From Candidatus Marinacidobacterales bacterium (GTDB lineage Bacteria > Acidobacteriota > Vicinamibacteria > Marinacidobacterales > SMYC01): DNA of 64,000 nt. Positions within the stretch are counted from its first letter, which is position 1, and the number at the start of each line of letters is the position of its first letter. The notes beneath the pieces are model-generated. The model made no database searches. It saw only the letters and a program-made list of their open reading frames with translations, and was not told where the DNA came from. Of the stretch, positions 1-64,000 are shown one piece after another. The stretch is from contig CBDCYI010000011.1 in NCBI GenBank assembly GCA_965224085.1, positions 800,001 through 864,000 of the forward strand, in the 5' to 3' direction. The position numbers and the translations under genes were made by a program.

Positions 1-1033
1 CCTTTTTTCTCGGCCATTCGTACTCGTCGATGCAGTGTGATACCGGCACCTCGAACAACGAGATCGTCGACGTGAGTGCCGCCATTGCTAAGAGGACAAA
101 AAACGCAGATCCGAAGAGCGCGCCTCCTGGCAAGGTTGCGAATAGCTGCGGCAAGACCGTGAAGATGAGCCCGGGTCCACCTGTACTCGGGTTGAAGCCT
201 TCGATCGAGAAACCCGTGGGAAAGATGATGAATCCCGCCAGGAGGGCAATAGCAGTATCGAGAAGAATGACCCAGAGAGCGGCGACGCCGAGGTTGTCCT
301 CCCGGCGCAAGTAGCTGCCATAAACGATGAGCGCGCCCATGCCGAGGCTCAGAGAGAAGAACGCTTGGCCGAGAGCGGCGGTTAGCACGTTCCCGTCAAA
401 GATCCGGCGGAAATCTGGGCGGAGGTAGTAAGTCAGTCCCTCGGCGGCTCCGGGTAGCGTGAAAGCGCGCACCGCGAGAATCAGAAGGAGTGCAATCAAG
501 AGCGGCATGAGTGTTTTCGTGACGCGCTCGATGCCTGCCCGAACGCCGCCGAGAATGCAGGCCGCGGTGAGGAGAAGGAACCCGAGGGTGAGGCCGATCG
601 TCAAGGGGCCATTACCCGTGAACGCGCCAAAAAAAGCGCCGATCTCGTCCGCGTTCGAGCCGAGCCCGCCTACCGCGGTGAAGTAGATATAGGCCACCGT
701 CCAGCCCGCGATCACCGCATAGAATGACAGGATGCCGACACCGCACATGACGCCGAGAGCACCCACCATCCACCAGCTCGTCTTGGGCGCGAGCGCTTTG
801 AACGCGCCGACGGGACCTTTTTGCGTGCGCCTTCCGAGAATGAGCTCGGAGATGAAGATGGGCGCGCAAACGAAAAAGACGCAGAACAAGTAGACGAGGA
901 CGAAAACCGCGCCGCCATTTTGTCCGACTTTTGTCGGAAAGCCCCAGATGTTGCCGAGCCCGACCGCGCTTCCTGCCGCGGCCAGGATGAACCCGAGCCT
1001 CGACCCCCACATGCCGCGTTCTGGTGATGCCAT
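1..1033 (-). CDS. Sodium-dependent transporter, NSS/SNF family (3' end runs off the window)
   Basis: Manual translation from ATG at 1033: MASPERGMWGSRLGFILAAAGSAVGLGNIWGFP, the NSS TM1 signature; later 'AALGQAFFSLSLGMGALIVYGSYL'. Missing from the ORF track because it has no stop in the window. Confidence 0.93.
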   Translation of the reverse strand, partial: MASPERGMWGSRLGFILAAAGSAVGLGNIWGFPTKVGQNGGAVFVLVYLFCVFFVCAPIFISELILGRRTQKGPVGAFKALAPKTSWWMVGALGVMCGVGILSFYAVIAGWTVAYIYFTAVGGLGSNADEIGAFFGAFTGNGPLTIGLTLGFLLLTAACILGGVRAGIERVTKTLMPLLIALLLILAVRAFTLPGAAEGLTYYLRPDFRRIFDGNVLTAALGQAFFSLSLGMGALIVYGSYLRREDNLGVAALWVILLDTAIALLAGFIIFPTGFSIEGFNPSTGGPGLIFTVLPQLFATLPGGALFGSAFFVLLAMAALTSTISLFEVPVSHCIDEYEWPRKK

Positions 1034-1077
1034 GCGTTATGCCTCCGAGCTCAATGGGATGGGTGAAGGCCCAGCGT

Positions 1078-1890
1078 TCACTGCCCTAGCTTGCTGAGCT
1101 CACCTTTTGGAGTGATGAGAAATATAGCTTTGGCGTGCGCGTCGGCGACGAGCAGATTGCGCTTGGCGTCAACGGCCAGACCTTGGGGGCTAACGAGCGG
1201 GTCTCCCTGCACGAACGGTGTTACGGTTCCGTCAGGCGCGACTTTCCAAATCGCTTTTGCGTAGCCGTCGCTCACGTAAAAGTTGCCGTCGGGATGAAGC
1301 ACAGCGTCGTGCGGGAACTCGAATGGCGGTGAGGTGGTGATCGAGGTCGTGGTGCTGTCCTCGACGCGCACGAGGTTCTTGTCCGTGAGCACGAGGATGG
1401 CGCCCTCTTTATCAAATAAGATGGCGCGCGGCGCTCGAATCTCGGCGACATCCGAAACAGCACCGCCCGACTTCACGCGGCGAAGCCTGTGGGTGACGCG
1501 ATCGACGGCGAGAATGTCTCCGGATTTCTCGATCGCGATCCCCCATGGGGTAACGAAGCGATCGTCGTCGGGGACCGGCTCGATCTTTCCCGCGCCGTCG
1601 ATTTTGTAGAGCTTCATCGTGGCAGGGTCGCTTGCGAGCACGTTACCGTCCCCGTCGGGCGCGATGTGCCGGATTCCGTAGAGTGGGGTCCGCGGAAGGC
1701 CTTTACCCGCGGCCACGTTCTCGAAGCCGTCGTCGCCGAGCACCAGCAGCGCGTGGGCCTCGTGATCGGCGACAAAGATCTTGTCGCCGAGCCCCACGGC
1801 GACATCCACGGGATAGATGAGCTCGTCGGCCGCGCTCGCACCTGAAAGGGTGACTGCCGCGCAAAGCGCTAAGTTAAACTGTTTCAACAT
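1078..1890 (-). CDS. Secreted NHL-repeat/SMP-30-like beta-propeller protein
   Basis: Signal peptide plus repeated PxDVAV/PWGIAI/PQGLAV...vaD blades. Confidence 0.75.
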   Translation of the reverse strand: MLKQFNLALCAAVTLSGASAADELIYPVDVAVGLGDKIFVADHEAHALLVLGDDGFENVAAGKGLPRTPLYGIRHIAPDGDGNVLASDPATMKLYKIDGAGKIEPVPDDDRFVTPWGIAIEKSGDILAVDRVTHRLRRVKSGGAVSDVAEIRAPRAILFDKEGAILVLTDKNLVRVEDSTTTSITTSPPFEFPHDAVLHPDGNFYVSDGYAKAIWKVAPDGTVTPFVQGDPLVSPQGLAVDAKRNLLVADAHAKAIFLITPKGELSKLGQ

Positions 1891-2086
1891 GTTGTCACCA
1901 GCTGCCGCTTCCTCGGGCCTTCAACGTGGCTAGGCGAATCCGGGAGATTCTATGCGCCGGAGGCTCGTAATTCAACGGAATAAATAACTTCGGACGTGCT
2001 GTTCTGTTTTTGTTAGAATCTCGCCTTTGTGCGTGGGGCGGACCGCCCCCCGAATCCTTTTGATTGTGAATCCCAGGAGATAACTC

Positions 2087-4147
<2,061 letters not shown>

Positions 4148-4151
4148 ACTC

Positions 4152-4776
4152 ATGTGGCTCATCGCGTTTGCGTTTCTTGGTGCAGCGATCGCGAACCCGC
4201 AGCCTAGCGAGCCTGCATCCGCCGAGGAGTTTTTTTGCCCGCGGCCAAGCGGCTTTCAGACAAGGCCGCAACGCGGCGGCGCTTGCGGATTTCGATCGCG
4301 TCGTCGAGCTCGCTCCCGAAATCGAGCCTCAACTCTGGCAGCGCGGCATCGCTCAGTACTACGCGGGGGCGTTCGAGGCCTGCGTGCAGCAGTTCGAGCT
4401 CCACCGCACCGTCAACCCCGACGATGTCGAGAACGCTGTCTGGCACTTCCTCTGCATGGCCCGCAAAGACGGTGCAGAGGTGGCGCGAGCGGCGCTCTTG
4501 CCGGTGGGCCCGGACGCCCGCGTTCCGATGCGGCAGATTTACGAGTTCTTCGAAGGTCGGACGGATACGGAGACTGTCCTAGAAGCTGCAACAACGGAAG
4601 GGCCCGCGAGCCGGCGGCAGCTATGGATCTTCTACGCCGAGCTCTATGTCGGCTTATATCTCGAAGCAGTAGGTGATGGGGAGGCCGCGCGGAAGCATCT
4701 CGCCGCTGCGGCGAAAGCGGGCGTAGGCGGCTATATGGGTGACGTGGCTCGTGTCCACGCCACCCTCAGGCAGTAA
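4152..4776 (+). pseudogene. Secreted TPR protein with a +1 frameshift in a T7 run (4230-4236)
   Basis: Signal peptide MWLIAFAFLGAAIA...EEFF is in one frame and the TPR body FFARGQAAFRQG...LWQRGIAQYY in another; removing one T joins them. Confidence 0.75.
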
Positions 4777-4778
4777 GC

Positions 4779-5119
4779 TCAGTTCTCCAGAATCTTGACC
4801 GAGCCGTTCACCGTCTGGATCTCGTAAGAGGCCTCGCCCCCGCTTCCGAAGCTTCCTTTCAAGTGACGCCGGCTCACGCGGTTCACCGTAGTGGGAAAGT
4901 CGGTCGTAATGCTCCCGTTGACGGTCTGGGCGTCGAGCTCGCCTCCGGCGCCTGCGGGAAGATAGATGCGGACGGACTCGTTGGTCGTGTTGAAATGGTG
5001 CCGGCCCTCGGTGGCCGCGTGACTTTGTCGAAATCTTCGCGCACTTTGGCCGAGGCGTCGGGCGCGAGCGTAACGGAGACGCTAACGAGCGCCGCGGTGA
5101 GCCATGTCGAGAACTTCAT
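4779..5119 (-). pseudogene. DUF4097/adhesin-like beta-strand repeat protein, internally deleted
   Basis: Signal peptide MKFSTWLTAALV...REDFDKV is joined out of frame to a C-terminus ...ELDAQTVNGSITTDFP...YEIQTVNGSVKILEN*. Confidence 0.7.
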
Positions 5120-5176
5120 GCAAGATCCCTCCAAATCCTATTCTGTCATCTTAGACGGAGCGGCGTGGCGGAAGGT

Positions 5177-6151
5177 TCACAGCGAATGCGAGAGGCTTTC
5201 GTCGGCCAGAATGGCCTCTAGCTTAACCGCATCGATGCTGCCCCCGGTGACGAGACAGACGGCCCTCCCGCGCTCGGCGGGGTTCTCGGCGAGGGCCGCG
5301 GCGAGCGCGAGCGCCCCCGAGCCCTCGACGACCAGCTTGTTGTCGAGAGCGAGCGCGCGGATGACGGCCTTGACACGCTCCTCGGAGACGAGGCGCGTCG
5401 CGTCGACGAGAGCATGGAGCCGTGGGAACATCTCGTCCGTCATGTACGGCACCGCGACCCCGTCGCAGAGGGTTTGGCACGAAACTTCGACGGGACGACC
5501 GGCTTTCAGGCTTTCGTGGAGAGCGGGGCAGCCTTCCGGCTCGACCGCGAAGATGCGCAGCTCGGGGTTCCGCGCTTTGAGCGCGGCTCCGACGCCCGTG
5601 AGAAGCCCCCCGCCGCCGACTGGAATGAAAACGGTGTCCACGCCGGGAAGGTCTTCGAGGATCTCGAGGCCGAGACTGCCATGACCGGTCATGACATCCG
5701 TATTCGTCCAAGGATGGATGAACGCGTAAGGCTCGGACTCCCACCCATGCTCTTTGAGAAAGCGAAAGACCTCGGCGACGGGGACGAGCACGGGTTCGCC
5801 GCCGTAGGCGCGGACCGCGTCGATTTTGGTTTTAGGCGCGGTATCAGGCATCAAGCTTCGCGACGGGACGCCGAAGCGCGTCGCCACCCACGCCAGCGCT
5901 TGCGCGGTATTGCCCGCGCTCACGGTGCTCACACCTTTCGCGCGCTCCGCATCGGATAGAATGGAGACGGCGTTTTGGATCCCGCGAATCTTGAACGAGC
6001 CGACCGACTGAAAAGTCTCGAGCTTCAAGAAGACGTCTGGCGCGGCGAAGCGCTCGTGCGCGGGCACGAGCGGCGTGTGGCGCACGACGCCCGAGATGCG
6101 CGTACGGGCCTCCTGGAACGCCTCCAGAGAGGGAAGGGAGAGCTCGCCCAT
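5177..6151 (-). CDS. PLP-dependent threonine/serine dehydratase family protein
   Basis: LKLETFQSVGSFKIRG, SAGNTAQ, PVGGGGL and VTGGSID motifs; no ACT domain. Confidence 0.88.
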   Translation of the reverse strand: MGELSLPSLEAFQEARTRISGVVRHTPLVPAHERFAAPDVFLKLETFQSVGSFKIRGIQNAVSILSDAERAKGVSTVSAGNTAQALAWVATRFGVPSRSLMPDTAPKTKIDAVRAYGGEPVLVPVAEVFRFLKEHGWESEPYAFIHPWTNTDVMTGHGSLGLEILEDLPGVDTVFIPVGGGGLLTGVGAALKARNPELRIFAVEPEGCPALHESLKAGRPVEVSCQTLCDGVAVPYMTDEMFPRLHALVDATRLVSEERVKAVIRALALDNKLVVEGSGALALAAALAENPAERGRAVCLVTGGSIDAVKLEAILADESLSHSL

Positions 6152-6240
6152 GAAAGACGATTCTAACTGATGCGTCGGTGCGCGTCTTTCGTCCAAGTTC
6201 GGCTTCAACTGGCATTACAATGACGCGGTCGAGGAGACCC

Positions 6241-7449
6241 ATGAATCGTCGCGATTTCTTTAAGTTGGGAGCGGCCGCCGGCGCAGGCGCGGTTCTCAAT
6301 ATGCGCAATGCGGCCGGAAGTCCCATTGTCGAGGTGGGCGCGGGCATTCCCCAGGGGGCGATGACACTGCCGGAGAATCCGGGGTTCAAGGCCAAGCACC
6401 TGATCAACATTATTTATGGAAACGGGGTTCGCAAGCTCGACGTCATCGACAACCCCGAAAACGCGCCCTATCAGTCCAAGATGATCCGTGAGGGCACCCT
6501 CTTCACCGAGGATTACGGCGAGACGGCGAACCTTCACGGCTACATGTATACAGAGGTTCTTACCGGACGCGACGCGCCGTCTCAGAGGCCCCTTTATCCA
6601 ACATGGAACGAGTATGTTCGGAAAAAGAGCGCCGGCAAGGCGACCGATTATTGGATGCTGCAAGGTGTTTCCTATTCCCGCGCCTGGACCTGGGATGTAA
6701 AGCATTTCAGCAGCCATCCCGAATACGGCGTCCGCTATGGGGCCACCGGCGTCACGATGAACAAGATGTTCCATCCGGAGAACAAGCGCTCGCCCGCGGA
6801 GATGATGGATCTTCAAATCGAGAAGGATCTCGGGCACAGCCCGGCCGAGCGCAATCGGGTCGAGGAGTGGATCGCGGACGTCATGGCGTCGAAGCGATAC
6901 GAGCTTCCTTCGACGAAAGAGCCTGTCATTGAGCGGGAGCTTCAAATCGGCGACGCAACATCGCTCCACCTGGCAGGGCGGGTCATGAAAGATTTCAAGC
7001 CGCGTGTTCTCACCATTCAGCTGCTCGCAATGGACGACGCCCATGCGGATTACGACGGGTACGTCAAGCACATCAAAACGACGGACGAGCTCATTGGAAA
7101 GCTCTGGGCCGATATCCAAGCCGACTCCTATTTCCGGGAGAACACGTCCCTCATCGTACGCCCCGAGTGCGGTCGTGACGACGAGGTCAATATCTACGGC
7201 CAGCTCGGCCACAGCTTGGGCAACTACCACGCCCACTATGTCTGGATGATGGCCCTAGGTCCCGACTTCAAGAGGGAGCACGTCGTCAAAGAGCGCGTGC
7301 AGCGGCGCGATCTCGTGCCCACCATCACCTACTTGATGGCTGGCGAGAACGCGGAATACTCCAACGGGCACGTGCGGACGCAGCTCTTCAAGGACCGGTA
7401 CCGCATGCCCCAATATGTGCGCCCGTATACTGCCGAGGTGCCGGGGTGA
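6241..7449 (+). CDS. Tat-exported protein, probable alkaline-phosphatase/sulfatase-superfamily fold
   Basis: MNRRDFFK twin-arginine signal; DDAH, 'D.LIG.LW..IQ...Y..NT.LIV.PE.GRD' and 'DLVPTI' patterns. Confidence 0.6.
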   Translation: MNRRDFFKLGAAAGAGAVLNMRNAAGSPIVEVGAGIPQGAMTLPENPGFKAKHLINIIYGNGVRKLDVIDNPENAPYQSKMIREGTLFTEDYGETANLHGYMYTEVLTGRDAPSQRPLYPTWNEYVRKKSAGKATDYWMLQGVSYSRAWTWDVKHFSSHPEYGVRYGATGVTMNKMFHPENKRSPAEMMDLQIEKDLGHSPAERNRVEEWIADVMASKRYELPSTKEPVIERELQIGDATSLHLAGRVMKDFKPRVLTIQLLAMDDAHADYDGYVKHIKTTDELIGKLWADIQADSYFRENTSLIVRPECGRDDEVNIYGQLGHSLGNYHAHYVWMMALGPDFKREHVVKERVQRRDLVPTITYLMAGENAEYSNGHVRTQLFKDRYRMPQYVRPYTAEVPG

Positions 7450-7500
7450 AGGAGACGCCCGCGGTAGATTCAAGATAGAAACGGATCGTTCTGCAGGCCG

Positions 7501-7674
7501 TCTGTTACGAACGCCTTGCGCGACCGGCTGGCCTGCCTGAAACGGGAGCGCTCCGAGCGGCGTTTGGCCGACGAACTCGACAAGATCGCACAGCATTGTG
7601 CGTCTTTACCAGTGCTCGATGAGAGGAGCCCAGAGGAGATCCTCGCGTACGACGAGAATGGCTTGCCGCGGTAG
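7501..7674 (+). pseudogene. vapB: VapB-family antitoxin, C-terminal part only
   Basis: Manual translation SVTNALRDRL...LADELDKIAQHCASLPVLDERSPEEILAYDENGLPR*; its stop overlaps the vapC start. Confidence 0.75.
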
Positions 7675-8045
7675 TGGTCATCGACACTTCAGCAGTGCTG
7701 GCTATTCTGCTAAATGAGCCTGAACGCCGCGGGTTCAACGAAGCCGTCGAGGCCGCTGAGTCCATTGGCCTATCCGCCGCCTTCGTTGAGACTTCGATCG
7801 TCGTTGAAGCGCGATTCGGGTCCGATGGTCTTCGAGGTCTCATGACAACCAAGGACGGCGCAGTCATCAACCTCGTCGGAAGTGGCGTCGGTAGTGCCGT
7901 TGGCGACGGCTTCGAGTACCGTGGGGCGATCTATTTCCATACGTCGGCAGAGAAGTACTCGCATCTGAATACGATTGCGGGCGTGATGGAGTACGGCGTC
8001 GATGGCGACGGCAATACCGTCACCAAGGTCTGGGAGTGGAAGTAG
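7674..8045 (+). pseudogene. vapC: Chimeric ORF: VapC PIN toxin N-half fused to a DUF3237-like C-half
   Basis: MVIDTSAVLAILLNEPER...VETSIVVEARFG (PIN) followed by TKDGAVI...FHTSAEKYSHLNTIAGV...VWEWK; the C-terminal PIN catalytic Asps are absent. Confidence 0.7.
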
Positions 8046-8166
8046 CGTCAGCCTAATCCCAAACACGACACGAGATTCTGCTCGCTCGTCGCCGTTGTCT
8101 ATTGACGGCATGACCGAGGTGTCAACACTCGAGGAGCACGCGGCCACCCCGCCAAGGTGAAAGAGT

Positions 8167-8700
8167 TCAACCGGTTAGCTCCGAACGGAGTTTTTCGCGC
8201 TCGTTGTCCGATAGAGTCGGCGCAAAGTGCTCGAGCCGTGGGAAAACGTCGGACGTACCGAAATACTCTTTCGCGCAGCCGGCGTGAATGGAGCCCGCTG
8301 GCGAGAATCGACCTTCGACGTCATCGTAGAACACGGTAGAAATGCGCCAGGCGCCTTTGTTAATCGGCTCGCGGCAGCTCTTACAAGTAGACCGACCGGT
8401 GGGCGCGCGCTCCGCCCCGCTCAGACGCGGAAGCCGTCGATGCTCGAGGCCGTACCTGGCCGCTCGGTCGAGGTGCGCTCGATTGACGATCTCTTCCTTC
8501 GTGTCGCTCGCGGCTTCGAGAAACTCAGCGGGGCGCTTGTAGGCCCCGCAGAGAAGATGAAACCACAGCGTCAGCTCTTTCTCTTCATCGAACGGATTGG
8601 GGAGCCGCGCCCCGAGACGCAGCTCTCCTTTCGCGATAGCGTGGCCGCAGCCACGGCACTTCGCCCGGCCGCTGGCGGCTGGCTCGATCGTGTGTGCCAC
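8167..8700 (-). CDS. Stand-alone tandem PARP-type zinc finger protein
   Basis: Two copies of E.A.SGR..CxxC...I.KG..R...HxxC (CRGC...HLLC and CKSC...HAGC); GTG start at 8700. Confidence 0.82.
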   Translation of the reverse strand: MAHTIEPAASGRAKCRGCGHAIAKGELRLGARLPNPFDEEKELTLWFHLLCGAYKRPAEFLEAASDTKEEIVNRAHLDRAARYGLEHRRLPRLSGAERAPTGRSTCKSCREPINKGAWRISTVFYDDVEGRFSPAGSIHAGCAKEYFGTSDVFPRLEHFAPTLSDNEREKLRSELTG

Positions 8701-8865
8701 GGTGCAAGTGTACCTGGGCGGAATGCCTTCGGCCACAAGGATAGCGGAGCGCTGGACTCGACCGGTGCTCGAACCCCCTCTCACGTAGATCTCACACAAC
8801 ACTCATCTCGGTGTTAGCACCCGAAGGCCACAACGCATTAGTCTGGATATGCCGGGGAGGGTCCA

Positions 8866-9195
8866 ATGGGAGACGACAGAACGATGGCGCTTGGAGGAAC
8901 GATTTCCGGGAACTCGCTGGAGCGGTGGAAGACGGACGCGCCTTCACCGGCATCTCCTCCCGATCTCGCTTGGTGGTTCGGCTATTTCAAGAACAACGCC
9001 GCGGAGCCGAAAGATATTCCATGGGAGGCCGTCCAGCCGCTCGCCGCGGAGGAGAAAGAAGCGATAGCGGCCTCCATCGCGGCTTTTCAGCTCGGCGAAT
9101 ATTCCGAAGGCCGAAACTTGATAAGGGTGGCCCGTGAATGCGCTGCGCGGCTAGAGGAGCCTGACTTGGTCGAGATTACCGAGCTCTTCGTCAAG
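8866..9195 (+). pseudogene. Ferritin-like domain protein, N-terminal fragment
   Basis: W..YF..N...IPW...AIAASIAAFQLGEYSEG...ITELFV, then the similarity stops just before the expected EExxH motif. Confidence 0.55.
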
Positions 9196-9490
9196 AACCG
9201 GGGGCGTTCGAACGGCCTCGCTGGCGAGCTCTGGAAGGACGAGCTATTGAAGAACACGCTGATGGTACATAGCGCGAGGATGGGTCCAAAAACATCTGCT
9301 TTTTTTCTTGACAGCCTTTTTGGAGCACCTTGCACGAACTTTCAAAGGCGATCGAGGATGCCCGTGTGACACATTGTCATCGCGTATAGAGACCAGAACT
9401 CTGCCAAAAGATTTTCAACGTCGCCTCGGCGCGCGTTCGTCGACTGTGCGCGACCCCATGAGGTCCAAAAAGTCCGTGCTCTAAAGAAAC

Positions 9491-9831
9491 ATGGCAGATA
9501 AATTCAAGCTCGATTCGATTTCAGATGAGCTTCTACTTCGACAGCTGTCGGAGATATTGAAAGGGTCGCGGCGCGTCGCGGTCGAGCTCGTCGCACACAT
9601 TGGCGAAGTGGATCGGCGGCGGCTATTTGCAAACCTCGCTTCCCGAGGAGACGTGGAGATGATCGAATACCTCGTATCCGAAGGCGCTGATGTGACGCTG
9701 CTGAATCGGGAAGGGCAAAGCACTGCCGACATGGCGAATGGACCGATGCAGCGCATTCAACCGTTTCCCGAGGCTCGGATCTGCTCGTACGCTTGGGCGC
9801 GGTGAACCACGACCAATGCGTTTCCTGCTGA
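9491..9831 (+). pseudogene. Chimeric shard: HNH/DUF222-like N-terminus joined to an ankyrin-protein C-terminus (frameshifted)
   Basis: SDELLLRQL...ELVAHIGEVDRRRLFA followed by ASRGDVEMIEYLVSEGADV...GQSTADMANGP and, after a shift, DLLVRLGAVNHDQCVSC*. Confidence 0.6.
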
Positions 9832-9927
9832 GAAAGCCGAAGCAGTCGCGCCGCGCCTCGTCGCATCTGATACGCGAACGGTCTATGTTGCGAGCCTGTC
9901 CGCGGGGGGGTAGAGTGACCGTTCTCG

Positions 9928-11064
9928 ATGCGCGTTACTTTCTATGACCCCCGGCGCGAGTATCTCGAGCTGAAGGAAGGGATCGACCGCGCGATCCGGG
10001 GCGTGCTCGAGAGCGGCGTCTATACCGCAGGTGCTCACGTCGAAGGCTTCGAGGAGGAGCTTGCCGCTTTTTTCCGCACGTCGTTCGTTATTGGTGTTGG
10101 CTCGGGGACCGCAGCTCTCGAGCTCGCGTTCGTCGCCTCCGGTCTCGGAGCCGGCGACGAAGTCGTGACGGCGCCCAACACGGATATCTCGACGACGGCC
10201 GCCATTACCCGATGCGGCGCCCGCGTTGTCTTCGCCGATGTCGAGCCGGACACACTCGTGCTGGATGCGCACGAAATTGAGGCGGCGCTGACTCGCAGAA
10301 CCAAAGCCATTGTTCCTGTGCACTTGTTCGGCCAGCTTGTTGATATGGATGCGATTCAAGGGATCGCCCGGGAACGGAACCTCCTCGTCATCGAGGACGC
10401 CGCTCTCGCGCTCGGGGGTGACTATCGGGGCAAGATGGCGGGCACGATGGGCGACGCCGGCTGCTTCAGCATGAACTCCCGCAAGAGTCTGAGCGCATTC
10501 GGGAATGCTGGCGTCGTCGTCACGCGCCGCGACGAGATGGCCACGACGATTCGCAGCCTTCGCGACTACGGGAAAAAGCGATCGGCGCCACGGGCGTCGA
10601 TGCTGGAGGCGGTCGAGTTCGTATTCGAAGGATTCAACGCCAGGCTCGACGAGCTCCAGGCCGCGGTCTTGCGCGTGAAACTGGCGACGATCGGCGACCG
10701 TCTCATGAGGCGCCGCACGATCGCCGCGCGCTACGACGCCGCATTCGAGTCGCTACCCCTGAAGGTTCCCCCATCCACGAGCGACAGCCAGCATGCTTAT
10801 CGTGCCTACACGATACTACTCGGCTCTCGCGAAGCTCGGGATGGGCTCGCCAATAATCTATTCGACCGATCGATCGATACGGCGATCTACTACGCGCCGC
10901 CACTGCATCTTCAGCCAGCCTATCGCTATCTCGGCCATCGTCCCGGGGATTTTCCCGTCGCCGAGAAAGCAGCCGAGACGATGCTCAGCATTCCCATTCA
11001 CCCGACGCTCTCCGATGATCAGGTCTCCTACGTCATCGAAGCGGTAGAGGACTGGTTTCACTGA
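9928..11064 (+). CDS. DegT/DnrJ/EryC1/StrS family aminotransferase
   Basis: GSGTAAL, IVPVHLFG, IEDAA, FS...KSLSAFG and N.RLDELQAA motifs. Confidence 0.93.
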   Translation: MRVTFYDPRREYLELKEGIDRAIRGVLESGVYTAGAHVEGFEEELAAFFRTSFVIGVGSGTAALELAFVASGLGAGDEVVTAPNTDISTTAAITRCGARVVFADVEPDTLVLDAHEIEAALTRRTKAIVPVHLFGQLVDMDAIQGIARERNLLVIEDAALALGGDYRGKMAGTMGDAGCFSMNSRKSLSAFGNAGVVVTRRDEMATTIRSLRDYGKKRSAPRASMLEAVEFVFEGFNARLDELQAAVLRVKLATIGDRLMRRRTIAARYDAAFESLPLKVPPSTSDSQHAYRAYTILLGSREARDGLANNLFDRSIDTAIYYAPPLHLQPAYRYLGHRPGDFPVAEKAAETMLSIPIHPTLSDDQVSYVIEAVEDWFH

Positions 11065-11180
11065 TCCGGTCGCCGTCACAAACATTATCGTCATCGTGAC
11101 CCTCGCATCCGGCCATCGGGATGGTTGACGCGCTCGCGCTGACGGCTATGGCGCAGTCTGCAGATGAGACTAGAGAAGTC

Positions 11181-11291
11181 TATAGCGCGGAGCTCGTCGC
11201 GATCTTTCTCATGCGCACGGCGATCTTGATCCCTGTGGTAGCACTCCTGACGCACCTTCTCGAGCGCGCCGGTATGCTGGCGGGTTCCTAG
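11181..11291 (+). pseudogene. C-terminal shard of a YjiH-like membrane protein
   Basis: Manual translation ELVAIFLMRTAILIPVVALLTHLL...*, resembling the YjiH terminal IFxxRTxIxxP helix; no start. Confidence 0.4.
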
Positions 11292-11295
11292 CGCT

Positions 11296-11664
11296 CTAAC
11301 GCAAGTCGCGTCCGAACGGGAGGAGGGCGAGCGGGATGAGCTTGAGGTGTTGGAGGGCGAAGGGTATGCCGATGATGCTGATAGCGAGAACGAGCGCCGA
11401 GCCGGCGTGGGCGAGAGCAATCTCCCAGCCAAAGAAAACGAGCCAGATCACGTTTAGAACGAGCCGGGTGACGCTATTGGCGTTTTCGAGCTCCACGATC
11501 TCTTTTCCGAATGGTGTAAACGTGGCGACGCCGATTTTCATCGTTTGGACCCCGAACGGGATCCCGATGATGGTCAAGCAGAACAAGAGGCCCCCGATGA
11601 TGTAGCCGACCCCTGCAATCAAGCCACCGAAGATTAGCCATATGATGTTACCGAGTAGACTCAT
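11296..11664 (-). CDS. yccF: YccF domain inner membrane protein
   Basis: Duplicated N.IWL.FGG...IIGIPF...K......PFG motif. Confidence 0.92.
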   Translation of the reverse strand: MSLLGNIIWLIFGGLIAGVGYIIGGLLFCLTIIGIPFGVQTMKIGVATFTPFGKEIVELENANSVTRLVLNVIWLVFFGWEIALAHAGSALVLAISIIGIPFALQHLKLIPLALLPFGRDLR

Positions 11665-11749
11665 TTCGTGTCCCGTATAGTACTACTGCCGAGGCGGTCT
11701 CGAGGTTCACATTTTTGCCGCGTGGCACTTCCGTGCTAGCGTCGCGGCA

Positions 11750-13327
11750 ATGAAGCTTTCGGATCTCGTGACGGTCTCGCAGGCGATCGCCGCAACGAGA
11801 AGCTGGCTCGAAAAAGCGAGGCATCTCGCGGATCTCCTGAGGCGCGCGCAAGCGGACGAAGTGCCTCTCGTGGTGAGCTATCTCAGTAGCGGCATCCGTC
11901 AGGGACGTATCGGGATCGGCTACGCGACGCTCTCGACGCTCAGGAGTGTAGAGCCCGCGGAAACGTCTTCTCTCGAGCTCCTGCAACTCGACCACGCTTT
12001 TGACGAGCTCGAGGCGGTCTCCGGTGCGGGCTCGTCGCAGCAGCGCGCCGATCTTTTGAGCGATCTTTTCGAGAAAGGGACCGCCGGCGAACAGGATTTC
12101 ATCAGTCGGCTTTTGAGCGGCGAGCTGCGGCACGGCTCACTCGAAGGAATCATGATCGAAGGGCTAGCGAAAGCGGCGGAGCTTCCCGCGCTGGCCGTGC
12201 GCCGTGCGCTCATGATCTCGGGCGATCTTGGGGAAGTCGCCCGTGCCGCTCTCTCGGACGGCGAGGCGGGGCTCGAGCGTTTTCAAATCGAGCTCTTGCG
12301 GCCCGTGAAACCGATGCTCGCCCAGACGGCGGACGACGTCGAAGATGCGCTCGCGACCCTCGGAAGAGCGGCGCTCGAGATCAAGCTCGATGGCGCGCGC
12401 ATCCAAGTGCACCGATGCGGGGACGACGTGCGCGTCTTCACGCGCCGTCTCAACGACGTGACCCACGCGTGCCCGGAAGTGGTCGCGTCGATGCGCGCGC
12501 TTCCCACGGACAAGCTCATCCTTGACGGCGAGGTCATCGCTCTCAAGAACAACGGCCGGCCCTATCCTTTTCAAGTAACGATGCGCCGCTTCGGGTGCCG
12601 CCTCGACGTTGCCGCGATGCGTCGAGCGCTGCCGCTCACATCGTTCTTTTTCGATTGTTTGTATCTCGGCGACCATTCACTCTTGAACAAAACGGCTTCT
12701 GAGCGGTTCGCACTTTTGCGCGACGCCCTTCCGGAGGAGCTCGTCGTCTCTCGCATCGTGACCGACGATGCCGACGAGGCGGGCGCTTTCGCTTCGCGGG
12801 CGCTCGAAGCCGGCCATGAGGGAGTCATGGTCAAGTCCCTCGATGCGACGTACGAGGCGGGCGCGCGCGGCAAAGCATGGCTGAAAGTGAAGCCGGCCTT
12901 GACACTCGATCTCGTCGTGCTTGCGGCGGAATGGGGTAGCGGCCGGCGCAAAGGATGGCTTTCCAACCTGCATTTGGGTGCGCGCGATAGAGAGGATGGC
13001 GGCTTCGTCATGCTAGGCAAGACGTCCAAAGGGATGACGGACGCAATCCTCGCATGGCAGACCGAGCGTCTACAGGAGATTGCGACCGAGTGTTCTGAAT
13101 GGATCGTGCATGTTCGCCCCGAGCTCGTCGTCGAGATCACGTTCAACGATTTGCAGAAAAGCAAGACTTATCCCGGAGGTCTTGCGCTGCGCTTCGCTCG
13201 GCTCAAAGGCTATCGGGAAGAAAAAGGACCCGGGGACGCGGATACCATCGAGACCGTGCGCTCGATTTACCAAAAGCAAACCGGTGAGCTACCGGACGAG
13301 GGAGAAAAGCAGCTCCGTCTGCTTTGA
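11750..13327 (+). CDS. ATP-dependent DNA ligase (LigB-like)
   Basis: PMLAQ, EIKLDGARIQVH (KxDG), LDGEVI, EGVMVK, WLKVK and ALRFAR motifs. Confidence 0.95.
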   Translation: MKLSDLVTVSQAIAATRSWLEKARHLADLLRRAQADEVPLVVSYLSSGIRQGRIGIGYATLSTLRSVEPAETSSLELLQLDHAFDELEAVSGAGSSQQRADLLSDLFEKGTAGEQDFISRLLSGELRHGSLEGIMIEGLAKAAELPALAVRRALMISGDLGEVARAALSDGEAGLERFQIELLRPVKPMLAQTADDVEDALATLGRAALEIKLDGARIQVHRCGDDVRVFTRRLNDVTHACPEVVASMRALPTDKLILDGEVIALKNNGRPYPFQVTMRRFGCRLDVAAMRRALPLTSFFFDCLYLGDHSLLNKTASERFALLRDALPEELVVSRIVTDDADEAGAFASRALEAGHEGVMVKSLDATYEAGARGKAWLKVKPALTLDLVVLAAEWGSGRRKGWLSNLHLGARDREDGGFVMLGKTSKGMTDAILAWQTERLQEIATECSEWIVHVRPELVVEITFNDLQKSKTYPGGLALRFARLKGYREEKGPGDADTIETVRSIYQKQTGELPDEGEKQLRLL

Positions 13328-13329
13328 CG

Positions 13330-13929
13330 ATGAAAAAGCCTCCTGGCGCCATCTTGTTCGACCTCGACGGTGTCCTCGTCGACAGCTACGCGGTGTGGTT
13401 TCATTTGCTCAATCACGTGGCGCGTGTTCTCGACTATCCCGAGATCCGTCACGAGGTCTATGAATCCGGCTGGGGGCAGAGCACGACCGCCGATCGGGAC
13501 GCGTTCTTTCCGAACCACACCGTCTCCGAGGTCGAAGCCTTTTATGACGAGCACTACTTCGAGCACCTCGAGCATATGCGTGTCGCCCCCGAAGTGCCGG
13601 AGCTCTTCTCCCGCCTGAACGAGCTCGGCATCGTGAGCGCCGTGTGCACGAACACACAGGCCTCGCTCGCGAACGAGATCGTGCGGCGGGCGGGAGCGAC
13701 GCCTGAACACGTTGTCGGCGGCAACGACGTCGCGAAGCCGAAACCAGCGCCCGATATGCTCCTGCGCGCCTGCGAGCTTCTCGAGGTCGCGACCGGCGCG
13801 GCGTGGATGATCGGGGACTCCCGCTATGACCGTGACGCGGCGCAAGCGGCGAGTATCCACTTCGTGGGTGTTCGCTTCGAAGGGGACCAGCGCATCGAAG
13901 CACTCGGCGAGCTAGTCGATCTGCTCTGA
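13330..13929 (+). CDS. HAD-family hydrolase (phosphoglycolate phosphatase-like)
   Basis: FDLDGVLVDS, KPKPAPD and IGDSRYD motifs. Confidence 0.92.
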   Translation: MKKPPGAILFDLDGVLVDSYAVWFHLLNHVARVLDYPEIRHEVYESGWGQSTTADRDAFFPNHTVSEVEAFYDEHYFEHLEHMRVAPEVPELFSRLNELGIVSAVCTNTQASLANEIVRRAGATPEHVVGGNDVAKPKPAPDMLLRACELLEVATGAAWMIGDSRYDRDAAQAASIHFVGVRFEGDQRIEALGELVDLL

Positions 13930-13957
13930 GCTCGAGATCCTATAACATGCGCCGGTC

Positions 13958-15458
13958 GTGGAATCCGTTCAGATCTCGACGATCGATCTGGCGATCGTTA
14001 TCGTCTACCTCGTCGCGGTAACCGCGCTCGGTCTTTGGGAGAGCCGCGGTATTCGGTCGAGCAAGGATTTCTTTCTCGCAGGGCGATCGCTCCCTTGGTG
14101 GGCGGCTGGCATGTCCATGGTTGTTTCCGATATCGGATATCGGCGCCAAAGACATGGTCGGCCTCGCGGGCGATGCCTATCGCTTCGGCATCGTCATGAT
14201 GAACTTCGATTTCGTCGGCTGCACGTTGCCGCTTCTCATCGCTGCGTTTCTCTTCATCCCGTTTTTCTGGACCTCCGAGGTCTACACGATTCCTCAATAT
14301 CTAGGGCTCCGCTACAACCCGGCGGTGCGCACGTTCTTCGCCGTTATTTGGTCCTTTTTCATGGTCGGCACCATCGCGACGATCCTCGTGAGCGCCGCGG
14401 CGATGTTCGAAGGCCTTCTCGGCTGGTCGTTTTGGCTTTCGGTAGGCGTGACTTCTGTGCTCGTAGGGCTCTACACGGTCTCGGGCGGGCTTCGCGCCGT
14501 CGTTTACACGGACGTCATCTCGTGTGTCGTGCTCATCGCGGGTGCGGCACTCATGTGCTTCATGGGACTTCGCAAGATCGGCGGCATTGGCAATCTCGTC
14601 GAGAGCGTCTCCACCCAAACGTGGACGACGGACCATTTCGATTTACTGCCTTCGGCTGCGCATCCCGACTATCCATGGCCCGCTGTCGTTGTTGGCCTTG
14701 GCTTCGTGCTCGGCCCGGCCTATTGGATTGGAAATCAAGCGATCGTCCAGCGCACGCTAGGGACGAAAAGCGCCCGAGATGCCCGCGCGTCCTATGTTCT
14801 TTGTGCCGTCATCAAGCTCGTCTTCCCGGTGTTGCTCGTTCTGCCCGGGCTCCTCGCCATTGGCCTCTTCGCTCGAGAGCTCGGTCCGCCGACAGCAGAC
14901 TGGGATGCCAATCAAGTGCTTCCGATGGTCGTCGCGCGGCTCGTCCCGAAAGGCGCCCTCGGCATTCTCATGGGAGCCTTCGTCGCCGGTGTGATGGCGA
15001 ATCTCGACTCGTATATCAACTCTGCGAGCACGCTGCTCGTGACCGATATCTATCGGCCCTTCGTCAACCCGCGCGCCTCGGATAAACAGTGCCTCGCTCT
15101 CGGCCGCTATCTCGTCATAGCACTTCTCGCGGGCGGGGTGCTCCTGAGCTACGAGGTCAAGATGCGCTTCGCGTCAGTCTTCGAAGCTTTCCAAACGTTC
15201 CTGTCGTTTTTTCAAGGAGCTCTCTTCGCACTTCTTTTGTTCGGCATGTTGACGCGGCGCGCCACACCGGCGGGGGGAGTGGCGGGAATGGTCGTCGGCG
15301 TCGCGGCGGCGGCGGGGCTGAACGCCTCAGGCGTCCTCTTTTTATGGACCGCTTGGTGGTCCTTCGTCGCGGCGTCGATCGCGATCCTCGTCGTGAGCAC
15401 GTTCACGGAGAAAAAGCCCGAAGAAGAGCTTCGCGGGCTCGTGTGCTGGAGGCGATGA
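13958..15458 (+). pseudogene. Sodium:solute symporter (SSS) frameshifted by a 7-bp duplication
   Basis: DFFLAGRSLPWW N-terminus in one frame and the remainder (YTVSGGLRAVVYTD, NQAIVQR) in another; GATATCG is repeated at 14129-14142. Confidence 0.88.
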
Positions 15459-15631
15459 TGGAAAGCCTCGTCGTCATCCTCGCATTTTGCGCCACTCTCG
15501 CGCTCATCCTATCCCCTCCGCGAGGACTCGGCTTCGAAGACGAGGCACCCGTCGCGTGGTGGAGGAACGTGCGCGTCTGGGCGTCGTTCGTTGTCGTCGT
15601 CCAAATCGCCGTCTACGCCCTCTGGGGTTGA
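15455..15631 (+). CDS. Small two-helix membrane protein coupled to the SSS gene
   Basis: ATGA overlap with the SSS stop; MMESLVVILAF...WWRNVRVWASFVVVVQIAVYALWG. Confidence 0.65.
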   Translation: MMESLVVILAFCATLALILSPPRGLGFEDEAPVAWWRNVRVWASFVVVVQIAVYALWG

Positions 15632-15670
15632 GACGCGGGGCGATAGCCGGTATCCTCCCGTCTACCGCTC

Positions 15671-16774
15671 ATGCGTCTAAGCTTCTGTCTGCTGCTTCTC
15701 GCGGCGCCGGCCACGGCCCAAAACTACAAAGCGGAGCTCCTGGACGGGGCCCGGCTAGGGGATTACCACCGCGTCCACTACGCAACTTCCGTTGTCGCGG
15801 TGGATACGCGAGACAGCGAAGGACGCACGGCGCTTTTGCTCGCGTCGATCGAGGGACACACGCGGATCGTGGCTTTGCTGCTCGAAAAAGGCGCGAACCC
15901 GAACGTTAGGGATACGACGGGAAAAAGCGCGCTCGGCCACGCGCTTTACGCTCATCCCGAGGTGGCGAAAGTGCTGCTCGACGGCGGCGCCGATGCGAAT
16001 CAGCGCGACGGCGACGGGCGTCGGTTGCTGATGAACGCCGTTATCGGCGCTGACCCCGACACGGTGCGCTTGCTGCTCACAGGCGGCGCCGATCCCGGCA
16101 TTCGAAACAACGAAGGGCTGAGCGCGCTCGTGATTGCGGAAGAAGTGGGTGCGAGCGAGGTCGTGAATCTATTGCGAGCGGCGGGCGCGCGAAAGAGCCG
16201 TGAAGAGCAGCTCGATGCTGCGATCCGTGGTGGCGATGTCGCGAACGTGACAGCACTCCTCGAACAAGATGTCGACGTTGACCAGCTCGACACAATGGAC
16301 TACCAGACTCCGCTAATGACGGCGCTCGAGCAAGACAACCTCGAGATCGTGAAACTTCTTCTCGCGCATGATGCGGATCCCACCGTCGAAGGTACTGGCT
16401 TGCGCACCACGGGCCAAAACGCGCTCACACTCGCCGCGGCGCGCGCCAATGTCGAGGCGCTCACACATTTTGTCGAATCGCGGCTCCCGGGTGAAGCGTG
16501 GAACGACGCGGTGTTGACAAACTGCGCGAGCGTCGGGGTCGTCCGCATCAGCTTGGACGCCGGTGCGGACAAAAACGCGAAAGGAAATCGCGACCGCACG
16601 GTGCTCATGTGTGCCGCCGAAGCAGGAGCGAGCGGAGTCGTGTCGTTGCTTCTATCGGCGGGCGCCGACCCCAACGCGGTCTCCAAGGATGGCTGGACGG
16701 CTATCGAGCGCGCCGCGCTTCACGGTCACGCCGACGTGGTAACGGCGCTCGAAGGCGCTGGCGCGACGCGCTAG
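15671..16774 (+). CDS. Secreted ankyrin-repeat protein
   Basis: Signal peptide plus about nine G.T.L..A...G....V..LL..GA repeats. Confidence 0.92.
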   Translation: MRLSFCLLLLAAPATAQNYKAELLDGARLGDYHRVHYATSVVAVDTRDSEGRTALLLASIEGHTRIVALLLEKGANPNVRDTTGKSALGHALYAHPEVAKVLLDGGADANQRDGDGRRLLMNAVIGADPDTVRLLLTGGADPGIRNNEGLSALVIAEEVGASEVVNLLRAAGARKSREEQLDAAIRGGDVANVTALLEQDVDVDQLDTMDYQTPLMTALEQDNLEIVKLLLAHDADPTVEGTGLRTTGQNALTLAAARANVEALTHFVESRLPGEAWNDAVLTNCASVGVVRISLDAGADKNAKGNRDRTVLMCAAEAGASGVVSLLLSAGADPNAVSKDGWTAIERAALHGHADVVTALEGAGATR

Positions 16775-17277
16775 TTCTTAGGCCGCATCGACCAATGCTC
16801 TTCGGGACTTTCCAGCTGTGTGCCGTCGCCGAGCGCGGTCGTCTCGACGAAGCGTTCCCACGCGGGGACGGCCCACTCAGTATCGTTCTCCCAGTAGTAG
16901 AACGTCATGAGCAGCTGAAAAAGTCTGTTCGAGGCGATGAGCCATCGTCCGTGTGCCTCAGTGGCCTCGCCCGTCCGTTTGTCGGCCGAGGGATAGGCGT
17001 AGTCGGCCCACGCCAAACGACGTCCCGTTTCCTCGACGGTGTCGATTTTTGTACCAGCACCGGCTTCCGGCACGTGCTTGAGAAGGCGTTGGAGCAGGAC
17101 GTCGACGGGAACGTTCCGAGCCTGGGGCGGCAGGCGTGCGTAGGAGATCTCGACGCGGCAAGACTCGCTCGGATCCGTGAGGGTTAGGTGGCCCTGCGGG
17201 CTCCGCGTAACCGTCCAGCCGTCCGGACAAAGGAACTCGACGTTCCCGCGGTCCATGACGATGACTTTTTCACCCAT
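16771..17277 (-). CDS. Hypothetical protein (start uncertain; ORF is open to 17379)
   Basis: Open frame with protein-like composition (F..PDGW...); no family recognised. Confidence 0.55.
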   Translation of the reverse strand: MGEKVIVMDRGNVEFLCPDGWTVTRSPQGHLTLTDPSESCRVEISYARLPPQARNVPVDVLLQRLLKHVPEAGAGTKIDTVEETGRRLAWADYAYPSADKRTGEATEAHGRWLIASNRLFQLLMTFYYWENDTEWAVPAWERFVETTALGDGTQLESPEEHWSMRPKN

Positions 17278-17889
17278 TTGTCGCGAGCAGTCTACCACGG
17301 AGGTTTTCGTGCTCGTGGTCAGAGAAAAACGGAAGTAGGTTCCGTCCATAATAGAGACAGTCCCCGTCGCCCCATTCACAAATAGAAGTAGGAGTTGCTC
17401 CTTTGAACGACGCTTCGCGTGCGTTCTGGTTCAAGCCACCCCTCGAGCCTGGCGGCAACGAGGATACGCTCTTCGTGCCGCTGGCCGCCCGGACCGCGGT
17501 AGGTATGAGCCGGAGGACGCTCTTTGTCGAGTTCTACGATTCCATCCGTCTCTGGATAGAGGAGCACCGCAAGCCCGGCCTGGCGGTGGTTGCTCTCGGC
17601 GGGCGCAGAGTGTCTGGATCGAAAACCGCTCGATGTCCGCCCGAGCTGCCCCTATCACCGGAATCGTTGCCCTTCGTTAACGGGCTCAGCGTGGCTCCTC
17701 GCACGCGAAACCGCACGACATCGTGGCCGCTGCGAGCGATACACGACCCGGCTTGTAGCCGCGTAGCAAAGCCGAGCGATTTTGGGGCCGGCGAGGGTAT
17801 GGATGTCGAGTTAGCATGACGAGGAGGTGCGAGCAGATCCTGTGAAAGGATTCACAGGCCCCGGCCGTGTGGTCTGGTAGAGTAGCGTC

Positions 17890-18657
17890 ATGCGGCGCTC
17901 GAGCTCGGCGGTCGTCCTCTTCACGCTGACGCCGGAAGCGGAAGGGGTTAGAAAACCCCTCGGGCTCCACGGGTCGCAGCGTGCCACGGCTCTTTTTGCC
18001 ACACTGATCGAGCACGTCCAGACGGTGTGCACGGGTCTGAGCGGCGCCGATCTCCTCGTTGCCAGCGAGGCGCCGGTCGATCTCCCCGCGGGAGCTCAGT
18101 GGCTCCGTCAACGAGGGAGAGACTTCGGAGAATCGCTCAGGCTTGCGGTCGAGGAGGCGTTCGCGCGCGGCTACCGGCAGGTCGTCGTCATCGGGAACGA
18201 TGCGCCGGAGATCTGTCAGGATTACGTGAAAACCGCTCTCGACGAGCTCTCCCGAGGAGAACGGAAGGCCGCCGTCGGTCCGGCGACCGACGGAGGCTAC
18301 AACCTTATCGGCCTGACGGAGCCGTGCATCGCGGCCTTCGAAGCGATGCCCTGGGGCTCGGCCGAGGTTGCGCAACTGACCGTGGAGCGGCTTCGGGAAA
18401 GCGGCTTCGAAGTGGCGCATCTTCCGAAGCTCGAAGACATCGATAGCGCTCAGGAGCTCGTGCGCTTTTTGAACCGCATCTCCAGCCATGGACCGCGGGC
18501 CCGAGTAGCTCTGAAGAGGCTCGTTTCTCGGATTCGACAACTTTCCGCACCGGAACTTTGGACCATCGAAGAGGCTCATCACTCTCACAAGCGCCTCTCA
18601 CCCGCCGCCGCCCACCGGCTGCGCGCTCCGCCCCTGCCTTCCTGCACGACGCTCTAA
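17890..18657 (+). CDS. DUF2064 (TIGR04282-like) glycosyltransferase-like protein with a C-terminal RAPP motif
   Basis: QRGRDFGESL, VVVIGNDAP, VGPATDGGYNLIG, PW and DID motifs; tail ...HRLRAPPLPSCTTL. Confidence 0.85.
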   Translation: MRRSSSAVVLFTLTPEAEGVRKPLGLHGSQRATALFATLIEHVQTVCTGLSGADLLVASEAPVDLPAGAQWLRQRGRDFGESLRLAVEEAFARGYRQVVVIGNDAPEICQDYVKTALDELSRGERKAAVGPATDGGYNLIGLTEPCIAAFEAMPWGSAEVAQLTVERLRESGFEVAHLPKLEDIDSAQELVRFLNRISSHGPRARVALKRLVSRIRQLSAPELWTIEEAHHSHKRLSPAAAHRLRAPPLPSCTTL

Positions 18658-18701
18658 TCCTTCTGTTCGAGATCCGCGAAAGGCGGACCGGGAGTGTATC
18701 C

Positions 18702-19913
18702 ATGGAAAGGCCCATAGACTTGCAAAGACTAGCCATCATCGGCGCTGGCCCGATCGGAATCGAGGCCGCGCTCGCCGGGCGCGAGCTCGGATACGACGTT
18801 CGCGTCTATGAGCGTGGAACCGTCGGCGGGAACCTGCGGCGCTGGGGACGCGTGCGGCTCTTCTCTTCCTTCGAGCTCAATCACTCGGGGCGGGGTGCGC
18901 GTCTTCTCCAAGCCGAAGGTTTCAAGCTTCCCGAGGCCTCCGCGTATCTCACCGGGGAGGAGCACCTCGAGCGCTATCTCGAGCCTCTGTCGCGCACAGC
19001 CCCTCTGTCGGGATGCATCCACGAGAACACGCGCGTGGTCTCGGTCGGCCGCGAAGGCATCGGGAAGGGGGACCTCATCGGCGGTCCGCGGGAGCGGTAT
19101 CCGTTCCGGCTTCTCGTCGAAAGCGAGGCCGGCGACGAGGAGCTCGCGGAGGCAGACGTCCTTTTCGACTGTTCGGGAACGTACGGAAACCACAATTGGG
19201 TGGGAAACGGGAACGTACCGGCTCTCGGAGAGCGCGCGCTCGAGGAGCACATTGCCTACGAGCTCGAAGACGTCACCGGGACGGATCGCGCGAGATACGA
19301 GGCAAAGCGTGTTCTCCTCGTCGGCGACGGTCACTCGGCGAGCACGGCGCTCGACGGTTTGAGGGCCCTCCGCGAAACGACGGTCCACTGGGTCGTGCGA
19401 AAACAGAAGCCGCCCGCCGTCATCGCCGACGATCCGCTTCCCGAGCGCAAGAGGCTCTCCGAGCTCGCAGGTGAGCTCGCAGCGGGAGGCGACGCCCGGA
19501 TCCACTTCTATCCAGAGCACACCGTCGAGTCGGTACGGCGTGGGAGCTCCGCGTTCGAAGTCGAGCTTCGCTCGTCGCGGGCAACCAAGCTCGTGAGCGT
19601 GGACCGGATCCTTGCCCACGTCGGGTACCATCCGGACCGAAGCATCTATCGAGAGCTCCAAGTCCACGAGTGCTACGCCTCGCTGGCTCCGATGAAGCTT
19701 GCCGCAGCTCTTCTCGGCGAAAGCCCGGTCGACTGCTTGGCGCAGACGTCCAAAGGCGCCGAGGTTCTCAGAAATCCGGAACCGAATTTCTTCATTCTCG
19801 GGGCCAAGAGCTACGGCAAAGGCTCGAATTTCCTGATCCGCATCGGGCTCCGGCAGATCGCGGAAGTGTTCGGACTGCTGGCCGCCGAGAGGCGGAAGGA
19901 GCGAGCCTCGTGA
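18702..19913 (+). CDS. FAD/NAD(P)-dependent oxidoreductase (flavoprotein monooxygenase-like)
   Basis: IIGAGPIG, DCSGTY, VGDGHSA, GYHPD and LGAKSYGK motifs; SD GGGAG upstream of ATG 18702. Confidence 0.85.
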   Translation: MERPIDLQRLAIIGAGPIGIEAALAGRELGYDVRVYERGTVGGNLRRWGRVRLFSSFELNHSGRGARLLQAEGFKLPEASAYLTGEEHLERYLEPLSRTAPLSGCIHENTRVVSVGREGIGKGDLIGGPRERYPFRLLVESEAGDEELAEADVLFDCSGTYGNHNWVGNGNVPALGERALEEHIAYELEDVTGTDRARYEAKRVLLVGDGHSASTALDGLRALRETTVHWVVRKQKPPAVIADDPLPERKRLSELAGELAAGGDARIHFYPEHTVESVRRGSSAFEVELRSSRATKLVSVDRILAHVGYHPDRSIYRELQVHECYASLAPMKLAAALLGESPVDCLAQTSKGAEVLRNPEPNFFILGAKSYGKGSNFLIRIGLRQIAEVFGLLAAERRKERAS

Positions 19914-20800
19914 GCGCGAGCGCCCGGGTCGAGCTTCGCGCCCTCGACGATCTCTGGTTCCAAATCTCGGGAACGCTGTGCAATCTGACGTGCCACCACT
20001 GTTTCATCTCGTGTGGTCCGACGAACCATACGTTCGAGTTCCTCTCCCGTGAGGCCGTGCTCCTCGCACTCGAAGAGTCTCGGGAGCTCGGCGTCAAGGA
20101 GTATTACTTCACGGGGGGAGAGCCTTTCATACACCCGGACATGGTCGAGATTCTCGAGCGCACCCTGGAGCTCGGTCCGGCGACCGTGCTCACGAACGGG
20201 ACGTTGTTGAAACCGGAGGCCGCCGCCCGGCTGCAGCGGGCCGAGGCGCGATCGCCCTACAGCCTGGAGTTTCGGGTGAGCATCGACGGCTACTCGAGCG
20301 AGACGAACGATCCCATTCGCGGGGACGGGACGTTCGTGCGCGCGATGGCCGGTGTGCGGCTTCTTCTGCAGTACGGCTTCCTCCCGATCATCACCGTGGC
20401 GCAAACCTGGGACGACGATCGCAACGACGACGTCTTCGCGCGTTTCGTGAGCGTGCTGCGAGATGCAGGATACGAGCGCCCCCGAGTGAAGATCATTCCG
20501 ACCTTGCGGATCGGCGCCGAGGTCGAACGCAATCGCGGCTATCACCCGTCGGAGAAGGTGACCGTGGAGATGCTTGAGGACTTCGACGTCTCTCAGCTCA
20601 TCTGCACCCACTCGCGGATCGTGACCGAGAAGGGCGTCTACGTCTGCCCCATCCTCATCGACTCGCCGGAAGCCCGCATAGGAACGACCCTGTCCGAGTC
20701 GCTCGGCTCCTATCCGCTCGCGCATGGAGCCTGCTACACCTGCTATGTAGGCGGCGCCATTTGCAGCAATGTGAGCGCGGGAGGTGGCGATGCAGCCTGA
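19910..20800 (+). CDS. Radical SAM protein, ArsS-related
   Basis: GTLCNLTCHHCF (CxxxCxxC), FTGGEP, LTNG and a C-terminal Cys cluster (C...CP...CYTC...C); GTGA overlap with the upstream gene. Confidence 0.88.
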   Translation: MSASARVELRALDDLWFQISGTLCNLTCHHCFISCGPTNHTFEFLSREAVLLALEESRELGVKEYYFTGGEPFIHPDMVEILERTLELGPATVLTNGTLLKPEAAARLQRAEARSPYSLEFRVSIDGYSSETNDPIRGDGTFVRAMAGVRLLLQYGFLPIITVAQTWDDDRNDDVFARFVSVLRDAGYERPRVKIIPTLRIGAEVERNRGYHPSEKVTVEMLEDFDVSQLICTHSRIVTEKGVYVCPILIDSPEARIGTTLSESLGSYPLAHGACYTCYVGGAICSNVSAGGGDAA

Positions 20801-21584
20801 GCGCTTCGAGAGAATCGCCGCTCTCGGCGGCGTCTACAGCAACCATATCGCCCTCGAGGCCGCCATTGCCGACGCCCGCCGGCGCGACGTCGACGCCATC
20901 TTCTGTCTCGGGGATCTCGGCGCCTTCGGGCCACACCCCGACAAGACGTTTCCTTTGTTGCTCGAAGCGGGCGTACGGGTGATGCAGGGGAACTACGACA
21001 ACTCCATCGGGCGAGGACTCAACGACTGCCAGTGCGGGTACACCGACGCCCGCGACAACTTCTTCGCGAAGATTTCGTACGACTACACCTTCGACCGGAC
21101 TTCGGACCGATGGAAGTCGTGGCTGCGATCCCTCCCGGAGTCGATCCGCATCGAGCTCGGCGGCTACCGGGTGCTCATGAGCCACGGCTCGCCTCGAAAG
21201 ATGAACGAGTTCCTCTGGGAGTCCACGACCCCGACGCATTTTCTCGAGAAGATGGTGGAGTCGCATCACGCCGACGTGGTGCTGGCCACGCATACCGGTC
21301 TTCACTGGAAGCGCGAGCTTCCCGGCGACCGGCACTTCGTCAACGTCGGTGTCGTAGGGCGGCCTGCCAACGATGGACGGACCAACGTCTGGTACACGAT
21401 TCTCGACGCCAGCAACGGCTTCGACGCCGAGTTCGTTCCCGTGGACTACGACCACGAGAGCCTGGCGCTTGAGATGAAGCAGGAGGGTCTCCCGGTGGAG
21501 TTCATCGATACGATCCGGCACGGATGGTGGACCACCTGCCTCGAGATTCTCCCGGCGAAAGAGCGAAAGAAAGGAAGCTTCTGA
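20790..21584 (+). CDS. Calcineurin-like metallophosphoesterase with a CxCGY insert
   Basis: GGVYSN, CLGDL, GNYD, HGSP, THTG and NVG motifs. Confidence 0.88.
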   Translation: MQPERFERIAALGGVYSNHIALEAAIADARRRDVDAIFCLGDLGAFGPHPDKTFPLLLEAGVRVMQGNYDNSIGRGLNDCQCGYTDARDNFFAKISYDYTFDRTSDRWKSWLRSLPESIRIELGGYRVLMSHGSPRKMNEFLWESTTPTHFLEKMVESHHADVVLATHTGLHWKRELPGDRHFVNVGVVGRPANDGRTNVWYTILDASNGFDAEFVPVDYDHESLALEMKQEGLPVEFIDTIRHGWWTTCLEILPAKERKKGSF

Positions 21585-22750
21585 TGGCGACAACCGAGAT
21601 GAACCCTGAACGAGCCGTGAAGTCGCGTTACTCGCAGGCGGCATCGGCGCGTGAGCGAGAGCTCTGCTGTCCCGTGGACTACGACCTGCGATACCTGTCG
21701 GTCATTCCTGAAGAGATCCTCGAGCGGGACTACGGCTGCGGGGACCCTTCGAAGCACTTGCGCTCGGGAGAAACAGTTCTGGACCTCGGAAGCGGTGGCG
21801 GCAAGATTTGCTACATCGCGTCTCAGGTGGTGGGGCCGAAAGGCCGCGTCATCGGCGTCGACATGAACGACGACATGCTCGCGCTGGCGCGCAACTACCG
21901 TCAGAGCATCGGGGACGCGCTCGGCTTTCACAACGTCGAGCTCCGCAAAGGCAAGATTCAAGACCTCGCTCTCGATCAAGAAGGGCTCGAGGCCCATCTC
22001 GCGGCTTATCCGGTACGTACCCTCGAGGAGCTCGAGGCCGTGGGCCGCTGGAAAGAGAAGGAGCGGAAGGAGAACCCGATGATTCCGTCGGCCTCAATCG
22101 ACGTCGTGGTGAGCAACTGCGTGCTCAACCTCGTCGGCCCGCAGTCGAAATCCGAGCTCTTCCGCGAGATGCATCGTGTCCTGAAGAGGGGTGGACGCGT
22201 CGTCATCTCCGACATCGTGAGCGACGAAGACGTGCCCGAGCACTTGCAGGCCGACCCCGATCTCTGGAGCGGCTGCATTTCCGGCGCGTTTCGTGAAGAC
22301 CTGTTCTTGAAGGCATTCGAGGAAGCCGGGTTCTACGGCGTCGAGATCCTCTCGCGTGACGAAAGACCTTGGCAGAGCGTCGAGGGCATCGAGTTCCGCG
22401 CGCTCACGGTCCGAGCCTTCAAGGGGAAGGAAGGCCCGTGCCTCGAGCGCGATCAAGCCGTGATCTACAAAGGGCCATGGCGGAGCGTCACCGACGATGA
22501 TGGGCACGCGCTTTTTCGAGGCCAACGCATGGCGGTCTGCGACAAGACTTTCAACATTTACAAATCCGAGCCCTACGCAGCGGACATCGAAGCCGTAGAG
22601 CCTTACGAGGAGATTCCTCTTTCAGAAGCGGCGCCGTTCGATTGCCGGAAGGACGCGGTGCGCCATGCGCGGGAGACCAAGGGGCTCGACTACGATGCCA
22701 CCGAGACAACCGACGCGCCGTACTGCGGACCCGACGGTAACTGCTGCTGA
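21584..22750 (+). CDS. arsM: Arsenite methyltransferase-like SAM-dependent methyltransferase
   Basis: LCC, YGCGDP, LDLGSGGG, SNCVLNL and WSGCISGA carry the ArsM cysteine pattern; C-terminal extension ends in CC. Confidence 0.75.
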   Translation: MATTEMNPERAVKSRYSQAASARERELCCPVDYDLRYLSVIPEEILERDYGCGDPSKHLRSGETVLDLGSGGGKICYIASQVVGPKGRVIGVDMNDDMLALARNYRQSIGDALGFHNVELRKGKIQDLALDQEGLEAHLAAYPVRTLEELEAVGRWKEKERKENPMIPSASIDVVVSNCVLNLVGPQSKSELFREMHRVLKRGGRVVISDIVSDEDVPEHLQADPDLWSGCISGAFREDLFLKAFEEAGFYGVEILSRDERPWQSVEGIEFRALTVRAFKGKEGPCLERDQAVIYKGPWRSVTDDDGHALFRGQRMAVCDKTFNIYKSEPYAADIEAVEPYEEIPLSEAAPFDCRKDAVRHARETKGLDYDATETTDAPYCGPDGNCC

Positions 22751-22772
22751 CGGCTGGAAAAGCCATGGAAAG

Positions 22773-23516
22773 CTAACTCTCGAGTACATCGTACCGATTC
22801 AAATCGTCGTCGCCTAGAAAACTCTCCACCCAACGAAGCGGCAGCTCGCGGCTAAGTGCCTCCGATTCCTCTTCGCTCGCCGCATGACAATAACGGTACG
22901 CGGCGGGGACGCCCCACGTCATGATGTGATCGCCAAGCTCGAACTCGCCGGGATCCAGCGTTTCCGATGACACCCCGAGGTAGTCCTCCCAGTGCACCAG
23001 CTTCTTGACAAAGCGCGGGAACTGGTCGAACCGCCAAGCCGTATACACCAACACGCCTCTGGAAGCCACACGCGCCGAAACCTCGGTGAGCAGTTTCAAA
23101 CGGCGTGCTCCCCCAGGCACGTGGTGCAGCACGCCAAACAAAACGACCAGATCGAACGTGGCCGACGCGAGCGCATCGGGCAGGAGCTCGGGCCCCGTGA
23201 TAAAGTCGTGCTTGTAAAGCTCGACGGCGTCGAGCTCCGCAAGCCGGGGACGGGCATGCTCCAGTGCAAGACCGCTCGCATCGACGCCGACATAAGTGAA
23301 CCGCATACCGCGCTGCGCCATAAAACGCGCAAAGCGACCGTTACCGCAGCCGAGATCGAGGACCCTGGGCTGAGCTTTCAGCCGAGACCCGATGCGGTCG
23401 AAGAGCACGTCCCACCCCCGCCACGCGCGCTCACGCGTTTGGTTGAACTCGTCCGCGCGCTCGGCGTAAAAACGCCGGTTGATCGCGTTGAGCTTCCGGA
23501 CCGTCTCCTCGTTCAT
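22773..23516 (-). CDS. Class I SAM-dependent methyltransferase
   Basis: VLDLGCGNGRF and VLHHVP motifs. Confidence 0.85.
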   Translation of the reverse strand: MNEETVRKLNAINRRFYAERADEFNQTRERAWRGWDVLFDRIGSRLKAQPRVLDLGCGNGRFARFMAQRGMRFTYVGVDASGLALEHARPRLAELDAVELYKHDFITGPELLPDALASATFDLVVLFGVLHHVPGGARRLKLLTEVSARVASRGVLVYTAWRFDQFPRFVKKLVHWEDYLGVSSETLDPGEFELGDHIMTWGVPAAYRYCHAASEEESEALSRELPLRWVESFLGDDDLNRYDVLES

Positions 23517-23935
23517 GGCTCAGTCGTGGGCGGCTTGCGGCCTTCGCGCGGTGTGATCACGACACCCGGAAGCGCCCACGTGAGCGCGCCATCCGTAACG
23601 ACGAACGCGCCGCCGACGAGCACGTGGACGACGCCTTCCGCGTCCTCCGATCTCAATCCGTCCGTGCGGCGGCCGTCCGCATGAGAATGCAGATCGATGA
23701 ATCCTGGAGCCACGGTGAGACCGTTGAGATCCATCCGGCGCGCGGCGGATCGACCTTTGAGATCGCCGACGGCAACGATGAGGCCGTTTCGGATCCCGAT
23801 ATCCGCCTCGAACCACGGATTGCCCGTGCCGTCGATGACGTGCGCATCCGAAAGCACGAGATCGAACTCCTGCGCAGCCGCAGTGTCGCCGATGAATAGT
23901 AGGAGAACCCACCAAAGCAGCGCGTTTTTCTGCAT
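23513..23935 (-). pseudogene. D-aminoacylase/amidohydrolase with a large in-frame internal deletion
   Basis: IDGTGNPWFEADIGI...APGFIDLHSH is joined directly to the terminal EGVVHVLVGG...ALPGVVI; only 140 aa. Confidence 0.85.
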
Positions 23936-23964
23936 GACGGCGAAGTTTATCGCATAATACTCCG

Positions 23965-26730
23965 ATGACAGACGAAACGAGCGGGGAGCGAAAGAAGAAC
24001 GAGCGCCTTCGCGCGGATGTTCAAACGTTGGGACGCCTTCTCGGCGCGACGTTGAAGCGGCATGGCGGCCGCGAGCTCTTTGGGGTCGAAGAAAAAGTGC
24101 GCGCGCTCAGCAAATCGCTTCGAGCGAAGCCCGATTCGGCCCGTGAGAAAGAGCTCTTGACGCTCCTGCGCGGTCTCGATATCGACGAAGCGAACGGCGT
24201 CATCCGCGCGTTCTCGGTCTATTTCCAGCTCGTGAACATCGCCGAACAACATCATCGGATCCGCCGCCGGCGCTACTACGCTCTGCACACGCCGAACCGC
24301 CCACAGGCGGGCTCGCTCGCCGATTGTTTCGAGCGCCTGCAAACCTCTGGCCGCAAGCCTGCGGATATTCGCGAGGTGATCGAGGGGCTCGAGATTATGC
24401 CGGTCATGACGGCACACCCGACCGAAGCTACCCGCAGGAGCCTCCTTGAAAAACATCGCCGTATCGCCGATTTACTCTCCGATCTCGATCGCGCCGATCT
24501 TCCCGAGCCGATGCAGGAGGAAGCCGTCGCCGAACTAGAGCGAGAAGTCGAATCGATCTGGCTCACCGACGAGCTGCGCCAGTTCCAGCCGAGCGTTCTC
24601 GACGAAGTGGCCTATACGCTCTATTACTTTGACGCTGTGCTCTTCGATGCCGTGCCGGATTATCTCGAACAGCTCCACCGGGCGGCGCGCCGCGTGCCAC
24701 GCTTGAAGCTTCCGCGAGACCTAGCGCCCATGCGTTTCGGGACTTGGGTCGGAGGCGATCGGGACGGCAATCCGAACGTCACGCCCGAGACGACCTGGAC
24801 AGCGTTGCAGCTTCAGCGAGGCTTGCTGCTCTCGAAATATATCGATGCTATCGACGACATAGCGGGCCGTGTGAGTGAGTCTTCTAGATTCTGCCCGCCG
24901 CTCGAGCGGCTTTCGGTGAGCCTGGCCGCCGACGCGGCCGAGCTTCCCGAAATAGCACTGCTGGTCGAATCGCGGAATCAAGAAGAGCCCTATCGGCAGA
25001 AGCTCGGTTACGTGCGCGAGCGGCTCGAGCGAGCTCTGAACGAAGAAGAAGGCTGCTACGTGTCCGAAGACGCGCTTTACGACGATCTGGATCAAATACG
25101 CGAGAGTCTCGAAGCGGGATCGTCCCGCTCTGTGGCGCTCGTCGAGCGCCTCCTGATGCAAGTTGCAACCTTTGGTCTCCATCTCGCGACACTCGACTTG
25201 CGCCAGCACAGCGCGCGTCACACGGACGCCGTCGCCGAGCTCGCGCGCGCGGCAGGCGTGGAACACTACGCTCTGATGAGCGCGATCGAACGCACGGATT
25301 GGCTGACGGCGGAGCTCGCTACCGGGCGCCTTCTCGCATCGCCCTACACTCCGTTGAGTGCAGAGACGACGGAGACGCTCGGCGTTTTCGCTGTTGCTCG
25401 GAGAGCCCTCGACGAGATCGGCGATAAAGCCATCGGCACCTATATCGTCAGCATGACTCGCGACGTGAGCGACCTTCTAGCAGTGCTCGCGCTTGCCAAA
25501 GAAGCCGGCCTCTATGCCCCGGCGACGGAGACAAGTCCGGTGCTTGCGCGGATTTCGGTGACGCCGCTCTTCGAGACGATCGACGATCTGCGGCAAGCGC
25601 CAGCGGTGCTCACGCGACTCTTCCAAAATCCCGCCTATGCGCAGGTCTTGAAAGCTCAGGGGAACCTGCAGGAGGTCATGCTCGGCTATTCCGATAGCAG
25701 CAAGGATGGCGGCATCCTCACGTCGAGCTGGGAGCTCTACAAAGCGCAAGAGGCGCTCACTGACGTCGCGCGGACGCACGGCGTCGAGCTCCGCCTTTTT
25801 CACGGACGCGGCGGGACGGTGGGGCGCGGTGGCGGACCGAGCCACCGGGCCATTCTCGCGCAGCCGCCAGGTACGGTTGGCGGCCGCATCAAGATCACAG
25901 AGCAAGGCGAGGTCATCTCGTCCAAGTACGAATTTCCCGAGATCGCGCTCCGCAGCATGGAGCTCGTGACTTCGGCGGTGATCGAAGCGAGCTTGCCGCG
26001 GACGCGCAAAAGGCGCCGGCCGGAACGTTTTGTCGAGGTCATGGAAGCGCTTTCCGAAAGTGCGAACGACGCTTATCGCGACGTCGTGCACGAGTTGCCG
26101 GGCTTTACGGATTACTTCAACGAGGCGACGCCCGTCGGAGAGCTCGCACACTTGCGTATCGGCTCGCGGCCGGCGCGGCGGAAAAAGCGCTCGAAGGGCA
26201 TCGGAGATTTGAGAGCCATTCCGTGGGTCTTTGGCTGGACGCAGAGCCGACATCTACTGCCCGGATGGCTGGGCGTCGGCCGCGCCCTCGCACAGTTCAT
26301 TGAGGACGACCCGAAGGAGAACCTCGCGCTTCTGCGCGAGATGAATCAGAAATGGCACTATTTCGGAAGCACTTTGTCCAACATCGAGATGGCGCTCGCG
26401 AAAGCGGATTTTCAAATCGCGCGGCAATATGCCGAGCGTCTCGCAGACCGCAAACGCCGTCACATCTTCACGCGTCTCGAAAAGGAATACCAAGAGACGC
26501 GTGATCTTGTCTTGAAGGTGACCGAGCAACCTGAGCTTCTTGCTTTAAGCCCGGTGCTCAGGCGCTCCATCGACGTCCGGAACCCTTATGTCGACCCGAT
26601 GAGCTACCTTCAGGTCGAGCTTCTGGCGCGCTACCGGCGTGCCAAGACGCGCGCGTCACAGGACGCCTATCTCTACGCTATTCTTCTTTCGATCAACGGG
26701 ATTGCTGCAGGGCTCCGCAATACGGGATGA
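23965..26730 (+). CDS. ppc: Phosphoenolpyruvate carboxylase
   Basis: TAHPTE, GGDRDGNP, QEVMLGYSDSSKDGG, FHGRGGTVGRGG, LRAIPW and GLRNTG motifs. Confidence 0.97.
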   Translation: MTDETSGERKKNERLRADVQTLGRLLGATLKRHGGRELFGVEEKVRALSKSLRAKPDSAREKELLTLLRGLDIDEANGVIRAFSVYFQLVNIAEQHHRIRRRRYYALHTPNRPQAGSLADCFERLQTSGRKPADIREVIEGLEIMPVMTAHPTEATRRSLLEKHRRIADLLSDLDRADLPEPMQEEAVAELEREVESIWLTDELRQFQPSVLDEVAYTLYYFDAVLFDAVPDYLEQLHRAARRVPRLKLPRDLAPMRFGTWVGGDRDGNPNVTPETTWTALQLQRGLLLSKYIDAIDDIAGRVSESSRFCPPLERLSVSLAADAAELPEIALLVESRNQEEPYRQKLGYVRERLERALNEEEGCYVSEDALYDDLDQIRESLEAGSSRSVALVERLLMQVATFGLHLATLDLRQHSARHTDAVAELARAAGVEHYALMSAIERTDWLTAELATGRLLASPYTPLSAETTETLGVFAVARRALDEIGDKAIGTYIVSMTRDVSDLLAVLALAKEAGLYAPATETSPVLARISVTPLFETIDDLRQAPAVLTRLFQNPAYAQVLKAQGNLQEVMLGYSDSSKDGGILTSSWELYKAQEALTDVARTHGVELRLFHGRGGTVGRGGGPSHRAILAQPPGTVGGRIKITEQGEVISSKYEFPEIALRSMELVTSAVIEASLPRTRKRRRPERFVEVMEALSESANDAYRDVVHELPGFTDYFNEATPVGELAHLRIGSRPARRKKRSKGIGDLRAIPWVFGWTQSRHLLPGWLGVGRALAQFIEDDPKENLALLREMNQKWHYFGSTLSNIEMALAKADFQIARQYAERLADRKRRHIFTRLEKEYQETRDLVLKVTEQPELLALSPVLRRSIDVRNPYVDPMSYLQVELLARYRRAKTRASQDAYLYAILLSINGIAAGLRNTG

Positions 26731-26920
26731 AGTTTTGAGTACGGGCGACTATGGTATGTTCCACTCCCAACTCACGCCGAGGCGTACGGACCGACCGAGC
26801 GCAGGGTATCCGAGAACTTCCTCATATTGATGGTCGAACAAGTTCTCCGTCACGACATAGGCCTTGAGGCCGCGCGCTAGAGGCGACGCGTGATCGAAAG
26901 TCGAATCGCGAGTAGGCCTC

Positions 26921-27064
26921 GATCCCGATATGAGCTACCTCGTCGTGAAGCTCGAGGCAAGGCAGGTGGCAGGTTCTGCGATGCCGCAAGGAGCCGCGCC
27001 ACTCGACGCGATCGACCTGGCGAATATTCGGAACTGGATCCTGCAGGGAGCAGAAAACAACTAG
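26921..27064 (+). pseudogene. C-terminal shard of a planctomycete-type cytochrome c domain
   Basis: Manual translation DPDMSYLVVKLE...MPQGAAPL...IRNWILQGAENN*; no CxxCH and no start remain. Confidence 0.55.
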
Positions 27065-27137
27065 ATGTTCCGTCGTCGGAGCCTCCACGTGATACCCCTC
27101 CTGTATCCGTAGCCAGTGGTGGGATCGACGTCTATGA

Positions 27138-27180
27138 ACGGGGGCGGAGGGTAAAGGCCACCCGCTCCCGTCTTTTTTTT
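27138..27180 (+). terminator. Intrinsic terminator
   Basis: ACGGGGGCGG / CCGCTCCCGT 10-bp stem with one G-U pair, followed by C and T8. Confidence 0.65.
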
Positions 27181-27290
27181 GCTCGCCGTCCCGGGCATTG
27201 AACTTGGCATGGCTCGTGCTTTTCTTCTTGACACGCGCGCCACGCTCCGTTTTGTCTACTATGAAGGACATACGGAAGAGGAGAAGAGAC

Positions 27291-27806
27291 ATGAGCTGGA
27301 AAACCCTGACCCTGACCTTTACCTTGACGGGTGTGCTCGCTACCTTGCCCGCCTCGACCGGGGCCCAAGACTCGAAAGGCATTCGTTTGTACAAGGAAGG
27401 CAAGTTCGGAGCGGCTGCGAGCGCCCTGAAGATTCAAGTAGAAAACGAGGCGACCAACGAGCTCGCCTTGACCTACCTCGGTCTTGCGCGGGTTCACTCA
27501 GGGGACGCCCCCGGTGCTTTTGAGCCTTTGAGAAAAGCCATCCAGCTCAACGAGAAAAACGCCCAAGCCCATTACGGATTGGGGCTCGCGAGCGCCAAGC
27601 TAGACAAGCTCGACGACGCCATTTTCGAGCTCGAGAAAACCTGTGGGCTCGCCCCGGATGACGCCTATGCCCACTACCATCTCGGGATGGCTTACAACCA
27701 CAAAGGCAAGAAGGACCTTGCCATCCCTCATCTGCGCCGCTTCGTCGAGCTAAACCCCGAGGCGCCCGAGGCGCCGGCGGTCCGGTCGTTCCTGTCACGC
27801 TTGTGA
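27291..27806 (+). CDS. Secreted TPR protein
   Basis: Purine-rich SD, signal peptide and three to four TPR motifs (AHYGLGLA, AHYHLGMAY). Confidence 0.88.
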   Translation: MSWKTLTLTFTLTGVLATLPASTGAQDSKGIRLYKEGKFGAAASALKIQVENEATNELALTYLGLARVHSGDAPGAFEPLRKAIQLNEKNAQAHYGLGLASAKLDKLDDAIFELEKTCGLAPDDAYAHYHLGMAYNHKGKKDLAIPHLRRFVELNPEAPEAPAVRSFLSRL

Positions 27807-27819
27807 TCGAAACGCTCGG

Positions 27820-30800
27820 TTAAAACGCGTGGCCGAGGCTGAAAATAAAGCGCGACCGCTTCTCACCCTCGCGCCGGTCGAGTACCCGGGCCCAGTCCAA
27901 TCGAAGGAGGCCGAAGGGGAGCTCGAAGCGCACACCCAAGCCCGCGCTCTGGCGGAGGTCCGTCAAGCTCAAATCGGAAGCGGTCTCGAAGACGTTGCCG
28001 GCGTCGTAGAATCCGGCCCCGCTCAACCTCCACAGGAGCGGAAAGCGGACCTCCTGGTTGAATATGAGGACGCTCGCACCGCCGAGAGGGCGTAACAAGA
28101 TCGGGTCGACCGGCCCGAGCGTGTTTTGTTCGAAACCCCGGACCGAGTTGGGCCCCCCGGCCTGGAAGCGATCGTCCCCCACGAGACGCTGACCGAAACT
28201 GTTGGCCGCCCCGACGCGATAGCCCGACGCCCAGACAACGTTGCGCCCGATCGGTATGAAGGCAAAGAGCTGGCCGAACAGCTTCACGAACTCGAGATCC
28301 GATCCCAAAGACTTCGGTGCCCCTTGTGCGGTCACGCTCCAGATAACTCCACGGTGCGGGTCGACGATCCGATCCCGGTGATCGCCGATGAGAGCGCCCG
28401 TCACGATGGCGCGGTCCACGGTGATTCTGGGATCGAAGAACCCGTCATCCGGCAGTTCAAGCTCGGTGACCAAGTGCTTGTAGGAATAGCTCCACTGCAC
28501 GCTCAACGCGTCTTTTGACGCACGCCTCTGCTGAGCGGTGATCGTCCAGTTCCGGTCGCTGAACGGGACGAAGTCCTCATCCTCGTTCGGTGAGTCGGCA
28601 CGGGTCTCGCGTTCGATGAAGACGTCGGTGCTCACACGGTAGCGCGAGAGATAGGGCATGCCGTAAGTGAAACGGAAAATGCGCTGGTTCGTGCCCACGA
28701 GAGCACGGAGCCCGGCACGGTGCGCCCGTCCGAAGAGATTGGGCGCCTGCACGTCGCCGAGAGCTTCGAACAGACCGTTCGTCGTAAATCGGAGACCGTA
28801 GTCGACACTCACGTCGGGCGCCTCCACCACCTGCACGACGACGTCGCGCTCCCCGGTCCCCTGGCCCGGCTCGGTCACCACGACTTCCGCGGAGCGGAAG
28901 ATCCGCAGATCGGCGAGGCGTCTTTCGCTCAGGCTCACGTCCGAAGGCCGGATCGGCGCCCCTGGCTCGAGAGCGAGCTCCCGCCGGATCACGCTCTCTC
29001 GCGTCGCCGTGTTCCCGGCGACCTTGACGTCCTTCACCTTCAGTCTCGCCCCTTCACGGATCGTGAACCGTGCCCGAAGGAGCTCTGGCGCCTGGCCGGG
29101 CTCGACGGCCTGGTCGACCTCGACGTCCGCGAACCCTCGGCTTCGGTAGAGAGTCCTGAGCGCCGCACGGTCCTTCACGAAGTCCGTCAGACGAAACGGC
29201 GCCGCTTCGCGAAGCGATAGGCTCGCGCGCACCTCACTCTCATCGAGTGCTTCGACGCCGCGGAGCTCGATGCTCTCCACGATGGACGGCTCGCCTTCGT
29301 CGACGGGAATGGTGACGCGGAGCATCCCCGTCGCAGCGTCGAAGCTCGTTTCGGGCTCGCCAATGACCGCCCGAAGGTAGCCCATCGACGCGCAACGGAC
29401 TCTCAAGCTCTGCTTCAGACGCGGCCGTTTCGACGTTGTCCACTCGTAGAACACAGAGGACGAACGCTTCGGAAGCACGGCAAGCAGCGCCGTATCGGGA
29501 ATCGCCCGGGTTCCGGGAAACTCGATCGCGACACCCGTGCCGCGTGGGCCGCGCCGCACGTTCACCGAGACGGTAATCTCTTCCGCTTCCTCCCGAATGG
29601 CCGCGTCCACGCGTGACAGGTAATACCCGAGCTCGAACAGTTTTCCTTCGGCGATCCGAGTGAGGTCCGATTCGAGAAACGCGTCCGTGGCGTAGCCGTC
29701 CCACGCGGTCGAGAGCGCCTGACGCGTGGCTTTCTCTATAGGGTCACCGTTCCAATCGAAGTGGACGCGTTTACCCGTGGTAACGATCACGTCGAGTTCC
29801 ACGGCGCTCGTCCCCCGCGACGCGGCGTCGAGATCAACGGTGGCTGAAAGGAACCCGCGCTCGCGAAGCCATGTCCGCAGTCGTTCCGTCTTCTCCCGAG
29901 CGTTCCAGTAGTCGTAACGCTGGCCGGCCTCGAGGCCAAGGCGGTCTCTCGCTTCGTTCTCGAGCTCTTCGGGCTCGCCGCTCACGAAATAGAATCCCAC
30001 TCGGGCGACGGTGGCGCTCGGTTGCCGGGACGGGCGAGACCGGTCCTTCAAATCGAGTTGGATCTGCTGGGAAAGCGCCATCGTGAACGCGTTGTCTTCC
30101 TGGCGCACGAGCTGGGTCCTGGCTCGCCTGGGGAGCGCATAGTCGACGATCCAGATTTGCTTCTCAGTGTCGTCCAGCCCGATCGAGTAAACGAACGACA
30201 GCTGATCGTTCAGCGCCGCCCCGAGCGTGAAACGAGCACTGGGATCCGTCTCGCCCTGGATCAGAGCGGGCTCCACTGTGACAATACGGAACGGCAGAAC
30301 CGTCCCGAGTCCGGTCTCGGCGAGAGCGGCCAAATTCGAACCGGCATAGGCCGCCATCTGCTCAACCACGATCGCTCGCCCCTCGGTCGAGATCTGGTCG
30401 ATCTTTCTTCCCGTGAGGAACAGACTGGCAGCATCGCCGCGCGACAGCGCGGTCGGATCGACCCGGGAGACACCGGTGAACTCCGTCACGAGATCATCGG
30501 TGCGTCCACGAACGCTCAACCGTATGTCGTTGTCACCCACCGAAGTGCGCGCCGTGATGTCGAGCTCAGGCGGCTCGATGGGATAGCCTCGAAGCTCAAT
30601 CCGTGCCGCCTCGACGCGGGAGATGTTACGGCCGAAACGGAACTCCCCACCGGGACGGACGGAAACATTTCCGAAGAGCTCGGGCTGCTCGAGGGTGCCC
30701 GCGAGCCTCAAATTGGCGGACGCTTCAACGCGCGCCAAGTTGTTGTCGACGCGCAATCCTTCGACCGTGCGGATACGCATGTCGAGACGCATGCCGCTCT

Positions 30801-33800
30801 TCTCCGTTTCGACGGGAGTCCATCCGCGCAGGTGTGAAAGCGACTGCAACAGCTCTGTCTCGAGACTGAAGTTACGGCTGAAGATCCCGCGCGTGACGTC
30901 CACGCTACCCGAAAGAAGCAGAGCGGTCGGGGCGCCGCTGAGTCGAAGCTGGCCACTGACTTCACTTCTCAAACCTTCGGGATAGCTGATGCGCACCGCG
31001 TCGGCGCGCCCCGCCAGATCGATCTCCTGAATGGACGCTCTCGAGAAGAGAACGCGCCCGCGCCCCATAAATTTGCCGCCGCCCACGTTCGCCTCGAGGC
31101 GTGAGAGCGAAAACGTCTCGTCTTTGATACGAAGCTCCCCGTTGAGCCTCGTGACCGTGACGCCGGGCTCTCGCAGAGACAGGCGGCCATTCTTCACGGA
31201 TGCATGGCCCGAAAGACGAACGGGTTCGCTCGCTTCGCGGGCTTTTTGGGTGTGACGGGCCTTAAGGTCGAGGTCCACGATTCCACTCACGAGCGCTCCC
31301 CGCTCCGCGAGCATCGGCGAGAGCAACGCCATATCCAATCGACCCCGGCTGCGGGCCTCCCATTCGAGCGTCGAAAGGTCGGACGCCGCGACCAGAAGCG
31401 CACCCTCGAGCTCCAGATCGGTTTCGCCACCCCGAAACCGCATTCCGGAAACGACGAGGCGACCTTGTTCGAGTCGCCACGTACCCCCGTCGCTCTCGAC
31501 CTCCACCTTCGGCCCCAGGCTCACGCGATCGAACCGCCCTTCGCCGCGCCATCGAGACGGGTGGGCGACAGCCCCGAAAAGATCGCCGGCGACCGAAACC
31601 CGCGGACGGGGGCCGGGGCCGTTGATGGCGAGCGCTAGCGGATCGATATCGACGAAGGCGAGCTGCCCGCGCGCATCACCCTGATGCAGTGGGACCCGGC
31701 CGGCGAAATCGAATCTCCCACCGAGAAGCTCGCCGCGAAGCCTATCGATCGAGAGAATCGAGTCGAGAGCACGAATACGCGCATCGACCCCATCGAGAAG
31801 CACGCCGCCCAGACGCGCCGCTCCCTCGGATAGGACGACGTCCCCGACGACGTTGGGTCTCGCGAGCTCCCCGGTCCATCGAACGTCCAGATCTGCACGT
31901 CCCGCAAGCTCCGCGCCGGACACAAAGGCGTTCAAGAGCTCGAGACGCGCGACGCCACGCGCGGCCAAACCCACCGGGCCCGACGCGGCCAAGGGAAGCG
32001 TCCCTTCGATATCGATCGCGGTATCCGCACCGATCAGCGTCAGGCCTCGAATAGAGACTGTCTCGCGGTTACCCTCGACGATAAACGGCGCCCCTGCACC
32101 GAAGCCCACACCGCGGTAAGACCCGACGACCGTCTCCGCCTCGAGGCGATACGTGAACGCGCTCGGCAGAGAGAGCTCGCCGGAACCCTGCAAAAGGCCG
32201 GCGAGATCGAGCTCGGTTTTCTCGAACCCGGGTAGCGTCTGGACGAGCGCTCCGATGGGGAGGCTCTCGAGATCCACCTCGACGTCGAACGCGTACGGAG
32301 CCGTCGTCGCGACGTTTCCCTCGACAAGGCCGTCGCCACTAGGGGAGTGTGCCTCGAGCCGCACGCGGCCGGCGTCGAGCACGGCCTCGATCTGTGCGTT
32401 CGGAAGGGAAACCCCACGGACCCGCAGCCCGTCGATCCGCGCGGAGATCGTTCCCTCGAGCGAGCGGATCGGTCCCTCGAGCGCAACCTGCATCGAGTTC
32501 AGATTCGCCTCGAGCCGGGGACGGCCATCGAAGAAGAAGCCTTGGCCCACACCGCGCAGCGAAAGGGTGGCCGTCGAAAGATCGATACCGCCTCGAAAGG
32601 TCATCACACCGCCTGCAGCGTGCCGCAACGTCAGCGCGCCGACCTGGACGCGCGGGGGCTTTAAGCCGAGCGACCCCTCGATGTCGAATGGAACCCCCGC
32701 GAACAAGAGTCCTTGGGACACGATCGACATCTCACTCCGAGGTGCGTTCCACGGCCCCTCGATGGTGCCCACGATGTTGCTGCTTCCTTGAAGCGGGACG
32801 TCCGCGAAACGCGCGCTCAGGATACCGACGTCGCGAACGTTGGCCCGGTAGTCGAGATGAAGTGTTTCTCCTAGCTCACCTTCGATCGAGAGCTCGACGC
32901 CAGGACCTTCCAGAGCCGGCGCGTCGACGCGGATCCTCGCACCGCGCTCTAGGCGAAGCACCACCCGTCCCGAGAGGGAAACGCCTTCTCGAGCCTCCGA
33001 GGTCGACAGCTCGAGCTCCGCCTCCCCACTACCGCTCGCGAGATCCCAGCGCTCGAAGGATGCAGAAGCCTTGCCAGCGACACGGCTCGCGAGCGAAGGT
33101 GCAAGCTCGACCCCCTCGAACGACGCCTCGAGCTCCTGGTATCCGGATGGGAGATTCGCCGTCAGACTGACGCGCGCACGCCCGCCATAGCCCGAGAGAT
33201 CCCCGTTCTCGATGCGGAGAACGTCGCCCGAGAGCCTCCAGGGAAGCTGGATCCGCACGGGTTGAGACGTGCCGATCGTCGTTCGGCTAGAGCGCAGGAT
33301 CCCTTCGCCGTTTAAGCGACCACCCTCGACATTGATAGTCGCCTCACCCTCAAAAACGCCGTCCATAGGCGGGGCGTCCAAAAGCTCTCGTGCTAGCGAG
33401 CCTTCGAAGGCGTGGGACAACGTGGCTTCGGCCGTCAACGGCGCGTAGGACGCGATGCGGATCGTACCCGTTGCAAAGGAGCCTCCTTTTTCGAGCCGGC
33501 TTTCGGTGAGCTCGGCGCTCGTGCGACCGACACGGGCATGGGTGCGGGCCGGCCCGAGCTCTAGCTCGTCGAGCCTGGCCTTCCCGAAGGAAAGATGCCC
33601 CTTGAGCGATCCATCTCCCGCATCGAGCTCGGCCTCGATTGCCTCGATATCGAGGCTGCGATCCGCACCCTCGAGAACGAGGCGCCCATCCGCGATCGTC
33701 CAGCCGAAGTCGAACAACGACGAGGGCAGCGACGCGACAGCGATCACGGCTTCTCCGGATGCCGCCACACGAAGCTCCGGCGAGCGGATCTCGATCGTGC

Positions 33801-34125
33801 CTGCGCTCCTCACGGGTAGCCCGATCACGACCTCACTTGCGCGCCCGGACATCGTACCGGTCGCGGAGGTCCAGGCGATCCCGCGCACCCGAACCTCGCC
33901 GCGCCATAAGCGATAGTCCAGCTCATCGATGGAAACGACTCCGCCGAGACGGTCCTGCACGACGGTTCGGAGCGCACGCCGGACTTGCCCCTTGCCCCAC
34001 GGCGTGTGAAGAAAAGAGAACGAGACGACGAGGACGAGCGCAAGGGAGACGATCAGAAGGACAACCCATCGACGATTCGTGAGCGCTCGCATGCTGCGTA
34101 GAAGTTTTTCCGGCCGGCAGGCCAT
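27820..34125 (-). CDS. TamB/AsmA-like domain fused to POTRA repeats and an Omp85 (BamA/TamA) barrel
   Basis: N-terminal anchor, long beta-rich region, POTRA (GNTATRESVIRREL), GGPNSVRGF and terminal FSLGHAF. Confidence 0.88.
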   Translation of the reverse strand: MACRPEKLLRSMRALTNRRWVVLLIVSLALVLVVSFSFLHTPWGKGQVRRALRTVVQDRLGGVVSIDELDYRLWRGEVRVRGIAWTSATGTMSGRASEVVIGLPVRSAGTIEIRSPELRVAASGEAVIAVASLPSSLFDFGWTIADGRLVLEGADRSLDIEAIEAELDAGDGSLKGHLSFGKARLDELELGPARTHARVGRTSAELTESRLEKGGSFATGTIRIASYAPLTAEATLSHAFEGSLARELLDAPPMDGVFEGEATINVEGGRLNGEGILRSSRTTIGTSQPVRIQLPWRLSGDVLRIENGDLSGYGGRARVSLTANLPSGYQELEASFEGVELAPSLASRVAGKASASFERWDLASGSGEAELELSTSEAREGVSLSGRVVLRLERGARIRVDAPALEGPGVELSIEGELGETLHLDYRANVRDVGILSARFADVPLQGSSNIVGTIEGPWNAPRSEMSIVSQGLLFAGVPFDIEGSLGLKPPRVQVGALTLRHAAGGVMTFRGGIDLSTATLSLRGVGQGFFFDGRPRLEANLNSMQVALEGPIRSLEGTISARIDGLRVRGVSLPNAQIEAVLDAGRVRLEAHSPSGDGLVEGNVATTAPYAFDVEVDLESLPIGALVQTLPGFEKTELDLAGLLQGSGELSLPSAFTYRLEAETVVGSYRGVGFGAGAPFIVEGNRETVSIRGLTLIGADTAIDIEGTLPLAASGPVGLAARGVARLELLNAFVSGAELAGRADLDVRWTGELARPNVVGDVVLSEGAARLGGVLLDGVDARIRALDSILSIDRLRGELLGGRFDFAGRVPLHQGDARGQLAFVDIDPLALAINGPGPRPRVSVAGDLFGAVAHPSRWRGEGRFDRVSLGPKVEVESDGGTWRLEQGRLVVSGMRFRGGETDLELEGALLVAASDLSTLEWEARSRGRLDMALLSPMLAERGALVSGIVDLDLKARHTQKAREASEPVRLSGHASVKNGRLSLREPGVTVTRLNGELRIKDETFSLSRLEANVGGGKFMGRGRVLFSRASIQEIDLAGRADAVRISYPEGLRSEVSGQLRLSGAPTALLLSGSVDVTRGIFSRNFSLETELLQSLSHLRGWTPVETEKSGMRLDMRIRTVEGLRVDNNLARVEASANLRLAGTLEQPELFGNVSVRPGGEFRFGRNISRVEAARIELRGYPIEPPELDITARTSVGDNDIRLSVRGRTDDLVTEFTGVSRVDPTALSRGDAASLFLTGRKIDQISTEGRAIVVEQMAAYAGSNLAALAETGLGTVLPFRIVTVEPALIQGETDPSARFTLGAALNDQLSFVYSIGLDDTEKQIWIVDYALPRRARTQLVRQEDNAFTMALSQQIQLDLKDRSRPSRQPSATVARVGFYFVSGEPEELENEARDRLGLEAGQRYDYWNAREKTERLRTWLRERGFLSATVDLDAASRGTSAVELDVIVTTGKRVHFDWNGDPIEKATRQALSTAWDGYATDAFLESDLTRIAEGKLFELGYYLSRVDAAIREEAEEITVSVNVRRGPRGTGVAIEFPGTRAIPDTALLAVLPKRSSSVFYEWTTSKRPRLKQSLRVRCASMGYLRAVIGEPETSFDAATGMLRVTIPVDEGEPSIVESIELRGVEALDESEVRASLSLREAAPFRLTDFVKDRAALRTLYRSRGFADVEVDQAVEPGQAPELLRARFTIREGARLKVKDVKVAGNTATRESVIRRELALEPGAPIRPSDVSLSERRLADLRIFRSAEVVVTEPGQGTGERDVVVQVVEAPDVSVDYGLRFTTNGLFEALGDVQAPNLFGRAHRAGLRALVGTNQRIFRFTYGMPYLSRYRVSTDVFIERETRADSPNEDEDFVPFSDRNWTITAQQRRASKDALSVQWSYSYKHLVTELELPDDGFFDPRITVDRAIVTGALIGDHRDRIVDPHRGVIWSVTAQGAPKSLGSDLEFVKLFGQLFAFIPIGRNVVWASGYRVGAANSFGQRLVGDDRFQAGGPNSVRGFEQNTLGPVDPILLRPLGGASVLIFNQEVRFPLLWRLSGAGFYDAGNVFETASDLSLTDLRQSAGLGVRFELPFGLLRLDWARVLDRREGEKRSRFIFSLGHAF

Positions 34126-34253
34126 TGTAGCGTGCTGGAGCTTGCGGGCCGTCGAGCCTCGCGCAACTACCCAGGCCAGAAAACCCAGCGTCTCAGGCCG
34201 TCTTTACGCTATTCTTATTTCGATCAACAGGATGGCAGCTACGGGATGAAGCT

Positions 34254-36026
34254 TTGAAACAGACGGTTTGGAAGGGCTACACGTTTGCTCCCGAGGAGCA
34301 CGAGCGGGAGCTTCTCGCGATTCTCGAGGCGGTCGAGGCCCTTCCTGAGGTCGAAGAACGCTCCGTCGACAGCATCCTCAGACGGCATCCCAAAAACGGA
34401 AGCTCGATCTTTTCGCGGAGCGAGCTCATCGCCGGCTATCGCTTTTTCGCCGAGCGCCATCAATGGCCGAAAGAGCGCTCATCGGTCATAGGGAAGTTGC
34501 GCATGAAGCCGGTGCGCTCGCTGAGCGGCGTCACGCCCGTTACGATTTTGACGAAGCCTTTTCCTTGTCCCGGGAAATGCATCTTCTGCCCGAACGACGT
34601 CAAGATGCCGAAGAGTTATCTCTCGCGCGAGCCCGGAGCTCAGCGCGCGGGCATGCATCAATTCGATCCTTACGATCAGACGCTTTCGCGCCTCGACGCG
34701 CTCTACCGGATCGGGCATCCCGTCGACAAAGTGGAGCTCATCGTTCTCGGCGGTACGTGGTCGTTCTATAGCGAGCCCTATCAGATTTGGTTTCTGACGC
34801 AAACATTCGAAGCGCTGAACGACTTCGGTGGCGGTGTGCGAACGCGTCACGGTGAACGGGGCCCGAAGCTCGATTTCGAAGAGGTCGAGGACACCGTCGA
34901 TGGTCGGCTCGGTGAGAACCGCTATAACGGGATCGTGGCCGATTTCGCGAAGTCCCAGGACGCGTCGGGAGCCATCGAAGCTGCCGAATCGGCGGCGTGG
35001 GATGCGCTCGAGCACGCACAGCGCGTGAACGAGACCGCAGGCGCGCGATGCGTCGGCTTGTCGCTCGAGACGAGACCCGACTACGTTACGGAAGACGAAG
35101 TCATCCGACTCCGTCGTCTCGGTGCAACGAAGATCCAAATTGGCTATCAGAGTCTTTCGGACGAGGTTCTCGCCCTCAATCAACGCGGGCACGACGTCGC
35201 CGCTTCGCGCAACGCAACCAAGCTTCTACGTCAGGCGGGCTTCAAGATCCAAGCGCATTGGATGGCGAATCTCTACGGCTCGACGCCCGAGGAGGATGTG
35301 CGGGACTTCGAGCGCTTGTTCTCGGATCCTGACTTTCGCCCGGATGAGCTCAAGCTCTACCCGTGCAGCCTCATTGAGAGCGCGGAGCTCATGGTGCACT
35401 ACGAGACGGGCCGGTACCGCCCCTACGAAGAAGACGAATTGCTGGAGCTTCTCATCGCGTGTATGACGAGCACGCCCGTCTATTGCCGGTTATCGCGCGT
35501 GATTCGGGACATCCCCGGGGACGACATACTCGCTGGAAGCCGTGTGACCAACTTTCGCGCCGTCGCCGAGAATGAGATGGAGCGGCGCGGACTCGTCGTG
35601 CGGGACATCCGTGCGCGCGAGATCCGGAAAGGGGACACCCCGGCGGAGGCGCTTCGTCTCGTGGTCGAGCGCTATCGGAGCTCGATTGGCGAGGAAGCCT
35701 TTATCCAATTCGTGACGCCCAACGACCGTATCGCCGGGTTTCTCAGACTTTGTCTTCCAGAGACGCCCGCCTATATCGACGAGCTCGCGGCGAGTGCGAT
35801 CATCCGCGAAGTCCATGTCTACGGCGCCGCCGTCGGCATTGGCAAGCGCGACGAACGTAAGACGCAGCACTTGGGCGTCGGCGGTCGCCTGATCGATGAG
35901 GCGAGAACACTCGCCCGCGCGAGCCGCTTCGAGCGGATAGCGGTCATCTCGTCGATCGGAACGCGCGAATATTACCGCCGTCAAGGATTCTCGGACGGCG
36001 TGCTCTACCAGCACCGCGCGCTTTGA
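34254..36026 (+). CDS. elp3: Elp3-family radical SAM/acetyltransferase (tRNA U34 modification)
   Basis: KPVRSLSGV, CPGKCIFCP, PKSY...EP, GGTW, ETRPD, LKLYP, REVHVYG and QHLGVG motifs. Confidence 0.9.
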   Translation: MKQTVWKGYTFAPEEHERELLAILEAVEALPEVEERSVDSILRRHPKNGSSIFSRSELIAGYRFFAERHQWPKERSSVIGKLRMKPVRSLSGVTPVTILTKPFPCPGKCIFCPNDVKMPKSYLSREPGAQRAGMHQFDPYDQTLSRLDALYRIGHPVDKVELIVLGGTWSFYSEPYQIWFLTQTFEALNDFGGGVRTRHGERGPKLDFEEVEDTVDGRLGENRYNGIVADFAKSQDASGAIEAAESAAWDALEHAQRVNETAGARCVGLSLETRPDYVTEDEVIRLRRLGATKIQIGYQSLSDEVLALNQRGHDVAASRNATKLLRQAGFKIQAHWMANLYGSTPEEDVRDFERLFSDPDFRPDELKLYPCSLIESAELMVHYETGRYRPYEEDELLELLIACMTSTPVYCRLSRVIRDIPGDDILAGSRVTNFRAVAENEMERRGLVVRDIRAREIRKGDTPAEALRLVVERYRSSIGEEAFIQFVTPNDRIAGFLRLCLPETPAYIDELAASAIIREVHVYGAAVGIGKRDERKTQHLGVGGRLIDEARTLARASRFERIAVISSIGTREYYRRQGFSDGVLYQHRAL

Positions 36027-36484
36027 TGGGGGAGCCGAGCACGCTCTGGGACCGCGTCGTCAAGAAATCAGCCTCGGCGCTCGCGTCGGGAGCCCTTCAA
36101 CCCATCCAGACCCGTAGCGTCACGCTCGTCGACGGCGGCGTGCGCTTTCTCACCCGTATCGCCTCTTGTTCACTGGAAGACTGCGTCGACCGAGCGCTCG
36201 AGGACGCGGCGGAGGCGACGCGCAAGCGCTACCTTCAGTTGCTGGCTGACGTTGGCCGCGAAACGATCCGCGGGCCTACAACCTTCTCGCCACGCGTGAG
36301 AGGATGGTCGTTATCCCGAGGTCCCGGGAAGCGTGCGAGTCCATTTCGGGTCAACGCGCTCGGCTACGCGGGTGCTCTTTTCGTGCGTGACGAAGGCGAG
36401 CTCGAAAAGCTTCGTCGTATCGGCCCGATGAAGTTGCTCGGTGAAGTCGGGTTGCGGACGGGCCAACCGGGCGAGGCGCTTTAG
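36026..36484 (+). pseudogene. ATP adenylyltransferase (Apa2-like), deleted and frameshifted
   Basis: N-terminal ALASGALQPIQT...GVRF and C-terminal VNALGYAGALFVR...IGPMKLL; the HIT core is missing. Confidence 0.75.
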
Positions 36485-36523
36485 CGGAACGAGAATTTTG
36501 TAGACGCTGATGTTGCCAGCTGT

Positions 36524-36862
36524 TCACCGGCCCGAGGATGCTTGAGACGCCTCTAGTCGTGTCTCGGCCTGGACGGAGCGAACCGGAGAGGTCATGACGG
36601 CGCCGTTTTCGCGAAGAATCTCCAACGGCACCCCAAGCCCGATCCAGTGCATCTTGAGAAGACCGCCGCCGTAGCCGAGGCTGGCTTCGACAGGCTCGGC
36701 GAACGGTCCGCCCTGAACGAGCACTTTCGACTCCCCGGGACTGAGCACCGTCAAATGGTAGAGCGTGTTCTGCGTACGCACCTTCAGCTTCGTGAGCGGC
36801 TCCAGCCCGCTCACGTCTACCCCAGAATCCCGAAATGGGTCGACGTGTTTCGTCACAGCCAT
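36524..36862 (-). CDS. Small hypothetical protein
   Basis: SD GGAGGAGG upstream of the ATG; L.VRTQNTLY...VLVQGG.F...I..G..LE......TSPVRSV. Confidence 0.65.
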   Translation of the reverse strand: MAVTKHVDPFRDSGVDVSGLEPLTKLKVRTQNTLYHLTVLSPGESKVLVQGGPFAEPVEASLGYGGGLLKMHWIGLGVPLEILRENGAVMTSPVRSVQAETRLEASQASSGR

Positions 36863-37236
36863 GGGTTGTGGCCTCCTCCACTTTCCACTAAACGAGATTT
36901 GCGACGGATGACGGCCCCGATCATTGCCATCACCGTGATAGCCGCCGTAAGCGCACAGCCAGCGACCGATATTTCTCCCATCGACGTCCCCCTTCAAAAC
37001 GAAGATGTCACACTTCAATACTAAGGTCGCCGGTACGCGAGTAATCGTCACATCGGCTTGCACATTTTCCGGCAATCGGAATGGAACCATCGGGTGGTGC
37101 AACCCTCCTTGTCGTTTGATTCTCACCTTGAACCCCGCTAGATTGCTCTCCTAATGGCCCTTACCGTCGGAGCTTTGCCACGTCATAGCTGCTGCAATGA
37201 CCGCGGGAGTGGACCGGGCGTCACCGAGTCGGTGAG

Positions 37237-38193
37237 ATGAACTCCGAGCTCGCACGGGCCCATAAGGCAACGAACGCGCTCCACTCATGCGTTCTTCTAG
37301 GTGCGATGGGGATTGTCTTTCTCCTTTTAGGATACTTGCTCGGAGGTGTTCGAGGTGCCGTGCTGGTCTCTGGAGCGGGGTTGTTTCTGCTCTGGTTCAG
37401 TCCTCGCATCGCGCCAAGCGTCATCATGCGTCTTTACGGGGCACAATCGGTACGGCGGGGCGAGATCAGCCAGATCCAAGAGATCGTCCACTTGCTTGCG
37501 CGCAGGGCAGGTCTTTCGAGAGTTCCGCGACTCTATTACGTGCCGACGCGCTTGATGAACGCCTTTACTGTGGGCGACCGCGAGAACTCTGCCATTGGTC
37601 TGACCGACGGGCTCTTGCGGGCTCTGAATCTCAGGGAGCTGGCGGGCGTCCTGGCTCACGAAGTCAGTCACGTGAGGAACAACGACATGCGGGTCATGAC
37701 ACTGGCCGACGTGGTGAGCCGCGTCGCGTCGACGTTTCAAACGCTGGCGCTTTTGAGCGTCGCGTTCATGGCGCTCGCTGGAGCGCGTATCCCGTGGCTC
37801 GTTCTCATGGGTCTACTCGCTACACCGACGGTACTGGCCATGCTCCAGCTGGCTCTCTCCCGAACCCGCGAGTTCGACGCCGACGTGGGAGCTCTAGAAC
37901 TTACCGGAGATGCTGTGGGCCTTGCTTCCGCGCTCGGGAAGATGGAGCGGTATCAGCAACGTTTTCTCGACCGCATCTTGGCTACGGGAAGGCAAGTTCC
38001 GGCGCCTTCGATTCTGCGTTCTCACCCCAACACCGAGGAGCGGATACGTCGGCTTGTCGAGCTCGCGGATTCACCACCCTCCGAGCCCCGATACGCCGAT
38101 GCCCGTACGTTCGGTGGATCGTTCACGGTGCCGGACGCGCTCACACTGATCGATCGTGCGCCGCGCTGGCATGTGAGCGGACTCTGGTACTGA
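37237..38193 (+). CDS. htpX: HtpX-like M48 zinc metalloprotease
   Basis: NAF, TDGLL, LAHEVSH, SRTREFDAD and SHP motifs. Confidence 0.9.
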   Translation: MNSELARAHKATNALHSCVLLGAMGIVFLLLGYLLGGVRGAVLVSGAGLFLLWFSPRIAPSVIMRLYGAQSVRRGEISQIQEIVHLLARRAGLSRVPRLYYVPTRLMNAFTVGDRENSAIGLTDGLLRALNLRELAGVLAHEVSHVRNNDMRVMTLADVVSRVASTFQTLALLSVAFMALAGARIPWLVLMGLLATPTVLAMLQLALSRTREFDADVGALELTGDAVGLASALGKMERYQQRFLDRILATGRQVPAPSILRSHPNTEERIRRLVELADSPPSEPRYADARTFGGSFTVPDALTLIDRAPRWHVSGLWY

Positions 38194-38269
38194 CGAGGCG
38201 GAGAGCGTCCCGAGGGACGCCCGCCTCCGTAACCTACGTTGAGCTGGATCAAATACCTGCTGGACTGAT

Positions 38270-38493
38270 ATGGGCAACAGAGAAGACCGGTTCGTACTCT
38301 GTATCAGGAACGAGGGTTATCAGGCCTTGCTGGAGCCACGGAAGATCTATCGCGTCGTCGCGGATGCGAGGCCAAGGGCAGAGGCATGCTCCGTGTCGTC
38401 GACGAATCCGGCGAAGATTATCCATTCCCTTCCGATTTTTTCGTCGCTGTCGAGGTCCCCGCGGAAGCGAACATCGCCTTCGCTGAGCATTGA
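38270..38493 (+). pseudogene. Small hypothetical protein, frameshifted
   Basis: FVLCIRNEGYQALLEPRKIYRV in one frame and MLRVVDESGEDYPFPSDFFV in another. Confidence 0.55.
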
Positions 38494-38659
38494 AGCGGAG
38501 CGTGCCCTAGATGCGGGGTGAACAGCCGGGAATGGCCTTTCTCTTCGGGTAGCATACTGCCATGAATAGCGTCGCGCGGCTTCGTGCTAGGGCGTGCTGG
38601 AGCCATACGAGTGGCCACACCACTCATCGCGGGGGTTCTACGTCTTCGTCCGTGCCCAA

Positions 38660-39043
38660 ATGAGAATAATCGATCGCGTCCGACCAACTTTGACTGAGGT
38701 TTTACGAAAGAACGAATCGCTTTCGTCCGACCTCAGCGGCGGAGGGTACTGTGCAACGTTCGAGCGTTCCGTCGACGGCGAGCCGTGGGTGCAGGTAAAA
38801 ACCGGCATTTTGAACTTTTTCTATCCAAGCGACGAACCCCCCGTGAAGAAGCTGAAAGCGGCGTCGGTTGAGCTTCCGACAAATGCATCGTGCGTAGACT
38901 GGAAGCCGTGGAGCTACGCGACGTTCGAATTCGAACCAGTGACCGCCGAGGAACTCGCCGAAACGGTGGAGCTTCTCTTTGTGAGGCTTTATGGATTTCC
39001 AGACGACCTCGAGCTTTCGTGCGAGTCGTCCGACATGCGCTGA
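38660..39043 (+). CDS. Hypothetical protein
   Basis: Open frame with protein-like composition; start uncertain (38594 or 38660). Confidence 0.5.
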   Translation: MRIIDRVRPTLTEVLRKNESLSSDLSGGGYCATFERSVDGEPWVQVKTGILNFFYPSDEPPVKKLKAASVELPTNASCVDWKPWSYATFEFEPVTAEELAETVELLFVRLYGFPDDLELSCESSDMR

Positions 39044-39064
39044 GCCGAACGACCTTTATCTTCG

Positions 39065-39236
39065 CGACTGCGACCGAGACGGCTGCTCCGCCCTTCGCAA
39101 GCACGCGCGCGGCGTTGAGCCCCGTGTAGCCGCTTCCGATAATCGCGACATCCGCCCGCTCCGGCCAGTCGACCGTGACCGGCAGGTCGTCCGGCCGCGG
39201 GAATCGACTGCGCCAAAAGGGCTCCGTACTGAGCAC
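39065..39236 (-). pseudogene. N-terminal shard of a FAD-dependent oxidoreductase (DAO/PuuB-like)
   Basis: PFW...ADVAIIGSGYTGLNAARVLAKGG.V.V, then the similarity ends. Confidence 0.7.
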
Positions 39237-39658
39237 GTCACAGATCCTAGGCGATGCCGTGCGGGACCACCACCTCTCATCCGACCGCGCGCCGGCTGCC
39301 GAGCCTCATTTAGATCCCGTGTTATTCGGATTCGCAGCCAGGGTACTGTGTCCGGAACGAGTTCGCTAAGGAGCTGGGCGAGTTTTCCGGTCGTCGGGAA
39401 AAACTCAACGACGTCCATCACGACGTCTCGGTATAAAATCGAGTTCATGACGAGATTCGAAGCGCGCTTCGGGAGTCGTGAGCTCTTCCCGAACCTCGAA
39501 TCACGCGCCTATTTGAACCACGCGGCGATGTCGCCTTTGTCGCTTGCCGTGTGCGAGGCGATGCGTGCATGCATGGACGATTACGGCCGACGAGGTCTCG
39601 GTGCGTTCTTCTCGTGGCACGAGCAACGGAAGCGGCTGAAAGACAAGCTAGCAACATA

Positions 39659-39784
39659 GACTCCTCAATCAACACCTTTCTCAAAAAAGTCTTCCTCAGA
39701 CATACGGTGACGAGGTCTCGGTGGGTCAGAGCTGCATATCTGGACTCCTCAATCAACACCTTTCTCAAAAAAGTCTTCCTCAGA
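39659..39784. repeat. Perfect 42-bp direct repeat duplicating the IS right end
   Basis: GACTCCTCAATCAACACCTTTCTCAAAAAAGTCTTCCTCAGA at 39659-39700 and 39743-39784. Confidence 0.95.
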
Positions 39785-39814
39785 GCTGCTCGTCCAAATC
39801 GGTGACGAGTGGGT

Positions 39815-39995
39815 CAGACTGCAAACATATCTACGGCCTCAGTGAGGAGCGTCTTGGGTGCTCCGGGCCATGACGGAAAATCCGCGCGCGAGGAGCCAAT
39901 CACTTTGAGCGACCTCTGAGGGCCAGTGTTGCTATCGGCTTGACCCCGCGCCGGTCCGACCGGTACGCCATCAGTTGGATGGGTATCGTCGCAGC
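39815..39995 (-). ncRNA. Putative bridge/seek RNA of the IS1111 element (boundaries approximate)
   Basis: Contains segments matching the flanking target (TAGCAACACT, CACT) and the donor junction (TCCCATCA-like, CATATCT), separated by short stems. Confidence 0.75.
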
Positions 39996-40036
39996 CTCTG
40001 TTGGAAGGGAAGAAGGAAAACACGAAAGTGGAGCCT

Positions 40037-41055
40037 CTATGCGGCCGCGGGCACCGACTGGAATTCACTCTCGCGGGTGGAGACGGCCCAGACTATCCGG
40101 GCGAGTTTGTCGCGAGCGGTCCCCGCGAGCGGTGGCGGACCTTCCGCGCCCAGGCGCGGAGCTTGTCGGGCGGGCTCTTGCTGACGTTGGCCGCTCGGAG
40201 CACGGCGCGTCCGCCCTGCGTGAGGAGCGTACGGAGGTAGGAGTCGCCACGCTTGGTGATGCGCCCGAGGCGGCGAATGTCACCACTGGAGTTCTCTTTG
40301 GGAACGAGGCCGAGGTAACTCGAGAAGCGGCGTCCCGATGGGAAGCGGCGCAGATCCCCAACGAAGCCGACGATGGCGGTCGCGGTCAGAAGTCCGATGC
40401 CGGGAATGGTGAGAAGTCGTTGCACCTCAGGAAGCTGCTTGGCGAGCGCCTTGAGCTCGTGCTCGATGCCAGCGCACTTGTCCTTGAGCTCTCGAATCTC
40501 GGAGCACGCATCACGCAGGTGCGGACGGAGCACGTCGGGCAAATCAGAATCAGCGTCTTCGACGAGCTCGGAGATGGCGGGCACGACGAAGTGAGCGCCC
40601 TTGGGGATGAAGAGTCCGAGCTCGCGCAGGATCCCGCGTACGGCATTGATGCGTGCGGTCCGTGTGGAGAGCCATCCTGAGCGTAGGCGATGGAGCGCGG
40701 CGAGGGTGTGCTGGCGCACGGACTTGATGGGCACCGAAAGAATCTCCTCGTTCCGGTAAGCCTCGAGCAAAGCTTTGGTGTCCGCGCGGTCGTTCTTGCT
40801 CCCGCGTCGATACGGCCTTACGAGGTGAGGTGGGAGCAGGACGACGTCGTGTCCCAACCGTCGCAACGTCCTTGCCCAAAAGTGAGCCGAGCCGCAGGCT
40901 TCGAGAAGCACGGTGGCAGCGCTCTGTTTCGCAAAAAACGACACCAACTTGGGTCGACTCACACGGAGTTGCTTGGACACTTTCCCCGCTTCGCGCGAGA
41001 TGGCAATCTCGAAGACGTTCTTTGCAAGATCCACAGCGATCGTCGTATCTTTCAT
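40037..41055 (-). CDS. IS110 DEDD recombinase; C-terminus frameshifted near 40110-40135
   Basis: VDLAK, LEAC, KNDRADT, IPGIG and GLVP.ENSSG motifs; the terminal KLARIVWAV...AAA* lies in another frame. Confidence 0.92.
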
Positions 41056-42131
41056 TCGGACTCCTCCTTTTTCGATGCGTTCTTTCGACTGACTTTGGCA
41101 CATCGATGCCGTCTATGTCAGCGGAGGAGTCCATCCCATCACTCGTCGGGGGAGGCCCCTAGGATCTTGCCTTCGTTTCGAGCACCACGGAGGGGCTCGT
41201 CAAAGTGGCGCTTTGTTTTCCATGGAGAAAAGGTGACCGCATCGTTGTTTTCGACGGTGAGTTCCCGACGAACGTCACCCCCTGGCAACGCGCGGCGAAG
41301 CTTTACGAGCTCGAGATCGTCATGCTTTCGGCGGCCGAGTTTCGCGAGGACGAAGAGCGGGCTCTCGCGAATTTTTCGGAAGCGCTCGAGCGAGGCATCC
41401 GTCTCGTTGCTGTGAGCACCGTCGAGTTTCAGACGGGCTTCCGCATGCCTGTCGTCGAGTTGAGCCGTCGGTGTCATGCGGCCGGGGCCCAGATTTGCGT
41501 GGACGCGATTCAAGGTCTCGGCGTGGTGCCGATGGATGTGGTGGCCGAAGGTACCGACTACCTCGTATGCGGCAGCCACAAGTGGATGATGGCCATCGAC
41601 GGGATTGCCTTCGTGTACGCGGCCGCGGACAAGGCGGCAGCTTTGCGTCCACACGTCGCGGGATGGCTCAGCCACGAGAGTCCGGTCGCGTTCTTGCTCG
41701 AAGGCCCCGGGAATTTGCGCTACGACCGGCCCATTCGTTCGGGCATCGACTTTTTCGAGTCGGGGAGCTTCAGCACGGTCGGTTGTGCCGCTCTCGAAGC
41801 TTCACTCGATCTGCTGCTTCAGCTGTCTCCCGAAGCGATCTTCGACCACGTGAACGACTATCTCGATGCGCTCGAGCCGAAGCTCGTGGAGCTCGGTTTC
41901 GAGAGCTTGCGCTCGGCGAAGCGCGAGCAGCGGTCGGGGATTTTAAGCTTGGCACCTCCCGCGAATATCGACGTCATGGCGATCCAAAAGGCGATCGGGG
42001 AGGCGGGCATCTTCTGTACGGCTCCGGACGGATATCTGCGCTTTTCGCCGCACTGGCCAAACGCGCTCGATGAGATAGAGTACGTGGTGGCGAGCGTCGA
42101 AGCTTCGATCGCCGTAGCATCGAGGGGTGCT

Positions 42132-42179
42132 CACTGATGCACGGATGTATTGATGCACTGATGCACTGATACAATGATT
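42132..42179. repeat. Six degenerate tandem octamers (CACTGATG)
   Basis: cactgatg cacggatg tattgatg cactgatg cactgata caatgatt. Confidence 0.8.
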
Positions 42180-42184
42180 CGAGG

Positions 42185-42706
42185 ATGCGGGCCAAAACGC
42201 TCTATGTAATCGCGATACTCGCGTTGTTTTGCGGTTCACCGGAGCCGTCCTGGCCGTCCGTCAAAGAGATGGTGCGCCAGGATTTTCCCGACGTCGAGCA
42301 TGTGTCCGCTGACGAGCTCAGCCGGCAAATGGCGACGGAGCACGAGAACACGCTCATCTTGCTGGATGTTCGCGAAGCAGCGGAATATACGGTGAGCCAT
42401 CTTCCGCGTGCCGTGCGGGTGCAGCCCGGAACCGATACGTCGGCCTTTCTCGACACGCTCGACCACGACGCACCCATCGTAGCCTATTGCTCCGTGGGCT
42501 ACCGCTCGGCGGAGCTCGTCCACAAATTGAGAGAACGCGGTTTCACGAACATAAAAAACCTCGAAGGCTCCATCTTCGAGTGGGCGAATGGCGGCCGCAG
42601 CGTCGAACGCGATGGCCGCAGCGTCGAAGAGGTCCATCCGTTTGACGAGCAGTGGGGCAAGCTCTTGAGGAAAGAGCTCCACGCCTACGAGCCCGGTTCC
42701 AACTAG
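42185..42706 (+). CDS. Exported rhodanese-like domain protein
   Basis: LLDVRE..EY.VSHL, YCSVGYRS and NLEGSIFEW motifs. Confidence 0.9.
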   Translation: MRAKTLYVIAILALFCGSPEPSWPSVKEMVRQDFPDVEHVSADELSRQMATEHENTLILLDVREAAEYTVSHLPRAVRVQPGTDTSAFLDTLDHDAPIVAYCSVGYRSAELVHKLRERGFTNIKNLEGSIFEWANGGRSVERDGRSVEEVHPFDEQWGKLLRKELHAYEPGSN

Positions 42707-42751
42707 CGCCGGGGCGTAGGGCGTCTCCCGAGCCATGCTAGTATGGCCTAG

Positions 42752-43696
42752 GTGAGGAGTCGAAACAGCTTGCGTTTTCACGTCTGGGTAGCCGCCGTGC
42801 TTCTTTCATGGGCCGCGAGCGCTCAAGAGAACCGTGTTCGGTTTGAGGTCAGTGTCGAATCCGTCACGCTGGACGTTGTTGTCGTCGACGATCGCGGGCG
42901 CTTCGTTCCCGGTCTGAGCGAGGAAGACTTCGTCATTCTCGAAAACGGGGAGGAGCAGGAGCTTGCGTTCTTTACGCCGGAGTTTACTCCCGTGACGACG
43001 CTGCTTCTTCTTGACTCTTCGTCGAGCATCCGCTCGAACTTGAGCGCCATCCAGACCGCCGCCTACTTGTTCGCCCGCAATTTGAGCGAGGGAGACATGG
43101 CGCGCGTCGGGCTGTTCTCGAATAGCGTGCGGTTGGGGCCGCGCTTCACGGCCGACGTCGACGAGCATCTCGTGATTCTCCAATCCATGAGGGCTGCCGG
43201 ACGCACGGCCCTATACGATGCCATCCTCACGGCCCTCGATGAGCTCTCCAGCATCGAAGGACGCAAGGCGCTGCTCGTGTTCACGGACGGTGACGACGCG
43301 GGGCCGGCACAGCAAGGCAGTCAGTCTACGAGCGACGACGCGACCGAAGGCGCCAAGCTCAGCGAAGTGACGATCTACACCGTGGGCTTCACGGGTTGGG
43401 GCCCCGACGGCAGCGAAAGCGTCGACGTCCCGTTTCTGACGACGCTCGCCGAAGCCTCGGGCGGGCGCGCCTTCTTTCCCGAGGATGTGGAACAAGTCAA
43501 AGAGGCCTTCTTGGATGTGCAAGAAGATCTGCACCGCCACTACCGCATGGCTTATATCCCGAGCGAGGCCCCTCCCGAAACCGCGGAAGCGATCGACGAA
43601 ACGTGGCGTCCTCTCGAAGTCCGAGTGCGCGACCGCGACGACCTCATCGTCCGCACTCGGCAGGGGTATTACGCGCGGGCCGCAGAGTCGCCATAG
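42752..43696 (+). CDS. VWA domain protein, acidobacterial type
   Basis: DSSSS MIDAS, TALYDAI, RKALLVFTDGDD, SGGRAF and VRTRQGYYA motifs. Confidence 0.9.
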   Translation: MRSRNSLRFHVWVAAVLLSWAASAQENRVRFEVSVESVTLDVVVVDDRGRFVPGLSEEDFVILENGEEQELAFFTPEFTPVTTLLLLDSSSSIRSNLSAIQTAAYLFARNLSEGDMARVGLFSNSVRLGPRFTADVDEHLVILQSMRAAGRTALYDAILTALDELSSIEGRKALLVFTDGDDAGPAQQGSQSTSDDATEGAKLSEVTIYTVGFTGWGPDGSESVDVPFLTTLAEASGGRAFFPEDVEQVKEAFLDVQEDLHRHYRMAYIPSEAPPETAEAIDETWRPLEVRVRDRDDLIVRTRQGYYARAAESP

Positions 43697-43709
43697 ACCC
43701 GAAATGCGG

Positions 43710-44379
43710 TTACTCGTATCCCAGGGCTACCGCTGGGTCTAGTTCTGAGGCTCTTCTGGCGGGGTAGAGGCCGGATAGCACGCCCACGGTGATGGATACG
43801 CCGGTCGACAGTAGGATGGATCACAGTGTTACTAGGGTTGGCCAACCTGCGTAGTAGGCGACGATGTAGGCGATGGCTAGGCCCATCAACACGCCGGCAC
43901 TTCCCCCCATGAGGCTAATCGAGAACGACTCTACGAGGAATGCCATTTCGGTCTTCTGCTGCTCGACGGCAAACGCCTTTTCCGCGGTCTCGGCTTTGGT
44001 CTGGGACTCGAGCTTCAGGAGTTCTTTCTGCGCTTTGCTGGCGGAGAGCTTCTTGTCCTCTAGATCCGCGGCAAACGCGGCATTCGCGAACTCGAGCACT
44101 TTTTGGCCTTTTCGGACGAAGGCACCGTCTTCCGCCATCCACCGAATCTGGAGCTGGCCGCCAGGTACACGTGGCGCCGTGATGGTGACAGCTTTTTTTG
44201 CTTCCACGGTTCCGGTGAGAAAAATCCGCTCGACGAGGCGTCCCCGCCGCACGTGCTGAGCGGCGGCGCGTTCGCCCGGGATTTTGGGAAGGTCCCGCTT
44301 GCGCGCCGGTGCAGGCATAGGTCGAGACGAGCAACAGCCATGCGGGAAGACACCGTTTGGGATTATCTCGGTGCTCCAC
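43710..44379 (-). pseudogene. Chimeric remnant: efflux adaptor (HlyD-like) N-terminus joined to a MacB-type ABC permease C-terminus
   Basis: LTGTVEA...EDGAFVRKGQKVLEF and a coiled coil, then FLVES..ISLMGG..G...GWP...*...GLYPARRASELDPAVALGYE*. Confidence 0.8.
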
Positions 44380-44466
44380 GGCAGCTCCTCACGAACATGG
44401 TTGGATCGTAGTGCGCCGCGAGCTCGCGGGCAAATATGGAAACAATAGTAGAATCGCCTATCTCCG

Positions 44467-45225
44467 ATGGATGACGAGAGCGTCCCGCTTCCGAAGCTCT
44501 ACCATGAGCTGGCCTCGTGGTGGCCGCTTCTCTCCGCACCCGCGGAATATGCGGAGGAAGCGGGCGTCTACCAGAGCGCTCTAGTCGAAGCTTGCGCCGC
44601 ACCCCCGCAATCGCTGCTAGAGCTTGGAAGCGGTGGCGGCAACAACGCGTCGCATTTGAAAGCTCGTTTCGAGATGACGCTCGTCGACCGCTCTTCGGAG
44701 ATGCTTGCCGTGAGCCGAGCGATCAATCCTGACTGCGAGCACGTGCAGGGCGACATGCGAAACGTGCGGCTCGGCCGGACCTTCGACGTTGTCTTCATTC
44801 ACGACGCGATCGGCTACATAACCACCGCCCCGGATTTACGGGAGACGATCGCAACGGCCTTCATCCACTGCAAGCCAGGAGGGGCTGCTCTCTTCGCTCC
44901 CGACCACGTGCGCGAGAGCTTCCGCTCGTCGACGGACCATGGCGGCCATGACGGGGAAGATCGTCGTGGCCTCCGTTATCTGGAATGGTCGTGGGACCCG
45001 GATCCTGCCGATACGACCTTTCTCGTGGACTACGCCTATTTGCTGCGCTCGCCTGACGGCTCCGTGCGCGTCGAGCACGACCGCCATATCCAAGGCCTGT
45101 TCCCTCGCGCCGAGTGGCTCGATCTTCTGTCGGAAGTGGGCTTTACGGCGCGCGTCATCCCGTTCGAGCACACCGAGCTCGAACCGGGAGAGTGCGAGCT
45201 GTTCATCGCGAAGCGAAGTCCGTGA
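44467..45225 (+). CDS. Class I SAM-dependent methyltransferase
   Basis: LLELGSGGGNNA and GDMR motifs. Confidence 0.88.
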   Translation: MDDESVPLPKLYHELASWWPLLSAPAEYAEEAGVYQSALVEACAAPPQSLLELGSGGGNNASHLKARFEMTLVDRSSEMLAVSRAINPDCEHVQGDMRNVRLGRTFDVVFIHDAIGYITTAPDLRETIATAFIHCKPGGAALFAPDHVRESFRSSTDHGGHDGEDRRGLRYLEWSWDPDPADTTFLVDYAYLLRSPDGSVRVEHDRHIQGLFPRAEWLDLLSEVGFTARVIPFEHTELEPGECELFIAKRSP

Positions 45226-45356
45226 GTTGACGCCATCGCGACCTCGTGGACCTCGTCGCCGTCACGACACGATAGAGAGCTGGGCGCGTGAGCTCTAGTT
45301 GGAGCCGACCGTCGTACCGTTTGACCTCCGTTGGCCAAGGCAGCTAAATTTCCCTG

Positions 45357-45566
45357 GTGGCCCTCACCGCCGGAGCACGTCTCGGCCCCTATGAAATCCT
45401 CGCGCCGATAGGTGTGGGGGGTATGGGCGAGGTTTATAAGGCCAACGACACACGGCTCGAACGGGCGGTCGCCATCAAGGTACTCCCCGAGCACCTTGCA
45501 GACAGTCCAGAACTAAAGGCCCGTTTCGAACGTGAGGCGAAGGCGATTTCACAGCTCAAGACGTGA
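45357..45566 (+). pseudogene. Ser/Thr protein kinase N-terminal fragment
   Basis: LGPYEILAPIGVGGMGEVYKA.DTRL.R.VAIKVL...RFEREAKAISQL, truncated before HP.I. Confidence 0.9.
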
Positions 45567-45747
45567 ACCGTCCAACCCGGCGCCGATCGTTCAACTCTGG
45601 ACGTGAGAAAGAATCCAGATTTTGTGCTGAGGGCGACGTCCAGGACTCGATGATGATCGCGCAAAGGCGGATTGGTCGGTGGCCTTGAGTTTCGATGGTG
45701 TGCAGTGAAACGTCCGGCTGGGTGGTCAATCGCCGATCAGTTGGCGC

Positions 45748-47316
45748 TTATGCCGGTGCGAGTTTCGATATGAACTTCGGCCTCCATCTGAGGCGATTCC
45801 ATTGCTGGATATTGTAAGTGAGGGCGGTCCACAGAGATTCGGTGCGCACTTTGGTGATTCCGCGCACGCTAAACTGCCGCAGGCCGAACTTGGTTTTGAT
45901 CCAGAGGTTCGGAAACTCGGCCACCTGCGAGCGTGTCTTGTAGATTTCCTTGGCCTCGTCGGTCTGCATCTTGCGTCGGAACTCGACGATGTCGGGCAAA
46001 GGTTCACTCCGCTCGATCGAGCGGCCGTGCCGCGTACGAGGACAACATTGATCTTTGGCCGGACAGCTCTGACAGTCTTGCTTCGACGCCTTGTATCGAT
46101 AGCGCATCGAGCTATGGCTTTCGAGCTTAGCGTCGTAGCGTAGGTGCTTGCCCTGCGGGCACACATACGTGTTCGTCCCCTTATCGAAGACAAACTTCGA
46201 CGCCTCGTATTCCTCACTCACTCCGTGGTGCTTATACGACTTACCCCGATTGAGCACTGCTGCCTTGTTGTCGGATTGGGGGCCGATAAGCTCGATGTCA
46301 CGCTTCGTCATCTCCGTAATGTTGTTGTTACTGATGTAGCCCCCATCCACGACCATCTGCTCGGGTGCACGCTGCATGCTCTGTTCAATCCGCTCTATCG
46401 CTGGTGTCAGCTGCCGATAATCGCTGCCCGCCTGCGTGGCTTCGATGTCGACAATCAAGCCATGCGCGGCATCCGTTGAGACCTGCACGTTGTAGCTAGG
46501 GGCCGAGCCGCCCTCGGCTTGCTTCATCACACGCGCGTCCGGATCGGTCGTGCTTGCGCGGTCGACCCGGCTTTTCGCCGCTTTCAGCTTGTCGTATTCC
46601 TTCAACGCTGATTCCAGATGCTCCTTTCTCTCTCGCGCGGCGCGTTGATGTGCAGCTTGTCCCTGGCGCGTTGAATCTTCCTCCGTCTGCTTTTCAAGAG
46701 CCTCGACTGCCTTACGCGCATGCTCCAGATATTCCTCGACTCGACCCTTCGTGCGGAAACTATTCCCCGATGCGTTCGCCCGAATCCGCGTCCCATCCAG
46801 CATGACTCGCTCGAGCGTGATCAATCCGTCCGCACTCAAAAGACCCAACGTTTGTACAAACAATTCGTGCAGCGCCTCGGCATGGGTCACCCGAAAGTCC
46901 GATAGCGTATGGGCACTGATGCTCTGCATTCCCGTCAGCCATTGATACGCCGGGTGATGCTCGCACAGCCGCTCAATCGCGCGCGCCGAACTCACCGACT
47001 GACTGTAGCTGTAGACCCAAAGGCTCACCAGTAGATGCGGATCGAATGCAGGCCGCCCTGCACCACCCTCGACCGAGTGGACCTGCTCCGTATACCCGCT
47101 GAGGTCCAGCCGACCCACGAACTCCCAGATCGCTCGCGCTGCGTGATCCTCTGGAATCAACTGCTCAACGTCCACCGTCCGCAACAGCAGCTGCGCCCGA
47201 TCCACAACCTTCAACCGAGCTTGTGTCGCGCGCGCTCCTTCATCACCGTCATCGCCACGTTTTCGCGGACTCGGCATACCAGGTAGCGATGCTTGCTTCT
47301 CACCCACGTTTACCAC
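45748..47316 (-). CDS. IS1182 family transposase
   Basis: LIPEDH.AR, GRPAFDP, LDGTRIRANA, TDPDARVM, YNVQ, DGGY, CPQG...CQSCP...C and YKTR...E motifs. Confidence 0.93.
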   Translation of the reverse strand: MVNVGEKQASLPGMPSPRKRGDDGDEGARATQARLKVVDRAQLLLRTVDVEQLIPEDHAARAIWEFVGRLDLSGYTEQVHSVEGGAGRPAFDPHLLVSLWVYSYSQSVSSARAIERLCEHHPAYQWLTGMQSISAHTLSDFRVTHAEALHELFVQTLGLLSADGLITLERVMLDGTRIRANASGNSFRTKGRVEEYLEHARKAVEALEKQTEEDSTRQGQAAHQRAARERKEHLESALKEYDKLKAAKSRVDRASTTDPDARVMKQAEGGSAPSYNVQVSTDAAHGLIVDIEATQAGSDYRQLTPAIERIEQSMQRAPEQMVVDGGYISNNNITEMTKRDIELIGPQSDNKAAVLNRGKSYKHHGVSEEYEASKFVFDKGTNTYVCPQGKHLRYDAKLESHSSMRYRYKASKQDCQSCPAKDQCCPRTRHGRSIERSEPLPDIVEFRRKMQTDEAKEIYKTRSQVAEFPNLWIKTKFGLRQFSVRGITKVRTESLWTALTYNIQQWNRLRWRPKFISKLAPA

Positions 47317-47491
47317 GCTTCACCCGCGGCGTCCGACGAACTATCAGTGTGTTCCGATCCTCGACGACCCACTCAAGCTCCTCGCCAGGCTCCATCTCCA
47401 GCGCCTGCGCCAAAGGCGACGGGCAAATCACATAGAACTGACGCGTATCGTTGGCTCGCTTTATCACCTGCAGCTTCGTCACGTATCCCAT
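47300..47491 (-). CDS. Small AbrB/MazE-like protein inside the IS1182 element
   Basis: QFYVICPSPLAQALEMEPGEELEWVVED...LIVRR fits the swapped-hairpin pattern; overlaps the transposase start. Confidence 0.65.
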   Translation of the reverse strand: MGYVTKLQVIKRANDTRQFYVICPSPLAQALEMEPGEELEWVVEDRNTLIVRRTPRVKRGKRG

Positions 47492-47500
47492 GATGGGCTT

Positions 47501-47530
47501 ACGCTAAAGCATAGCGATAACACTAGTCAA
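47501..47530 (-). promoter_or_regulatory. Putative sigma70 promoter of the IS1182 ORFs
   Basis: Minus strand TTGACT-N18-TAGCGT, 9 nt before the ATG; an inverted repeat CGCTA-N5-TAGCG overlaps the -10. Confidence 0.5.
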
Positions 47531-47580
47531 GTATTAATTTTTTCTCACGTCCTCGGTCCGGACCAAGTTGCCTCAGTAAG

Positions 47581-49011
47581 TCACACGACTCTCTGATTTT
47601 CTTCGAGAAGCTCTCCTAGATCGAAGCTTTGTCCGAGCGTGGGTGTGTACGTGCGCGATCCCAGCTTGCTTTGAAGCAAGGTCGCGAGCGCGCTCGAGGA
47701 CTTTGGCTCACCATGGGTCACGAAGATCGTCTCCGGCTGTTCGCGGCTTCCGCCCGCCGAGCGGACCCAACGCAGCAGCTCCTTCTGGTCTGCGTGCGCG
47801 GAGAGCCCGCTGATGGAGATGAACGCTGCTTCTACCGCGACGTTCTCGCCGTGCACGCGCACCGTCTTTTTCTTTTCCATCATCGCGCGGCCGCGGGTGC
47901 CCGCCGCTTGATAGCCGACGAGCATGATCAAGTTGCGCTTGTCCGGGAGCAGACGCTTCAAGTGATGCAACACCCGTCCCGCGGTGAGCATGCCGCTCGC
48001 GGAGATGACGATGCGCGCCCCGGGCAGCTTGTTCAGATGTTTCGATTCCGCGACGGATCTGTGAAATTTTACGTTGTTCGGGAACAAGCGGCTCCGGCCG
48101 TCCTCCGTCAGCGATTCGTCGAGGCTCAGGTCCTTGATATGGCGAGAGTAGAGTCGCGTCGCGTCGACGGCCATGGGGCTATCGATATGGATGGGAACAT
48201 CCGGCAGACGTCCCGCGCGGATGAGCTGGCGGAGGCAAAGCGTCACGAGCTGCGACCGCCCAACAGCGAAGGAAGGAATGAGCGCGGTGCCCTTGCGGTC
48301 GAGGCAGTCGATGAGCGCATCGCGAATCTGGTCTTCCATCGAGCTTGCCTTATGCTCGCGGTCTCCATAAGTCGACTCCATCACGAGGAAATGACAGTCG
48401 GGTAGCGGGTCCGGATCGGAGTGCAGGGGGACGTCGTAGCGGCCTACGTCGCCGCTGAACACGATGCGCATCGTGCGCACGCCCGTCGCTAGATGGACCT
48501 CGACCATCGCAGCGCCGAGGATGTGTCCTGCGTTCAAGAAACGGGCGCGAACGCCCTTCGCGAGCTCCAGCCATTGTCCGTACTCGACAGTCTCCATCAA
48601 CGCGAGCGCCCCGATCGCGTCCTCGGTCGTGTAAAGCGGGAGCGCCGGCTTGTGCTTGCTGAACCCTTTCCGGTTCGCGTATTTCGCGTCCTCTTCCTGA
48701 ATCCGCGCTGAATCGCGCAGTAGAAGTCGCGCGAGGTCGAACGTCGCCGGAGTGCAGTAGATGGGGCTTCGGAAACCGTCTTTCACGAGCCGCGGGACAT
48801 AGCCGGCGTGATCGATATGCGCGTGCGTTAGAAGGAGGAAATCGAGTGCCTCGGGGTCGAAGCCGGGATTCCTCCAATTCCTCTCCCGGAGCTTCTTGAG
48901 TCCTTGAAACATTCCCGCGTCGACGAGAAAGCGTGCCGTGTCGGTCTCGACGAGGTAGCGTGAGCCTGTCACCGTGCCCGCGCCACCGTGAAAGGAGAGT
49001 TTCGGGTTCAT
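47581..49011 (-). CDS. MBL-fold beta-CASP ribonuclease family protein
   Basis: GTVTGS, LTHAHIDH, AGHILG, FSGD, MESTYG, FAVGR and SAHAD motifs; ATGA overlap with thrC. Confidence 0.92.
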   Translation of the reverse strand: MNPKLSFHGGAGTVTGSRYLVETDTARFLVDAGMFQGLKKLRERNWRNPGFDPEALDFLLLTHAHIDHAGYVPRLVKDGFRSPIYCTPATFDLARLLLRDSARIQEEDAKYANRKGFSKHKPALPLYTTEDAIGALALMETVEYGQWLELAKGVRARFLNAGHILGAAMVEVHLATGVRTMRIVFSGDVGRYDVPLHSDPDPLPDCHFLVMESTYGDREHKASSMEDQIRDALIDCLDRKGTALIPSFAVGRSQLVTLCLRQLIRAGRLPDVPIHIDSPMAVDATRLYSRHIKDLSLDESLTEDGRSRLFPNNVKFHRSVAESKHLNKLPGARIVISASGMLTAGRVLHHLKRLLPDKRNLIMLVGYQAAGTRGRAMMEKKKTVRVHGENVAVEAAFISISGLSAHADQKELLRWVRSAGGSREQPETIFVTHGEPKSSSALATLLQSKLGSRTYTPTLGQSFDLGELLEENQRVV

Positions 49012-50291
49012 GGCTTCAGAAATACTTTCAGCGATTCGATGGCGACGTCGATCTCTGTGATGGTTTCCGGCCGCTCCGCGCAAGCTGCGATGGTGGGCGG
49101 GAGTGGGACGGGCGTCTTGATGACGGCTTCGACCGTCTCTTGAAACTTCGCGGCGTGCGCTGTGGCGAGAAAGACTGCAGCTTTTTGACGATGGTCACGA
49201 GCGCCAAGATAGCCGATAGCGGAGTGAGGATCGAGCACGTAGCCGCGTCGCTCATACACGTCCAGGATCGTCGCGCGCGTCTTCTCGTCAGTGTAGGCCT
49301 TTCCGGCCACGTCGGCCCGGACCGCGTCGAGCTCGCCGTCATAGAGCCAAAGAATGCGGGCGAAGTTGCTCGGATTACCGACGTCCATCGCGTTCGACAA
49401 CGTAGCTGTGGATGGCCTCGGTCGAAAACCACCCGAGGCGAGATATTCCGGGACGACGTCGTTCACGTTCGTCGCCGCCACGAAGCGTGCGATCGGAAGG
49501 CCCATCCGTTTTGCGATGAGCCCGGCGGTGAGGTTTCCGAAGTTACCGCTCGGCGTCGCAACGGTGAGGCCGTCACGAGACGCCCGCGGAAGCTCGGCGA
49601 ACATGTGAAAATAATAAAACGTTTGGGGAAGCAAGCGCCCGACGTTAATCGAGTTCGCCGAGACGAGCGTTTGATCGGCGAGCTCGGGATCGGCGAAAGC
49701 TGACTTCACGAGGCGCTGGCAGTCGTCGAACGTACCGTCGACCGAGAGCGCGAACACGTTATCCCCGAGCGTCGTGAACAGACGCTGCTGGAGAGCGCTG
49801 ACCTTTCCCTTCGGGAAGAGCACGACGACACGGATTCCGTCGAGACCGTAGAAAGCATGGGCGACGGCGCTTCCGGTATCGCCCGACGTCGCGACGAGCA
49901 CGGTCGCGTGCTCGTCTCGGCTGTTCAAGAAGTGGAGCATCAGCTGCGCCATGAAGCGCGCGCCGACATCCTTGAACGCGTGGGTCGGACCGTGGAAGAG
50001 CTCGAGGCTGAAGAGCTCTTGCTCGACCGCGACGAGTGGGATAGTGAAATCAAGGCTGCCGCGCACGATGGATTCCAAAGTCGTGGGATCCAGATCGTCG
50101 TCGAGCAAATGTTTCGCGACGCTGAGAGCTGTGTCGGCGAGCGAGCCTCCAGAAAGCGCGTCGAGTGCGCCGGCGTCCAGAACAGGAAGTGTCTCGGGGA
50201 CATAGAGTCCACCATCCGGCGCCGGGCCGGCGAAAAGAGCTTCTTCGAGAGAGGCCCTCGGGGAGCCGCCTTTCGTGCTTACGAAGTGCAC
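49008..50291 (-). CDS. thrC: Threonine synthase
   Basis: DGGLYVP, LELFHGPTHAFKDVG, ATSGDTG, SANSIN and PSGNFGN motifs. Confidence 0.96.
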   Translation of the reverse strand: MHFVSTKGGSPRASLEEALFAGPAPDGGLYVPETLPVLDAGALDALSGGSLADTALSVAKHLLDDDLDPTTLESIVRGSLDFTIPLVAVEQELFSLELFHGPTHAFKDVGARFMAQLMLHFLNSRDEHATVLVATSGDTGSAVAHAFYGLDGIRVVVLFPKGKVSALQQRLFTTLGDNVFALSVDGTFDDCQRLVKSAFADPELADQTLVSANSINVGRLLPQTFYYFHMFAELPRASRDGLTVATPSGNFGNLTAGLIAKRMGLPIARFVAATNVNDVVPEYLASGGFRPRPSTATLSNAMDVGNPSNFARILWLYDGELDAVRADVAGKAYTDEKTRATILDVYERRGYVLDPHSAIGYLGARDHRQKAAVFLATAHAAKFQETVEAVIKTPVPLPPTIAACAERPETITEIDVAIESLKVFLKP

Positions 50292-51250
50292 GACTGGATC
50301 TCGACTCGTGCCCCCTCCTTGCTGACGAGCGAGACATGGACGTCGGTATCGACGCCGGCGGCGTCGGTGAAGGCATTTGCCATCGCTTGCGATGCAGCAT
50401 CAGCCGTGTCACGGTTGCGGCAGAGGGCAAACATCGTCGGCCCGGAGCCCGAAAGACTGCATCCGAGCGCGCCACTCTCGAGCGCCGCGCGCGTTACGTC
50501 GGCAAAGCCGGGCACGCGGAGCGAACGGATGGGCTCGGCGATGACGTCGACGAGCGAGCGCGCCATCAAATCCCAGTCTTCCCGATACAGCGCGGCGACC
50601 AACCCGCCTAGATTTCCCCATTGCGTGACGGCATTGTTTAGGCGCACTTCGTTTCCTAGAAGCGTGCGCGAGTCTCTCGTCGACAGCTCGAGCTGCGGGC
50701 GCACGAGAGCGACACAGAGTCCTTGGGGGATGGGTAGCCGTACGACATCGAGCGAGGGCGCGGTGCCGCGCACGAGCACGAAGCCGCCATAGAGACACGC
50801 AGCCGCATTGTCGGCGTGCGCGGTGCCGGCGGCGACGCGCTCGCCTTCGAGAGCGCAGGTCAGCAAATCTTCGAGTGCCGCCCCGACGCCGAGCAGTTCG
50901 TTGACGGCCACGACGGCGGCGACAGCGCTCGCGGCGCTACTCCCCATGCCGCTCGCGAGCGGGAGGCCTTTTCCGAGCTGCAACCGGACGGACGCGTCGG
51001 GAGCGTAGCGGTCGAGAAACGTTGTGGCCGCGACCGAGGCCGTGTTGCGCTCGGGCTCTCTCGGCAGCCGTCCCGAGTCACCTTCGACTTCGAGGCTAAC
51101 CTTACCGGGCGTACCCGACTTACCGGGCGTCCCAGAACTATCGGCGAGCTCAGCGGTCACGATGTCGCCTGGCGCTTCGACCGCGAGGCCGAGAACATCG
51201 AAGCCGCAGGCGACGTTGGCGACGGTCGCCGGCGCAAAAGCCTTTGTCAT
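50279..51250 (-). CDS. thrB: Homoserine kinase
   Basis: PATVANVACGFD, PLASGMGSSAA, HADN and SGSGPT motifs. Confidence 0.95.
   Translation of the reverse strand: MTKAFAPATVANVACGFDVLGLAVEAPGDIVTAELADSSGTPGKSGTPGKVSLEVEGDSGRLPREPERNTASVAATTFLDRYAPDASVRLQLGKGLPLASGMGSSAASAVAAVVAVNELLGVGAALEDLLTCALEGERVAAGTAHADNAAACLYGGFVLVRGTAPSLDVVRLPIPQGLCVALVRPQLELSTRDSRTLLGNEVRLNNAVTQWGNLGGLVAALYREDWDLMARSLVDVIAEPIRSLRVPGFADVTRAALESGALGCSLSGSGPTMFALCRNRDTADAASQAMANAFTDAAGVDTDVHVSLVSKEGARVEIQSCTS
51101..51136. repeat. 18-bp in-frame tandem duplication in thrB (SGTPGK twice)
   Basis: cttaccgggcgtacccga / cttaccgggcgtcccaga. Confidence 0.85.
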
Positions 51251-52329
51251 GTCTCGGCGCCCACCGTGCGGGCGCCTTCATGTTCGAGCAGGCCTTTGGC
51301 CACGGCAAGCTCTGCAAGCAGCAAAGCGCCGCCCGCCGCACCGCGAAGCGTGTTGTGCGACAGCGCGGAAAACTTGTAGTCGAGAATGGAGCAGGGGCGA
51401 AGACGTCCGACGCTCGCCGCCATGCCGCCGTCGAGATCGCGATGCAGGCGCGGCTGCGGCGCGTCGGCTTCCTCCAAGAAATGTACGGGGTGTCGAGGCG
51501 CGCTCGGCAGCGCTTTCGCTTGAGGCTCGCCCGAGAAGCGCTCCCAGGCGTCACGAAGCTCGGAAGCTTCCGCTTTTCTTCCGAGCTCGACCGAGACGGC
51601 GAGCGAGTGGCCGTCCAGCACGGGAACGCGGTGGCATTGTGCGCTCAGCCGAATCTCAGCGTCCCGCACAACGCCGCCATCAAAGGTGCCGAGAATCTTC
51701 CGTGTCTCGGACTCGATCTTTTCTTCCTCGCCCGGGATGTAGGGGACGACGTTGTCGAGAATCTCATAGCTCGCTACGCCAGGAAAGCCTGCCCCTGAGA
51801 TCGCTTGCATGGTGACGACCGAGACTTGTTTCAGACCGAACGCGTCCCATAGAGGCTTCAGCGCGAGCACGAGCCCAATCGTCGAGCAATTGGGGTTCGT
51901 GAGGATCGCGCCCCCGCCGCTCGTCGATGTGCCGGCGAGTTGCAAGTGATCTGGATTTACCTCCGGAACTACGAGCGGCACGCTGGGATCCATTCGATGG
52001 GATTTGGCGTTCGAAACGACCACGTGGCCCCTCGACGCGAAGGCCGTCTCGACGTCCCCGGCGGCGCTTGCGTCGAGAGCCGAAAAGATGAGCGGGCACG
52101 GGATGGGGGGGGCGCTCGGCAGGACCTTCATCCGCGCGAAGCGCTCGGGAAGAAGTGTGGACTGCAGCCAGTTGGCCGCGTGTCCGTAGGCTTTTCCCGC
52201 CGAGCGCTTAGACGCCGTCAGTGCTTGGACGTCGAACCACGGGTGCTCGGCGAGAAGCGTCAAGAATCGTTGGCCTACCGAGCCGGTCGCTCCGAGGACA
52301 GCGACGGGAATCTTGTCTCGCGACGTCAT
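51247..52329 (-). CDS. asd: Aspartate-semialdehyde dehydrogenase
   Basis: LGATGSVGQ, PEVN, NPNCST, QAISGAG, RVPVLDGH and HNTLRGAAG motifs. Confidence 0.96.
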   Translation of the reverse strand: MTSRDKIPVAVLGATGSVGQRFLTLLAEHPWFDVQALTASKRSAGKAYGHAANWLQSTLLPERFARMKVLPSAPPIPCPLIFSALDASAAGDVETAFASRGHVVVSNAKSHRMDPSVPLVVPEVNPDHLQLAGTSTSGGGAILTNPNCSTIGLVLALKPLWDAFGLKQVSVVTMQAISGAGFPGVASYEILDNVVPYIPGEEEKIESETRKILGTFDGGVVRDAEIRLSAQCHRVPVLDGHSLAVSVELGRKAEASELRDAWERFSGEPQAKALPSAPRHPVHFLEEADAPQPRLHRDLDGGMAASVGRLRPCSILDYKFSALSHNTLRGAAGGALLLAELAVAKGLLEHEGARTVGAET

Positions 52330-52336
52330 TTCGGTC

Positions 52337-54733
52337 TCACCTGCATTCGAGCTCCGCGCATGCTTTCAGTATATCGGCAAAAACGCCGCCTGCAGTAACC
52401 GCGGGTCCCGCGCCGCTGCCGCGGATGACGAGCGGCGTCTCGCGGTAGCGTGCGGTGGTGAAAGCGAACAAATTGTCCGTGGCGTTGAGAGACGCGGCCG
52501 GGTGCGACGCCTCGACGGCTTGGAGACCGACCGAGGCCTGCCCATTCGCGAGCTTGGCCAAGTAACAAAGCGTTGCGCCTTCGGGGGCTCGGCGTTGGGC
52601 GTCGGCGACGGCGTCTCCGAAACGCTCGATCTCGCCCTCCGGAACGAGCGACTCGACCGAAACCTCCTTCGGCTCGATTGCGATCCCCGCGGTGCGAGCG
52701 AGTATCAGGAGCTTCCGGACGACGTCCATCCCGCTCAAGTCTTCACGAGGATCGGGCTCGGTATAGCCTTTGTCGCGTGCTTCCTGAAGTGCGGCCTCGG
52801 GCGGGATCCCTTCCCGGATTCGGTTGAAGAGATAGCTCAAGGTACCCGAGAATACACCTTCGATGCGCTCGATGGTGTCCCCAGTGTCGACGAGACCGCC
52901 GAGCGTTCTTATGACAGGAAGCCCCGCGCCCGCAGTCGTCTCGTAGTAGAGCCGTGCGTGTCGGTGAAGTGTTTCGAAGTCTTTCATCGGGCCGCCGAGC
53001 GGGAGCTTGTTCGCGGTGACGACGGCCACGCCTTGGGTGAGAAGCCGCTCGTAGAGATTCGGAACGTCTGGGCTCGCGGTGACGTCCACGAGGATACGCG
53101 GACCCCGAGTCGCCTCGATGAATCGGGCGAGCTCGTCAAGATCGTTCGCGGACCCGTCCTCTAGCAATCCTTTGCCTTGTCCAAGATCGAGTCCCTGGCG
53201 CGACAGGCGCATCGTCCGGCTGGCCGCGACGCCCGAGAGGCGCAACCCGAGCCCTTTTGCTCGAAGCGTTTCGCTTTGGGCGTTTATCTGTGAGAGTAGC
53301 TCACCGCCGACGCCGCCCGCGCCGAGGACGAACAGGTGTACGATGCGTCGCGGCTCCCCGAGAAGGGCTTCGTGGATCGCGTTGAGTGTTTTTTTTTCAT
53401 CGTCGCGGGCGATCACGAGTGAGATGTTGAGCTCGGACGAACCTTGCGCGATCGCGCGGACGTTGACGCTTTCCGAGCCGAGAACGCTGAAAAGCCGCCC
53501 GGCGATGCCGCGGCGCTCACGCATGCCTTCGCCGACGGCGGCGACGATGGACAAGTTGCGTTCGATGATGAGCGGGTTGACGAGACCGGCGCGCTGCTCG
53601 AGCGTGAACTCTTCGTCGACTCTCCGGCCGGCTTTAGCGACATCGTCCGGCGCGACCGCGAAGCAAATGGAGTGTTCGCTCGAGGCTTGTGTAATGAGAA
53701 TGATATTGATGTGCTCGCGCGCGAGAGCTTCGAACAGACGGTGCGCTGTCCCGGAGACGCCCAACATCCCGTCGCCCTCGAGCCGCAAGAGCGCGATGTT
53801 GTGGATCGACGCGATCCCGCGGACGGGTCTCTTGCTCGGCGCCGCGCGATCGTTGATGTGGGTCCCGGTAAAGCTCGGGTCGAACGTGTTCCGAATGACG
53901 AGAGGGATGCGCCGGGCGCGCGCGGGGTGGATCGTCGGCGGGTAGACGACTTTGGCGCCGAAATGAGAAAGCTCCATGAGCTCTTCGTAGCTGAGCTCCT
54001 CGAGAGAGAACGCGTTCGCGACGAGCCGTGGGTCGGCGCTCATCACGCCGTTCACATCCGTCCATATCTCGATTCGATCCGCCGCGAGCGCCGAGCCGAG
54101 AAGAGCGGCCGTGTAGTCTGAGCCACCGCGGCCGAGCGTCGTTGTTTCACCATCGACACTCGCGCCGAGAAAACCCGTGACGACTTGAAGGGCCCTGTGA
54201 CTGTCGAAGTGGTCTCGGATCCCCCGCTCGGTCGCTTCGAGCTCTACCCGCGCGCCACCGAATTTCTTATCCGTTACGATGAAGCCGCGCGCGTCAGCGT
54301 ATTGCGCGTCGACGCCTCGTTTTCGGAGCGCGGCCGCGACGAGATCGGTCGAGAGCCTCTCGCCATAGCTCGATATTTGATCGAGAGTGCGTGGCGAGCA
54401 CTCACGCACGAGCGAGACGCCGTGGAGAAGGTCGGTTAGCTCCCCAATCCGGCGTTCGATGCGGCCGACGAGTGTTGGGGCCTCGGTGGTTTCGCCGAGC
54501 TCTAGAACGGCCGCGCGGTGGCGTGCCTCGATTGACGCACAGGTGTCGCGATAGGTGGCGAGCCCTGACGCGGCGACCCGAGCGGCTTCGGTCAAGGCAT
54601 TCGTCACTCCGGACATGGCGGAGATAACGACCACGAGCTCGGAGACAGGCTCCTGGCCGCGAACGATGTCGATGACCGCGCGGATGCGCTCCGGATTCTC
54701 GAGCGAAGTCCCGCCGAATTTGAGAACTCTCAT
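52337..54733 (-). CDS. thrA: Bifunctional aspartokinase/homoserine dehydrogenase
   Basis: KFGGTS, TTLGRGGSD, two ACT domains, GAGGVG, TANK, YTEPDPREDLSG and GAG...TAGGV motifs. Confidence 0.96.
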   Translation of the reverse strand: MRVLKFGGTSLENPERIRAVIDIVRGQEPVSELVVVISAMSGVTNALTEAARVAASGLATYRDTCASIEARHRAAVLELGETTEAPTLVGRIERRIGELTDLLHGVSLVRECSPRTLDQISSYGERLSTDLVAAALRKRGVDAQYADARGFIVTDKKFGGARVELEATERGIRDHFDSHRALQVVTGFLGASVDGETTTLGRGGSDYTAALLGSALAADRIEIWTDVNGVMSADPRLVANAFSLEELSYEELMELSHFGAKVVYPPTIHPARARRIPLVIRNTFDPSFTGTHINDRAAPSKRPVRGIASIHNIALLRLEGDGMLGVSGTAHRLFEALAREHINIILITQASSEHSICFAVAPDDVAKAGRRVDEEFTLEQRAGLVNPLIIERNLSIVAAVGEGMRERRGIAGRLFSVLGSESVNVRAIAQGSSELNISLVIARDDEKKTLNAIHEALLGEPRRIVHLFVLGAGGVGGELLSQINAQSETLRAKGLGLRLSGVAASRTMRLSRQGLDLGQGKGLLEDGSANDLDELARFIEATRGPRILVDVTASPDVPNLYERLLTQGVAVVTANKLPLGGPMKDFETLHRHARLYYETTAGAGLPVIRTLGGLVDTGDTIERIEGVFSGTLSYLFNRIREGIPPEAALQEARDKGYTEPDPREDLSGMDVVRKLLILARTAGIAIEPKEVSVESLVPEGEIERFGDAVADAQRRAPEGATLCYLAKLANGQASVGLQAVEASHPAASLNATDNLFAFTTARYRETPLVIRGSGAGPAVTAGGVFADILKACAELECR

Positions 54734-54743
54734 GACGAGGTGC

Positions 54744-54759
54744 TTGGACGATCGTCCAA
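54744..54759. promoter_or_regulatory. Perfect 16-bp palindrome just upstream of thrA (candidate operator)
   Basis: TTGGACGATCGTCCAA, 10 nt from the thrA start codon. Confidence 0.5.
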
Positions 54760-54839
54760 ACTCAATATCGTACTACACAAAAGGATCCCGTTTGCTTTTT
54801 AACTCCCGGGCGATAACACTCTCCCCCTAGGTGGTCTAG

Positions 54840-55631
54840 ATGCGATTTACGACTACCCCGAAGCGCTGGCTCTACCCGATTGTGGGTCTTTTTCTGGCGG
54901 TCGGTGCGCCGGGGGGACTTCTCGTCATGCGGGCGCTCGTCCACGGAGAGCTCGGTAATTGGGACTGGGCCGTGGAGGAGTTCTCGAGCCGCGCTTTGAC
55001 TTATGGCTACATTGCCGGCGCGACGGCCCTCCTGTTCGTCGGCCTCGGCGCCATTCTCGGTTCGCACGAGGACCTGCTTCGCCGCGTCTCGCTGACCGAC
55101 CCTTTGACCGGGCTCCCGAATCGTCGCCACTCGGACCGCCGACTGCTTGACGAGCTCGCGCGGGTCGATCGGTACAAAACCCCGCTGACCTTGATGCTGA
55201 TCGACCTCGACGGGCTCAAAATGGTCAACGACGTCTCGGGCCACGAGGCCGGCGACAACGCGATCCGCGCGGTGGCGCGCACGCTTCAGCGCACGTGCCG
55301 AGCGACCGACCTCGCGGCGCGCATCGGCGGCGACGAGTTCGTCGTCCTCGCGCCGAACATTACGGAGCTCGAAGCCCGGACGCTCGCCGAGCGCATCCGC
55401 AAGGCGCTGAGGACCGAGGCGAGCTGGGTCGCCACGGCGCTCCCACCTCTGACGCTTTCTATCGGGGTCGCTGATACGCGCTCTGTGGACGAGCTCCGGC
55501 CCGATCGGCTATACTCGGCGGCAGATCAAGCCCTCTACGAAGCGAAACAAGCCGGGAAGAATCGCGTCGCGCTGGCGCCGGTCTTCGAGGGCGATCCGGA
55601 CGAAGCCGGAGACGCCACCGCTCAAGCGTAG
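54840..55631 (+). CDS. Membrane-anchored diguanylate cyclase
   Basis: Two TM helices, TDPLTGLPNRR, RxxD I-site (RATD) and GGDEF. Confidence 0.93.
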   Translation: MRFTTTPKRWLYPIVGLFLAVGAPGGLLVMRALVHGELGNWDWAVEEFSSRALTYGYIAGATALLFVGLGAILGSHEDLLRRVSLTDPLTGLPNRRHSDRRLLDELARVDRYKTPLTLMLIDLDGLKMVNDVSGHEAGDNAIRAVARTLQRTCRATDLAARIGGDEFVVLAPNITELEARTLAERIRKALRTEASWVATALPPLTLSIGVADTRSVDELRPDRLYSAADQALYEAKQAGKNRVALAPVFEGDPDEAGDATAQA

Positions 55632-55702
55632 CCTACCTAGATCGTCAAACGAGAGACCAACGAGGAACCGTGTCCGAAGGATCTGAAGCCCGCTCGGACG
55701 CG

Positions 55703-55867
55703 CTAGTCCCCTGGAACAAAGGTTCGTGGCCTAAAGCTCGAGGTCATTTTGTGGGCTGGCAAGGCGTGACGACGAAGTCATATTGGGATATTTCGAGGAG
55801 AAACAACGCAGCCAGCGCGCAAAAGGGCCCGAGATTTAGGTTACGAATCTCTGTTCCAGGGGACTAG
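55703..55867. mobile_element. 165-bp MITE-like long inverted-repeat element bounded by CTAG
   Basis: Perfect 16-bp terminal IR CTAGTCCCCTGGAACA extending imperfectly to about 58 bp; lies between convergent genes. Confidence 0.75.
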
Positions 55868-55873
55868 TCCCGG

Positions 55874-58800
55874 CTAATTCTCCGGACCGTCGATACTGCT
55901 ATAAGTGTCGTCGATGACGGACTTCAGCGAATCGATCTTCTCATCCTTCTTTTCATCTCCGTCCTCCACGAAACCGTACCCGGATCGTGAGAAGTCGTGG
56001 ATGACTTCTTTCAGAGAATCGACGATCTGCTGGTGCTCGGCCGCCTTCCGGGAGTGGGACTGGATGGTCGTGTCGCGCTCGACGATTTCGTGCCTTGCTA
56101 CGGAAAGCTCGGTCTCGAGCTTCTCGAGTTTTGCGTTCAAAGTGCTGAGCTCGCGCGAAGCCGCGTCGTAGGATTCCTCGATGGAGCGAGCTTGCTCCGA
56201 TCCACGGGTAGCAGTGGCGAGCTCGAGCTCGAACTCCTTCCGCGAGCTCTCGATCGTTTCTTCGTATTGCCGCCGCACCGATTCGAGCTTTCCTTTCCAT
56301 TCCTGCTGCGCGGCGACAACGGCCTTTTCGGCTTTAGCTCTCAAGCTCTTCTCCAAGTGTTCGAGCTTGTCCGTCCAGTCGTTTTCGACGCGCTCGATCC
56401 CCAAGCTGTGGCGGGTCTTGAGCTCGTTCACGCGCCGCTCATATCTCTCCCTCGTCGCCTCGTGAAGCTTCTTTTCGTGATCGAGCGTTTCGTTAGCTTG
56501 TTTGAGCTCGCTGGAGGATTCGCGTTTGAGCTTCTCGATCGATGCGTTGAGCGCCTGTCGATCCGATTCGATCCGTGATCGGGCGGACTCGAACACCTTT
56601 TTGAGCTCCCTGGCCTCGGCATTGTGCGCCTCTTCGGAGACCTTCATGTTCGAGCGGTGTTTCGAGGACATCTCGGCGATCTCGGCCCGGAGGCCGTCGA
56701 GCATGATCCGGGATTCATCGCGTTCTTCCTCGACCGCGCCGAGAGCCGTAAGGGCGGATTGCTCCTGGATCGCGAGCGCGCTGCGGTGAGCTTGCTCCGT
56801 GGTTTGGAGCTCTTTCGCGTGCTCGCTGCGAAACGCGTTGACCATTTTCGCTTGCTCGTCGCGCATTTTCTCTAGATGACGGCCGTGGTCCTTCTTGAGC
56901 TGCTCGACCGTGTCGCGAAGCGTGTGCTGCGCGTCGAGGTCGATGTCGGCGAGGACTTTCATGTGGCTCTGACGGAGCCGTGCGACGTTTTGTTCGTTCT
57001 TTCGACGCGATGAAACGAGCTCGTCGGCGTGCTCGCGCCCCATTTTTTCTAACTCTTCGTGATGCGAAGCGCCTTGGCGCTCGAGCGCTTCTTTTTGCGA
57101 TTGCATCGCGTCGCGAGTCTTTTGCTCGCTGTTATTCTCGTGCAACTTGTCGCGTCGTCCAAGCTCGTCCTCATGCTGTGCCTTGAGAGACACGAGAGCC
57201 TCCGCGTGCTTTGTTTGTTGGTCGGCTGCCGTCTCCTGCCACCTCCGCCGTTCGACCTCGAGCGCGGCCGTGCGGTCCTCCTTGAACTTGCGCGACATGC
57301 CGGCGAGCGCCGCGAATCCGTCTTGCTCCGCGGTCGCGAGATTCTTCGTATGGCTTTTCTGGAGCTCCGCCATCTCGTTCTCATACCGCTCGCGCGTCTC
57401 GTAGTGTGCGGTGCGCTCCGCCTCCCAGCTTTTCAACACGTCCTGGACTTTGGCGGTGACCTCTTCGAGCATCTGCTCGTTCGACCGGATCGCGGCTTTG
57501 GCCTTCTCGTCGAGCGCGCTGGTCTCAGTGGCGTGGAGTTGAGTGAGCGAGGAGAGCCGTTTCGCATGGCGTTTTTTAAGAGATGAAACTTCTGCGATGC
57601 GCTTGTTTTCCGCATGCAGGAGCCGGGCGGCGTGCTGTTCGTCCGACTGCTTGAGCGCCGCGGCGTTTTTTTTGGATGCTTCCTCGAGAGCTTGTTGGGC
57701 CTCCCCGGCGGCGCGCCCCATCGCATCGCTATGACTCGAATGGACGGAGGCCAACTCCTTCGTGTGCTCGTCTCTCGAAGCCGCGAGTGCTTTGGCGTGG
57801 CTCGTTTCCGACTGTAGGAGCGCCGTGTCGAGCTTCGATTTGAGCTCCTTCATCGCCGCGGCCTTTTCTTCCGCGAGAGTCTTCTCGAGCTCCTTGATTT
57901 CCGCCTTCTGGTTCGCTTTTTGCTCCTGAAGCTCGTGCGCGTGCTGTCGCTGCTGCTCTGACAGGCCGGTCTCGAGCTCGACGCGCAGGCGGGCGGCGCC
58001 GGCCGTCTCCGTGGAGACTTTCTGCTCGAGAGCTTCTCTGTCCTGTTCGTAGCGACTTTGCGCCTGGCTGGCCTCTTTGGCCACCTGGGCGAGCTTGGCG
58101 TTCGCTGCGTCGAGACGTACGGCGAGCTCGGCGGCTTCCCCTCCGATCTTGTCGCGCTCCCTCTTGCCGGTGACGATTTGCTCGTCCAGCTCAGCGACGT
58201 CGTGCTCGTGGTTGCTCTGTGACTCCTCGGCTTCTTCCGCGTGTTGTTCGAGCTCGGCCTGGACTTGGGTCACCACGCCTCGAAGCTCGGTGGCCTCTTT
58301 GCGCCGTTCGTCTCGATCGCATTGGGTCACTACGAGCCGGTTCGTCAGATCCTCGGTCTCCTGCTCGTGTTTGGCACGGGTCGCCTCGACATCTCCGGTG
58401 AGCTTTTCGAGCTTCGCGCGGACACCATCGAGAAGTCCACGAACTTCAGACGTCTCCTGGCGCGCTTCGTCCCGCGCTTTCTGACTGGCCTCGAGCCGTT
58501 CGGTGAGCTCCGCGCTCTCGCGCTCGTGCCGGCTTTGGATCGCGACCATTTGCTCGGTGAGCTCATTGTGCTTGACCTCAAGACTCTCGAAGAGTCCCTT
58601 GAGCTCTTTCGCTTCTTCGCGACTTCGGTCCCGGTCGCGCTGGGTGGAGACGAGCCGCTCCGTGAGGTCTTTTTTTTCACGACGCTGGTGGTCGCTATCT
58701 TTGTCGGTTTGCTCGGGTAGCTCTTCGGGCGTGGAGTCGGCGTTTTCGAGACGGCGTCGGAGCCCGATGGCCTCGTCGCGAGATCGGTCGCGGTCCCGCT

Positions 58801-59470
58801 GCGTGTTGACGAGTCGTTTGGCTATATCGTCGATTTTTTGCTTGTGCTCGCGCTCGATGGCATCGACGTGCTCGGCTATATCTCGAAACTTCGCCCGTGA
58901 CGCGTCGAGCTCTTCGGTGAGCGCCTGATTCTGTTCTTCGATGTCGGACCCTTCCGGCCCGGCGAAGCGCTTTACGAGTTCGGACCGCTTGCGCCTAACG
59001 ACGAGCACCTGGGAGTCGAGGTCGACGCTGCGGCTCTCGCGCACGTCGTCCGCGGAGCCCGCCGGCTCGGCTTGTGCGTCGGCATCTCGAGAAGTGAGCT
59101 CGAGACGGCCGGCGTCCGCGATCGCATCCAGGAGGTCCGAGTCAGAGAGCTCTTTATGGAGGTAGTGCTTTGCGTGCGATGGCTGCGTCTCGTGTCGGCT
59201 GAGCTCGGCCTTGGGTAGCGTCGCAGTCGTAAGGATGACGGGAAAGTCGAAGTTCGCCTTCTTCACTCTACGAAAAAGAGCGAACCCATCCTTGTCGCGA
59301 AGCTCTACCGCTAGGATCACGAGAACGGGACGCCGATCTTCGATGAGTGACTGGATCTCTTCCAAGTCCGTCGCGCCTATCACAGCGATCTTGAGCGGCG
59401 TGAGGAGCACGGAGACCCTGTCACGAAACGTGGTGTCGTCATCGATGACGAGGACGTAGCGCTCGGCCAT
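55874..59470 (-). CDS. Atypical receiver domain followed by a ~1000-aa coiled coil
   Basis: VLVIDDD...LVILAVEL..KDGF...PVIL.T, followed by E/K/A/Q-rich heptads. Confidence 0.85.
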   Translation of the reverse strand: MAERYVLVIDDDTTFRDRVSVLLTPLKIAVIGATDLEEIQSLIEDRRPVLVILAVELRDKDGFALFRRVKKANFDFPVILTTATLPKAELSRHETQPSHAKHYLHKELSDSDLLDAIADAGRLELTSRDADAQAEPAGSADDVRESRSVDLDSQVLVVRRKRSELVKRFAGPEGSDIEEQNQALTEELDASRAKFRDIAEHVDAIEREHKQKIDDIAKRLVNTQRDRDRSRDEAIGLRRRLENADSTPEELPEQTDKDSDHQRREKKDLTERLVSTQRDRDRSREEAKELKGLFESLEVKHNELTEQMVAIQSRHERESAELTERLEASQKARDEARQETSEVRGLLDGVRAKLEKLTGDVEATRAKHEQETEDLTNRLVVTQCDRDERRKEATELRGVVTQVQAELEQHAEEAEESQSNHEHDVAELDEQIVTGKRERDKIGGEAAELAVRLDAANAKLAQVAKEASQAQSRYEQDREALEQKVSTETAGAARLRVELETGLSEQQRQHAHELQEQKANQKAEIKELEKTLAEEKAAAMKELKSKLDTALLQSETSHAKALAASRDEHTKELASVHSSHSDAMGRAAGEAQQALEEASKKNAAALKQSDEQHAARLLHAENKRIAEVSSLKKRHAKRLSSLTQLHATETSALDEKAKAAIRSNEQMLEEVTAKVQDVLKSWEAERTAHYETRERYENEMAELQKSHTKNLATAEQDGFAALAGMSRKFKEDRTAALEVERRRWQETAADQQTKHAEALVSLKAQHEDELGRRDKLHENNSEQKTRDAMQSQKEALERQGASHHEELEKMGREHADELVSSRRKNEQNVARLRQSHMKVLADIDLDAQHTLRDTVEQLKKDHGRHLEKMRDEQAKMVNAFRSEHAKELQTTEQAHRSALAIQEQSALTALGAVEEERDESRIMLDGLRAEIAEMSSKHRSNMKVSEEAHNAEARELKKVFESARSRIESDRQALNASIEKLKRESSSELKQANETLDHEKKLHEATRERYERRVNELKTRHSLGIERVENDWTDKLEHLEKSLRAKAEKAVVAAQQEWKGKLESVRRQYEETIESSRKEFELELATATRGSEQARSIEESYDAASRELSTLNAKLEKLETELSVARHEIVERDTTIQSHSRKAAEHQQIVDSLKEVIHDFSRSGYGFVEDGDEKKDEKIDSLKSVIDDTYSSIDGPEN

Positions 59471-59621
59471 AGAGAATCGCTCGGGTGGATCCGCATCGAG
59501 GCTCGCGTGCGCGGGAAGACCCCTCGCCGAACGGGCACCTTTCGAATTGGTTCTGGAGCTACTATTAGAATAGCAAATGAGCGGGGTCGCGCTAGGATCG
59601 ATTTCCGGGAGGTTGTCTCGA

Positions 59622-60155
59622 GTGTACCTGGGAGGACGCGTCGAAATCGTACAGGGGGACATCACAGAGCTTACGGTCGATGCCATTGTGAACGCCGCGA
59701 AGTCGAGTCTTCTCGGCGGCGGAGGCGTCGACGGCGCCATCCACGCTGCCGCCGGCCCCGAGCTCCTTCTGGAGTGTCGGGGATTGGGAGGTGCCCGGAC
59801 CGGCAAGGCGAAGATGACGCGTGGCTATCGACTGCAAGCGAGTCACGTGATCCACGCGGTGGGTCCGGTGTGGCAGGGCGGAAGCGCCGGGGAGCCCGAG
59901 CTTCTCGCGAGCTGCTATCGAAACGCTTGCGAGCTTGTGGAACGTCGCGGGCTCCGCACGGTCGCCTTTCCAGGCATCTCGACCGGTATCTACGGATATC
60001 CCGTCGAGCGGGCGGCAATCGTGGCACAGTCGACGGTGCGCGAGTGGCTTTTGGGTCACGGGGTGCCAGAGCGCGTCCTATTCTGCTGTTTTTCCTCGTC
60101 GGACCTTGCAGTCTACGAACGGATCGCGGCCGTCGAGCTTGTCGAAAACCCATGA
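59622..60155 (+). CDS. ymdB: Macrodomain O-acetyl-ADP-ribose deacetylase (YmdB-like)
   Basis: GDIT, AIVNAA, GGGGVDGAIH, HAVGP and FPGISTGIYGYP motifs; SD GGGAGG before the GTG. Confidence 0.92.
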   Translation: MYLGGRVEIVQGDITELTVDAIVNAAKSSLLGGGGVDGAIHAAAGPELLLECRGLGGARTGKAKMTRGYRLQASHVIHAVGPVWQGGSAGEPELLASCYRNACELVERRGLRTVAFPGISTGIYGYPVERAAIVAQSTVREWLLGHGVPERVLFCCFSSSDLAVYERIAAVELVENP

Positions 60156-60787
60156 GGCTGCCACCCGGCCGGGAGCAAGCCGTGATCTTATTGCACGGGA
60201 TGGGCCGTACGTGGATGTCCATGGCGGTTCTCGGGCTGCGCTTGCGGCGCGCTGGCTACGAGGTGCATTGGTTTGGCTACAGCCCGCGCAAATCCACACT
60301 CGACGAGCTCACGAGCCGACTTCGGGAGCTCGTCGAGAACAAAGTAAAGGCACCCAACTACCACCTCATCGGTCATTCGCTCGGGAACATCATTGTTCGA
60401 AACGGCTTCAAGGGGGGCTACCGCGCTGGCTTGAAACGCATCGTTATGCTCGCGCCTCCGAACGGGCCAGCCGCTCTAGCGAGCACGATGCGCCACGTGC
60501 GCGTCTATCGGTGGCTCACCGGTGACAGCGGACAAAAACTCGGCGATGACGAATTCTATCGAACGCTTCCCGTACCCGATGTCGAGTTCGGCGTCATCGC
60601 GGGCAATTGTGGCCACCGCATCGGGTTCCACGATGCCAATGACGGAGTCGTGCGCGTCGAGAATACGAAGCTCGACGGCATGCGCGATTGGGTCGAAGTC
60701 GAGCGTACCCACACGTTCATCATGTTCTCCGCCGAGACGTTCGATCTGTGCCTGCACTTTCTCGACAAGGGCTCCTTTCGTGCCTGA
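60152..60787 (+). CDS. Alpha/beta hydrolase (esterase/lipase-like)
   Basis: LLHG, GHSLG, LAPPN, NDGVV and HTF motifs; ATGA overlap. Confidence 0.88.
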   Translation: MRLPPGREQAVILLHGMGRTWMSMAVLGLRLRRAGYEVHWFGYSPRKSTLDELTSRLRELVENKVKAPNYHLIGHSLGNIIVRNGFKGGYRAGLKRIVMLAPPNGPAALASTMRHVRVYRWLTGDSGQKLGDDEFYRTLPVPDVEFGVIAGNCGHRIGFHDANDGVVRVENTKLDGMRDWVEVERTHTFIMFSAETFDLCLHFLDKGSFRA

Positions 60788-60866
60788 CGGCGTGTCCCGC
60801 CTGACCGATTCAAAAGAGTGCGCGATCACGAATCATTAGCTACTACAGTTTCGACGAGGAGCCCAA

Positions 60867-62816
60867 TTGACGAAGAACGAGCGCGGCTACACATTGCTCG
60901 AGGTGCTCATAGCGCTCGGGATCACGCTCGTTGTGATGGCGCTCGTCGCGAGAACGCTCCAAGATGTCGCGCGCATCTTTCGCGCGCAAAGTGATATCGC
61001 TGTTGCCTCGTCCAGCATCACACGTGCGCTCGACGACATCGGCTACGAGCTCACGCTTGCCGGGCAAGGAATAGGTGAAGGCGTCGTCGCGGTAATGCCG
61101 CGCATGCCGGGCGGCGAGGTGAGCTCGTCCGTCCTGACCGTGCGCTCGAACCCGAACCTCACCGCGGGCTATCTCACGTTGGGCCCCGTCGAGACAGACA
61201 CGGAGCTCGCTTTCACGGGCGCGGACGCTTTCGAGCCGGGCGAGACGGTGTTGCTGACGGATGCGCGACGGACCAACGAAGTCGCGGAGGTCGTCCAGCG
61301 GTCGCCGCTTTGGATGAAGCTTCGCTCGCTCGAGACGACGAGTGGCGACTTCCGTTACCGTTTCACCCAGAACGCGGCCACCCGTGCACTGGGGCTGCGC
61401 GAAGTTCGCTATTATTTGCGTGCGTCCGGGGAGGGTGAAGGGAAGGAGCTCGTCAAGGACGTTACGGGTGTGACGAGCCGTGTGCTCGCGCGCGACATCA
61501 TTGGGCTGACGTTCGTCTATCTCGACGCAAACGGGGAGGTCATTACCGCGGCCAAAGTCGAAGATGAGTATCCCGAGCTCGAGACGATAAGGTTGAAGCT
61601 CCAATACTCGGTTAAGACGGGCGCGCTCGAGCCGCTCTCGATTGTGACCGCCGTTTCTTTGAGACCCGCGTCGGGCACGGTGGATCTTGAGCGTCCTGAT
61701 ATCGGGTTCCGGCTGTCGCGGATCATGTACCCGCTCGACCATCCCATAGCCGTTGTGTCTCGTCCCGCCGCGGATCGGGGCGCTGTCGTGGCTGCGGGCA
61801 CGAATCCGCGCCAAGATCCGAGCTATGTCTACACATTCCAAATGGAGCAGCCGTTCATGGGCGCGACCGTGGACAGCGTTGCTTTTTTCGAAGACGTACG
61901 TGGACCGGTCGCGGCGGTTCTCGGGCCCGAGCGAGGACCGCTCGCGGGCTCTTTGTTCGTCGCGGCGGCGGGCTTTCGAATCGGCCACATTACCCGAATG
62001 GTGCCCGACGAGAACGGAGACTTCTCGAGCGAGTCCGAGGTCATTCCGTTCGATGGAACGGACGCCATCGCCCAGGCTTCTGGGATGGCCTTCGGCGTCG
62101 AAGGCGCGCTCTATGTGATGAGCCAGGAAAAAGGGGCGATCTATCGCTATCGATTCGACGGCGCGGGAAAACCTGGAAAGCCCGAGCGGCTGTTCGGCTT
62201 GACGGGAACGCCAGGTCCGGTCGTCGAAGGCAGCGACGGGCATCTTTACTTCCTCATGCAACACGGTGAGCGCGGGAGTGTGTGGCGGATGGCGTTTGAT
62301 GAAACGCTCGAGCCGGTCGAGCCCGAGCTCGTGGGTAGGCTCGATGGAGCGGGCGTTTCGCTAGCACGCGATCCTGTGGAAGGCAGCTTGGTTTGTCTCG
62401 TGCGCGTCAAGAACGGTGACTTCGTGATCTTGGAATTGAGTCGCCTGTGGCTCCGTGAGGCCGACGTTTCGGAGAGAGTGCCGCGGGAGGATCCGCCGGT
62501 GCTCTTTTCGCTACGTGACTGGGTGACGAAGCTCGAAGAAGGCCGCCTCGAGCCGGGCGAGATTCCATTCTCGCTCGGTGAGCTTGCTCAAAAAATGGGC
62601 GTGCTGCGCATCGACAGTCTCGACTTCCTGTCCTTCGACTCACTCGGCTCCCTGTACATGGGAGCGATGGAGGAAAACCTTGTTCTGAAGTTCCAGCTCG
62701 CACGGCCTTCGCGCCGCTACGCAGTGGGTGTCGCTGCCGGCGTGGTCGAGCGCGGCGCGGGACTGAGCCCCATGGTTCGGATCCATGCTTGGCGCGAGAG
62801 AGTGCCGGGGCTCTAG
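60867..62816 (+). CDS. Prepilin-type (PilW-like) protein with a C-terminal beta-propeller-like extension
   Basis: ERG|YTLLEVLIAL class III signal; C-terminal GMAFGVEGALYV, GSDGHLYF and FDSLGSLYM blades. Confidence 0.8.
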   Translation: MTKNERGYTLLEVLIALGITLVVMALVARTLQDVARIFRAQSDIAVASSSITRALDDIGYELTLAGQGIGEGVVAVMPRMPGGEVSSSVLTVRSNPNLTAGYLTLGPVETDTELAFTGADAFEPGETVLLTDARRTNEVAEVVQRSPLWMKLRSLETTSGDFRYRFTQNAATRALGLREVRYYLRASGEGEGKELVKDVTGVTSRVLARDIIGLTFVYLDANGEVITAAKVEDEYPELETIRLKLQYSVKTGALEPLSIVTAVSLRPASGTVDLERPDIGFRLSRIMYPLDHPIAVVSRPAADRGAVVAAGTNPRQDPSYVYTFQMEQPFMGATVDSVAFFEDVRGPVAAVLGPERGPLAGSLFVAAAGFRIGHITRMVPDENGDFSSESEVIPFDGTDAIAQASGMAFGVEGALYVMSQEKGAIYRYRFDGAGKPGKPERLFGLTGTPGPVVEGSDGHLYFLMQHGERGSVWRMAFDETLEPVEPELVGRLDGAGVSLARDPVEGSLVCLVRVKNGDFVILELSRLWLREADVSERVPREDPPVLFSLRDWVTKLEEGRLEPGEIPFSLGELAQKMGVLRIDSLDFLSFDSLGSLYMGAMEENLVLKFQLARPSRRYAVGVAAGVVERGAGLSPMVRIHAWRERVPGL

Positions 62817-62858
62817 ATGCAAAAAAGTGAACGCGGTAGTGCTCTCATCGTCGTGCTT
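62817..62858 (+). pseudogene. PilX-like minor pilin, truncated after 14 codons
   Basis: MQKSERG|SALIVVL starts immediately after the PilW-like stop and is followed by transposase sequence. Confidence 0.7.
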
Positions 62859-62859
62859 C

Positions 62860-64000
62860 ATCGCGTCGAAACGATGTCGCGAACGCGATCTGGTTATCGC
62901 CATGATTGCCGAGCAACTCATTCATCCCAGCTCGAAGTTGGGCACGACACGACTGTGGCACACGACAACGCTGGCGCAAGAGCTCGGCGTGGTCGATGCG
63001 GACGAAGATGATCTCTATGCGGCAATGGATTGGTTGATCCAGCGCCAGTCTCGGATCGAAAAGAAGCTGGCGAGTCGACACCTTTCCGAGGGTGCACAGG
63101 TGCTTTACGATGTGAGCAGTAGCTACTATGAAGGACGCACCTGTCCACTGGCTCTTTTCGGCTACGGCCGAGATGGTAAAAAGGGCAAACCCATCGTTGT
63201 CTATGGAGTGTTAACGGACCACGAAGGACGTCCCGTGGCCGTGGAGGTCTACCCGGGGAACACAGGGGATCCGACGACACTGCCGGATCAAGTACAAAAG
63301 CTTCGTGAGCGTTTTGAGCTTCAACAGGTGGTGCTGGTTGGTGACCGGGGCTTGCTCACTCAGACTCAGATTAAGGCTCTAAGGCAATACCCAGGACTTG
63401 GCTGGATCTCAGCCTTGCGTTCGACAGCGATTCGCAAACTACTGGACACGGAGTGTTTGCAGCTGTCGCTGTTCGACCAAAAAAACCTGGCGGAGATCAC
63501 TTCTATTGATTTTCCCGGTGAGCGACTGATTGCTTGCTACAACCCTCTGCTGGCCGAAGAGAGGCGAAGGAAGCGCCAGGCCCTGCTTGAAGCGACCGAG
63601 GCCAAGTTCGACAAGATCCGCCGACAGGTTGCCCGGCGAACGAAAACTCCTTTGGACAAAGCTGAAATTGGCAAGAAGGTCGGAAAGGTGCTCAACCATT
63701 ACAAAGTGGGCAAGCACTTCACACTGAAGATCGAAGATAGCCTTTTTAGCTACAGCAGACGCGAGGAAAGCATTCGCCGAGAATCGGAACGCGACGGCAT
63801 CTACGTAATCCGCACCAGCGAGCCGCTTGAGCATCTCTCGGCCGAGGACACCGTGCGCAGCTACAAGCGGCTCTCTCAGGTTGAACAAGCCTTTCGTTGT
63901 TTGAAGGGCATCGACCTGTTAGTACGACCCATCCGCCATCGCGATGCCCAACGCGTGCGGGCACACATCTTCTTGTGCTTGCTCGCCTACTATGTGCAAT
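62860..64000 (+). mobile_element. IS1634-family transposase, 5'-truncated, runs off the window
   Basis: Manual translation RERDLVIAMI...LYAAMDWL...LYDVSSSYYEG...GYGRDGKKG...GNTGD...VGDRG...DGIYVIRTS...YKRL.QVEQAFR..K...RPIRH...VRAHIFLC. Confidence 0.92.

Follow-up and report, generated by a model that had tools for sequence, protein, structure and literature searches.

We identify, at 17890-22750 of the 64,000-nucleotide stretch of Acidobacteriota DNA analysed here (the window), five genes that we read, on balance, as an arsenic assimilation operon for a variant of arsenosugar-type biosynthesis, carrying its own translational switch. All five open reading frames are intact and co-oriented on the + strand:

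17890-18657, + strand: DUF2064 gene, 255 aa (PF09837, 89 bits)
18622-18633, + strand: RAPP codons of the DUF2064 gene, residues 245-248, 7 codons ahead of the stop
18658-18701, + strand: DUF2064-flavoprotein intergenic region, 44 nt, with a Shine-Dalgarno sequence (GGGAG) at 18690-18694
18702-19913, + strand: flavoprotein, FAD/NAD(P)H, ArsV-like, 403 aa, homologous to an ars-operon flavin monooxygenase-like protein
19910-20800, + strand: radical SAM enzyme from a family without a name, here rSAM-X, 296 aa, GTG start
20790-21584, + strand: metallophosphoesterase-fold protein, candidate Car1-like arsenate/organoarsenate reductase, 264 aa
21584-22750, + strand: long-form As(III) SAM methyltransferase, ArsM/AS3MT type, 388 aa

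The last four genes overlap by 4, 11 and 1 nt, and the operon contains neither an efflux pump nor an ArsR gene. The coordinates bear out the layout given in a preliminary description of this DNA, as does the finding that the four downstream enzymes are whole, with the extra cysteines named there present and conserved in homologues. Judging from homology, all four enzymes link to arsenic, each independently.

Among the best 80 of 190 GTDB loci with rSAM-X, some of them cut by contig ends, the flavoprotein gene is found at 71, the phosphoesterase-fold gene at 54, the DUF2064 gene at 21 and the ArsM gene at 4. The association is not chance. The Car1-like reductase is present somewhere in the genome in 77 of these 80 (again the best 80 of 190). 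The conserved core is rSAM-X plus the Car1-like reductase, not the five-gene block, and ArsM is mostly encoded elsewhere. All five genes also occur in one complete genome (G093), though without TIGR04283. The neighbourhood conservation proposed earlier as a check is seen in Acidobacteriota and Planctomycetota, but not for the five genes as a unit.

Predicted enzymes of arsenic metabolism

rSAM-X contains a CxxxCxxC motif and five near-invariant C-terminal cysteines (C232, C246, C275 and C278 in 110/110 homologues, C285 in 109/110). We rejected an assignment to ArsS proper, with a TIGR04167 score of 51.6 bits against a cut-off of 300; the best model is NF049973 (98.8, cut-off 380). Identity to ArsS is only 22%, and it is the SAM barrel that accounts for the whole-length profile match of 99.3%. 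Aligned by themselves, the C-terminal domains reach a non-significant hhalign probability below 8%, and DUF3641, which we take to be the Cys-rich C-terminal domain of ArsS, matched 0 of 75 rSAM-X members. A forced global alignment places the five C-terminal cysteines of the two families in register. In the tree, the branch uniting rSAM-X and a related family (Y) with ArsS carries no star (89/74), and ArsS itself sits on a long branch. The earlier view of this enzyme as a sister of ArsS has its footing in cysteine spacing and genomic context; the tree backs it weakly, and the C-terminal domains show no significant alignment. Fusions were found in 77 of 78 long homologues: 62 to ArsM (6 of them partial or weak matches), 13 to the flavoprotein and 2 to the reductase. 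We predict that rSAM-X is a C-As bond-forming enzyme that replaces ArsS.

ArsS (TIGR04167) is described in PMC13598754 and PMC12159101 as converting DMAs(III) to DDMAA. Set against the ArsM-ArsS arsenosugar pathway of Synechocystis, as far as these sources describe it, the genes share ArsM, a Cys-rich radical SAM protein of about 300 aa with similar spacing of five C-terminal cysteines, and TIGR04282, TIGR04283, TIGR04169-like and DUF547 companions. They differ in the radical SAM protein, which reaches 52 bits where 300 are required, is not matched by DUF3641 and seldom shares a genome with ArsS, and in a fixed Car1-like partner, often with an ArsV-like flavoprotein, in place of TIGR04168 (0/5 rSAM-X genomes). 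At three related loci (L152, L155, L159), the leader and flavoprotein genes are separated by a TIGR04169-like gene; the L152 copy scores 118.8 against a cut-off of 120.

The methyltransferase matches PDB 4kw7/4fr0 (E 4e-34) and has a SAM-binding motif. Its C52, C179 and C231, retained in 39/39, 39/39 and 38/38 orthologues, align with C72, C174 and C224 of the solved algal ArsM, residues that are presumably catalytic. Its 12 cysteines are largely retained in 39 orthologues. The protein falls below the cut-offs of the named models NF040538 (345.7 vs 500), NF008823 (194 vs 263) and NF038099 (133 vs 400), and by these scores belongs to an unmodelled long subfamily.

Canonical binuclear metallophosphoesterases have the ligand motifs DxH, GD, GNH, H and HxH. 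The protein encoded here has a SapH/PF1291-type fold and retains D42, N68, H132 and H168; DxH is changed to GGVY (GGxY in 81/81 homologues), GNY occurs in 81/81, and the last His of GHTH is gone (H-T/S-G in 81/81). With one metal site lost, we rejected a canonical binuclear enzyme. C80 is found in 80/81 homologues and C82 and C250 in 81/81. In an alignment with three ars-operon homologues, where SDxH and GHTH forms are visible, C80/C82 fall on C74/C76. All five ars-type plasmid matches that were opened sit in ars operons. We consider the protein a candidate Car1-like arsenate/organoarsenate reductase. PMC12124457, citing Shen et al. 2024, describes Car1 from Rufibacter tibetensis as an As(V) reductase with a metallophosphoesterase fold. 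The likeness, read through the ars-operon homologues (about 30-33% identity), lies in the fold, a GNYD motif and the CxC matching their C74/C76; the differences are the lost DxH and last His, the extra invariant C250 and, as far as that source goes, a tie to a radical SAM enzyme and not to efflux pumps. The reported absence of ArsR, ArsC and Acr3 stands for ArsR in the operon and for acr3, which was not found in the genome (95% complete). It is true of ArsC by name only, because the phosphoesterase-fold protein and the Car1 arsenate reductase have these cysteines in common.

The flavoprotein matches 153 plasmid records (for the 30 matches listed, identity is 31-34% across some 90% of the query), and the four homologues opened all sit in ars clusters. 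C345, found in 75/75 homologues, aligns with a conserved Cys of ars-operon flavoproteins. No flavoprotein was found in 13 of 33 Acidobacteriota rSAM-X genomes. ArsV, a flavin monooxygenase, oxidises MAs(III), Rox(III) and Sb(III) (bioRxiv 10.1101/2021.08.12.456183). We call the flavoprotein ArsV-like from its genomic context and its homology to ars-operon flavoproteins (33-34% identity over about 390 aa), not from the sequence of ArsV itself. One such homologue lies downstream of a MarR with C36, C37 and C157, as in MarR-ars; the protein encoded here differs from ArsV in having no Cys-rich tail and an extra conserved C324 (73/75). Both this enzyme and the phosphoesterase had seemed foreign to arsenic biology, an impression overturned by the plasmid homologues: for each, the nearest ones with annotation belong to ars operons.

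Distribution among genomes

We analyzed 401 genomes of the phylum, in which kin are not independent: 42 encode rSAM-X, 76 ArsS, 137 TIGR04283 (arsenosugar transferase) and 29 the long ArsM. TIGR04283 is present in 36 of the 42 rSAM-X carriers, as opposed to 36 of 274 genomes without rSAM-X, Y or ArsS; the six rSAM-X genomes in which it is missing include the complete genome G093. rSAM-X and ArsS occur together in 3 genomes, where 14.7 would be expected among TIGR04283-positive genomes (kin not independent). All 29 Planctomycete rSAM-X genomes have TIGR04283, and one has ArsS. Long ArsM at E<=1e-100 was found in 41 of 50 rSAM-X genomes tested, plus one split copy, and in only 7 of the 42 in the phylum sample; an arsenite methyltransferase match at 1e-25 is absent from 2 of 5 tested. 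In 27 of the 29 long-ArsM genomes there is an ArsS, rSAM-X or Y gene.

The genome that contains the window encodes TIGR04283 (235.8, cut-off 182) and a canonical TIGR04282 (179.4, cut-off 134, on contig C9), with no ArsS (TIGR04167) match above cut-off. We found no experimental paper on TIGR04282 or TIGR04283, whose roles are database labels. The presence of both, together with the near-exclusion of rSAM-X and ArsS, favors an ordinary arsenosugar-type product over the different end product or salvage route suggested at first. The broader suggestion, an organoarsenical pathway built on an ArsS-like radical SAM enzyme that is not ArsS and conserved in Acidobacteriota and Planctomycetota, is supported.

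Arsenic supply and alternative functions

It is unlikely, though more plausible than the other alternatives, that the same arsenic supply feeds another C-As product, with rSAM-X transferring a different group (such as an aminocarboxypropyl radical, as with ArsL) or using As(III) or MAs(III) to make an unknown organoarsenical or arsenolipid. The low similarity to ArsS, the dedicated partners and the three genomes that keep both enzymes would fit this, as would an acyl-CoA ligase-ACP-acyltransferase gene within 8 kb at 19 of 40 fetched Acidobacteriota loci, mostly directly upstream, and a type III PKS near 4 of the 40. The ArsL-ArsM arsinothricin pathway likewise combines a radical SAM enzyme with a long ArsM, and its model, NF040538, is the best for the methyltransferase here. 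That methyltransferase, however, is below the NF040538 cut-off and without the C-terminal RCCLKC motif, rSAM-X has a canonical CxxxCxxC, and no ArsL model is among the best 25 of its 50 matched NCBIfam families. The acyltransferase link may be synteny inherited in related families, and near-exclusion with ArsS plus a shared dependence on TIGR04283 fits replacement better.

Transport genes occur in several related operons: PiT and an aquaporin (L151), a PstS-type ABC importer (L154), a porin O/P with a 2-AEP-type ABC cluster (L158; the same cluster in L174 and L182) and PhnDEC beside the Y family (L244). Such phosphate-/phosphonate-type importers suggest arsenic acquisition rather than resistance. 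The importers and porins could also serve salvage, in which environmental methylarsenicals or arsenosugars are imported and recycled or degraded and the leader senses the substrate. Genomes with rSAM-X and no ArsM occur, and 37 of 44 DUF2064-RAPP rows in the source data of PMC12992588 precede TonB/SusC receptors. We consider salvage quite improbable: the 62 ArsM fusions link rSAM-X to methylation, uptake of DMAs(V) followed by reduction explains the ArsM-less genomes equally well, and there is no conserved lyase or hydrolase partner.

Resistance alone, with reductase, methylase and oxidase detoxifying arsenic and the radical SAM enzyme as an accessory, is less probable still. Homologues of three of the genes do lie in ars operons, and since acr3 was not found another route may be needed; yet related operons have importers where a pump or ArsR might be, and the invariant pair is radical SAM enzyme and reductase, co-occurring with TIGR04283. 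Non-arsenic chemistry (selenium, antimony, phosphonate) on recycled ars-type enzymes is very improbable: a tRNA-Sec in the genome, the phosphate-/phosphonate-type transporters and a ThiO-like oxidase between DUF2064 and flavoprotein in Pirellulales (25 of the best 80 of 190 loci) speak for it, against ordinary C-terminal stops at the TGA codons checked in rSAM-X matches, intact ArsM cysteines and the four independent arsenic links.

For the arsenosugar-type pathway, we propose that pentavalent arsenic (arsenate, MAs(V), DMAs(V)) would enter by phosphate-/phosphonate-type carriers, as related operons suggest, none being encoded in this operon. From homology, the Car1-like protein may use C80/C82(/C250) for its reduction to trivalent arsenic, and the conserved cysteines of ArsM point to methylation of As(III) to DMAs(III). 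As its context suggests, rSAM-X would then hold trivalent arsenic on its C-terminal cysteines and add the 5'-deoxyadenosyl radical, giving DDMAA as ArsS does. TIGR04282 and TIGR04283, whose genes lie at other sites in the genome, may by their annotation convert DDMAA to arsenosugars or arsenolipid head groups. The flavoprotein could oxidise toxic trivalent methylarsenicals, oxidise the trivalent product or give electrons to As(V) reduction. So far, the first steps of arsenosugar synthesis alone have been demonstrated, and the literature found names as bacterial C-As bond formers only ArsM-type methyltransferases, ArsS, ArsL and the bisenarsan route. If a second family takes the place of ArsS, the 76 genomes with ArsS in the 401-genome sample of one phylum would be joined by 39 more, along with many marine Planctomycetota, and the range of likely organoarsenic producers would grow. 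The compact enzyme set includes a reductase that would account for the trivalent substrate supply.

A putative translation-arrest leader

The first gene had been taken for a TIGR04282-type pathway companion. Its product scores below the TIGR04282 cut-off (121.7 bits vs 134), is without the N-terminal KTRL motif and ends in RAPP, and the canonical TIGR04282 and TIGR04283 genes are elsewhere; by these features a regulatory role is more likely than one as a pathway transferase. Proteomes strongly avoid RAPP, a motif that arrests ribosomes (PMC12992588); the source data of that paper contain rows for DUF2064-RAPP proteins, which its main text does not name. Of the KTRL-less DUF2064 representatives, 34 of 61 have RAPP or RGPP, compared with 0 of 89 of the KTRL type, and because of this the gene is probably a translation-arrest leader whose RAPP motif switches the remaining genes on or off. 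The 34 DUF2064 reading frames in fetched loci include 11 with RAPP, 3 with a RAPP-like motif and 20 with none; 19 DUF2064 genes at Planctomycete loci (one cut at its 3' end) have no RAPP. The background is 3 in 4,959 crude reading frames of the same genome. The distance from the DxD motif to the R has a median of 56.5 (IQR 54-58, range 46-63, n=30).

An AF2 model (pLDDT 91.8) is folded to about residue 219, with pLDDT 54-57 over 221-240; the nearest fold is 3cgx, followed by CofC/FbiD guanylyltransferases. In the minimum free energy fold, the Shine-Dalgarno sequence and start codon of the flavoprotein gene pair with sequence just 3' of the RAPP codons (z 0.15, not significant), and in a model with a stalled ribosome the opening energy falls by only 1.6 kcal/mol. 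Checks for a conserved mRNA switch, either a hairpin masking the ribosome-binding site or a rut site, found no conserved output mechanism. Of 11 leaders, only 4 show unmasking of the ribosome-binding site above 2 kcal/mol (median 0.1). Codon content accounts for most of a C>G bubble at 18580-18657 (C 53%, G 19%; 4-fold sites 0.58 vs 0.55).

CruR (DUF2946) of Bordetella pertussis is the precedent for an arrest leader (PMC9426467). Like CruR and other RAPP/RGPP peptides (PMC9426467, PMC12992588), the DUF2064 protein is the first operon product and has RAPP a few residues ahead of the stop, at a constrained distance from a conserved motif upstream; the mRNA is C-rich and Rho is present. CruR is a small exported CxxC peptide, whereas the DUF2064 leader is an entire nucleotidyltransferase-fold domain, well folded, for which neither model nor alignment shows an evident signal peptide, and its spacing is looser (46-63).

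We consider it likely that ribosomes stall at the leader RAPP; ligand sensing by the leader is a more tentative proposal. The leader would be a pseudo-enzyme; if its nascent DUF2064 domain folds on a metabolite of the pathway, this may free the ribosome and shut the operon down, comparable to copper with CruR. Rather doubtfully, many uncultured Acidobacteriota and Planctomycetota may deliberately acquire arsenic as a building block, importing and reducing As(V) species and fixing them with a second C-As-forming radical SAM family, under feedback control by a dead enzyme domain that binds an arsenosugar intermediate on the ribosome and releases the RAPP stall. If so, arsenosugars and arsenolipids have a physiological job and are not detoxification waste, and the leader is a small-molecule-sensing, full-domain arrest leader. 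It offers a test case for a folded metabolite-binding domain as a ribosome-arrest sensor, and its ligand would reveal a pathway intermediate.

Gene content of the operon

We lean towards a variant arsenosugar-type pathway for the operon, in which its radical SAM protein (rSAM-X, of an unnamed family) would stand in for ArsS, a Car1-like reductase would give trivalent arsenic, and an enzyme-fold leader ending in the motif RAPP would control expression. It is close to certain that arsenic is involved in the function of the operon in some way. Its five genes are co-oriented, as the preliminary description had it, and all are intact; the last four overlap and the DUF2064 gene lies 44 nt upstream of them.

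Genes of the operon
17890-18657, + strand, DUF2064 gene (probable leader), intact ORF
18702-19913, + strand, flavoprotein gene, intact ORF
19910-20800, + strand, radical SAM (rSAM-X) gene, intact ORF
20790-21584, + strand, metallophosphoesterase-fold gene, intact ORF
21584-22750, + strand, methyltransferase (ArsM-type) gene, intact ORF

The GC content of this block is similar to that of the window. A promoter and terminator scan found no promoter-like sites and five terminator-like sites (3.9 expected), none of these on the + strand at the operon end. Four runs labeled as metatranscriptomes (shares 0.07-0.13) gave only short scattered contigs, none spanning the stretch, and are uninformative on expression. 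A literature search, with subscription journals and bioRxiv supplements outside its scope, found no description of this gene set among the papers listed, and "DUF2064" occurs in none of the main texts searched.

An unrelated class I SAM methyltransferase gene (22773-23516) is convergent with the operon, its end 22 nt past the ArsM gene. The gene for a sodium:solute symporter (13958-15458) is divided between two reading frames near 14121-14150, through a frameshift or a sequence error.

Conservation around rSAM-X

The conserved core is rSAM-X and the metallophosphoesterase-fold protein (hereafter phosphoesterase). We analyzed the best 80 of 190 GTDB loci encoding rSAM-X, mostly from Planctomycetota, and scored neighbors within 7 kb. 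The nearest loci belong to Candidatus Marinacidobacterales MAGs, and at least about 2.9 kb of the five-gene block is matched in 8 of 20 relatives. The flavoprotein is present in 71 of these 80 loci and the phosphoesterase in 54; 23 of the remaining 26 genomes encode the phosphoesterase elsewhere, giving 77 of 80 in all. DUF2064 occurs in 21 of the 80 and ArsM in 4, counts that rule out a fixed five-gene cassette. Of the 76 genomes without ArsM at the rSAM-X locus, 50 were tested for long ArsM elsewhere; 41 have it, and one split copy was also found.

Within the phylum of the window, 42 of 401 sampled genomes have rSAM-X (matches of at least 43% identity; the 14 weaker ones were assigned to Y, a related radical SAM group). 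The phosphoesterase is present in 31 of 33 fetched rSAM-X loci, compared with 12 for the flavoprotein, which is elsewhere in 8 of the other 21 genomes; these counts, with the 77 of 80 genomes, define the core. The fusion partner in 78 longer rSAM-X homologues is an ArsM-type domain in 62 (a weak or partial match in 6), the flavoprotein in 13, and the phosphoesterase in 2.

The Y proteins are 28-38% identical to rSAM-X and adjoin ArsM in most loci (L184-L190, L244:6926-7873); the alternative setting is one with TIGR04282, DUF547, PhnDEC, and a phosphoesterase that is similarly degenerate.

Relationship of rSAM-X to ArsS

The radical SAM protein had been proposed to be a sister of ArsS (TIGR04167). 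Membership in ArsS itself is ruled out, with a score of 51.6 bits against a cut-off of 300. The likeness is confined to the SAM barrel (22% identity), and the C-terminal domains, aligned alone, gave no significant match. In a 37-row tree rSAM-X forms one clade (100/100), and its grouping with ArsS is unstarred. The profile search gave no DUF3641 match for the C-terminal domain. The five-cysteine pattern of rSAM-X may be a generic SPASM/twitch remnant. Selenocysteine was also ruled out: when matches flagged "1 TGA" were re-searched in the 30 loci returned, three TGA stops at query positions 288-289 proved to be natural ends.

ArsS is described as converting DMAs(III) to DDMAA (PMC13598754). In genomes, rSAM-X occupies the ArsS slot. 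The 401-genome sample has ArsS in 76 genomes, TIGR04283 (the arsenosugar transferase label) in 137, and long ArsM in 29, of which 27 have ArsS, rSAM-X, or Y. TIGR04283 is present in 36 of 42 rSAM-X genomes (35 of 41 when the unpublished genome G024 is left out), 14 of 14 Y genomes, and 56 of 76 ArsS genomes, and in just 36 of the 274 without any of the three. rSAM-X and ArsS occur together in 3 genomes, with 14.7 expected among TIGR04283-positive genomes; Fisher values for rSAM-X, ArsS, and TIGR04283 overstate the association because related genomes are not independent. All 29 Planctomycete rSAM-X genomes have TIGR04283 and one has ArsS. Cultured Planctomycetes also carry rSAM-X, for example Adhaeretor mobilis (L037), in which ArsS is present as well. 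Against a replacement of ArsS, one genome (G093) contains all five genes, with TIGR04283 absent. It is unlikely that the operon makes a different C-As product.

The genome of the window (95% complete) encodes TIGR04283 and a canonical TIGR04282 (a DUF2064-type transferase with the KTRL motif), each apart from the operon and from the other; ArsS was not found there.

Stand-alone transferase genes in the genome of the window
G000:C11:772232-772882, TIGR04283 gene
G000:C9:203788-204357, canonical TIGR04282 gene

Links to arsenic

The methyltransferase, flavoprotein, and phosphoesterase each point to arsenic by sequence comparison. The methyltransferase matches a solved ArsM (E 4e-34), with C52, C179, and C231, kept across 39 orthologues, opposite C72, C174, and C224. 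It scores under every named ArsM cut-off in the profile search. The flavoprotein matched 153 plasmid records, and the four examined are all ars clusters. One ars-cluster homologue follows a MarR that has C36, C37, and C157, residues reported as the signature of MarR-ars, regulator of the methylarsenite oxidase ArsV (bioRxiv 10.1101/2021.08.12.456183). By this context the flavoprotein may be ArsV-like.

The phosphoesterase retains its fold in the predicted model (pLDDT 93; SapH/PF1291-like). In 81 of 81 members the first metal motif is GGxY and the last His is lost, and C80-x-C82 and C250 are fixed. Five of five plasmid homologues examined are in ars operons, and their C74/C76 align with C80/C82. 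These would correspond, via the ars-operon homologues, to Cys74 and Cys76 of Car1, which are reported to be essential to this As(V) reductase of metallophosphoesterase-type fold (PMC12124457). TIGR04168 was ruled out as the family (no match). The putative reductase carries a common N-terminal extension of about 50-70 residues at L153:6995-7918, L154:8881-9903, and L160:8859-9860.

Proposed arsenic acquisition

Arsenate and methylarsenate are mimics of phosphate and phosphonate. Units related to the operon include a PiT transporter and aquaporin (L151), a PstS-type ABC system (L154), a phosphate porin together with a 2-AEP-type ABC system (L158; its ABC cluster recurs in L174 and L182, two loci from one genus), and, in the Y family, PhnDEC (L244). 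Importers occur in 5 of 11 exact-RAPP loci, from four lineages; the operon of the window contains no importer gene. This suggests that the operon serves arsenic acquisition rather than resistance. Import and reduction of arsenic would also account for rSAM-X genomes without ArsM (2 of 5 tested).

Salvage by the operon is a doubtful alternative. A function in resistance only is very improbable: related units have importers, and the operon has no ArsR or efflux pump gene. The reported absence of ArsR and Acr3 agrees with this gene content. In the 95% complete genome of the window acr3 was not found. Non-arsenic chemistry is the most improbable reading.

Of 40 Acidobacteriota loci, 19 encode, close to rSAM-X and mostly directly upstream of it, an acyltransferase fusion of the AMP-binding/ACP/PlsC type with about 890 aa (for example L167:5223-7895 and L178:8873-11551). 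Its presence may reflect an arsenolipid link or inherited synteny. A type III PKS adjoins the cluster in L154, L157, L160, and L172, with an ICMT-family methyltransferase in three of the four. A ThiO-like glycine oxidase is found in 25 of the best 80 of 190 rSAM-X loci (L079:4603-5724 scores 276 against a cut-off of 251); in the Pirellulales loci inspected it separates the flavoprotein gene from a canonical TIGR04282 gene.

The DUF2064 gene as a probable leader

The DUF2064 gene, first in the operon, probably has a regulatory function. Its product ends in RAPP, seven residues ahead of the stop. In fetched loci there are 34 DUF2064 ORFs; RAPP closes 11 of them and RPPP or RAAP another 3, each belonging to the divergent type, and no such ending is seen in the 20 others. 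In the best 150 of 13,578 representatives, RAPP or RGPP falls in the last 25 residues of 34 of 61 proteins without a KTRL-type motif (fragments included) versus 0 of 89 with one. For comparison, the genome-wide background for the motif is 3 among 4,959 crude ORFs. The DxD motif lies 54-58 residues from RAPP (IQR, n=30), and the predicted model has a CofC-like fold to near residue 219, then a disordered linker, roughly as long as the exit tunnel, that leads up to RAPP. The invariant PP in alignment A2 is partly selection-made, because A2 was drawn from KTRL-less proteins.

RAPP is reported among the most avoided tetrapeptides and to support arrest (PMC12992588). The source data of that study include at least 44 DUF2064-RAPP proteins, a family unnamed in its main text; at least 37 precede TonB/SusC receptors and at least 7 an arsenosugar peroxidase-like gene. 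In CruR, the stall is reported to be freed when the nascent chain binds its ligand, and Rho can then terminate (PMC9426467).

A conserved RBS-unmasking hairpin is not supported, being seen in only 4 of 11 leaders (the start was not found in 2 of 13, and the control gave only 4 of 15). An independent rut signal is likewise not supported, with nothing beyond codon content. A second Rho-like gene (G000:C4:347837-348964) scores 460 bits, under the cut-off of 509; canonical Rho is on C5. A close relative (L001:4900-5805), whose flavoprotein is 95% identical, has other genes in place of the DUF2064-RAPP leader: immediately upstream of the Shine-Dalgarno lie a sigma-70 (ECF-like) gene, apparently frameshifted, and a small gene for a putative anti-sigma factor. 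ArsM is truncated in this relative.

Follow-up and report, generated by a model that had tools for sequence, protein, structure and literature searches.

The window, by which we mean the whole stretch of 64,000 nucleotides analysed, contains on its forward strand an operon headed by a leader gene (17890..18657) for a DUF2064 protein of 255 amino acids, in which a CofC/FbiD-like nucleotidyltransferase fold is followed by a putative arrest tail. The protein matches PF09837 (DUF2064) with an E value of 2e-25 and no other Pfam family, and scores 121.7 bits against TIGR04282, under the curated cut-off of 134; the 40 listed of the 62 records for this protein are all annotated as TIGR04282. Its AF2 model (pLDDT 92.8) is globular alpha/beta, and Foldseek relates it to 3CGX (E 5e-20) and to CofC/FbiD (E about 1e-9). 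Three aspartates, D104 (18199-18201), D183 and D185 (18436-18444), which together span 18199..18444, align with the GD-P and D-D motifs of CofC and match the three-Asp triad reported as the two-Mg site of CofC/FbiD (PMC8764529, PMC6450877); the PF09837 match, the fold and the metal site are all present in the leader. Near the N-terminus a remodelled loop, E18-x-x-R-K-P-L (17941..17961), reading E-G-V-R-K-P-L, replaces the canonical TIGR04282 loop G-x-V-K-T-R-L. Neither a signal peptide nor a membrane segment is indicated in the protein, the TIGR04282 match beginning at residue 9 and the model being globular, and CXXC is absent. The tail contains four His between residues 230 and 242 and a Cys at position 252, and the C-terminal end reads RLRAPPLPSCTTL before the stop codon, as the initial annotation gave it.

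The leader start codon is preceded at 6 nt by a putative extended −10 element, TG-G-TAGAGT (17875..17883), and TAGAGT or TAGATT is located 6-7 nt 5′ of the start in the window and in the genome loci L001, L002, L003 and L004. The position of this element suggests that the leader transcript is leaderless; a sigma-70 scan gave no full −35/−10 promoter. The next ATG lies 44 nt past the leader stop and begins the gene of a FAD-dependent oxidoreductase (18702..19913; Pyr_redox_3, E 1.5e-13), which is also the gene next to the leader in L002, L004 and L006. There follow on the same strand a radical SAM protein (19910..20800), 58% identical to that of the L005 operon, a metallophosphoesterase (20784..21584; PF12850, E 1e-10) and, as the last gene of the operon, an ArsM-like methyltransferase (21584..22750). 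Assignment of the radical SAM protein as ArsS was rejected, as it reaches 52.7 bits with TIGR04167 for a cut-off of 300. The best NCBIfam matches of the ArsM-like protein are all arsenite methyltransferases, with scores of 345.9 bits for a cut-off of 500 and 194 for one of 263, and it contains CC, GCG, SNC and GCI, Cys motifs that have a role in ArsM. In L004 an ArsM-like gene is followed by ArsS, the latter above its cut-off. That the leader heads an arsenic-related operon, as had been proposed from the letters of the window, agrees with these downstream HMM matches; that the link to arsenic rests on HMM names, with the ArsM-like protein below its cut-offs, is counted against the reading favoured here.

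The RAPP motif is encoded by CGC GCT CCG CCC at 18622..18633 (residues 245-248 of 255), where the initial annotation had located it. Judged from the homologues, its conservation is far above chance, the outcome that the same annotation had made a check of its proposal: in 42 of the 46 closest homologues RAPP/RGPP stands at a distance of 6-12 residues to the C-end, and the four without it are fragments of 149-193 amino acids or frameshifted. Of 18 genome loci identified with a core-domain pattern, 17 have xxPP at the end, 10 as RAPP/RGPP and 7 as the variants KSPP, LPPP, PAPP or TAPP; given that Arg is described as irreplaceable in ApdA/ApdP, the Arg-less variants at 7/17 loci count against arrest. 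Among 61 tail-bearing proteins, dereplicated at 60% and selected by having the tail, Arg is kept in 93% and both Pro in 100%, with RAPP in 29 and RGPP in 22, while the linker is not conserved; the motif is therefore kept in homologues whose adjoining upstream segment varies. All C-terminal RAPP/RGPP proteins tested for arrest in PMC12992588 arrested (7/7), which speaks for the reading favoured here; that RAPP without its upstream context is reported there as insufficient speaks against it. By analogy with ApdA, ApdP and CruR, the leader is predicted to arrest when Pro247 and Pro248 occupy the P and A sites, respectively. The confident fold stops near residue 220, past which the block pLDDT drops to 74 and then to 58, and the low-confidence linker (residues 219-244; 18544..18621), whose length is kept and whose sequence, His included, is variable, would occupy the exit tunnel at arrest. 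The distance from D-x-D to the first Pro has a median of 56 residues (5th-95th percentile 51-62; n=104). Such a conserved distance is what a folding or ligand sensor needs, and we infer that it would let the DUF2064 domain fold just beyond the tunnel at arrest.

Within DUF2064/TIGR04282 the leader falls into a cytoplasmic branch of its own, whose separateness, tail and operon position we take as established. In a core-domain tree (FastTree, tail excluded) the 97 canonical proteins all lie to the same side of a branch that has a support of 99, a support that is local only and, the tree having no outgroup root, does not indicate the ancestral branch. Proteins with the canonical loop G-x-V-K-T-R-L never end in a RAPP-type motif (0/97 in one set, 0/55 in a second), and the 92 proteins lacking this loop end in R[AGS]PP in 73 cases and in a looser variant in 7. 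The loop of the tail branch (n=61) has E in 90%, R in 72% and K in 69% of the proteins, and that of the canonical branch (n=137) has G in 89%, K in 94%, T in 85% and R in 94%, so that loss of K-T-R-L coincides with gain of the tail with nearly no exceptions; P0099, P0277 and L018, members of the tail branch that lack the motif, are counted against our reading. The Asp triad is conserved at 98-100% in both branches, and GP-x-DGG is conserved in the tail branch as strongly as in the canonical proteins. A canonical paralogue was found neither in the window nor within about 9 kb at 19 loci, hence the leader protein may still be a pathway enzyme. The papers searched yielded no assay of either branch.

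Tail-branch genes mostly head operons in several phyla, the taxonomy being taken from the organism names of the matches and from rows in PMC12992588, and these operons contain either arsenosugar-type enzymes (ArsM-like, ArsS) or uptake systems. Salinibacter ruber, Hymenobacter and Pontibacter are among the cultured carriers named there. Contexts of the synthesis type comprise a FAD enzyme, radical SAM protein, phosphoesterase and ArsM-like protein, or TIGR04169 together with ArsS; the uptake genes next to the leaders encode SusC/TonB, YnjB-type ABC, symporter or porin proteins. A co-oriented gene lies 3′ of the leader at every tail-bearing locus, with no sec or yidC gene downstream, and, as read from the ORF lists, about 15 of 19 loci have either a divergent gene as the closest plausible neighbour upstream or a distance of over 150 nt to it, L006 and L012 being among the exceptions. 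The 2025 source data of Figure 4B in PMC12992588 list, without comment, 44 DUF2064 proteins of the same branch with RAPP near the C-end, in rows that precede TonB/SusC receptors (37) or an arsenosugar peroxidase-like gene (7), in a RAPP list that was pre-selected for such gene classes. The main text of that paper contains no occurrence of 'DUF2064', 'DUF' or 'arsen', and no test of the DUF2064 rows was found in it. Nothing was found in the literature listings on this family or on arrest control of arsenic genes, though figure labels or tables might mention the family, and papers naming TIGR04282 are unrelated, judging by title and abstract start.

Several known systems share part of this arrangement. 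CruR (DUF2946) of Bordetella pertussis is likewise the first gene of its operon, with a C-terminal RAPP, a fixed sensor-motif spacing, often a TonB-dependent receptor next, and a C>G bubble such as that found around the leader motif (PMC9426467); its arrest has been demonstrated (PMC12992588) and is reported to be relieved by the ligand (PMC9426467). However, CruR is an exported protein of 145 amino acids with a CXXC copper motif (PMC9426467), whereas the putative sensor of the leader is an enzyme fold of about 220 residues located in the cytoplasm, with arsenic genes nearby and no conserved Cys or His in its branch. Membership in DUF2946 was not indicated by any Pfam match, CXXC or His/Cys column of at least 70% in the tail branch. 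In CutF (DUF2946) of Rhodobacter capsulatus a Pro-rich C-terminal stall melts a stem-loop over the ribosome-binding site of the next gene (bioRxiv 10.1101/2025.02.05.636593), which is the mechanism that the initial annotation proposed for the leader and whose freeing of the Shine-Dalgarno (SD) was not reproduced in silico here; CutF differs in being secreted, in its copper-induced stalling and in its family. ApdA, ApdP and SecM resemble the leader in their RAPP/RGPP core, variable upstream segment and location close to the C-end of an upstream ORF, but each has a signal peptide or membrane segment and is freed by Sec/YidC pulling (PMC10951233, PMC12992588), unlike the leader, which has an enzyme domain from the start and metabolic or transport genes downstream. 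TIGR04282, the 'arsenosugar biosynthesis glycosyltransferase' family (3CGX), a name that is annotation at the level of a hypothesis, has in common with the leader the fold, the Asp triad, GP-x-DGG and the arsenosugar clusters; the leader differs by its score below cut-off, the lost K-T-R-L loop, an added tail of about 60 residues and its separate branch. With the CofC/FbiD guanylyltransferases (7P97, 6BWH) the leader shares the fold and the three-Asp two-Mg site, at 15-20% identity, but not an F420 context, and these enzymes have no arrest tail. CofC co-purifies with its tightly bound product (PMC8764529, PMC6450877), which argues that the fold is able to hold a ligand.

The pairings on which the proposed switch was built do exist in the sequence. 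A coding-region arm (18623..18640) can pair in the ribosome-free state with 18680-18697 (14 of 18 pairs formed; 4x4 internal loop), thereby including the SD of the first putatively regulated gene (GGGAG at 18690-18694, with GGAG at 18691, and ATG at 18702-18704; 18690..18704), and TCCGC (18673) and GCGGA (18683) can form an SD-proximal hairpin (18673..18687). With the long helix imposed as a constraint, 18617-18705 folds at the energy of the MFE (−25.6 kcal/mol), with a probability of 0.97 for the inner helix and 0.34 for the outer SD helix; the strength of the pairing by itself is not above chance (P = 0.22-0.27 for synonymous-codon shuffles, 0.36 for a shuffled spacer). The hairpin rises in probability from 0.02 in the ribosome-free to 0.64 in the stalled state, but it does not free the SD in equilibrium folds as had been claimed, because a second anti-SD, ACGCTCT (18649..18655), absent from the initial annotation, takes over: it pairs with 18691-18697 at a probability of 0.94 (footprint to +15), and the SD stays closed in the simulated stall. 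Folding with a ribosome footprint, the check suggested earlier, left the unpaired probability of the SD unchanged in the window (0.15 to 0.14), with values of 0.32 to 0.37 in L002, 0.08 to 0.11 in L003 and 0.26 to 0.15 in L004, hence no rise above 0.05 in any of the 4 loci. The footprint changes the SD opening energy in the window by about 0-3 kcal/mol with a sign that depends on the folding window, and footprint folding was discarded as proof of an SD switch for this reason. Large opening-energy drops in L002 and L003 (80-nt 5′ extension) trace back to another anti-SD, CTCCTCCCC, which lies some 80 nt upstream, and not to the RAPP codons. Rfam gave no match at gathering score for the window, L002, L004, L005 and L006.

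Taken together with the known leaders, we think it rather probable that the protein is a CruR-like arrest leader, with a whole nucleotidyltransferase fold as putative small-molecule sensor controlling the downstream genes. The motif and its spacing suggest that the ribosome would arrest at the C-terminal RAPP once some 218 residues, which make up the whole domain, have emerged just past the exit tunnel. The domain, by means of its Mg/phosphate aspartates and altered nucleotide loop, would bind a phosphorylated or nucleotide-linked organoarsenical metabolite of the arsenosugar type; the ligand-bound domain would then finish folding and tug the chain off the arrest, and the ribosome, on or off the RAPP codons, would set the level of the downstream synthesis or uptake genes. 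Arrest would most likely be ON and ligand OFF, because of the analogy with CruR and because one leader type heads both synthesis and import genes. In its more specific form, to which we give a chance slightly short of even, a duplicate of a pathway enzyme would have kept its pocket, changed its loop and gained an arrest tail, acting as a widespread 'protein riboswitch' in which the organoarsenical intermediate frees the ribosome and shuts synthesis and import.

The output would probably involve competing pairings, a Rho site, or both. That RAPP arrest breaks the 18623-40/18680-97 helix, lets TCCGC/GCGGA form and frees the SD, as first proposed, is a tentative possibility that we take seriously: a fold with the long helix is as stable as the MFE, in 4/4 acidobacterial loci the SD lies within the best duplex that the RAPP-region codons form with the 25 nt preceding the start, both competing pairings recur in these four, and the Ala of the motif is GCT in all of them, a codon used for 48 of 422 Ala in nine window genes. 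L002, L003 and L004 likewise have a CCGC/GCGG[AG] hairpin directly 5′ of the SD, at a stalled-state probability of 0.61-0.99, and in the window as in L002 and L004 the 3′ arm of the hairpin swaps partner between the ribosome-free and the stalled state. Yet the stalled state brings no rise in SD accessibility, and the duplex energies are not significant when compared with synonymous shuffles (P 0.22, 0.50, 0.07 and 0.16), P < 0.05 being reached in 3/18 loci (L002, L003, L014), the 18 genome loci of one scan to which the RNA analysis is limited. A post hoc 5-mer complement test gave 8/18 loci for 2.3 expected and, without the five loci that prompted it, 3/13 for 1.0 (P = 0.05); the acidobacterial loci show no compensatory change. 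Covariation across all loci was rejected as support, given the few significant loci and the weak complement test on held-out loci. Rho-dependent termination of the CruR type, with the SD hairpins incidental, is compatible with an arrest leader and possible if doubtful. A C-over-G bubble surrounds the motif (18572..18649), a possible Rho loading site as in cruR (PMC9426467), with a skew of 0.43, where the gene body averages −0.08 and peaks at 0.08; the skew exceeds the gene-body mean at 16/16 loci (Wilcoxon p = 4e-4) and persists at four-fold third positions (C vs G odds ratio 1.38, p = 0.047), SD pairing is absent from the Bacteroidota loci, and the spacer has no intrinsic terminator. But Pro/Ser/Leu codons explain much of the skew, the spacer in the window is just 44 nt, and the 7-mer CTCCGCC, invariant in 6/6 aligned loci, is kept with its complement GCGG[AG] in five loci whose spacers are otherwise unalignable.

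Other readings deny the metabolite sensor itself. The leader could be the active transferase of the pathway, with a constitutive or folding-coupled pause that responds only to Mg, to a partner or to the folding of the protein itself and fixes operon stoichiometry or basal level with no specific metabolite read; the conserved Asp triad and GP-x-DGG, the lack of a canonical paralogue nearby and the fall of the window SD opening energy from about 6-9 to 3.5-4.5 kcal/mol with a ribosome at the stop codon, which fits plain translational coupling, speak for it. We hold it unlikely, since loss of K-T-R-L almost always accompanies the tail, the leader is mostly a first gene, often ahead of pure transport operons, and arrest near the gene end would give little product. 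RAPP might instead act at the level of the protein, as a binding site or degron, or be a relic, and cause no regulatory arrest, a very unlikely reading to which the members that are Arg-less or without motif lend some weight, but which fits poorly with a RAPP/RGPP alternation corresponding to substitutions that arrest tolerates, with a motif 1-11 residues from the C-end and with the strong avoidance of RAPP/RGPP elsewhere in proteomes (PMC12992588). Direct binding of metal or arsenite by the His-containing tail, like the CXXC of DUF2946 leaders, was suggested by the four His and one Cys of the leader; of 98 tails, however, the 25 residues preceding the motif contain no His in 48 and a single one in 37, no His/Cys column reaches 70%, and the residues would sit in the tunnel or past the arrest site. 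This metal sensor was rejected as not conserved and is extremely improbable.

The RAPP leaders known so far depend for their release on secretion machinery or on copper bound to a short motif, and the source of the releasing force beyond protein localisation is named an open question in PMC12992588. The tail branch offers a direct test, with a folded cytoplasmic domain, an intact putative ligand site, a tunnel-length spacing to RAPP and an enzyme-like sister branch as control. Were the arrest leader with its sensor domain true, a bacterial arrest leader would use an entire enzyme fold, outside the ribosome, to read a metabolite of the cytoplasm, many bacteria would find an arsenosugar-type compound worth making or scavenging, and the SusC/TonB and YnjB-type systems would be candidate importers of it. 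The poorly understood arsenosugar clusters would gain a candidate regulator and regulon, many orphan SusC/TonB and ABC systems would be flagged as candidate organoarsenical importers, and the annotation 'DUF2064' would mix two functionally different branches. One tail-branch locus, L019, is located on a plasmid.

The leader ORF (window 17890-18657, forward strand) encodes a protein of 255 residues with the C-terminal end RLRAPPLPSCTTL; its RAPP codons are at 18622-18633, and the GGAG and ATG of the next gene at 18691 and 18702. These positions of RAPP and the SD, and those of both pairings discussed below, were correctly assigned in the initial annotation. The protein matches PF09837 and falls below the TIGR04282 cut-off (121.7; cut-off 134). 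Four genes lie behind it, encoding first an FAD oxidoreductase, then a radical SAM protein, a metallophosphoesterase and finally an ArsM-like methyltransferase; all but the first of these overlap the gene before them. Close homologues of the leader carry the names Vicinamibacteria or Acidobacteriota, and the closest genome locus, from Candidatus Marinacidobacterales, encodes a leader protein 95% identical.

The proposed conservation of RAPP was borne out: RAPP or RGPP is located 6-12 residues from the C-end in 42 of the 46 best of 57 homologues (first search), the other four being fragments of 149-193 residues or frameshifted, while the 11 weakest matches contain a single RGPP. In an enlarged set (the first homologues plus the best 150 of 13,578 library matches; of 199 proteins, the 189 with 180-310 residues kept), none of the 97 proteins with the canonical K-T-R-L-type loop ends in the motif, and the other 92 comprise 73 with an R[AGS]PP end, 7 with a looser Pro-Pro variant and 12 with neither. 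A FastTree tree of the core domain only, the tail being left out (midpoint root, local support), contains a branch with local support 99 that places all 97 canonical and 8 unlabelled proteins on one side, and all 80 motif-bearing proteins with 4 motif-less ones on the other. A profile search contributed 82 further proteins, with the motif in 0/55 canonical and 24/27 others, counts that are not independent because the profile itself contained the motif. A genome scan by core-domain pattern gave an xxPP end at 17 of 18 loci (10 RAPP/RGPP; 7 KSPP, LPPP, PAPP or TAPP), the motif being absent at L018. The RAPP tail is, to judge from these sequences, a real and conserved feature, for which the family-level evidence is strong. 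The Arg-less tails and KSPP occupy the RAPP position (in locus coordinates, L010 7593, L012 9667, L013 9673, L015 7527, L006 9769, L017 9520 and L005 4268); they may be polyproline-type stalls like that of CutF, and are possibly sensitive to EF-P. Motif-less proteins resembling the tail branch are encoded at L018 (9001-9714) or are the homologues P0099 and P0277, the latter annotated TIGR04282 despite a tail-type N-terminal loop.

Comparison of 61 tail-bearing with 137 canonical proteins (dereplicated at 60%) revealed E-x-x-R-K-x-L in the former where the latter have G-x-V-K-T-R-L, and 97-100% conservation of D104, D134, D183 and D185 in both branches. The leader model (pLDDT 92.8) matches 3CGX and the CofC/FbiD guanylyltransferases, and D104, D183 and D185 align with CofC/FbiD motifs whose aspartates coordinate two Mg ions and the phosphates of the ligand (PMC8764529, PMC6450877). 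Since the aspartates are aligned and conserved and the loop is replaced, the pocket looks intact but altered. The tail is variable in sequence and constant in length, the median distance from D-x-D to the first Pro being 56 residues (5th-95th percentile 51-62, n = 104); its His is not conserved, 48 of 98 tails having none. In the model the confident fold stops near residue 220, 27 residues ahead of Pro247, and the exit tunnel covers about 30-35 residues; a stall would hence bring the last helix (206-218) to the tunnel exit, a place from which folding could exert a pull on the chain.

At about 15 of the 19 loci, on a reading of ORF lists, the leader is first in its unit. An HMM scan of neighbour genes took in 89 of 126 candidate ORFs. 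The four-gene set of the window follows the leader at L002, L004 (plus ArsS) and L006 by HMM, while at L001 and L003 it was recognised solely from sequence and ORF pattern. A TIGR04169 peroxidase-like gene and ArsS follow it at L013 and L015, both by HMM, and at L010 and L012 with the peroxidase identified by sequence likeness and ArsS by HMM. SusC/TonB receptors with YnjB-type ABC systems or a symporter occur at L007, L008, L009, L011, L014, L017 and the plasmid locus L019, and at L016 by sequence only; L005 has a phosphate-selective porin, then the same radical SAM gene as the window operon. None of the arsenic or uptake neighbours was found at motif-less L018, which has a P450 upstream, and neither the window nor any of the 19 loci contains a canonical paralogue. 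From their NCBIfam names we take ArsM and ArsS to serve arsenosugar synthesis. The leader heads synthesis genes or importers depending on the genome, which suggests the pattern of feedback-regulated regulons. The YnjB-type (PRK11622) systems after the TonB/SusC receptor at L007, L011, L014 and L019 are candidates for organoarsenical uptake. The first three genes after the leader (FAD oxidoreductase, radical SAM, metallophosphoesterase; window 18702-21584) matched no named NCBIfam family above cut-off but recur next to ArsM-like genes at loci of Acidobacteriota and Calditrichaceae; together they are possibly an undescribed branch of the organoarsenical pathway.

The sequences thus show that the leaders are a separate branch, in which an arrest-type motif is conserved at a fixed distance from the folded domain and the aspartate site is intact, and that they lead arsenic-linked genes for synthesis or uptake. 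Arrest of the ribosome at RAPP is very probable, because all seven C-terminal RAPP/RGPP proteins tested in PMC12992588 arrested. The arrest state would in turn control the downstream operon, a role that we consider probable, and binding of a metabolite would stabilise domain folding and release the arrest, a somewhat favoured route. By analogy with CruR (PMC9426467), arrest is likelier to be the ON state and ligand the OFF state.

The output might be exerted by SD occlusion or by Rho. The initial annotation had proposed that arrest breaks a long helix burying the SD and lets a TCCGC/GCGGA hairpin free it. Both pairings exist (18623-18640 with 18680-18697, 14 of 18 positions; hairpin at 18673-18687), and with the long helix the region 18617-18705 folds as stably as its MFE structure. 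In the window and at L002, L003 and L004, the SD is preceded by a CCGC/GCGG[AG] hairpin; at three of these four, its 3' arm gives up pairing with the RAPP region for the local arm once a ribosome footprint is imposed. CTCCGCC is unchanged in all six aligned loci, accompanied by the uncommon Ala codon GCT (48/422). The freeing of the SD was not reproduced: on simulated stalling its unpaired probability rose only slightly or fell (window 0.15 to 0.14, L002 0.32 to 0.37, L003 0.08 to 0.11, L004 0.26 to 0.15), a second anti-SD (18649-18655) taking over in the window, duplex energies did not differ significantly from synonymous shuffles, and a complement test on 13 held-out loci gave P = 0.05. As equilibrium folding disregards co-transcriptional folding and ribosome queues, the switch is neither shown nor excluded by these values. 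For Rho speaks a C>G bubble around the motif (0.43 versus -0.08 in the window), which exceeds the gene-body mean in 16/16 loci and has a counterpart in cruR (PMC9426467), although codon content accounts for part of it. No intrinsic terminator and no Rfam family were found. At L002 and L003 (about 9635-9645), coding-region CTCCTCCCC, some 80 nt 5' of RAPP, could anneal to the SD region GGGGAGGAG through about 10 bp; this upstream anti-SD is absent in the window and L004. At L009 (9706-9722) the spacer hairpin CCTCA/TGAGG has a 3' arm, GAGGA, complementary to the CCT-coded RAPP, where the acidobacterial counterpart is GCGGA against CCG, a possible single case of compensatory change.

In its working the leader would resemble CruR and CutF, but it lacks their DUF2946 identity; unlike ApdA, ApdP and SecM it has neither signal peptide nor membrane segment, and it fails the tests of canonical TIGR04282. 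Source data of PMC12992588 contain at least 44 DUF2064 proteins with RAPP, 37 of these 44 preceding TonB/SusC receptors and 7 an arsenosugar peroxidase-like gene; its main text, figures aside, does not name them. Nothing was found under 'DUF2064' or on this leader system in openly accessible text, figures aside. A RAPP arrest leader with a whole enzyme fold as its probable sensor is probably new.

Window ORFs 7674-8045, 8866-9369, 9491-9805, 13958-15458 and 23513-23935 have the look of truncated, frameshifted or chimeric genes and may be pseudogenes or assembly errors; in one case, a sodium:solute symporter, the start is apparently split across two frames. A 138-residue ORF (17403-17819) lies 70 nt 5' of the leader. 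Local DNA alignment to L001 at its best starts only at about 17813, so the ORF is not conserved and could be spurious. Acidobacterial loci have a -10-like hexamer 6-7 nt 5' of the leader start. TAnnnT is found 6-8 nt 5' of the likely start in the window (17875-17892) and at L002 8995, L003 8995, L004 9001, L010 6918, L012 8995 and L013 8998, with no obvious SD at these seven starts; the same spacing occurs in one of ten control genes of the window. Given the hexamer position and the missing SD, a leaderless transcript is possible for the leader gene.

What the first reader, a model, noticed from the sequence alone, without database searches (positions are those of the whole stretch)
39649..41150. 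IS1111 element whose bridge/seek-RNA guides can be read directly and match this insertion
Seen: the reconstructed empty site is CTAGCAA-CA-CTCGTC and the donor junction (using the inner right end) is ATCCCAT-CA-TATCTGG. The minus-strand non-coding region carries four segments in 5'-3' order. UAGCAACACU (39934-39925) is 10/10 identical to the target across the core. AGUG (39904-39901) is complementary to CACT. UUCCGUCA (39878-39871) is 6/8 to the donor left, with both differences wobble-compatible. AGAUAUG (39832-39826) is 7/7 complementary to CATATCT. Short stems separate the guide pairs. Known: this left-target, right-target, left-donor, right-donor layout around a 2-nt core matches IS110 bridge RNA architecture. 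Inference: a natural CA-core programmable recombinase orthologue sitting at an on-target site. Circularisation would also create a TATGAT -10-like hexamer across the core.
Basis: partly seen in the sequence, partly recalled or inferred. Interest (0 to 1): 0.78.

Follow-up and report, generated by a model that had tools for sequence, protein, structure and literature searches.

The report
IS1111-family element with its guide RNA
This is a damaged copy of a known kind of jumping gene (IS1111 family) whose own small RNA spells out the DNA site it inserts into, which makes it a clean but ordinary new example of RNA-guided transposition.

Summary
All four RNA segments are at the stated coordinates, and the element is an IS1111-type member of the IS110 family: DEDD transposase, subterminal inverted repeats and a roughly 300-nt non-coding region 3' of the gene.

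The genome holds 7 full-length copies and many fragments. All 11 left-end junctions end in AGTG (7 of 11 in TCAAGTG). The right-end junctions that abut host DNA start TGTTGCT or a one-mismatch variant. These flanks match the two strands of the RNA's target loop.

Across relatives, both target-loop strands track the flanks (14 distinct guide pairs; 0 of 20000 permutations each). The segment AGAUAUG tracks the right end (39 of 43 loci exact; 0 of 20000). A covariance model finds the RNA in 50 of 54 related loci and next to ISPa25-type transposase genes, and its stems show compensatory changes.

Three points fall short.
- The "left donor guide" UUCCGUCA does not covary with the left end. It sits in a conserved intramolecular helix with an upstream UGAUGG.
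- The junction hexamer TATGAT has no usable -35.
- This copy's transposase is frameshifted, and the copy carries an extra right-end fragment.

RNA expression was not shown. Verdict: a new member of a known kind, of modest interest.

The parts
39447..39656 (+). 5' part of the interrupted host gene (class-V aminotransferase). It ends in the target half-site CTAGCAA plus the core CA (39655-39656).
   Evidence: The frame continues at 41142. The downstream part matches PF00266 from profile position 65.
39657..39734 (-). Extra, rearranged right-end fragment peculiar to this copy. It holds a 42-nt exact repeat of the right-end piece (39659-39700 = 39743-39784), has a terminal extension 4 nt short, and includes a 34-nt spacer that contains an 18-nt near-copy of host sequence 39589-39606.
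   Evidence: repeats D1 and D2; other copies lack it.
39735..39736 (-). Core dinucleotide at the canonical right end (CA on +, TG on the element strand).
39737..39750 (-). Right end: terminal extension (AGATA on the element strand) and the right subterminal inverted repeat (element strand GAGGAGTCCA).
39811..39978 (-). Structured non-coding RNA (bridge/seekRNA), as matched by covariance model R1.
   Evidence: 154.9 bits; compensatory changes in the stems.
39968..39973 (-). UGAUGG, the 5' strand of helix P0, which pairs with CCGUCA of the 'left donor guide'.
39925..39934 (-). 5' strand of the target-binding loop, UAGCAACACU. It is complementary to the element-strand target AGTGTTGCTA (core plus right flank).
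39901..39908 (-). 3' strand of the target-binding loop, UCAAAGUG. It has the same sense as the left flank TCAAGTG (left flank plus core).
39871..39878 (-). UUCCGUCA, a candidate left-end (donor) guide and also the 3' strand of helix P0.
39826..39832 (-). AGAUAUG, the 3' donor guide. It has the same sense as the right-end extension plus core.
40093..41055 (-). Transposase gene of this copy, with a frameshifted 3' end. Intact paralogues give 344 aa from the ATG behind the Shine-Dalgarno (360 aa from an upstream ATG).
40111..40140 (-). Lesion in the transposase gene, a net loss of 16 nt with local replacement relative to the six other full copies.
   Evidence: alignment block 1001-1100.
41058..41067 (-). 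GGAGGAGUCC, which overlaps the Shine-Dalgarno and is complementary to the left subterminal repeat.
41123..41139 (-). Left end: the left subterminal inverted repeat (element strand TGGACTCCTCC) and the terminal extension ATGGGA.
41140..41141 (-). Core dinucleotide at the left end (CA on +, TG on the element strand).
41142..42137 (+). 3' part of the interrupted class-V aminotransferase gene, with an in-frame TAG at 41160-41162.

Best explanation
Window 39737-41139, plus one core dinucleotide, is a copy of an IS1111-type insertion sequence of the IS110 family on the minus strand. It sits inside a class-V aminotransferase gene of a sponge-associated acidobacterium.

The roughly 300-nt region 3' of the transposase gene encodes a structured RNA of about 165 nt with two arms.

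First arm (two covarying stems, an internal loop and an apical hairpin): this is the target-binding loop.
- Its 5' strand, UAGCAACACU, pairs with the element-strand target over the core TG and the right flank.
- Its 3' strand, UCAAAGUG, pairs with the opposite strand over the left flank and the core.

Second arm: it sits in a multi-branch loop. The 3' flank of that arm, AGAUAUG, pairs with the right end plus core. The 5' flank, UUCCGUCA, can pair with core plus left end.

Inferred, not shown here: the DEDD recombinase bound to this RNA brings the circularised element (right end, TG, left end) and the target together and exchanges strands at TG, as shown for IS621 and for ISEc11, ISPa11 and ISKpn4.

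This copy cannot supply its own enzyme because its transposase gene is frameshifted. At most it could be moved in trans by the intact paralogues in the genome.
For: Family. Pfam PF02371 (E 9.9e-26) and PF01548 (E 5.3e-11). NF033542, 306.5 bits against a cut-off of 140. The motif GLVPKENSSG is present in the protein. The subterminal repeats and the 3' non-coding region are seen.

Own genome. 25 matches, of which 7 are full length. 11 of 11 left-end junctions end in AGTG, and 7 of 11 in TCAAGTG. Of 19 right-end junctions found with the probe, 4 start TGTTGCT and 3 are one-mismatch variants. The window's outer end also abuts TTGCTAG.

Specificity. The 10-mer site occurs 19 times in the genome, 17 of them inside copies of the guide gene itself.

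Covariation with flanks. 30 loci gave all four pieces, with 14 distinct guide pairs. The 5' guide scores 7.36 of 8 against its own flank and 5.13 against other flanks. The 3' guide scores 4.07 of 6 against 2.49. In each test 0 of 20000 permutations reached the observed sum.

Donor 3' guide. In 39 of 43 loci the first 5 nt equal the right-end extension, over 8 different 5-mers, and 0 of 20000 permutations reached the observed sum.

Structure. RNAalifold finds compensatory changes in 10 of 25 pairs. Model R1 matches 50 of 54 related sources. On that alignment 82.6% of cells pair, against 63.7% in shuffles, and 31 of 38 pairs change on both sides. The covariation score is 0.489 against 0.166, with 0 of 500 shuffles as high, and slid controls pair at 34-46%.

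Link to tested elements. R1 matches 46 nt downstream of ISPa25-family and related transposase genes (97.6 and 84.6 bits). This is the group for which PMC11187229 (section 9) reports seekRNAs.

Literature. The strand order agrees with PMC11187229 (section 9). The donor nucleotides lie in a multi-loop, as PMC11208160 (passage in section 12) describes for many IS1111 orthologues.
Against: No transcript was shown. No minus-strand promoter-like or terminator-like site was found.

Rfam 15 has no matching family.

The single-sequence fold is not better than shuffles (z -1.18 and -1.25).

The 5' donor segment does not covary with the left end. The observed sum was 88 against a permuted mean of 87.9, and 593 of 5000 permutations reached the observed sum in the wider, gap- and wobble-tolerant test. 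Instead it covaries with an upstream RNA segment.

For ISEc11 an 82-nt seekRNA sufficed for movement (PMC11187229, section 10). The donor arm may therefore be dispensable in this family.

The alignment used was fitted to the model's structure, which favours that structure.

In the window copy only AGTG of the 3' target guide matches the left flank.
Confidence: 0.88

Rival explanations
1. SeekRNA-only model. Only the first arm (the target loop) guides DNA recognition. The ends of the element are recognised by the protein through the subterminal repeats. UUCCGUCA is simply a strand of a scaffold helix (P0), not a donor guide.
For: P0 pairs in 92.6% of cells, with a G-C to C-G swap in a 33:10 ratio and 0 of 500 shuffles as high. 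In L063-L077 the RNA pair swaps while the left-end DNA keeps TGATGG. No covariation between this segment and the left end was found. The 82-nt seekRNA of ISEc11 sufficed for movement (PMC11187229, section 10).
Against: The other donor segment, AGAUAUG, tracks the right end in 39 of 43 loci. A pure scaffold role does not explain this. In several lineages UUCCGUCA-type segments match the left end beyond the six P0 positions, for example rows L082, L089, L028 and L048. PMC11208160 (section 12 passage) reports donor-complementary nucleotides in IS1111 RNAs.
Confidence: 0.25
2. The conserved non-coding region acts as DNA rather than RNA, for example as protein-binding sites or an internal end. The matches to the flanks are then by-products of end sequences repeated inside the element.
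For: The 3' donor segment is a DNA copy of the right end plus core. The upstream UGAUGG copies the start of the left end. Tandem and nested right-end fragments are common in this genome. For ISPpu9, modules bounded by internal end-like boxes form circles of their own (PMC12288879, abstract only).
Against: 31 of 38 stem pairs show changes on both sides that keep pairing. That pattern is expected for RNA, not for protein-binding DNA. The target-loop strands match host flanks, not element ends.
Confidence: 0.04
3. The complementarity is due to chance, and the flank consensus reflects only the repeat family into which the element happened to spread.
For: Several copies lie in one repeat family (…CTTCCGCCATCAAGTG), so the copies are not independent samples.
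Against: The window copy lies in a gene, not in that repeat, and still matches the 5' guide 10 of 10. The 14 guide pairs in relatives follow their own different flanks.
Confidence: 0.01

Closest known systems
ISPa25, ISKpn4 and ISPst6 (IS1111 family, the group found in integron attC sites), with their seekRNAs as described in PMC11187229
   Same: The closest named transposase is the ISPa25 family, at 47.4% identity over 94% of the protein. Model R1, built from the acidobacterial RNAs, matches 46 nt downstream of these transposase genes at 97.6 and 84.6 bits. The layout is the same: subterminal repeats, a 3' non-coding region, and the guide that pairs with the top strand lying 5' of the guide that pairs with the bottom strand (PMC11187229, section 9).
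   Different: The host is an uncultured sponge-associated acidobacterium. The target is a different sequence: the left flank ends TCAAGTG and the right flank starts TGTTGCTA. No integron integrase above cut-off was found in this genome. All four guide segments here spell the core as TG.
ISEc11 (IS1111 family), tested experimentally in PMC11187229
   Same: The 3' non-coding region is needed for movement, the seekRNA co-purifies with the transposase, and natural and engineered retargeting work by changing the two loop strands (sections 7, 9 and 10 read).
   Different: ISEc11 forms a junction promoter with both -35 and -10 (Fig. 2 legend). Here only a -10-like TATGAT forms. No experiment exists for this element.
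IS621 bridge RNA (IS110 group), PMC11208160 and PMC11208158
   Same: The RNA has two loops, each with a longer 5' strand (8-10 nt) and a shorter 3' strand (4-7 nt) that pair with opposite DNA strands and overlap at a 2-nt core. A discontinuous (bulged) pairing is also reported there for the RDG (section 7 passage).
   Different: In IS621 the RNA lies 5' of the gene, in the left end, and its subterminal repeats are only 2-3 bp. Here the RNA lies 3' of the gene and the repeats are 10-11 bp. The strand order is reversed relative to the gene, and the donor nucleotides lie in a multi-branch loop. Protein similarity to the solved IS621 and ISCro4 structures is limited to the C-terminal domain (E about 5e-8).
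ISPpu9 of Pseudomonas putida (PMC12288879, abstract and outline only)
   Same: An IS110-family element with an RNA gene downstream of the transposase gene. It inserts in repeats, and separate modules are found elsewhere in the genome.
   Different: Ssr9 was reported as not required for ISPpu9 transposition. Whether the right-end fragments seen here arise from modular circles was not tested.

Membership tests
IS110 family (DEDD RNA-guided transposases) | Transposase with an N-terminal DEDD/RuvC-like domain (PF01548) and a C-terminal PF02371 domain | tested here: met
   PF01548 E 5.3e-11 and PF02371 E 9.9e-26. NF033542, 306.5 bits against a cut-off of 140.
IS110 family (DEDD RNA-guided transposases) | Site-specific insertion without a target duplication beyond a shared core dinucleotide | tested here: met
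   TG (CA on +) lies at both junctions, with a conserved flank consensus; the host frame is restored when one core copy is kept.
IS1111 group | Subterminal inverted repeats of about 7-17 bp with asymmetric terminal extensions | tested here: met
   TGGACTCCTCC and GGAGGAGTCCA (11 bp in relatives, 10 bp in the window copy). The extensions are 6 nt on the left and 4 nt on the right, plus the core. The literature counts 7 and 3 without a core (PMC11187229, introduction), so the count differs by convention.
IS1111 group | The long non-coding region lies downstream of the transposase gene | tested here: met
   about 300 nt separate the stop codon of intact copies from the right end. The left non-coding part is about 85 nt.
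IS1111 group | Transposase of 330-350 aa with the motif GL-P----S(T)G in the C-terminal domain | tested here: met
   GLVPKENSSG. The protein is 344 aa from the ATG behind the Shine-Dalgarno. The criterion comes from PMC11187229, section 6.
Bridge RNA / seekRNA | A structured RNA encoded in the non-coding end and conserved with the transposase | tested here: met
   matched in 50 of 54 sources, with compensatory changes in 31 of 38 pairs.
Bridge RNA / seekRNA | An internal loop whose two strands pair with opposite strands of the target and overlap at the core | tested here: met
Bridge RNA / seekRNA | A second loop whose two strands pair with the two ends of the element (the donor) | tested here: inconclusive
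   The 3' strand meets the criterion (39 of 43). The 5' strand is complementary to the left end but shows no covariation with it, and it pairs inside the RNA.
Bridge RNA / seekRNA | The RNA is expressed, binds the recombinase and is required for recombination | not testable with these tools
   The only RNA-library data held were assembled contigs, which do not inform on this.
Rfam families | A match to a curated covariance model | tested here: not met
   the only match in 39000-42000 is a weak group II intron hit outside the element (E 0.42, below gathering score). Rfam 15 appears to hold no model for this RNA.

The most novel reading that the evidence does not exclude
The RNA carries its own mimic of the left end. 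A conserved upstream UGAUGG pairs with the 5' donor segment in helix P0, which is pseudoknotted with the closing helix. This pairing masks the segment until the left-end DNA (TGATGG…) displaces it. It would be a built-in switch that gates donor binding, or that separates excision from insertion, in IS1111-type bridge RNAs.

A parallel layer may act on translation. The left subterminal repeat also pairs with the Shine-Dalgarno region of the transposase mRNA, and this pairing is kept by compensatory changes in 19 of 22 relatives. The same 10 nt would then serve DNA-end recognition and translational control.
Probability: 0.2. Interest if true: 0.55.

Novelty: new member of a known kind. Interest (0 to 1): 0.3.

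Why it matters
RNA-guided IS110 and IS1111 recombinases are being developed as programmable genome-insertion tools. This element adds a TG-core (CA on the + strand) orthologue from an uncultured sponge-associated acidobacterium.

Its relatives provide a natural retargeting series: 14 guide pairs follow 14 sets of flanks, and 8 right-end variants are followed by the 3' donor segment. That is useful as a design and benchmark set.

The mechanism and the family are already published, and large surveys of such RNAs exist.

Two points may be new and testable. The conserved helix P0 involves the presumed left-donor guide, and the left subterminal repeat pairs with the Shine-Dalgarno region. I could not establish whether either is in print.

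Tried and rejected
Rfam: no family matched the element.

Single-sequence folding: the energies are not better than shuffles, so structure support rests on the comparative data only.

Public RNA libraries. Four runs on record as RNA hold parts of the element, as assembled contigs at depth 2-8. The contigs cover parts of the transposase gene and both ends and run into flanks of other copies. None covers 39870-40247. Contigs cannot show ends, strand or level, and DNA can be present in such libraries. Nothing can therefore be said about expression of the RNA, and I draw nothing from the uncovered part.

Promoter and terminator scan: nothing on the minus strand.

Junction promoter: TATGAT forms, but the best -35 at 15-19 nt has 2 of 6 matches and there is no TG motif. 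The claim is not supported and not excluded.

Left-donor-guide covariation: not significant.

Integron hypothesis for the target: no integron integrase above cut-off in this genome, with the best hit at 96.6 bits against a cut-off of 265. I therefore do not call the target an attC site, although the flanks of relatives look like attC cores.

Empty sites. There are only 2 exact 10-mer sites outside IS copies, and 5 repeat-family sites with 2-3 mismatches. No perfect empty repeat-family site was found.

Origin of the extra right-end fragment and of the tandem or nested right-end pieces: described but not explained. I considered recombination between the right end and the DNA that encodes the 3' donor segment. 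The junction does not fit exactly, because 4 nt are missing and 1 nt is added.

I did not use structure prediction, complex prediction, the large protein searches or the protein atlas. The family assignment did not need them.

Supplementary files of the papers were not opened. Supplementary figures of PMC11187229 (seekRNA folds for ISPa25, ISKpn4 and ISPst6) and tables of PMC11208160 (predicted IS1111 bridge RNAs) may already show helix P0 or this RNA class.

The search (IS1111, ribosome binding site, stem-loop, subterminal inverted repeats; 10 papers, listing only) and the passages shown did not show the repeat/Shine-Dalgarno pairing. That is not proof that it is unpublished.
Full report
**What is in the window.**
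The minus strand of 39737-41139 carries an insertion sequence bounded on both sides by the dinucleotide CA (TG on the element strand). Its largest open frame (40093-41103, 336 aa) matches Pfam PF02371 (E 9.9e-26) and PF01548 (E 5.3e-11). The intact paralogue scores 306.5 bits against NCBIfam NF033542, 'IS110 family RNA-guided transposase', whose cut-off is 140. The closest named relative in the plasmid collection is an ISPa25-family transposase at 47.4% identity. The solved IS621 and ISCro4 transposases match only in the C-terminal domain (E about 5e-8).

The element has subterminal inverted repeats, TGGACTCCTCC near the left end and its complement near the right end. The repeat is 10 bp in the window copy and 11 bp in relatives. 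The terminal extensions are asymmetric, and about 300 nt of non-coding DNA lie between the stop codon of intact copies and the right end. The protein carries GLVPKENSSG, which fits the GL-P----S(T)G motif. It is 344 aa from the ATG behind the Shine-Dalgarno, within the 330-350 aa given for IS1111 transposases (criteria from PMC11187229, section 6). These are the features that define the IS1111 group.

**The observation.**
- The 10-mer TAGCAACACT occurs once in the window, against 0.03 expected from shuffles.
- Joining the host flanks over one core copy keeps the frame of a class-V aminotransferase gene. The downstream part matches PF00266 from profile position 65 (E 2.1e-31). The reconstructed empty site is therefore sound.

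**State of this copy.**
The window copy is 1409 bp, against 1425-1426 bp for the other six. The difference is a local replacement with a net loss of 16 nt near the 3' end of the transposase gene (about 40111-40140). It shifts the frame and removes the conserved C-terminal helix. Five copies elsewhere in the genome have an open 360-aa frame, two more are open over residues 7-360, and one has an internal TGA.

The window copy also carries 78 extra nt (39657-39734) between the canonical right end and the host flank. This stretch holds a second, identical 42-nt piece of the right end and a 34-nt spacer that includes an 18-nt near-copy of host sequence 39589-39606.

A probe for the left end finds 11 junctions. 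All 11 are preceded by AGTG, and 7 of 11 by TCAAGTG. A probe for the right end finds 19 junctions.
- 4 are followed by TGTTGCT.
- 3 are followed by one-mismatch variants.
- The remaining 12 abut sequence of the element itself or other DNA (tandem and nested pieces).
- The window's outer end, which the probe misses because of its 4-nt deletion, abuts TTGCTAG.

Several copies sit in one repeat family (…CTTCCGCCATCAAGTG on the left). The window copy does not, because it lies in a gene. The site AGTGTTGCTA occurs 19 times in the genome: 17 inside copies of the guide gene and 2 elsewhere. No perfect unoccupied repeat-family site was found.

**The RNA.**
The minimum-free-energy fold of the window sequence places UAGCAACAC and CUCAAAGUG on the two sides of one internal loop, between a 7-bp stem and an apical 5-bp stem. 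That fold alone is not better than shuffles. The comparative data carry the weight.

A search with the intact transposase returned 80 loci from named genome records, mostly uncultured Acidobacteriota and also Pseudomonadota. It also returned matches in 7 of 55 genomes of the same order, a count that includes the window's own genome. The central 160 nt of the non-coding region align even at 40-60% protein identity. RNAalifold on 20 sequences gives 25 pairs, 10 of them with compensatory changes.

I built covariance model R1 on my own structure of six helices and 38 pairs. It matched 50 of 54 sources at E 0.001 or better. Three of the four misses are loci whose contig ends within 35 nt of the gene. 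On the resulting alignment:
- 82.6% of cells pair, against 63.7% in shuffles;
- 31 of 38 pairs change on both sides;
- the covariation score is 0.489 against 0.166, with 0 of 500 shuffles as high;
- sliding the partners by 1-3 columns drops pairing to 34-46%.

That alignment is fitted to the model, which favours the structure, and 30 of the 50 matched sequences were not in the seed. The closing helix is the weakest, at 67% paired.

The same model matches 46 nt downstream of an ISPa25-family gene and a related gene on two plasmids (97.6 and 84.6 bits). This is the group for which seekRNAs were reported (PMC11187229, section 9).

**Do the loop strands follow the flanks?**
In 30 loci I could extract both loop strands and both flanks, giving 14 distinct guide pairs.
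- The reverse complement of the 5' strand matches its own right flank at 7.36 of 8 positions on average, against 5.13 for other elements' flanks.
- The 3' strand matches the 6 nt left of the core at 4.07 against 2.49.
- No permutation out of 20000 reached either observed sum.

Two of the 14 pairs (L026 and L029 types) share the same target guides, so they are not independent.

The 3' strand often needs a 1-2-nt bulge, as in the window element (UCAAAGUG against TCAAGTG). A discontinuous pairing is also reported for IS621 (PMC11208160, section 7 passage).

The 5' strand pairs with the element-strand target and the 3' strand with the opposite strand. This is the order reported for IS1111 types and the reverse of IS110 types (PMC11187229, abstract and section 9). 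[quoted passage not shown]

**Donor side.**
The segment AGAUAUG lies just 3' of the second arm. In 43 of 50 related RNAs I could find the right end through the inverted repeat. In 39 of those 43, the first five nucleotides of this segment equal the five-nucleotide extension of the right end. The match holds over eight different 5-mers: AGATA, ATATA, AGACA, ATGTA, ATCTA, ACACA, ATACA and GTATA. The sum was 114 of 120 against 90.3 in permutations, with 0 of 20000 as high (a first, smaller test gave 0 of 5000). This supports a right-end guide.

The segment UUCCGUCA is complementary to core plus left end: 6 of 8 Watson-Crick and 8 of 8 with wobble here, and 8 of 8 Watson-Crick in the 94% relative. 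It does not covary with the left end. The observed sum was 88 against a permuted mean of 87.9, and 593 of 5000 permutations reached the observed sum in a wider, gap- and wobble-tolerant test.

Instead its last six nucleotides pair with an upstream UGAUGG (39968-39973) in a helix that RNAalifold proposed. That helix holds in 92.6% of cells, with a G-C to C-G swap in a 33:10 ratio and 0 of 500 shuffles as high. It was not part of the model structure. In L063-L077 the RNA pair is swapped while the left-end DNA keeps TGATGG.

For ISEc11 an 82-nt seekRNA sufficed for movement (PMC11187229, section 10). [quoted passage not shown] I therefore rate the right-end guide as supported and the left-end guide as open.

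**Core.**
In the window element all four segments and both junctions spell TG. In many relatives the guides spell CG while the left junction reads TG and the right junction CG. In the proteobacterial relatives the left junction reads TA and the right TG. I do not understand this rule.

**Promoter claim.**
The circle junction does contain TATGAT. The hexamers 15-19 nt upstream match TTGACA at no more than 2 of 6 positions, and there is no TG motif. ISEc11 forms a full junction promoter (PMC11187229, Fig. 2 legend). ISPpu9 does not (PMC12288879, abstract).

**Expression.**
Twenty public runs from nine studies hold the element, several of them labelled sponge metagenome. I laid the four runs on record as RNA, which are held only as contigs. 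They do not allow any statement on the RNA.

**Verdict.**
It is a new member of a described family. It is not autonomous in this copy, and one of the four guide assignments remains open. What might be new is helix P0 and the pairing of the left repeat with the Shine-Dalgarno region.

Noticed in passing
window 41058-41067 and 41123-41133 (minus strand); relatives L027-L105: On the mRNA the left subterminal repeat (GGACUCCUCC) pairs with GGAGGAGUCC, which overlaps the Shine-Dalgarno 5 nt before the ATG at 41055. The fold is -33.1 kcal/mol with z -3.51. The same arrangement, kept by compensatory changes (for example GGTCGCCCCT with AGAGGCGACC), is found in 19 of 22 relatives in which my pattern found a left end (28 tried).
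   Followed up: partly
window 39968-39973 with 39871-39876 (minus strand): Conserved helix P0 forms between an upstream UGAUGG, an RNA copy of the start of the left end, and the presumed left donor guide. It is pseudoknotted with the closing helix. It pairs in 92.6% of cells across 50 RNAs and covaries.
   Followed up: partly
window 39657-39734; also G000 C4:1232509-1232928, C5:1163413-1163743, C9:514573-515896, C9:653254-653820: Extra, tandem or nested pieces of the right end and non-coding region. The window's piece has a 4-nt shorter tip and a spacer with an 18-nt near-copy of host sequence 39589-39606. The origin is unexplained.
   Followed up: partly
window 41160-41162: An in-frame TAG lies in the interrupted class-V aminotransferase gene, six codons after the insertion point. 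The gene is probably decaying after disruption.
   Followed up: no
loci L048, L055, L064, L077 and others (right flanks); L136, L137: Relatives with other guides sit next to flanks ending …GTTAGGC or …GTTAGCC, which look like integron attC core sites. The ISPa25-type elements that match the RNA model lie in class 1 integrons. The window genome itself has no integron integrase above cut-off.
   Followed up: partly
G000 C4:1354578, C5:267856, C5:391320, C9:172873, C11:397882 and others: Ten or more copies of a 292-aa tyrosine-recombinase open frame are scattered over the genome. They turned up in the search with the integron-integrase model (96.6 bits, below the 265-bit cut-off) and are probably another mobile element.
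   Followed up: no
relatives: The dinucleotide at the left junction differs from that at the right junction by one transition in many relatives: TG against CG, or TA against TG. The guides spell the right-junction form.
   Followed up: no
G049 and G005: Two genomes of the same order, one of them (G049) in the window genome's family, hold about 20-30 copies of a 94%-identical transposase. Many cluster within a few hundred kb and nearly all lie in the same repeat.
   Followed up: no
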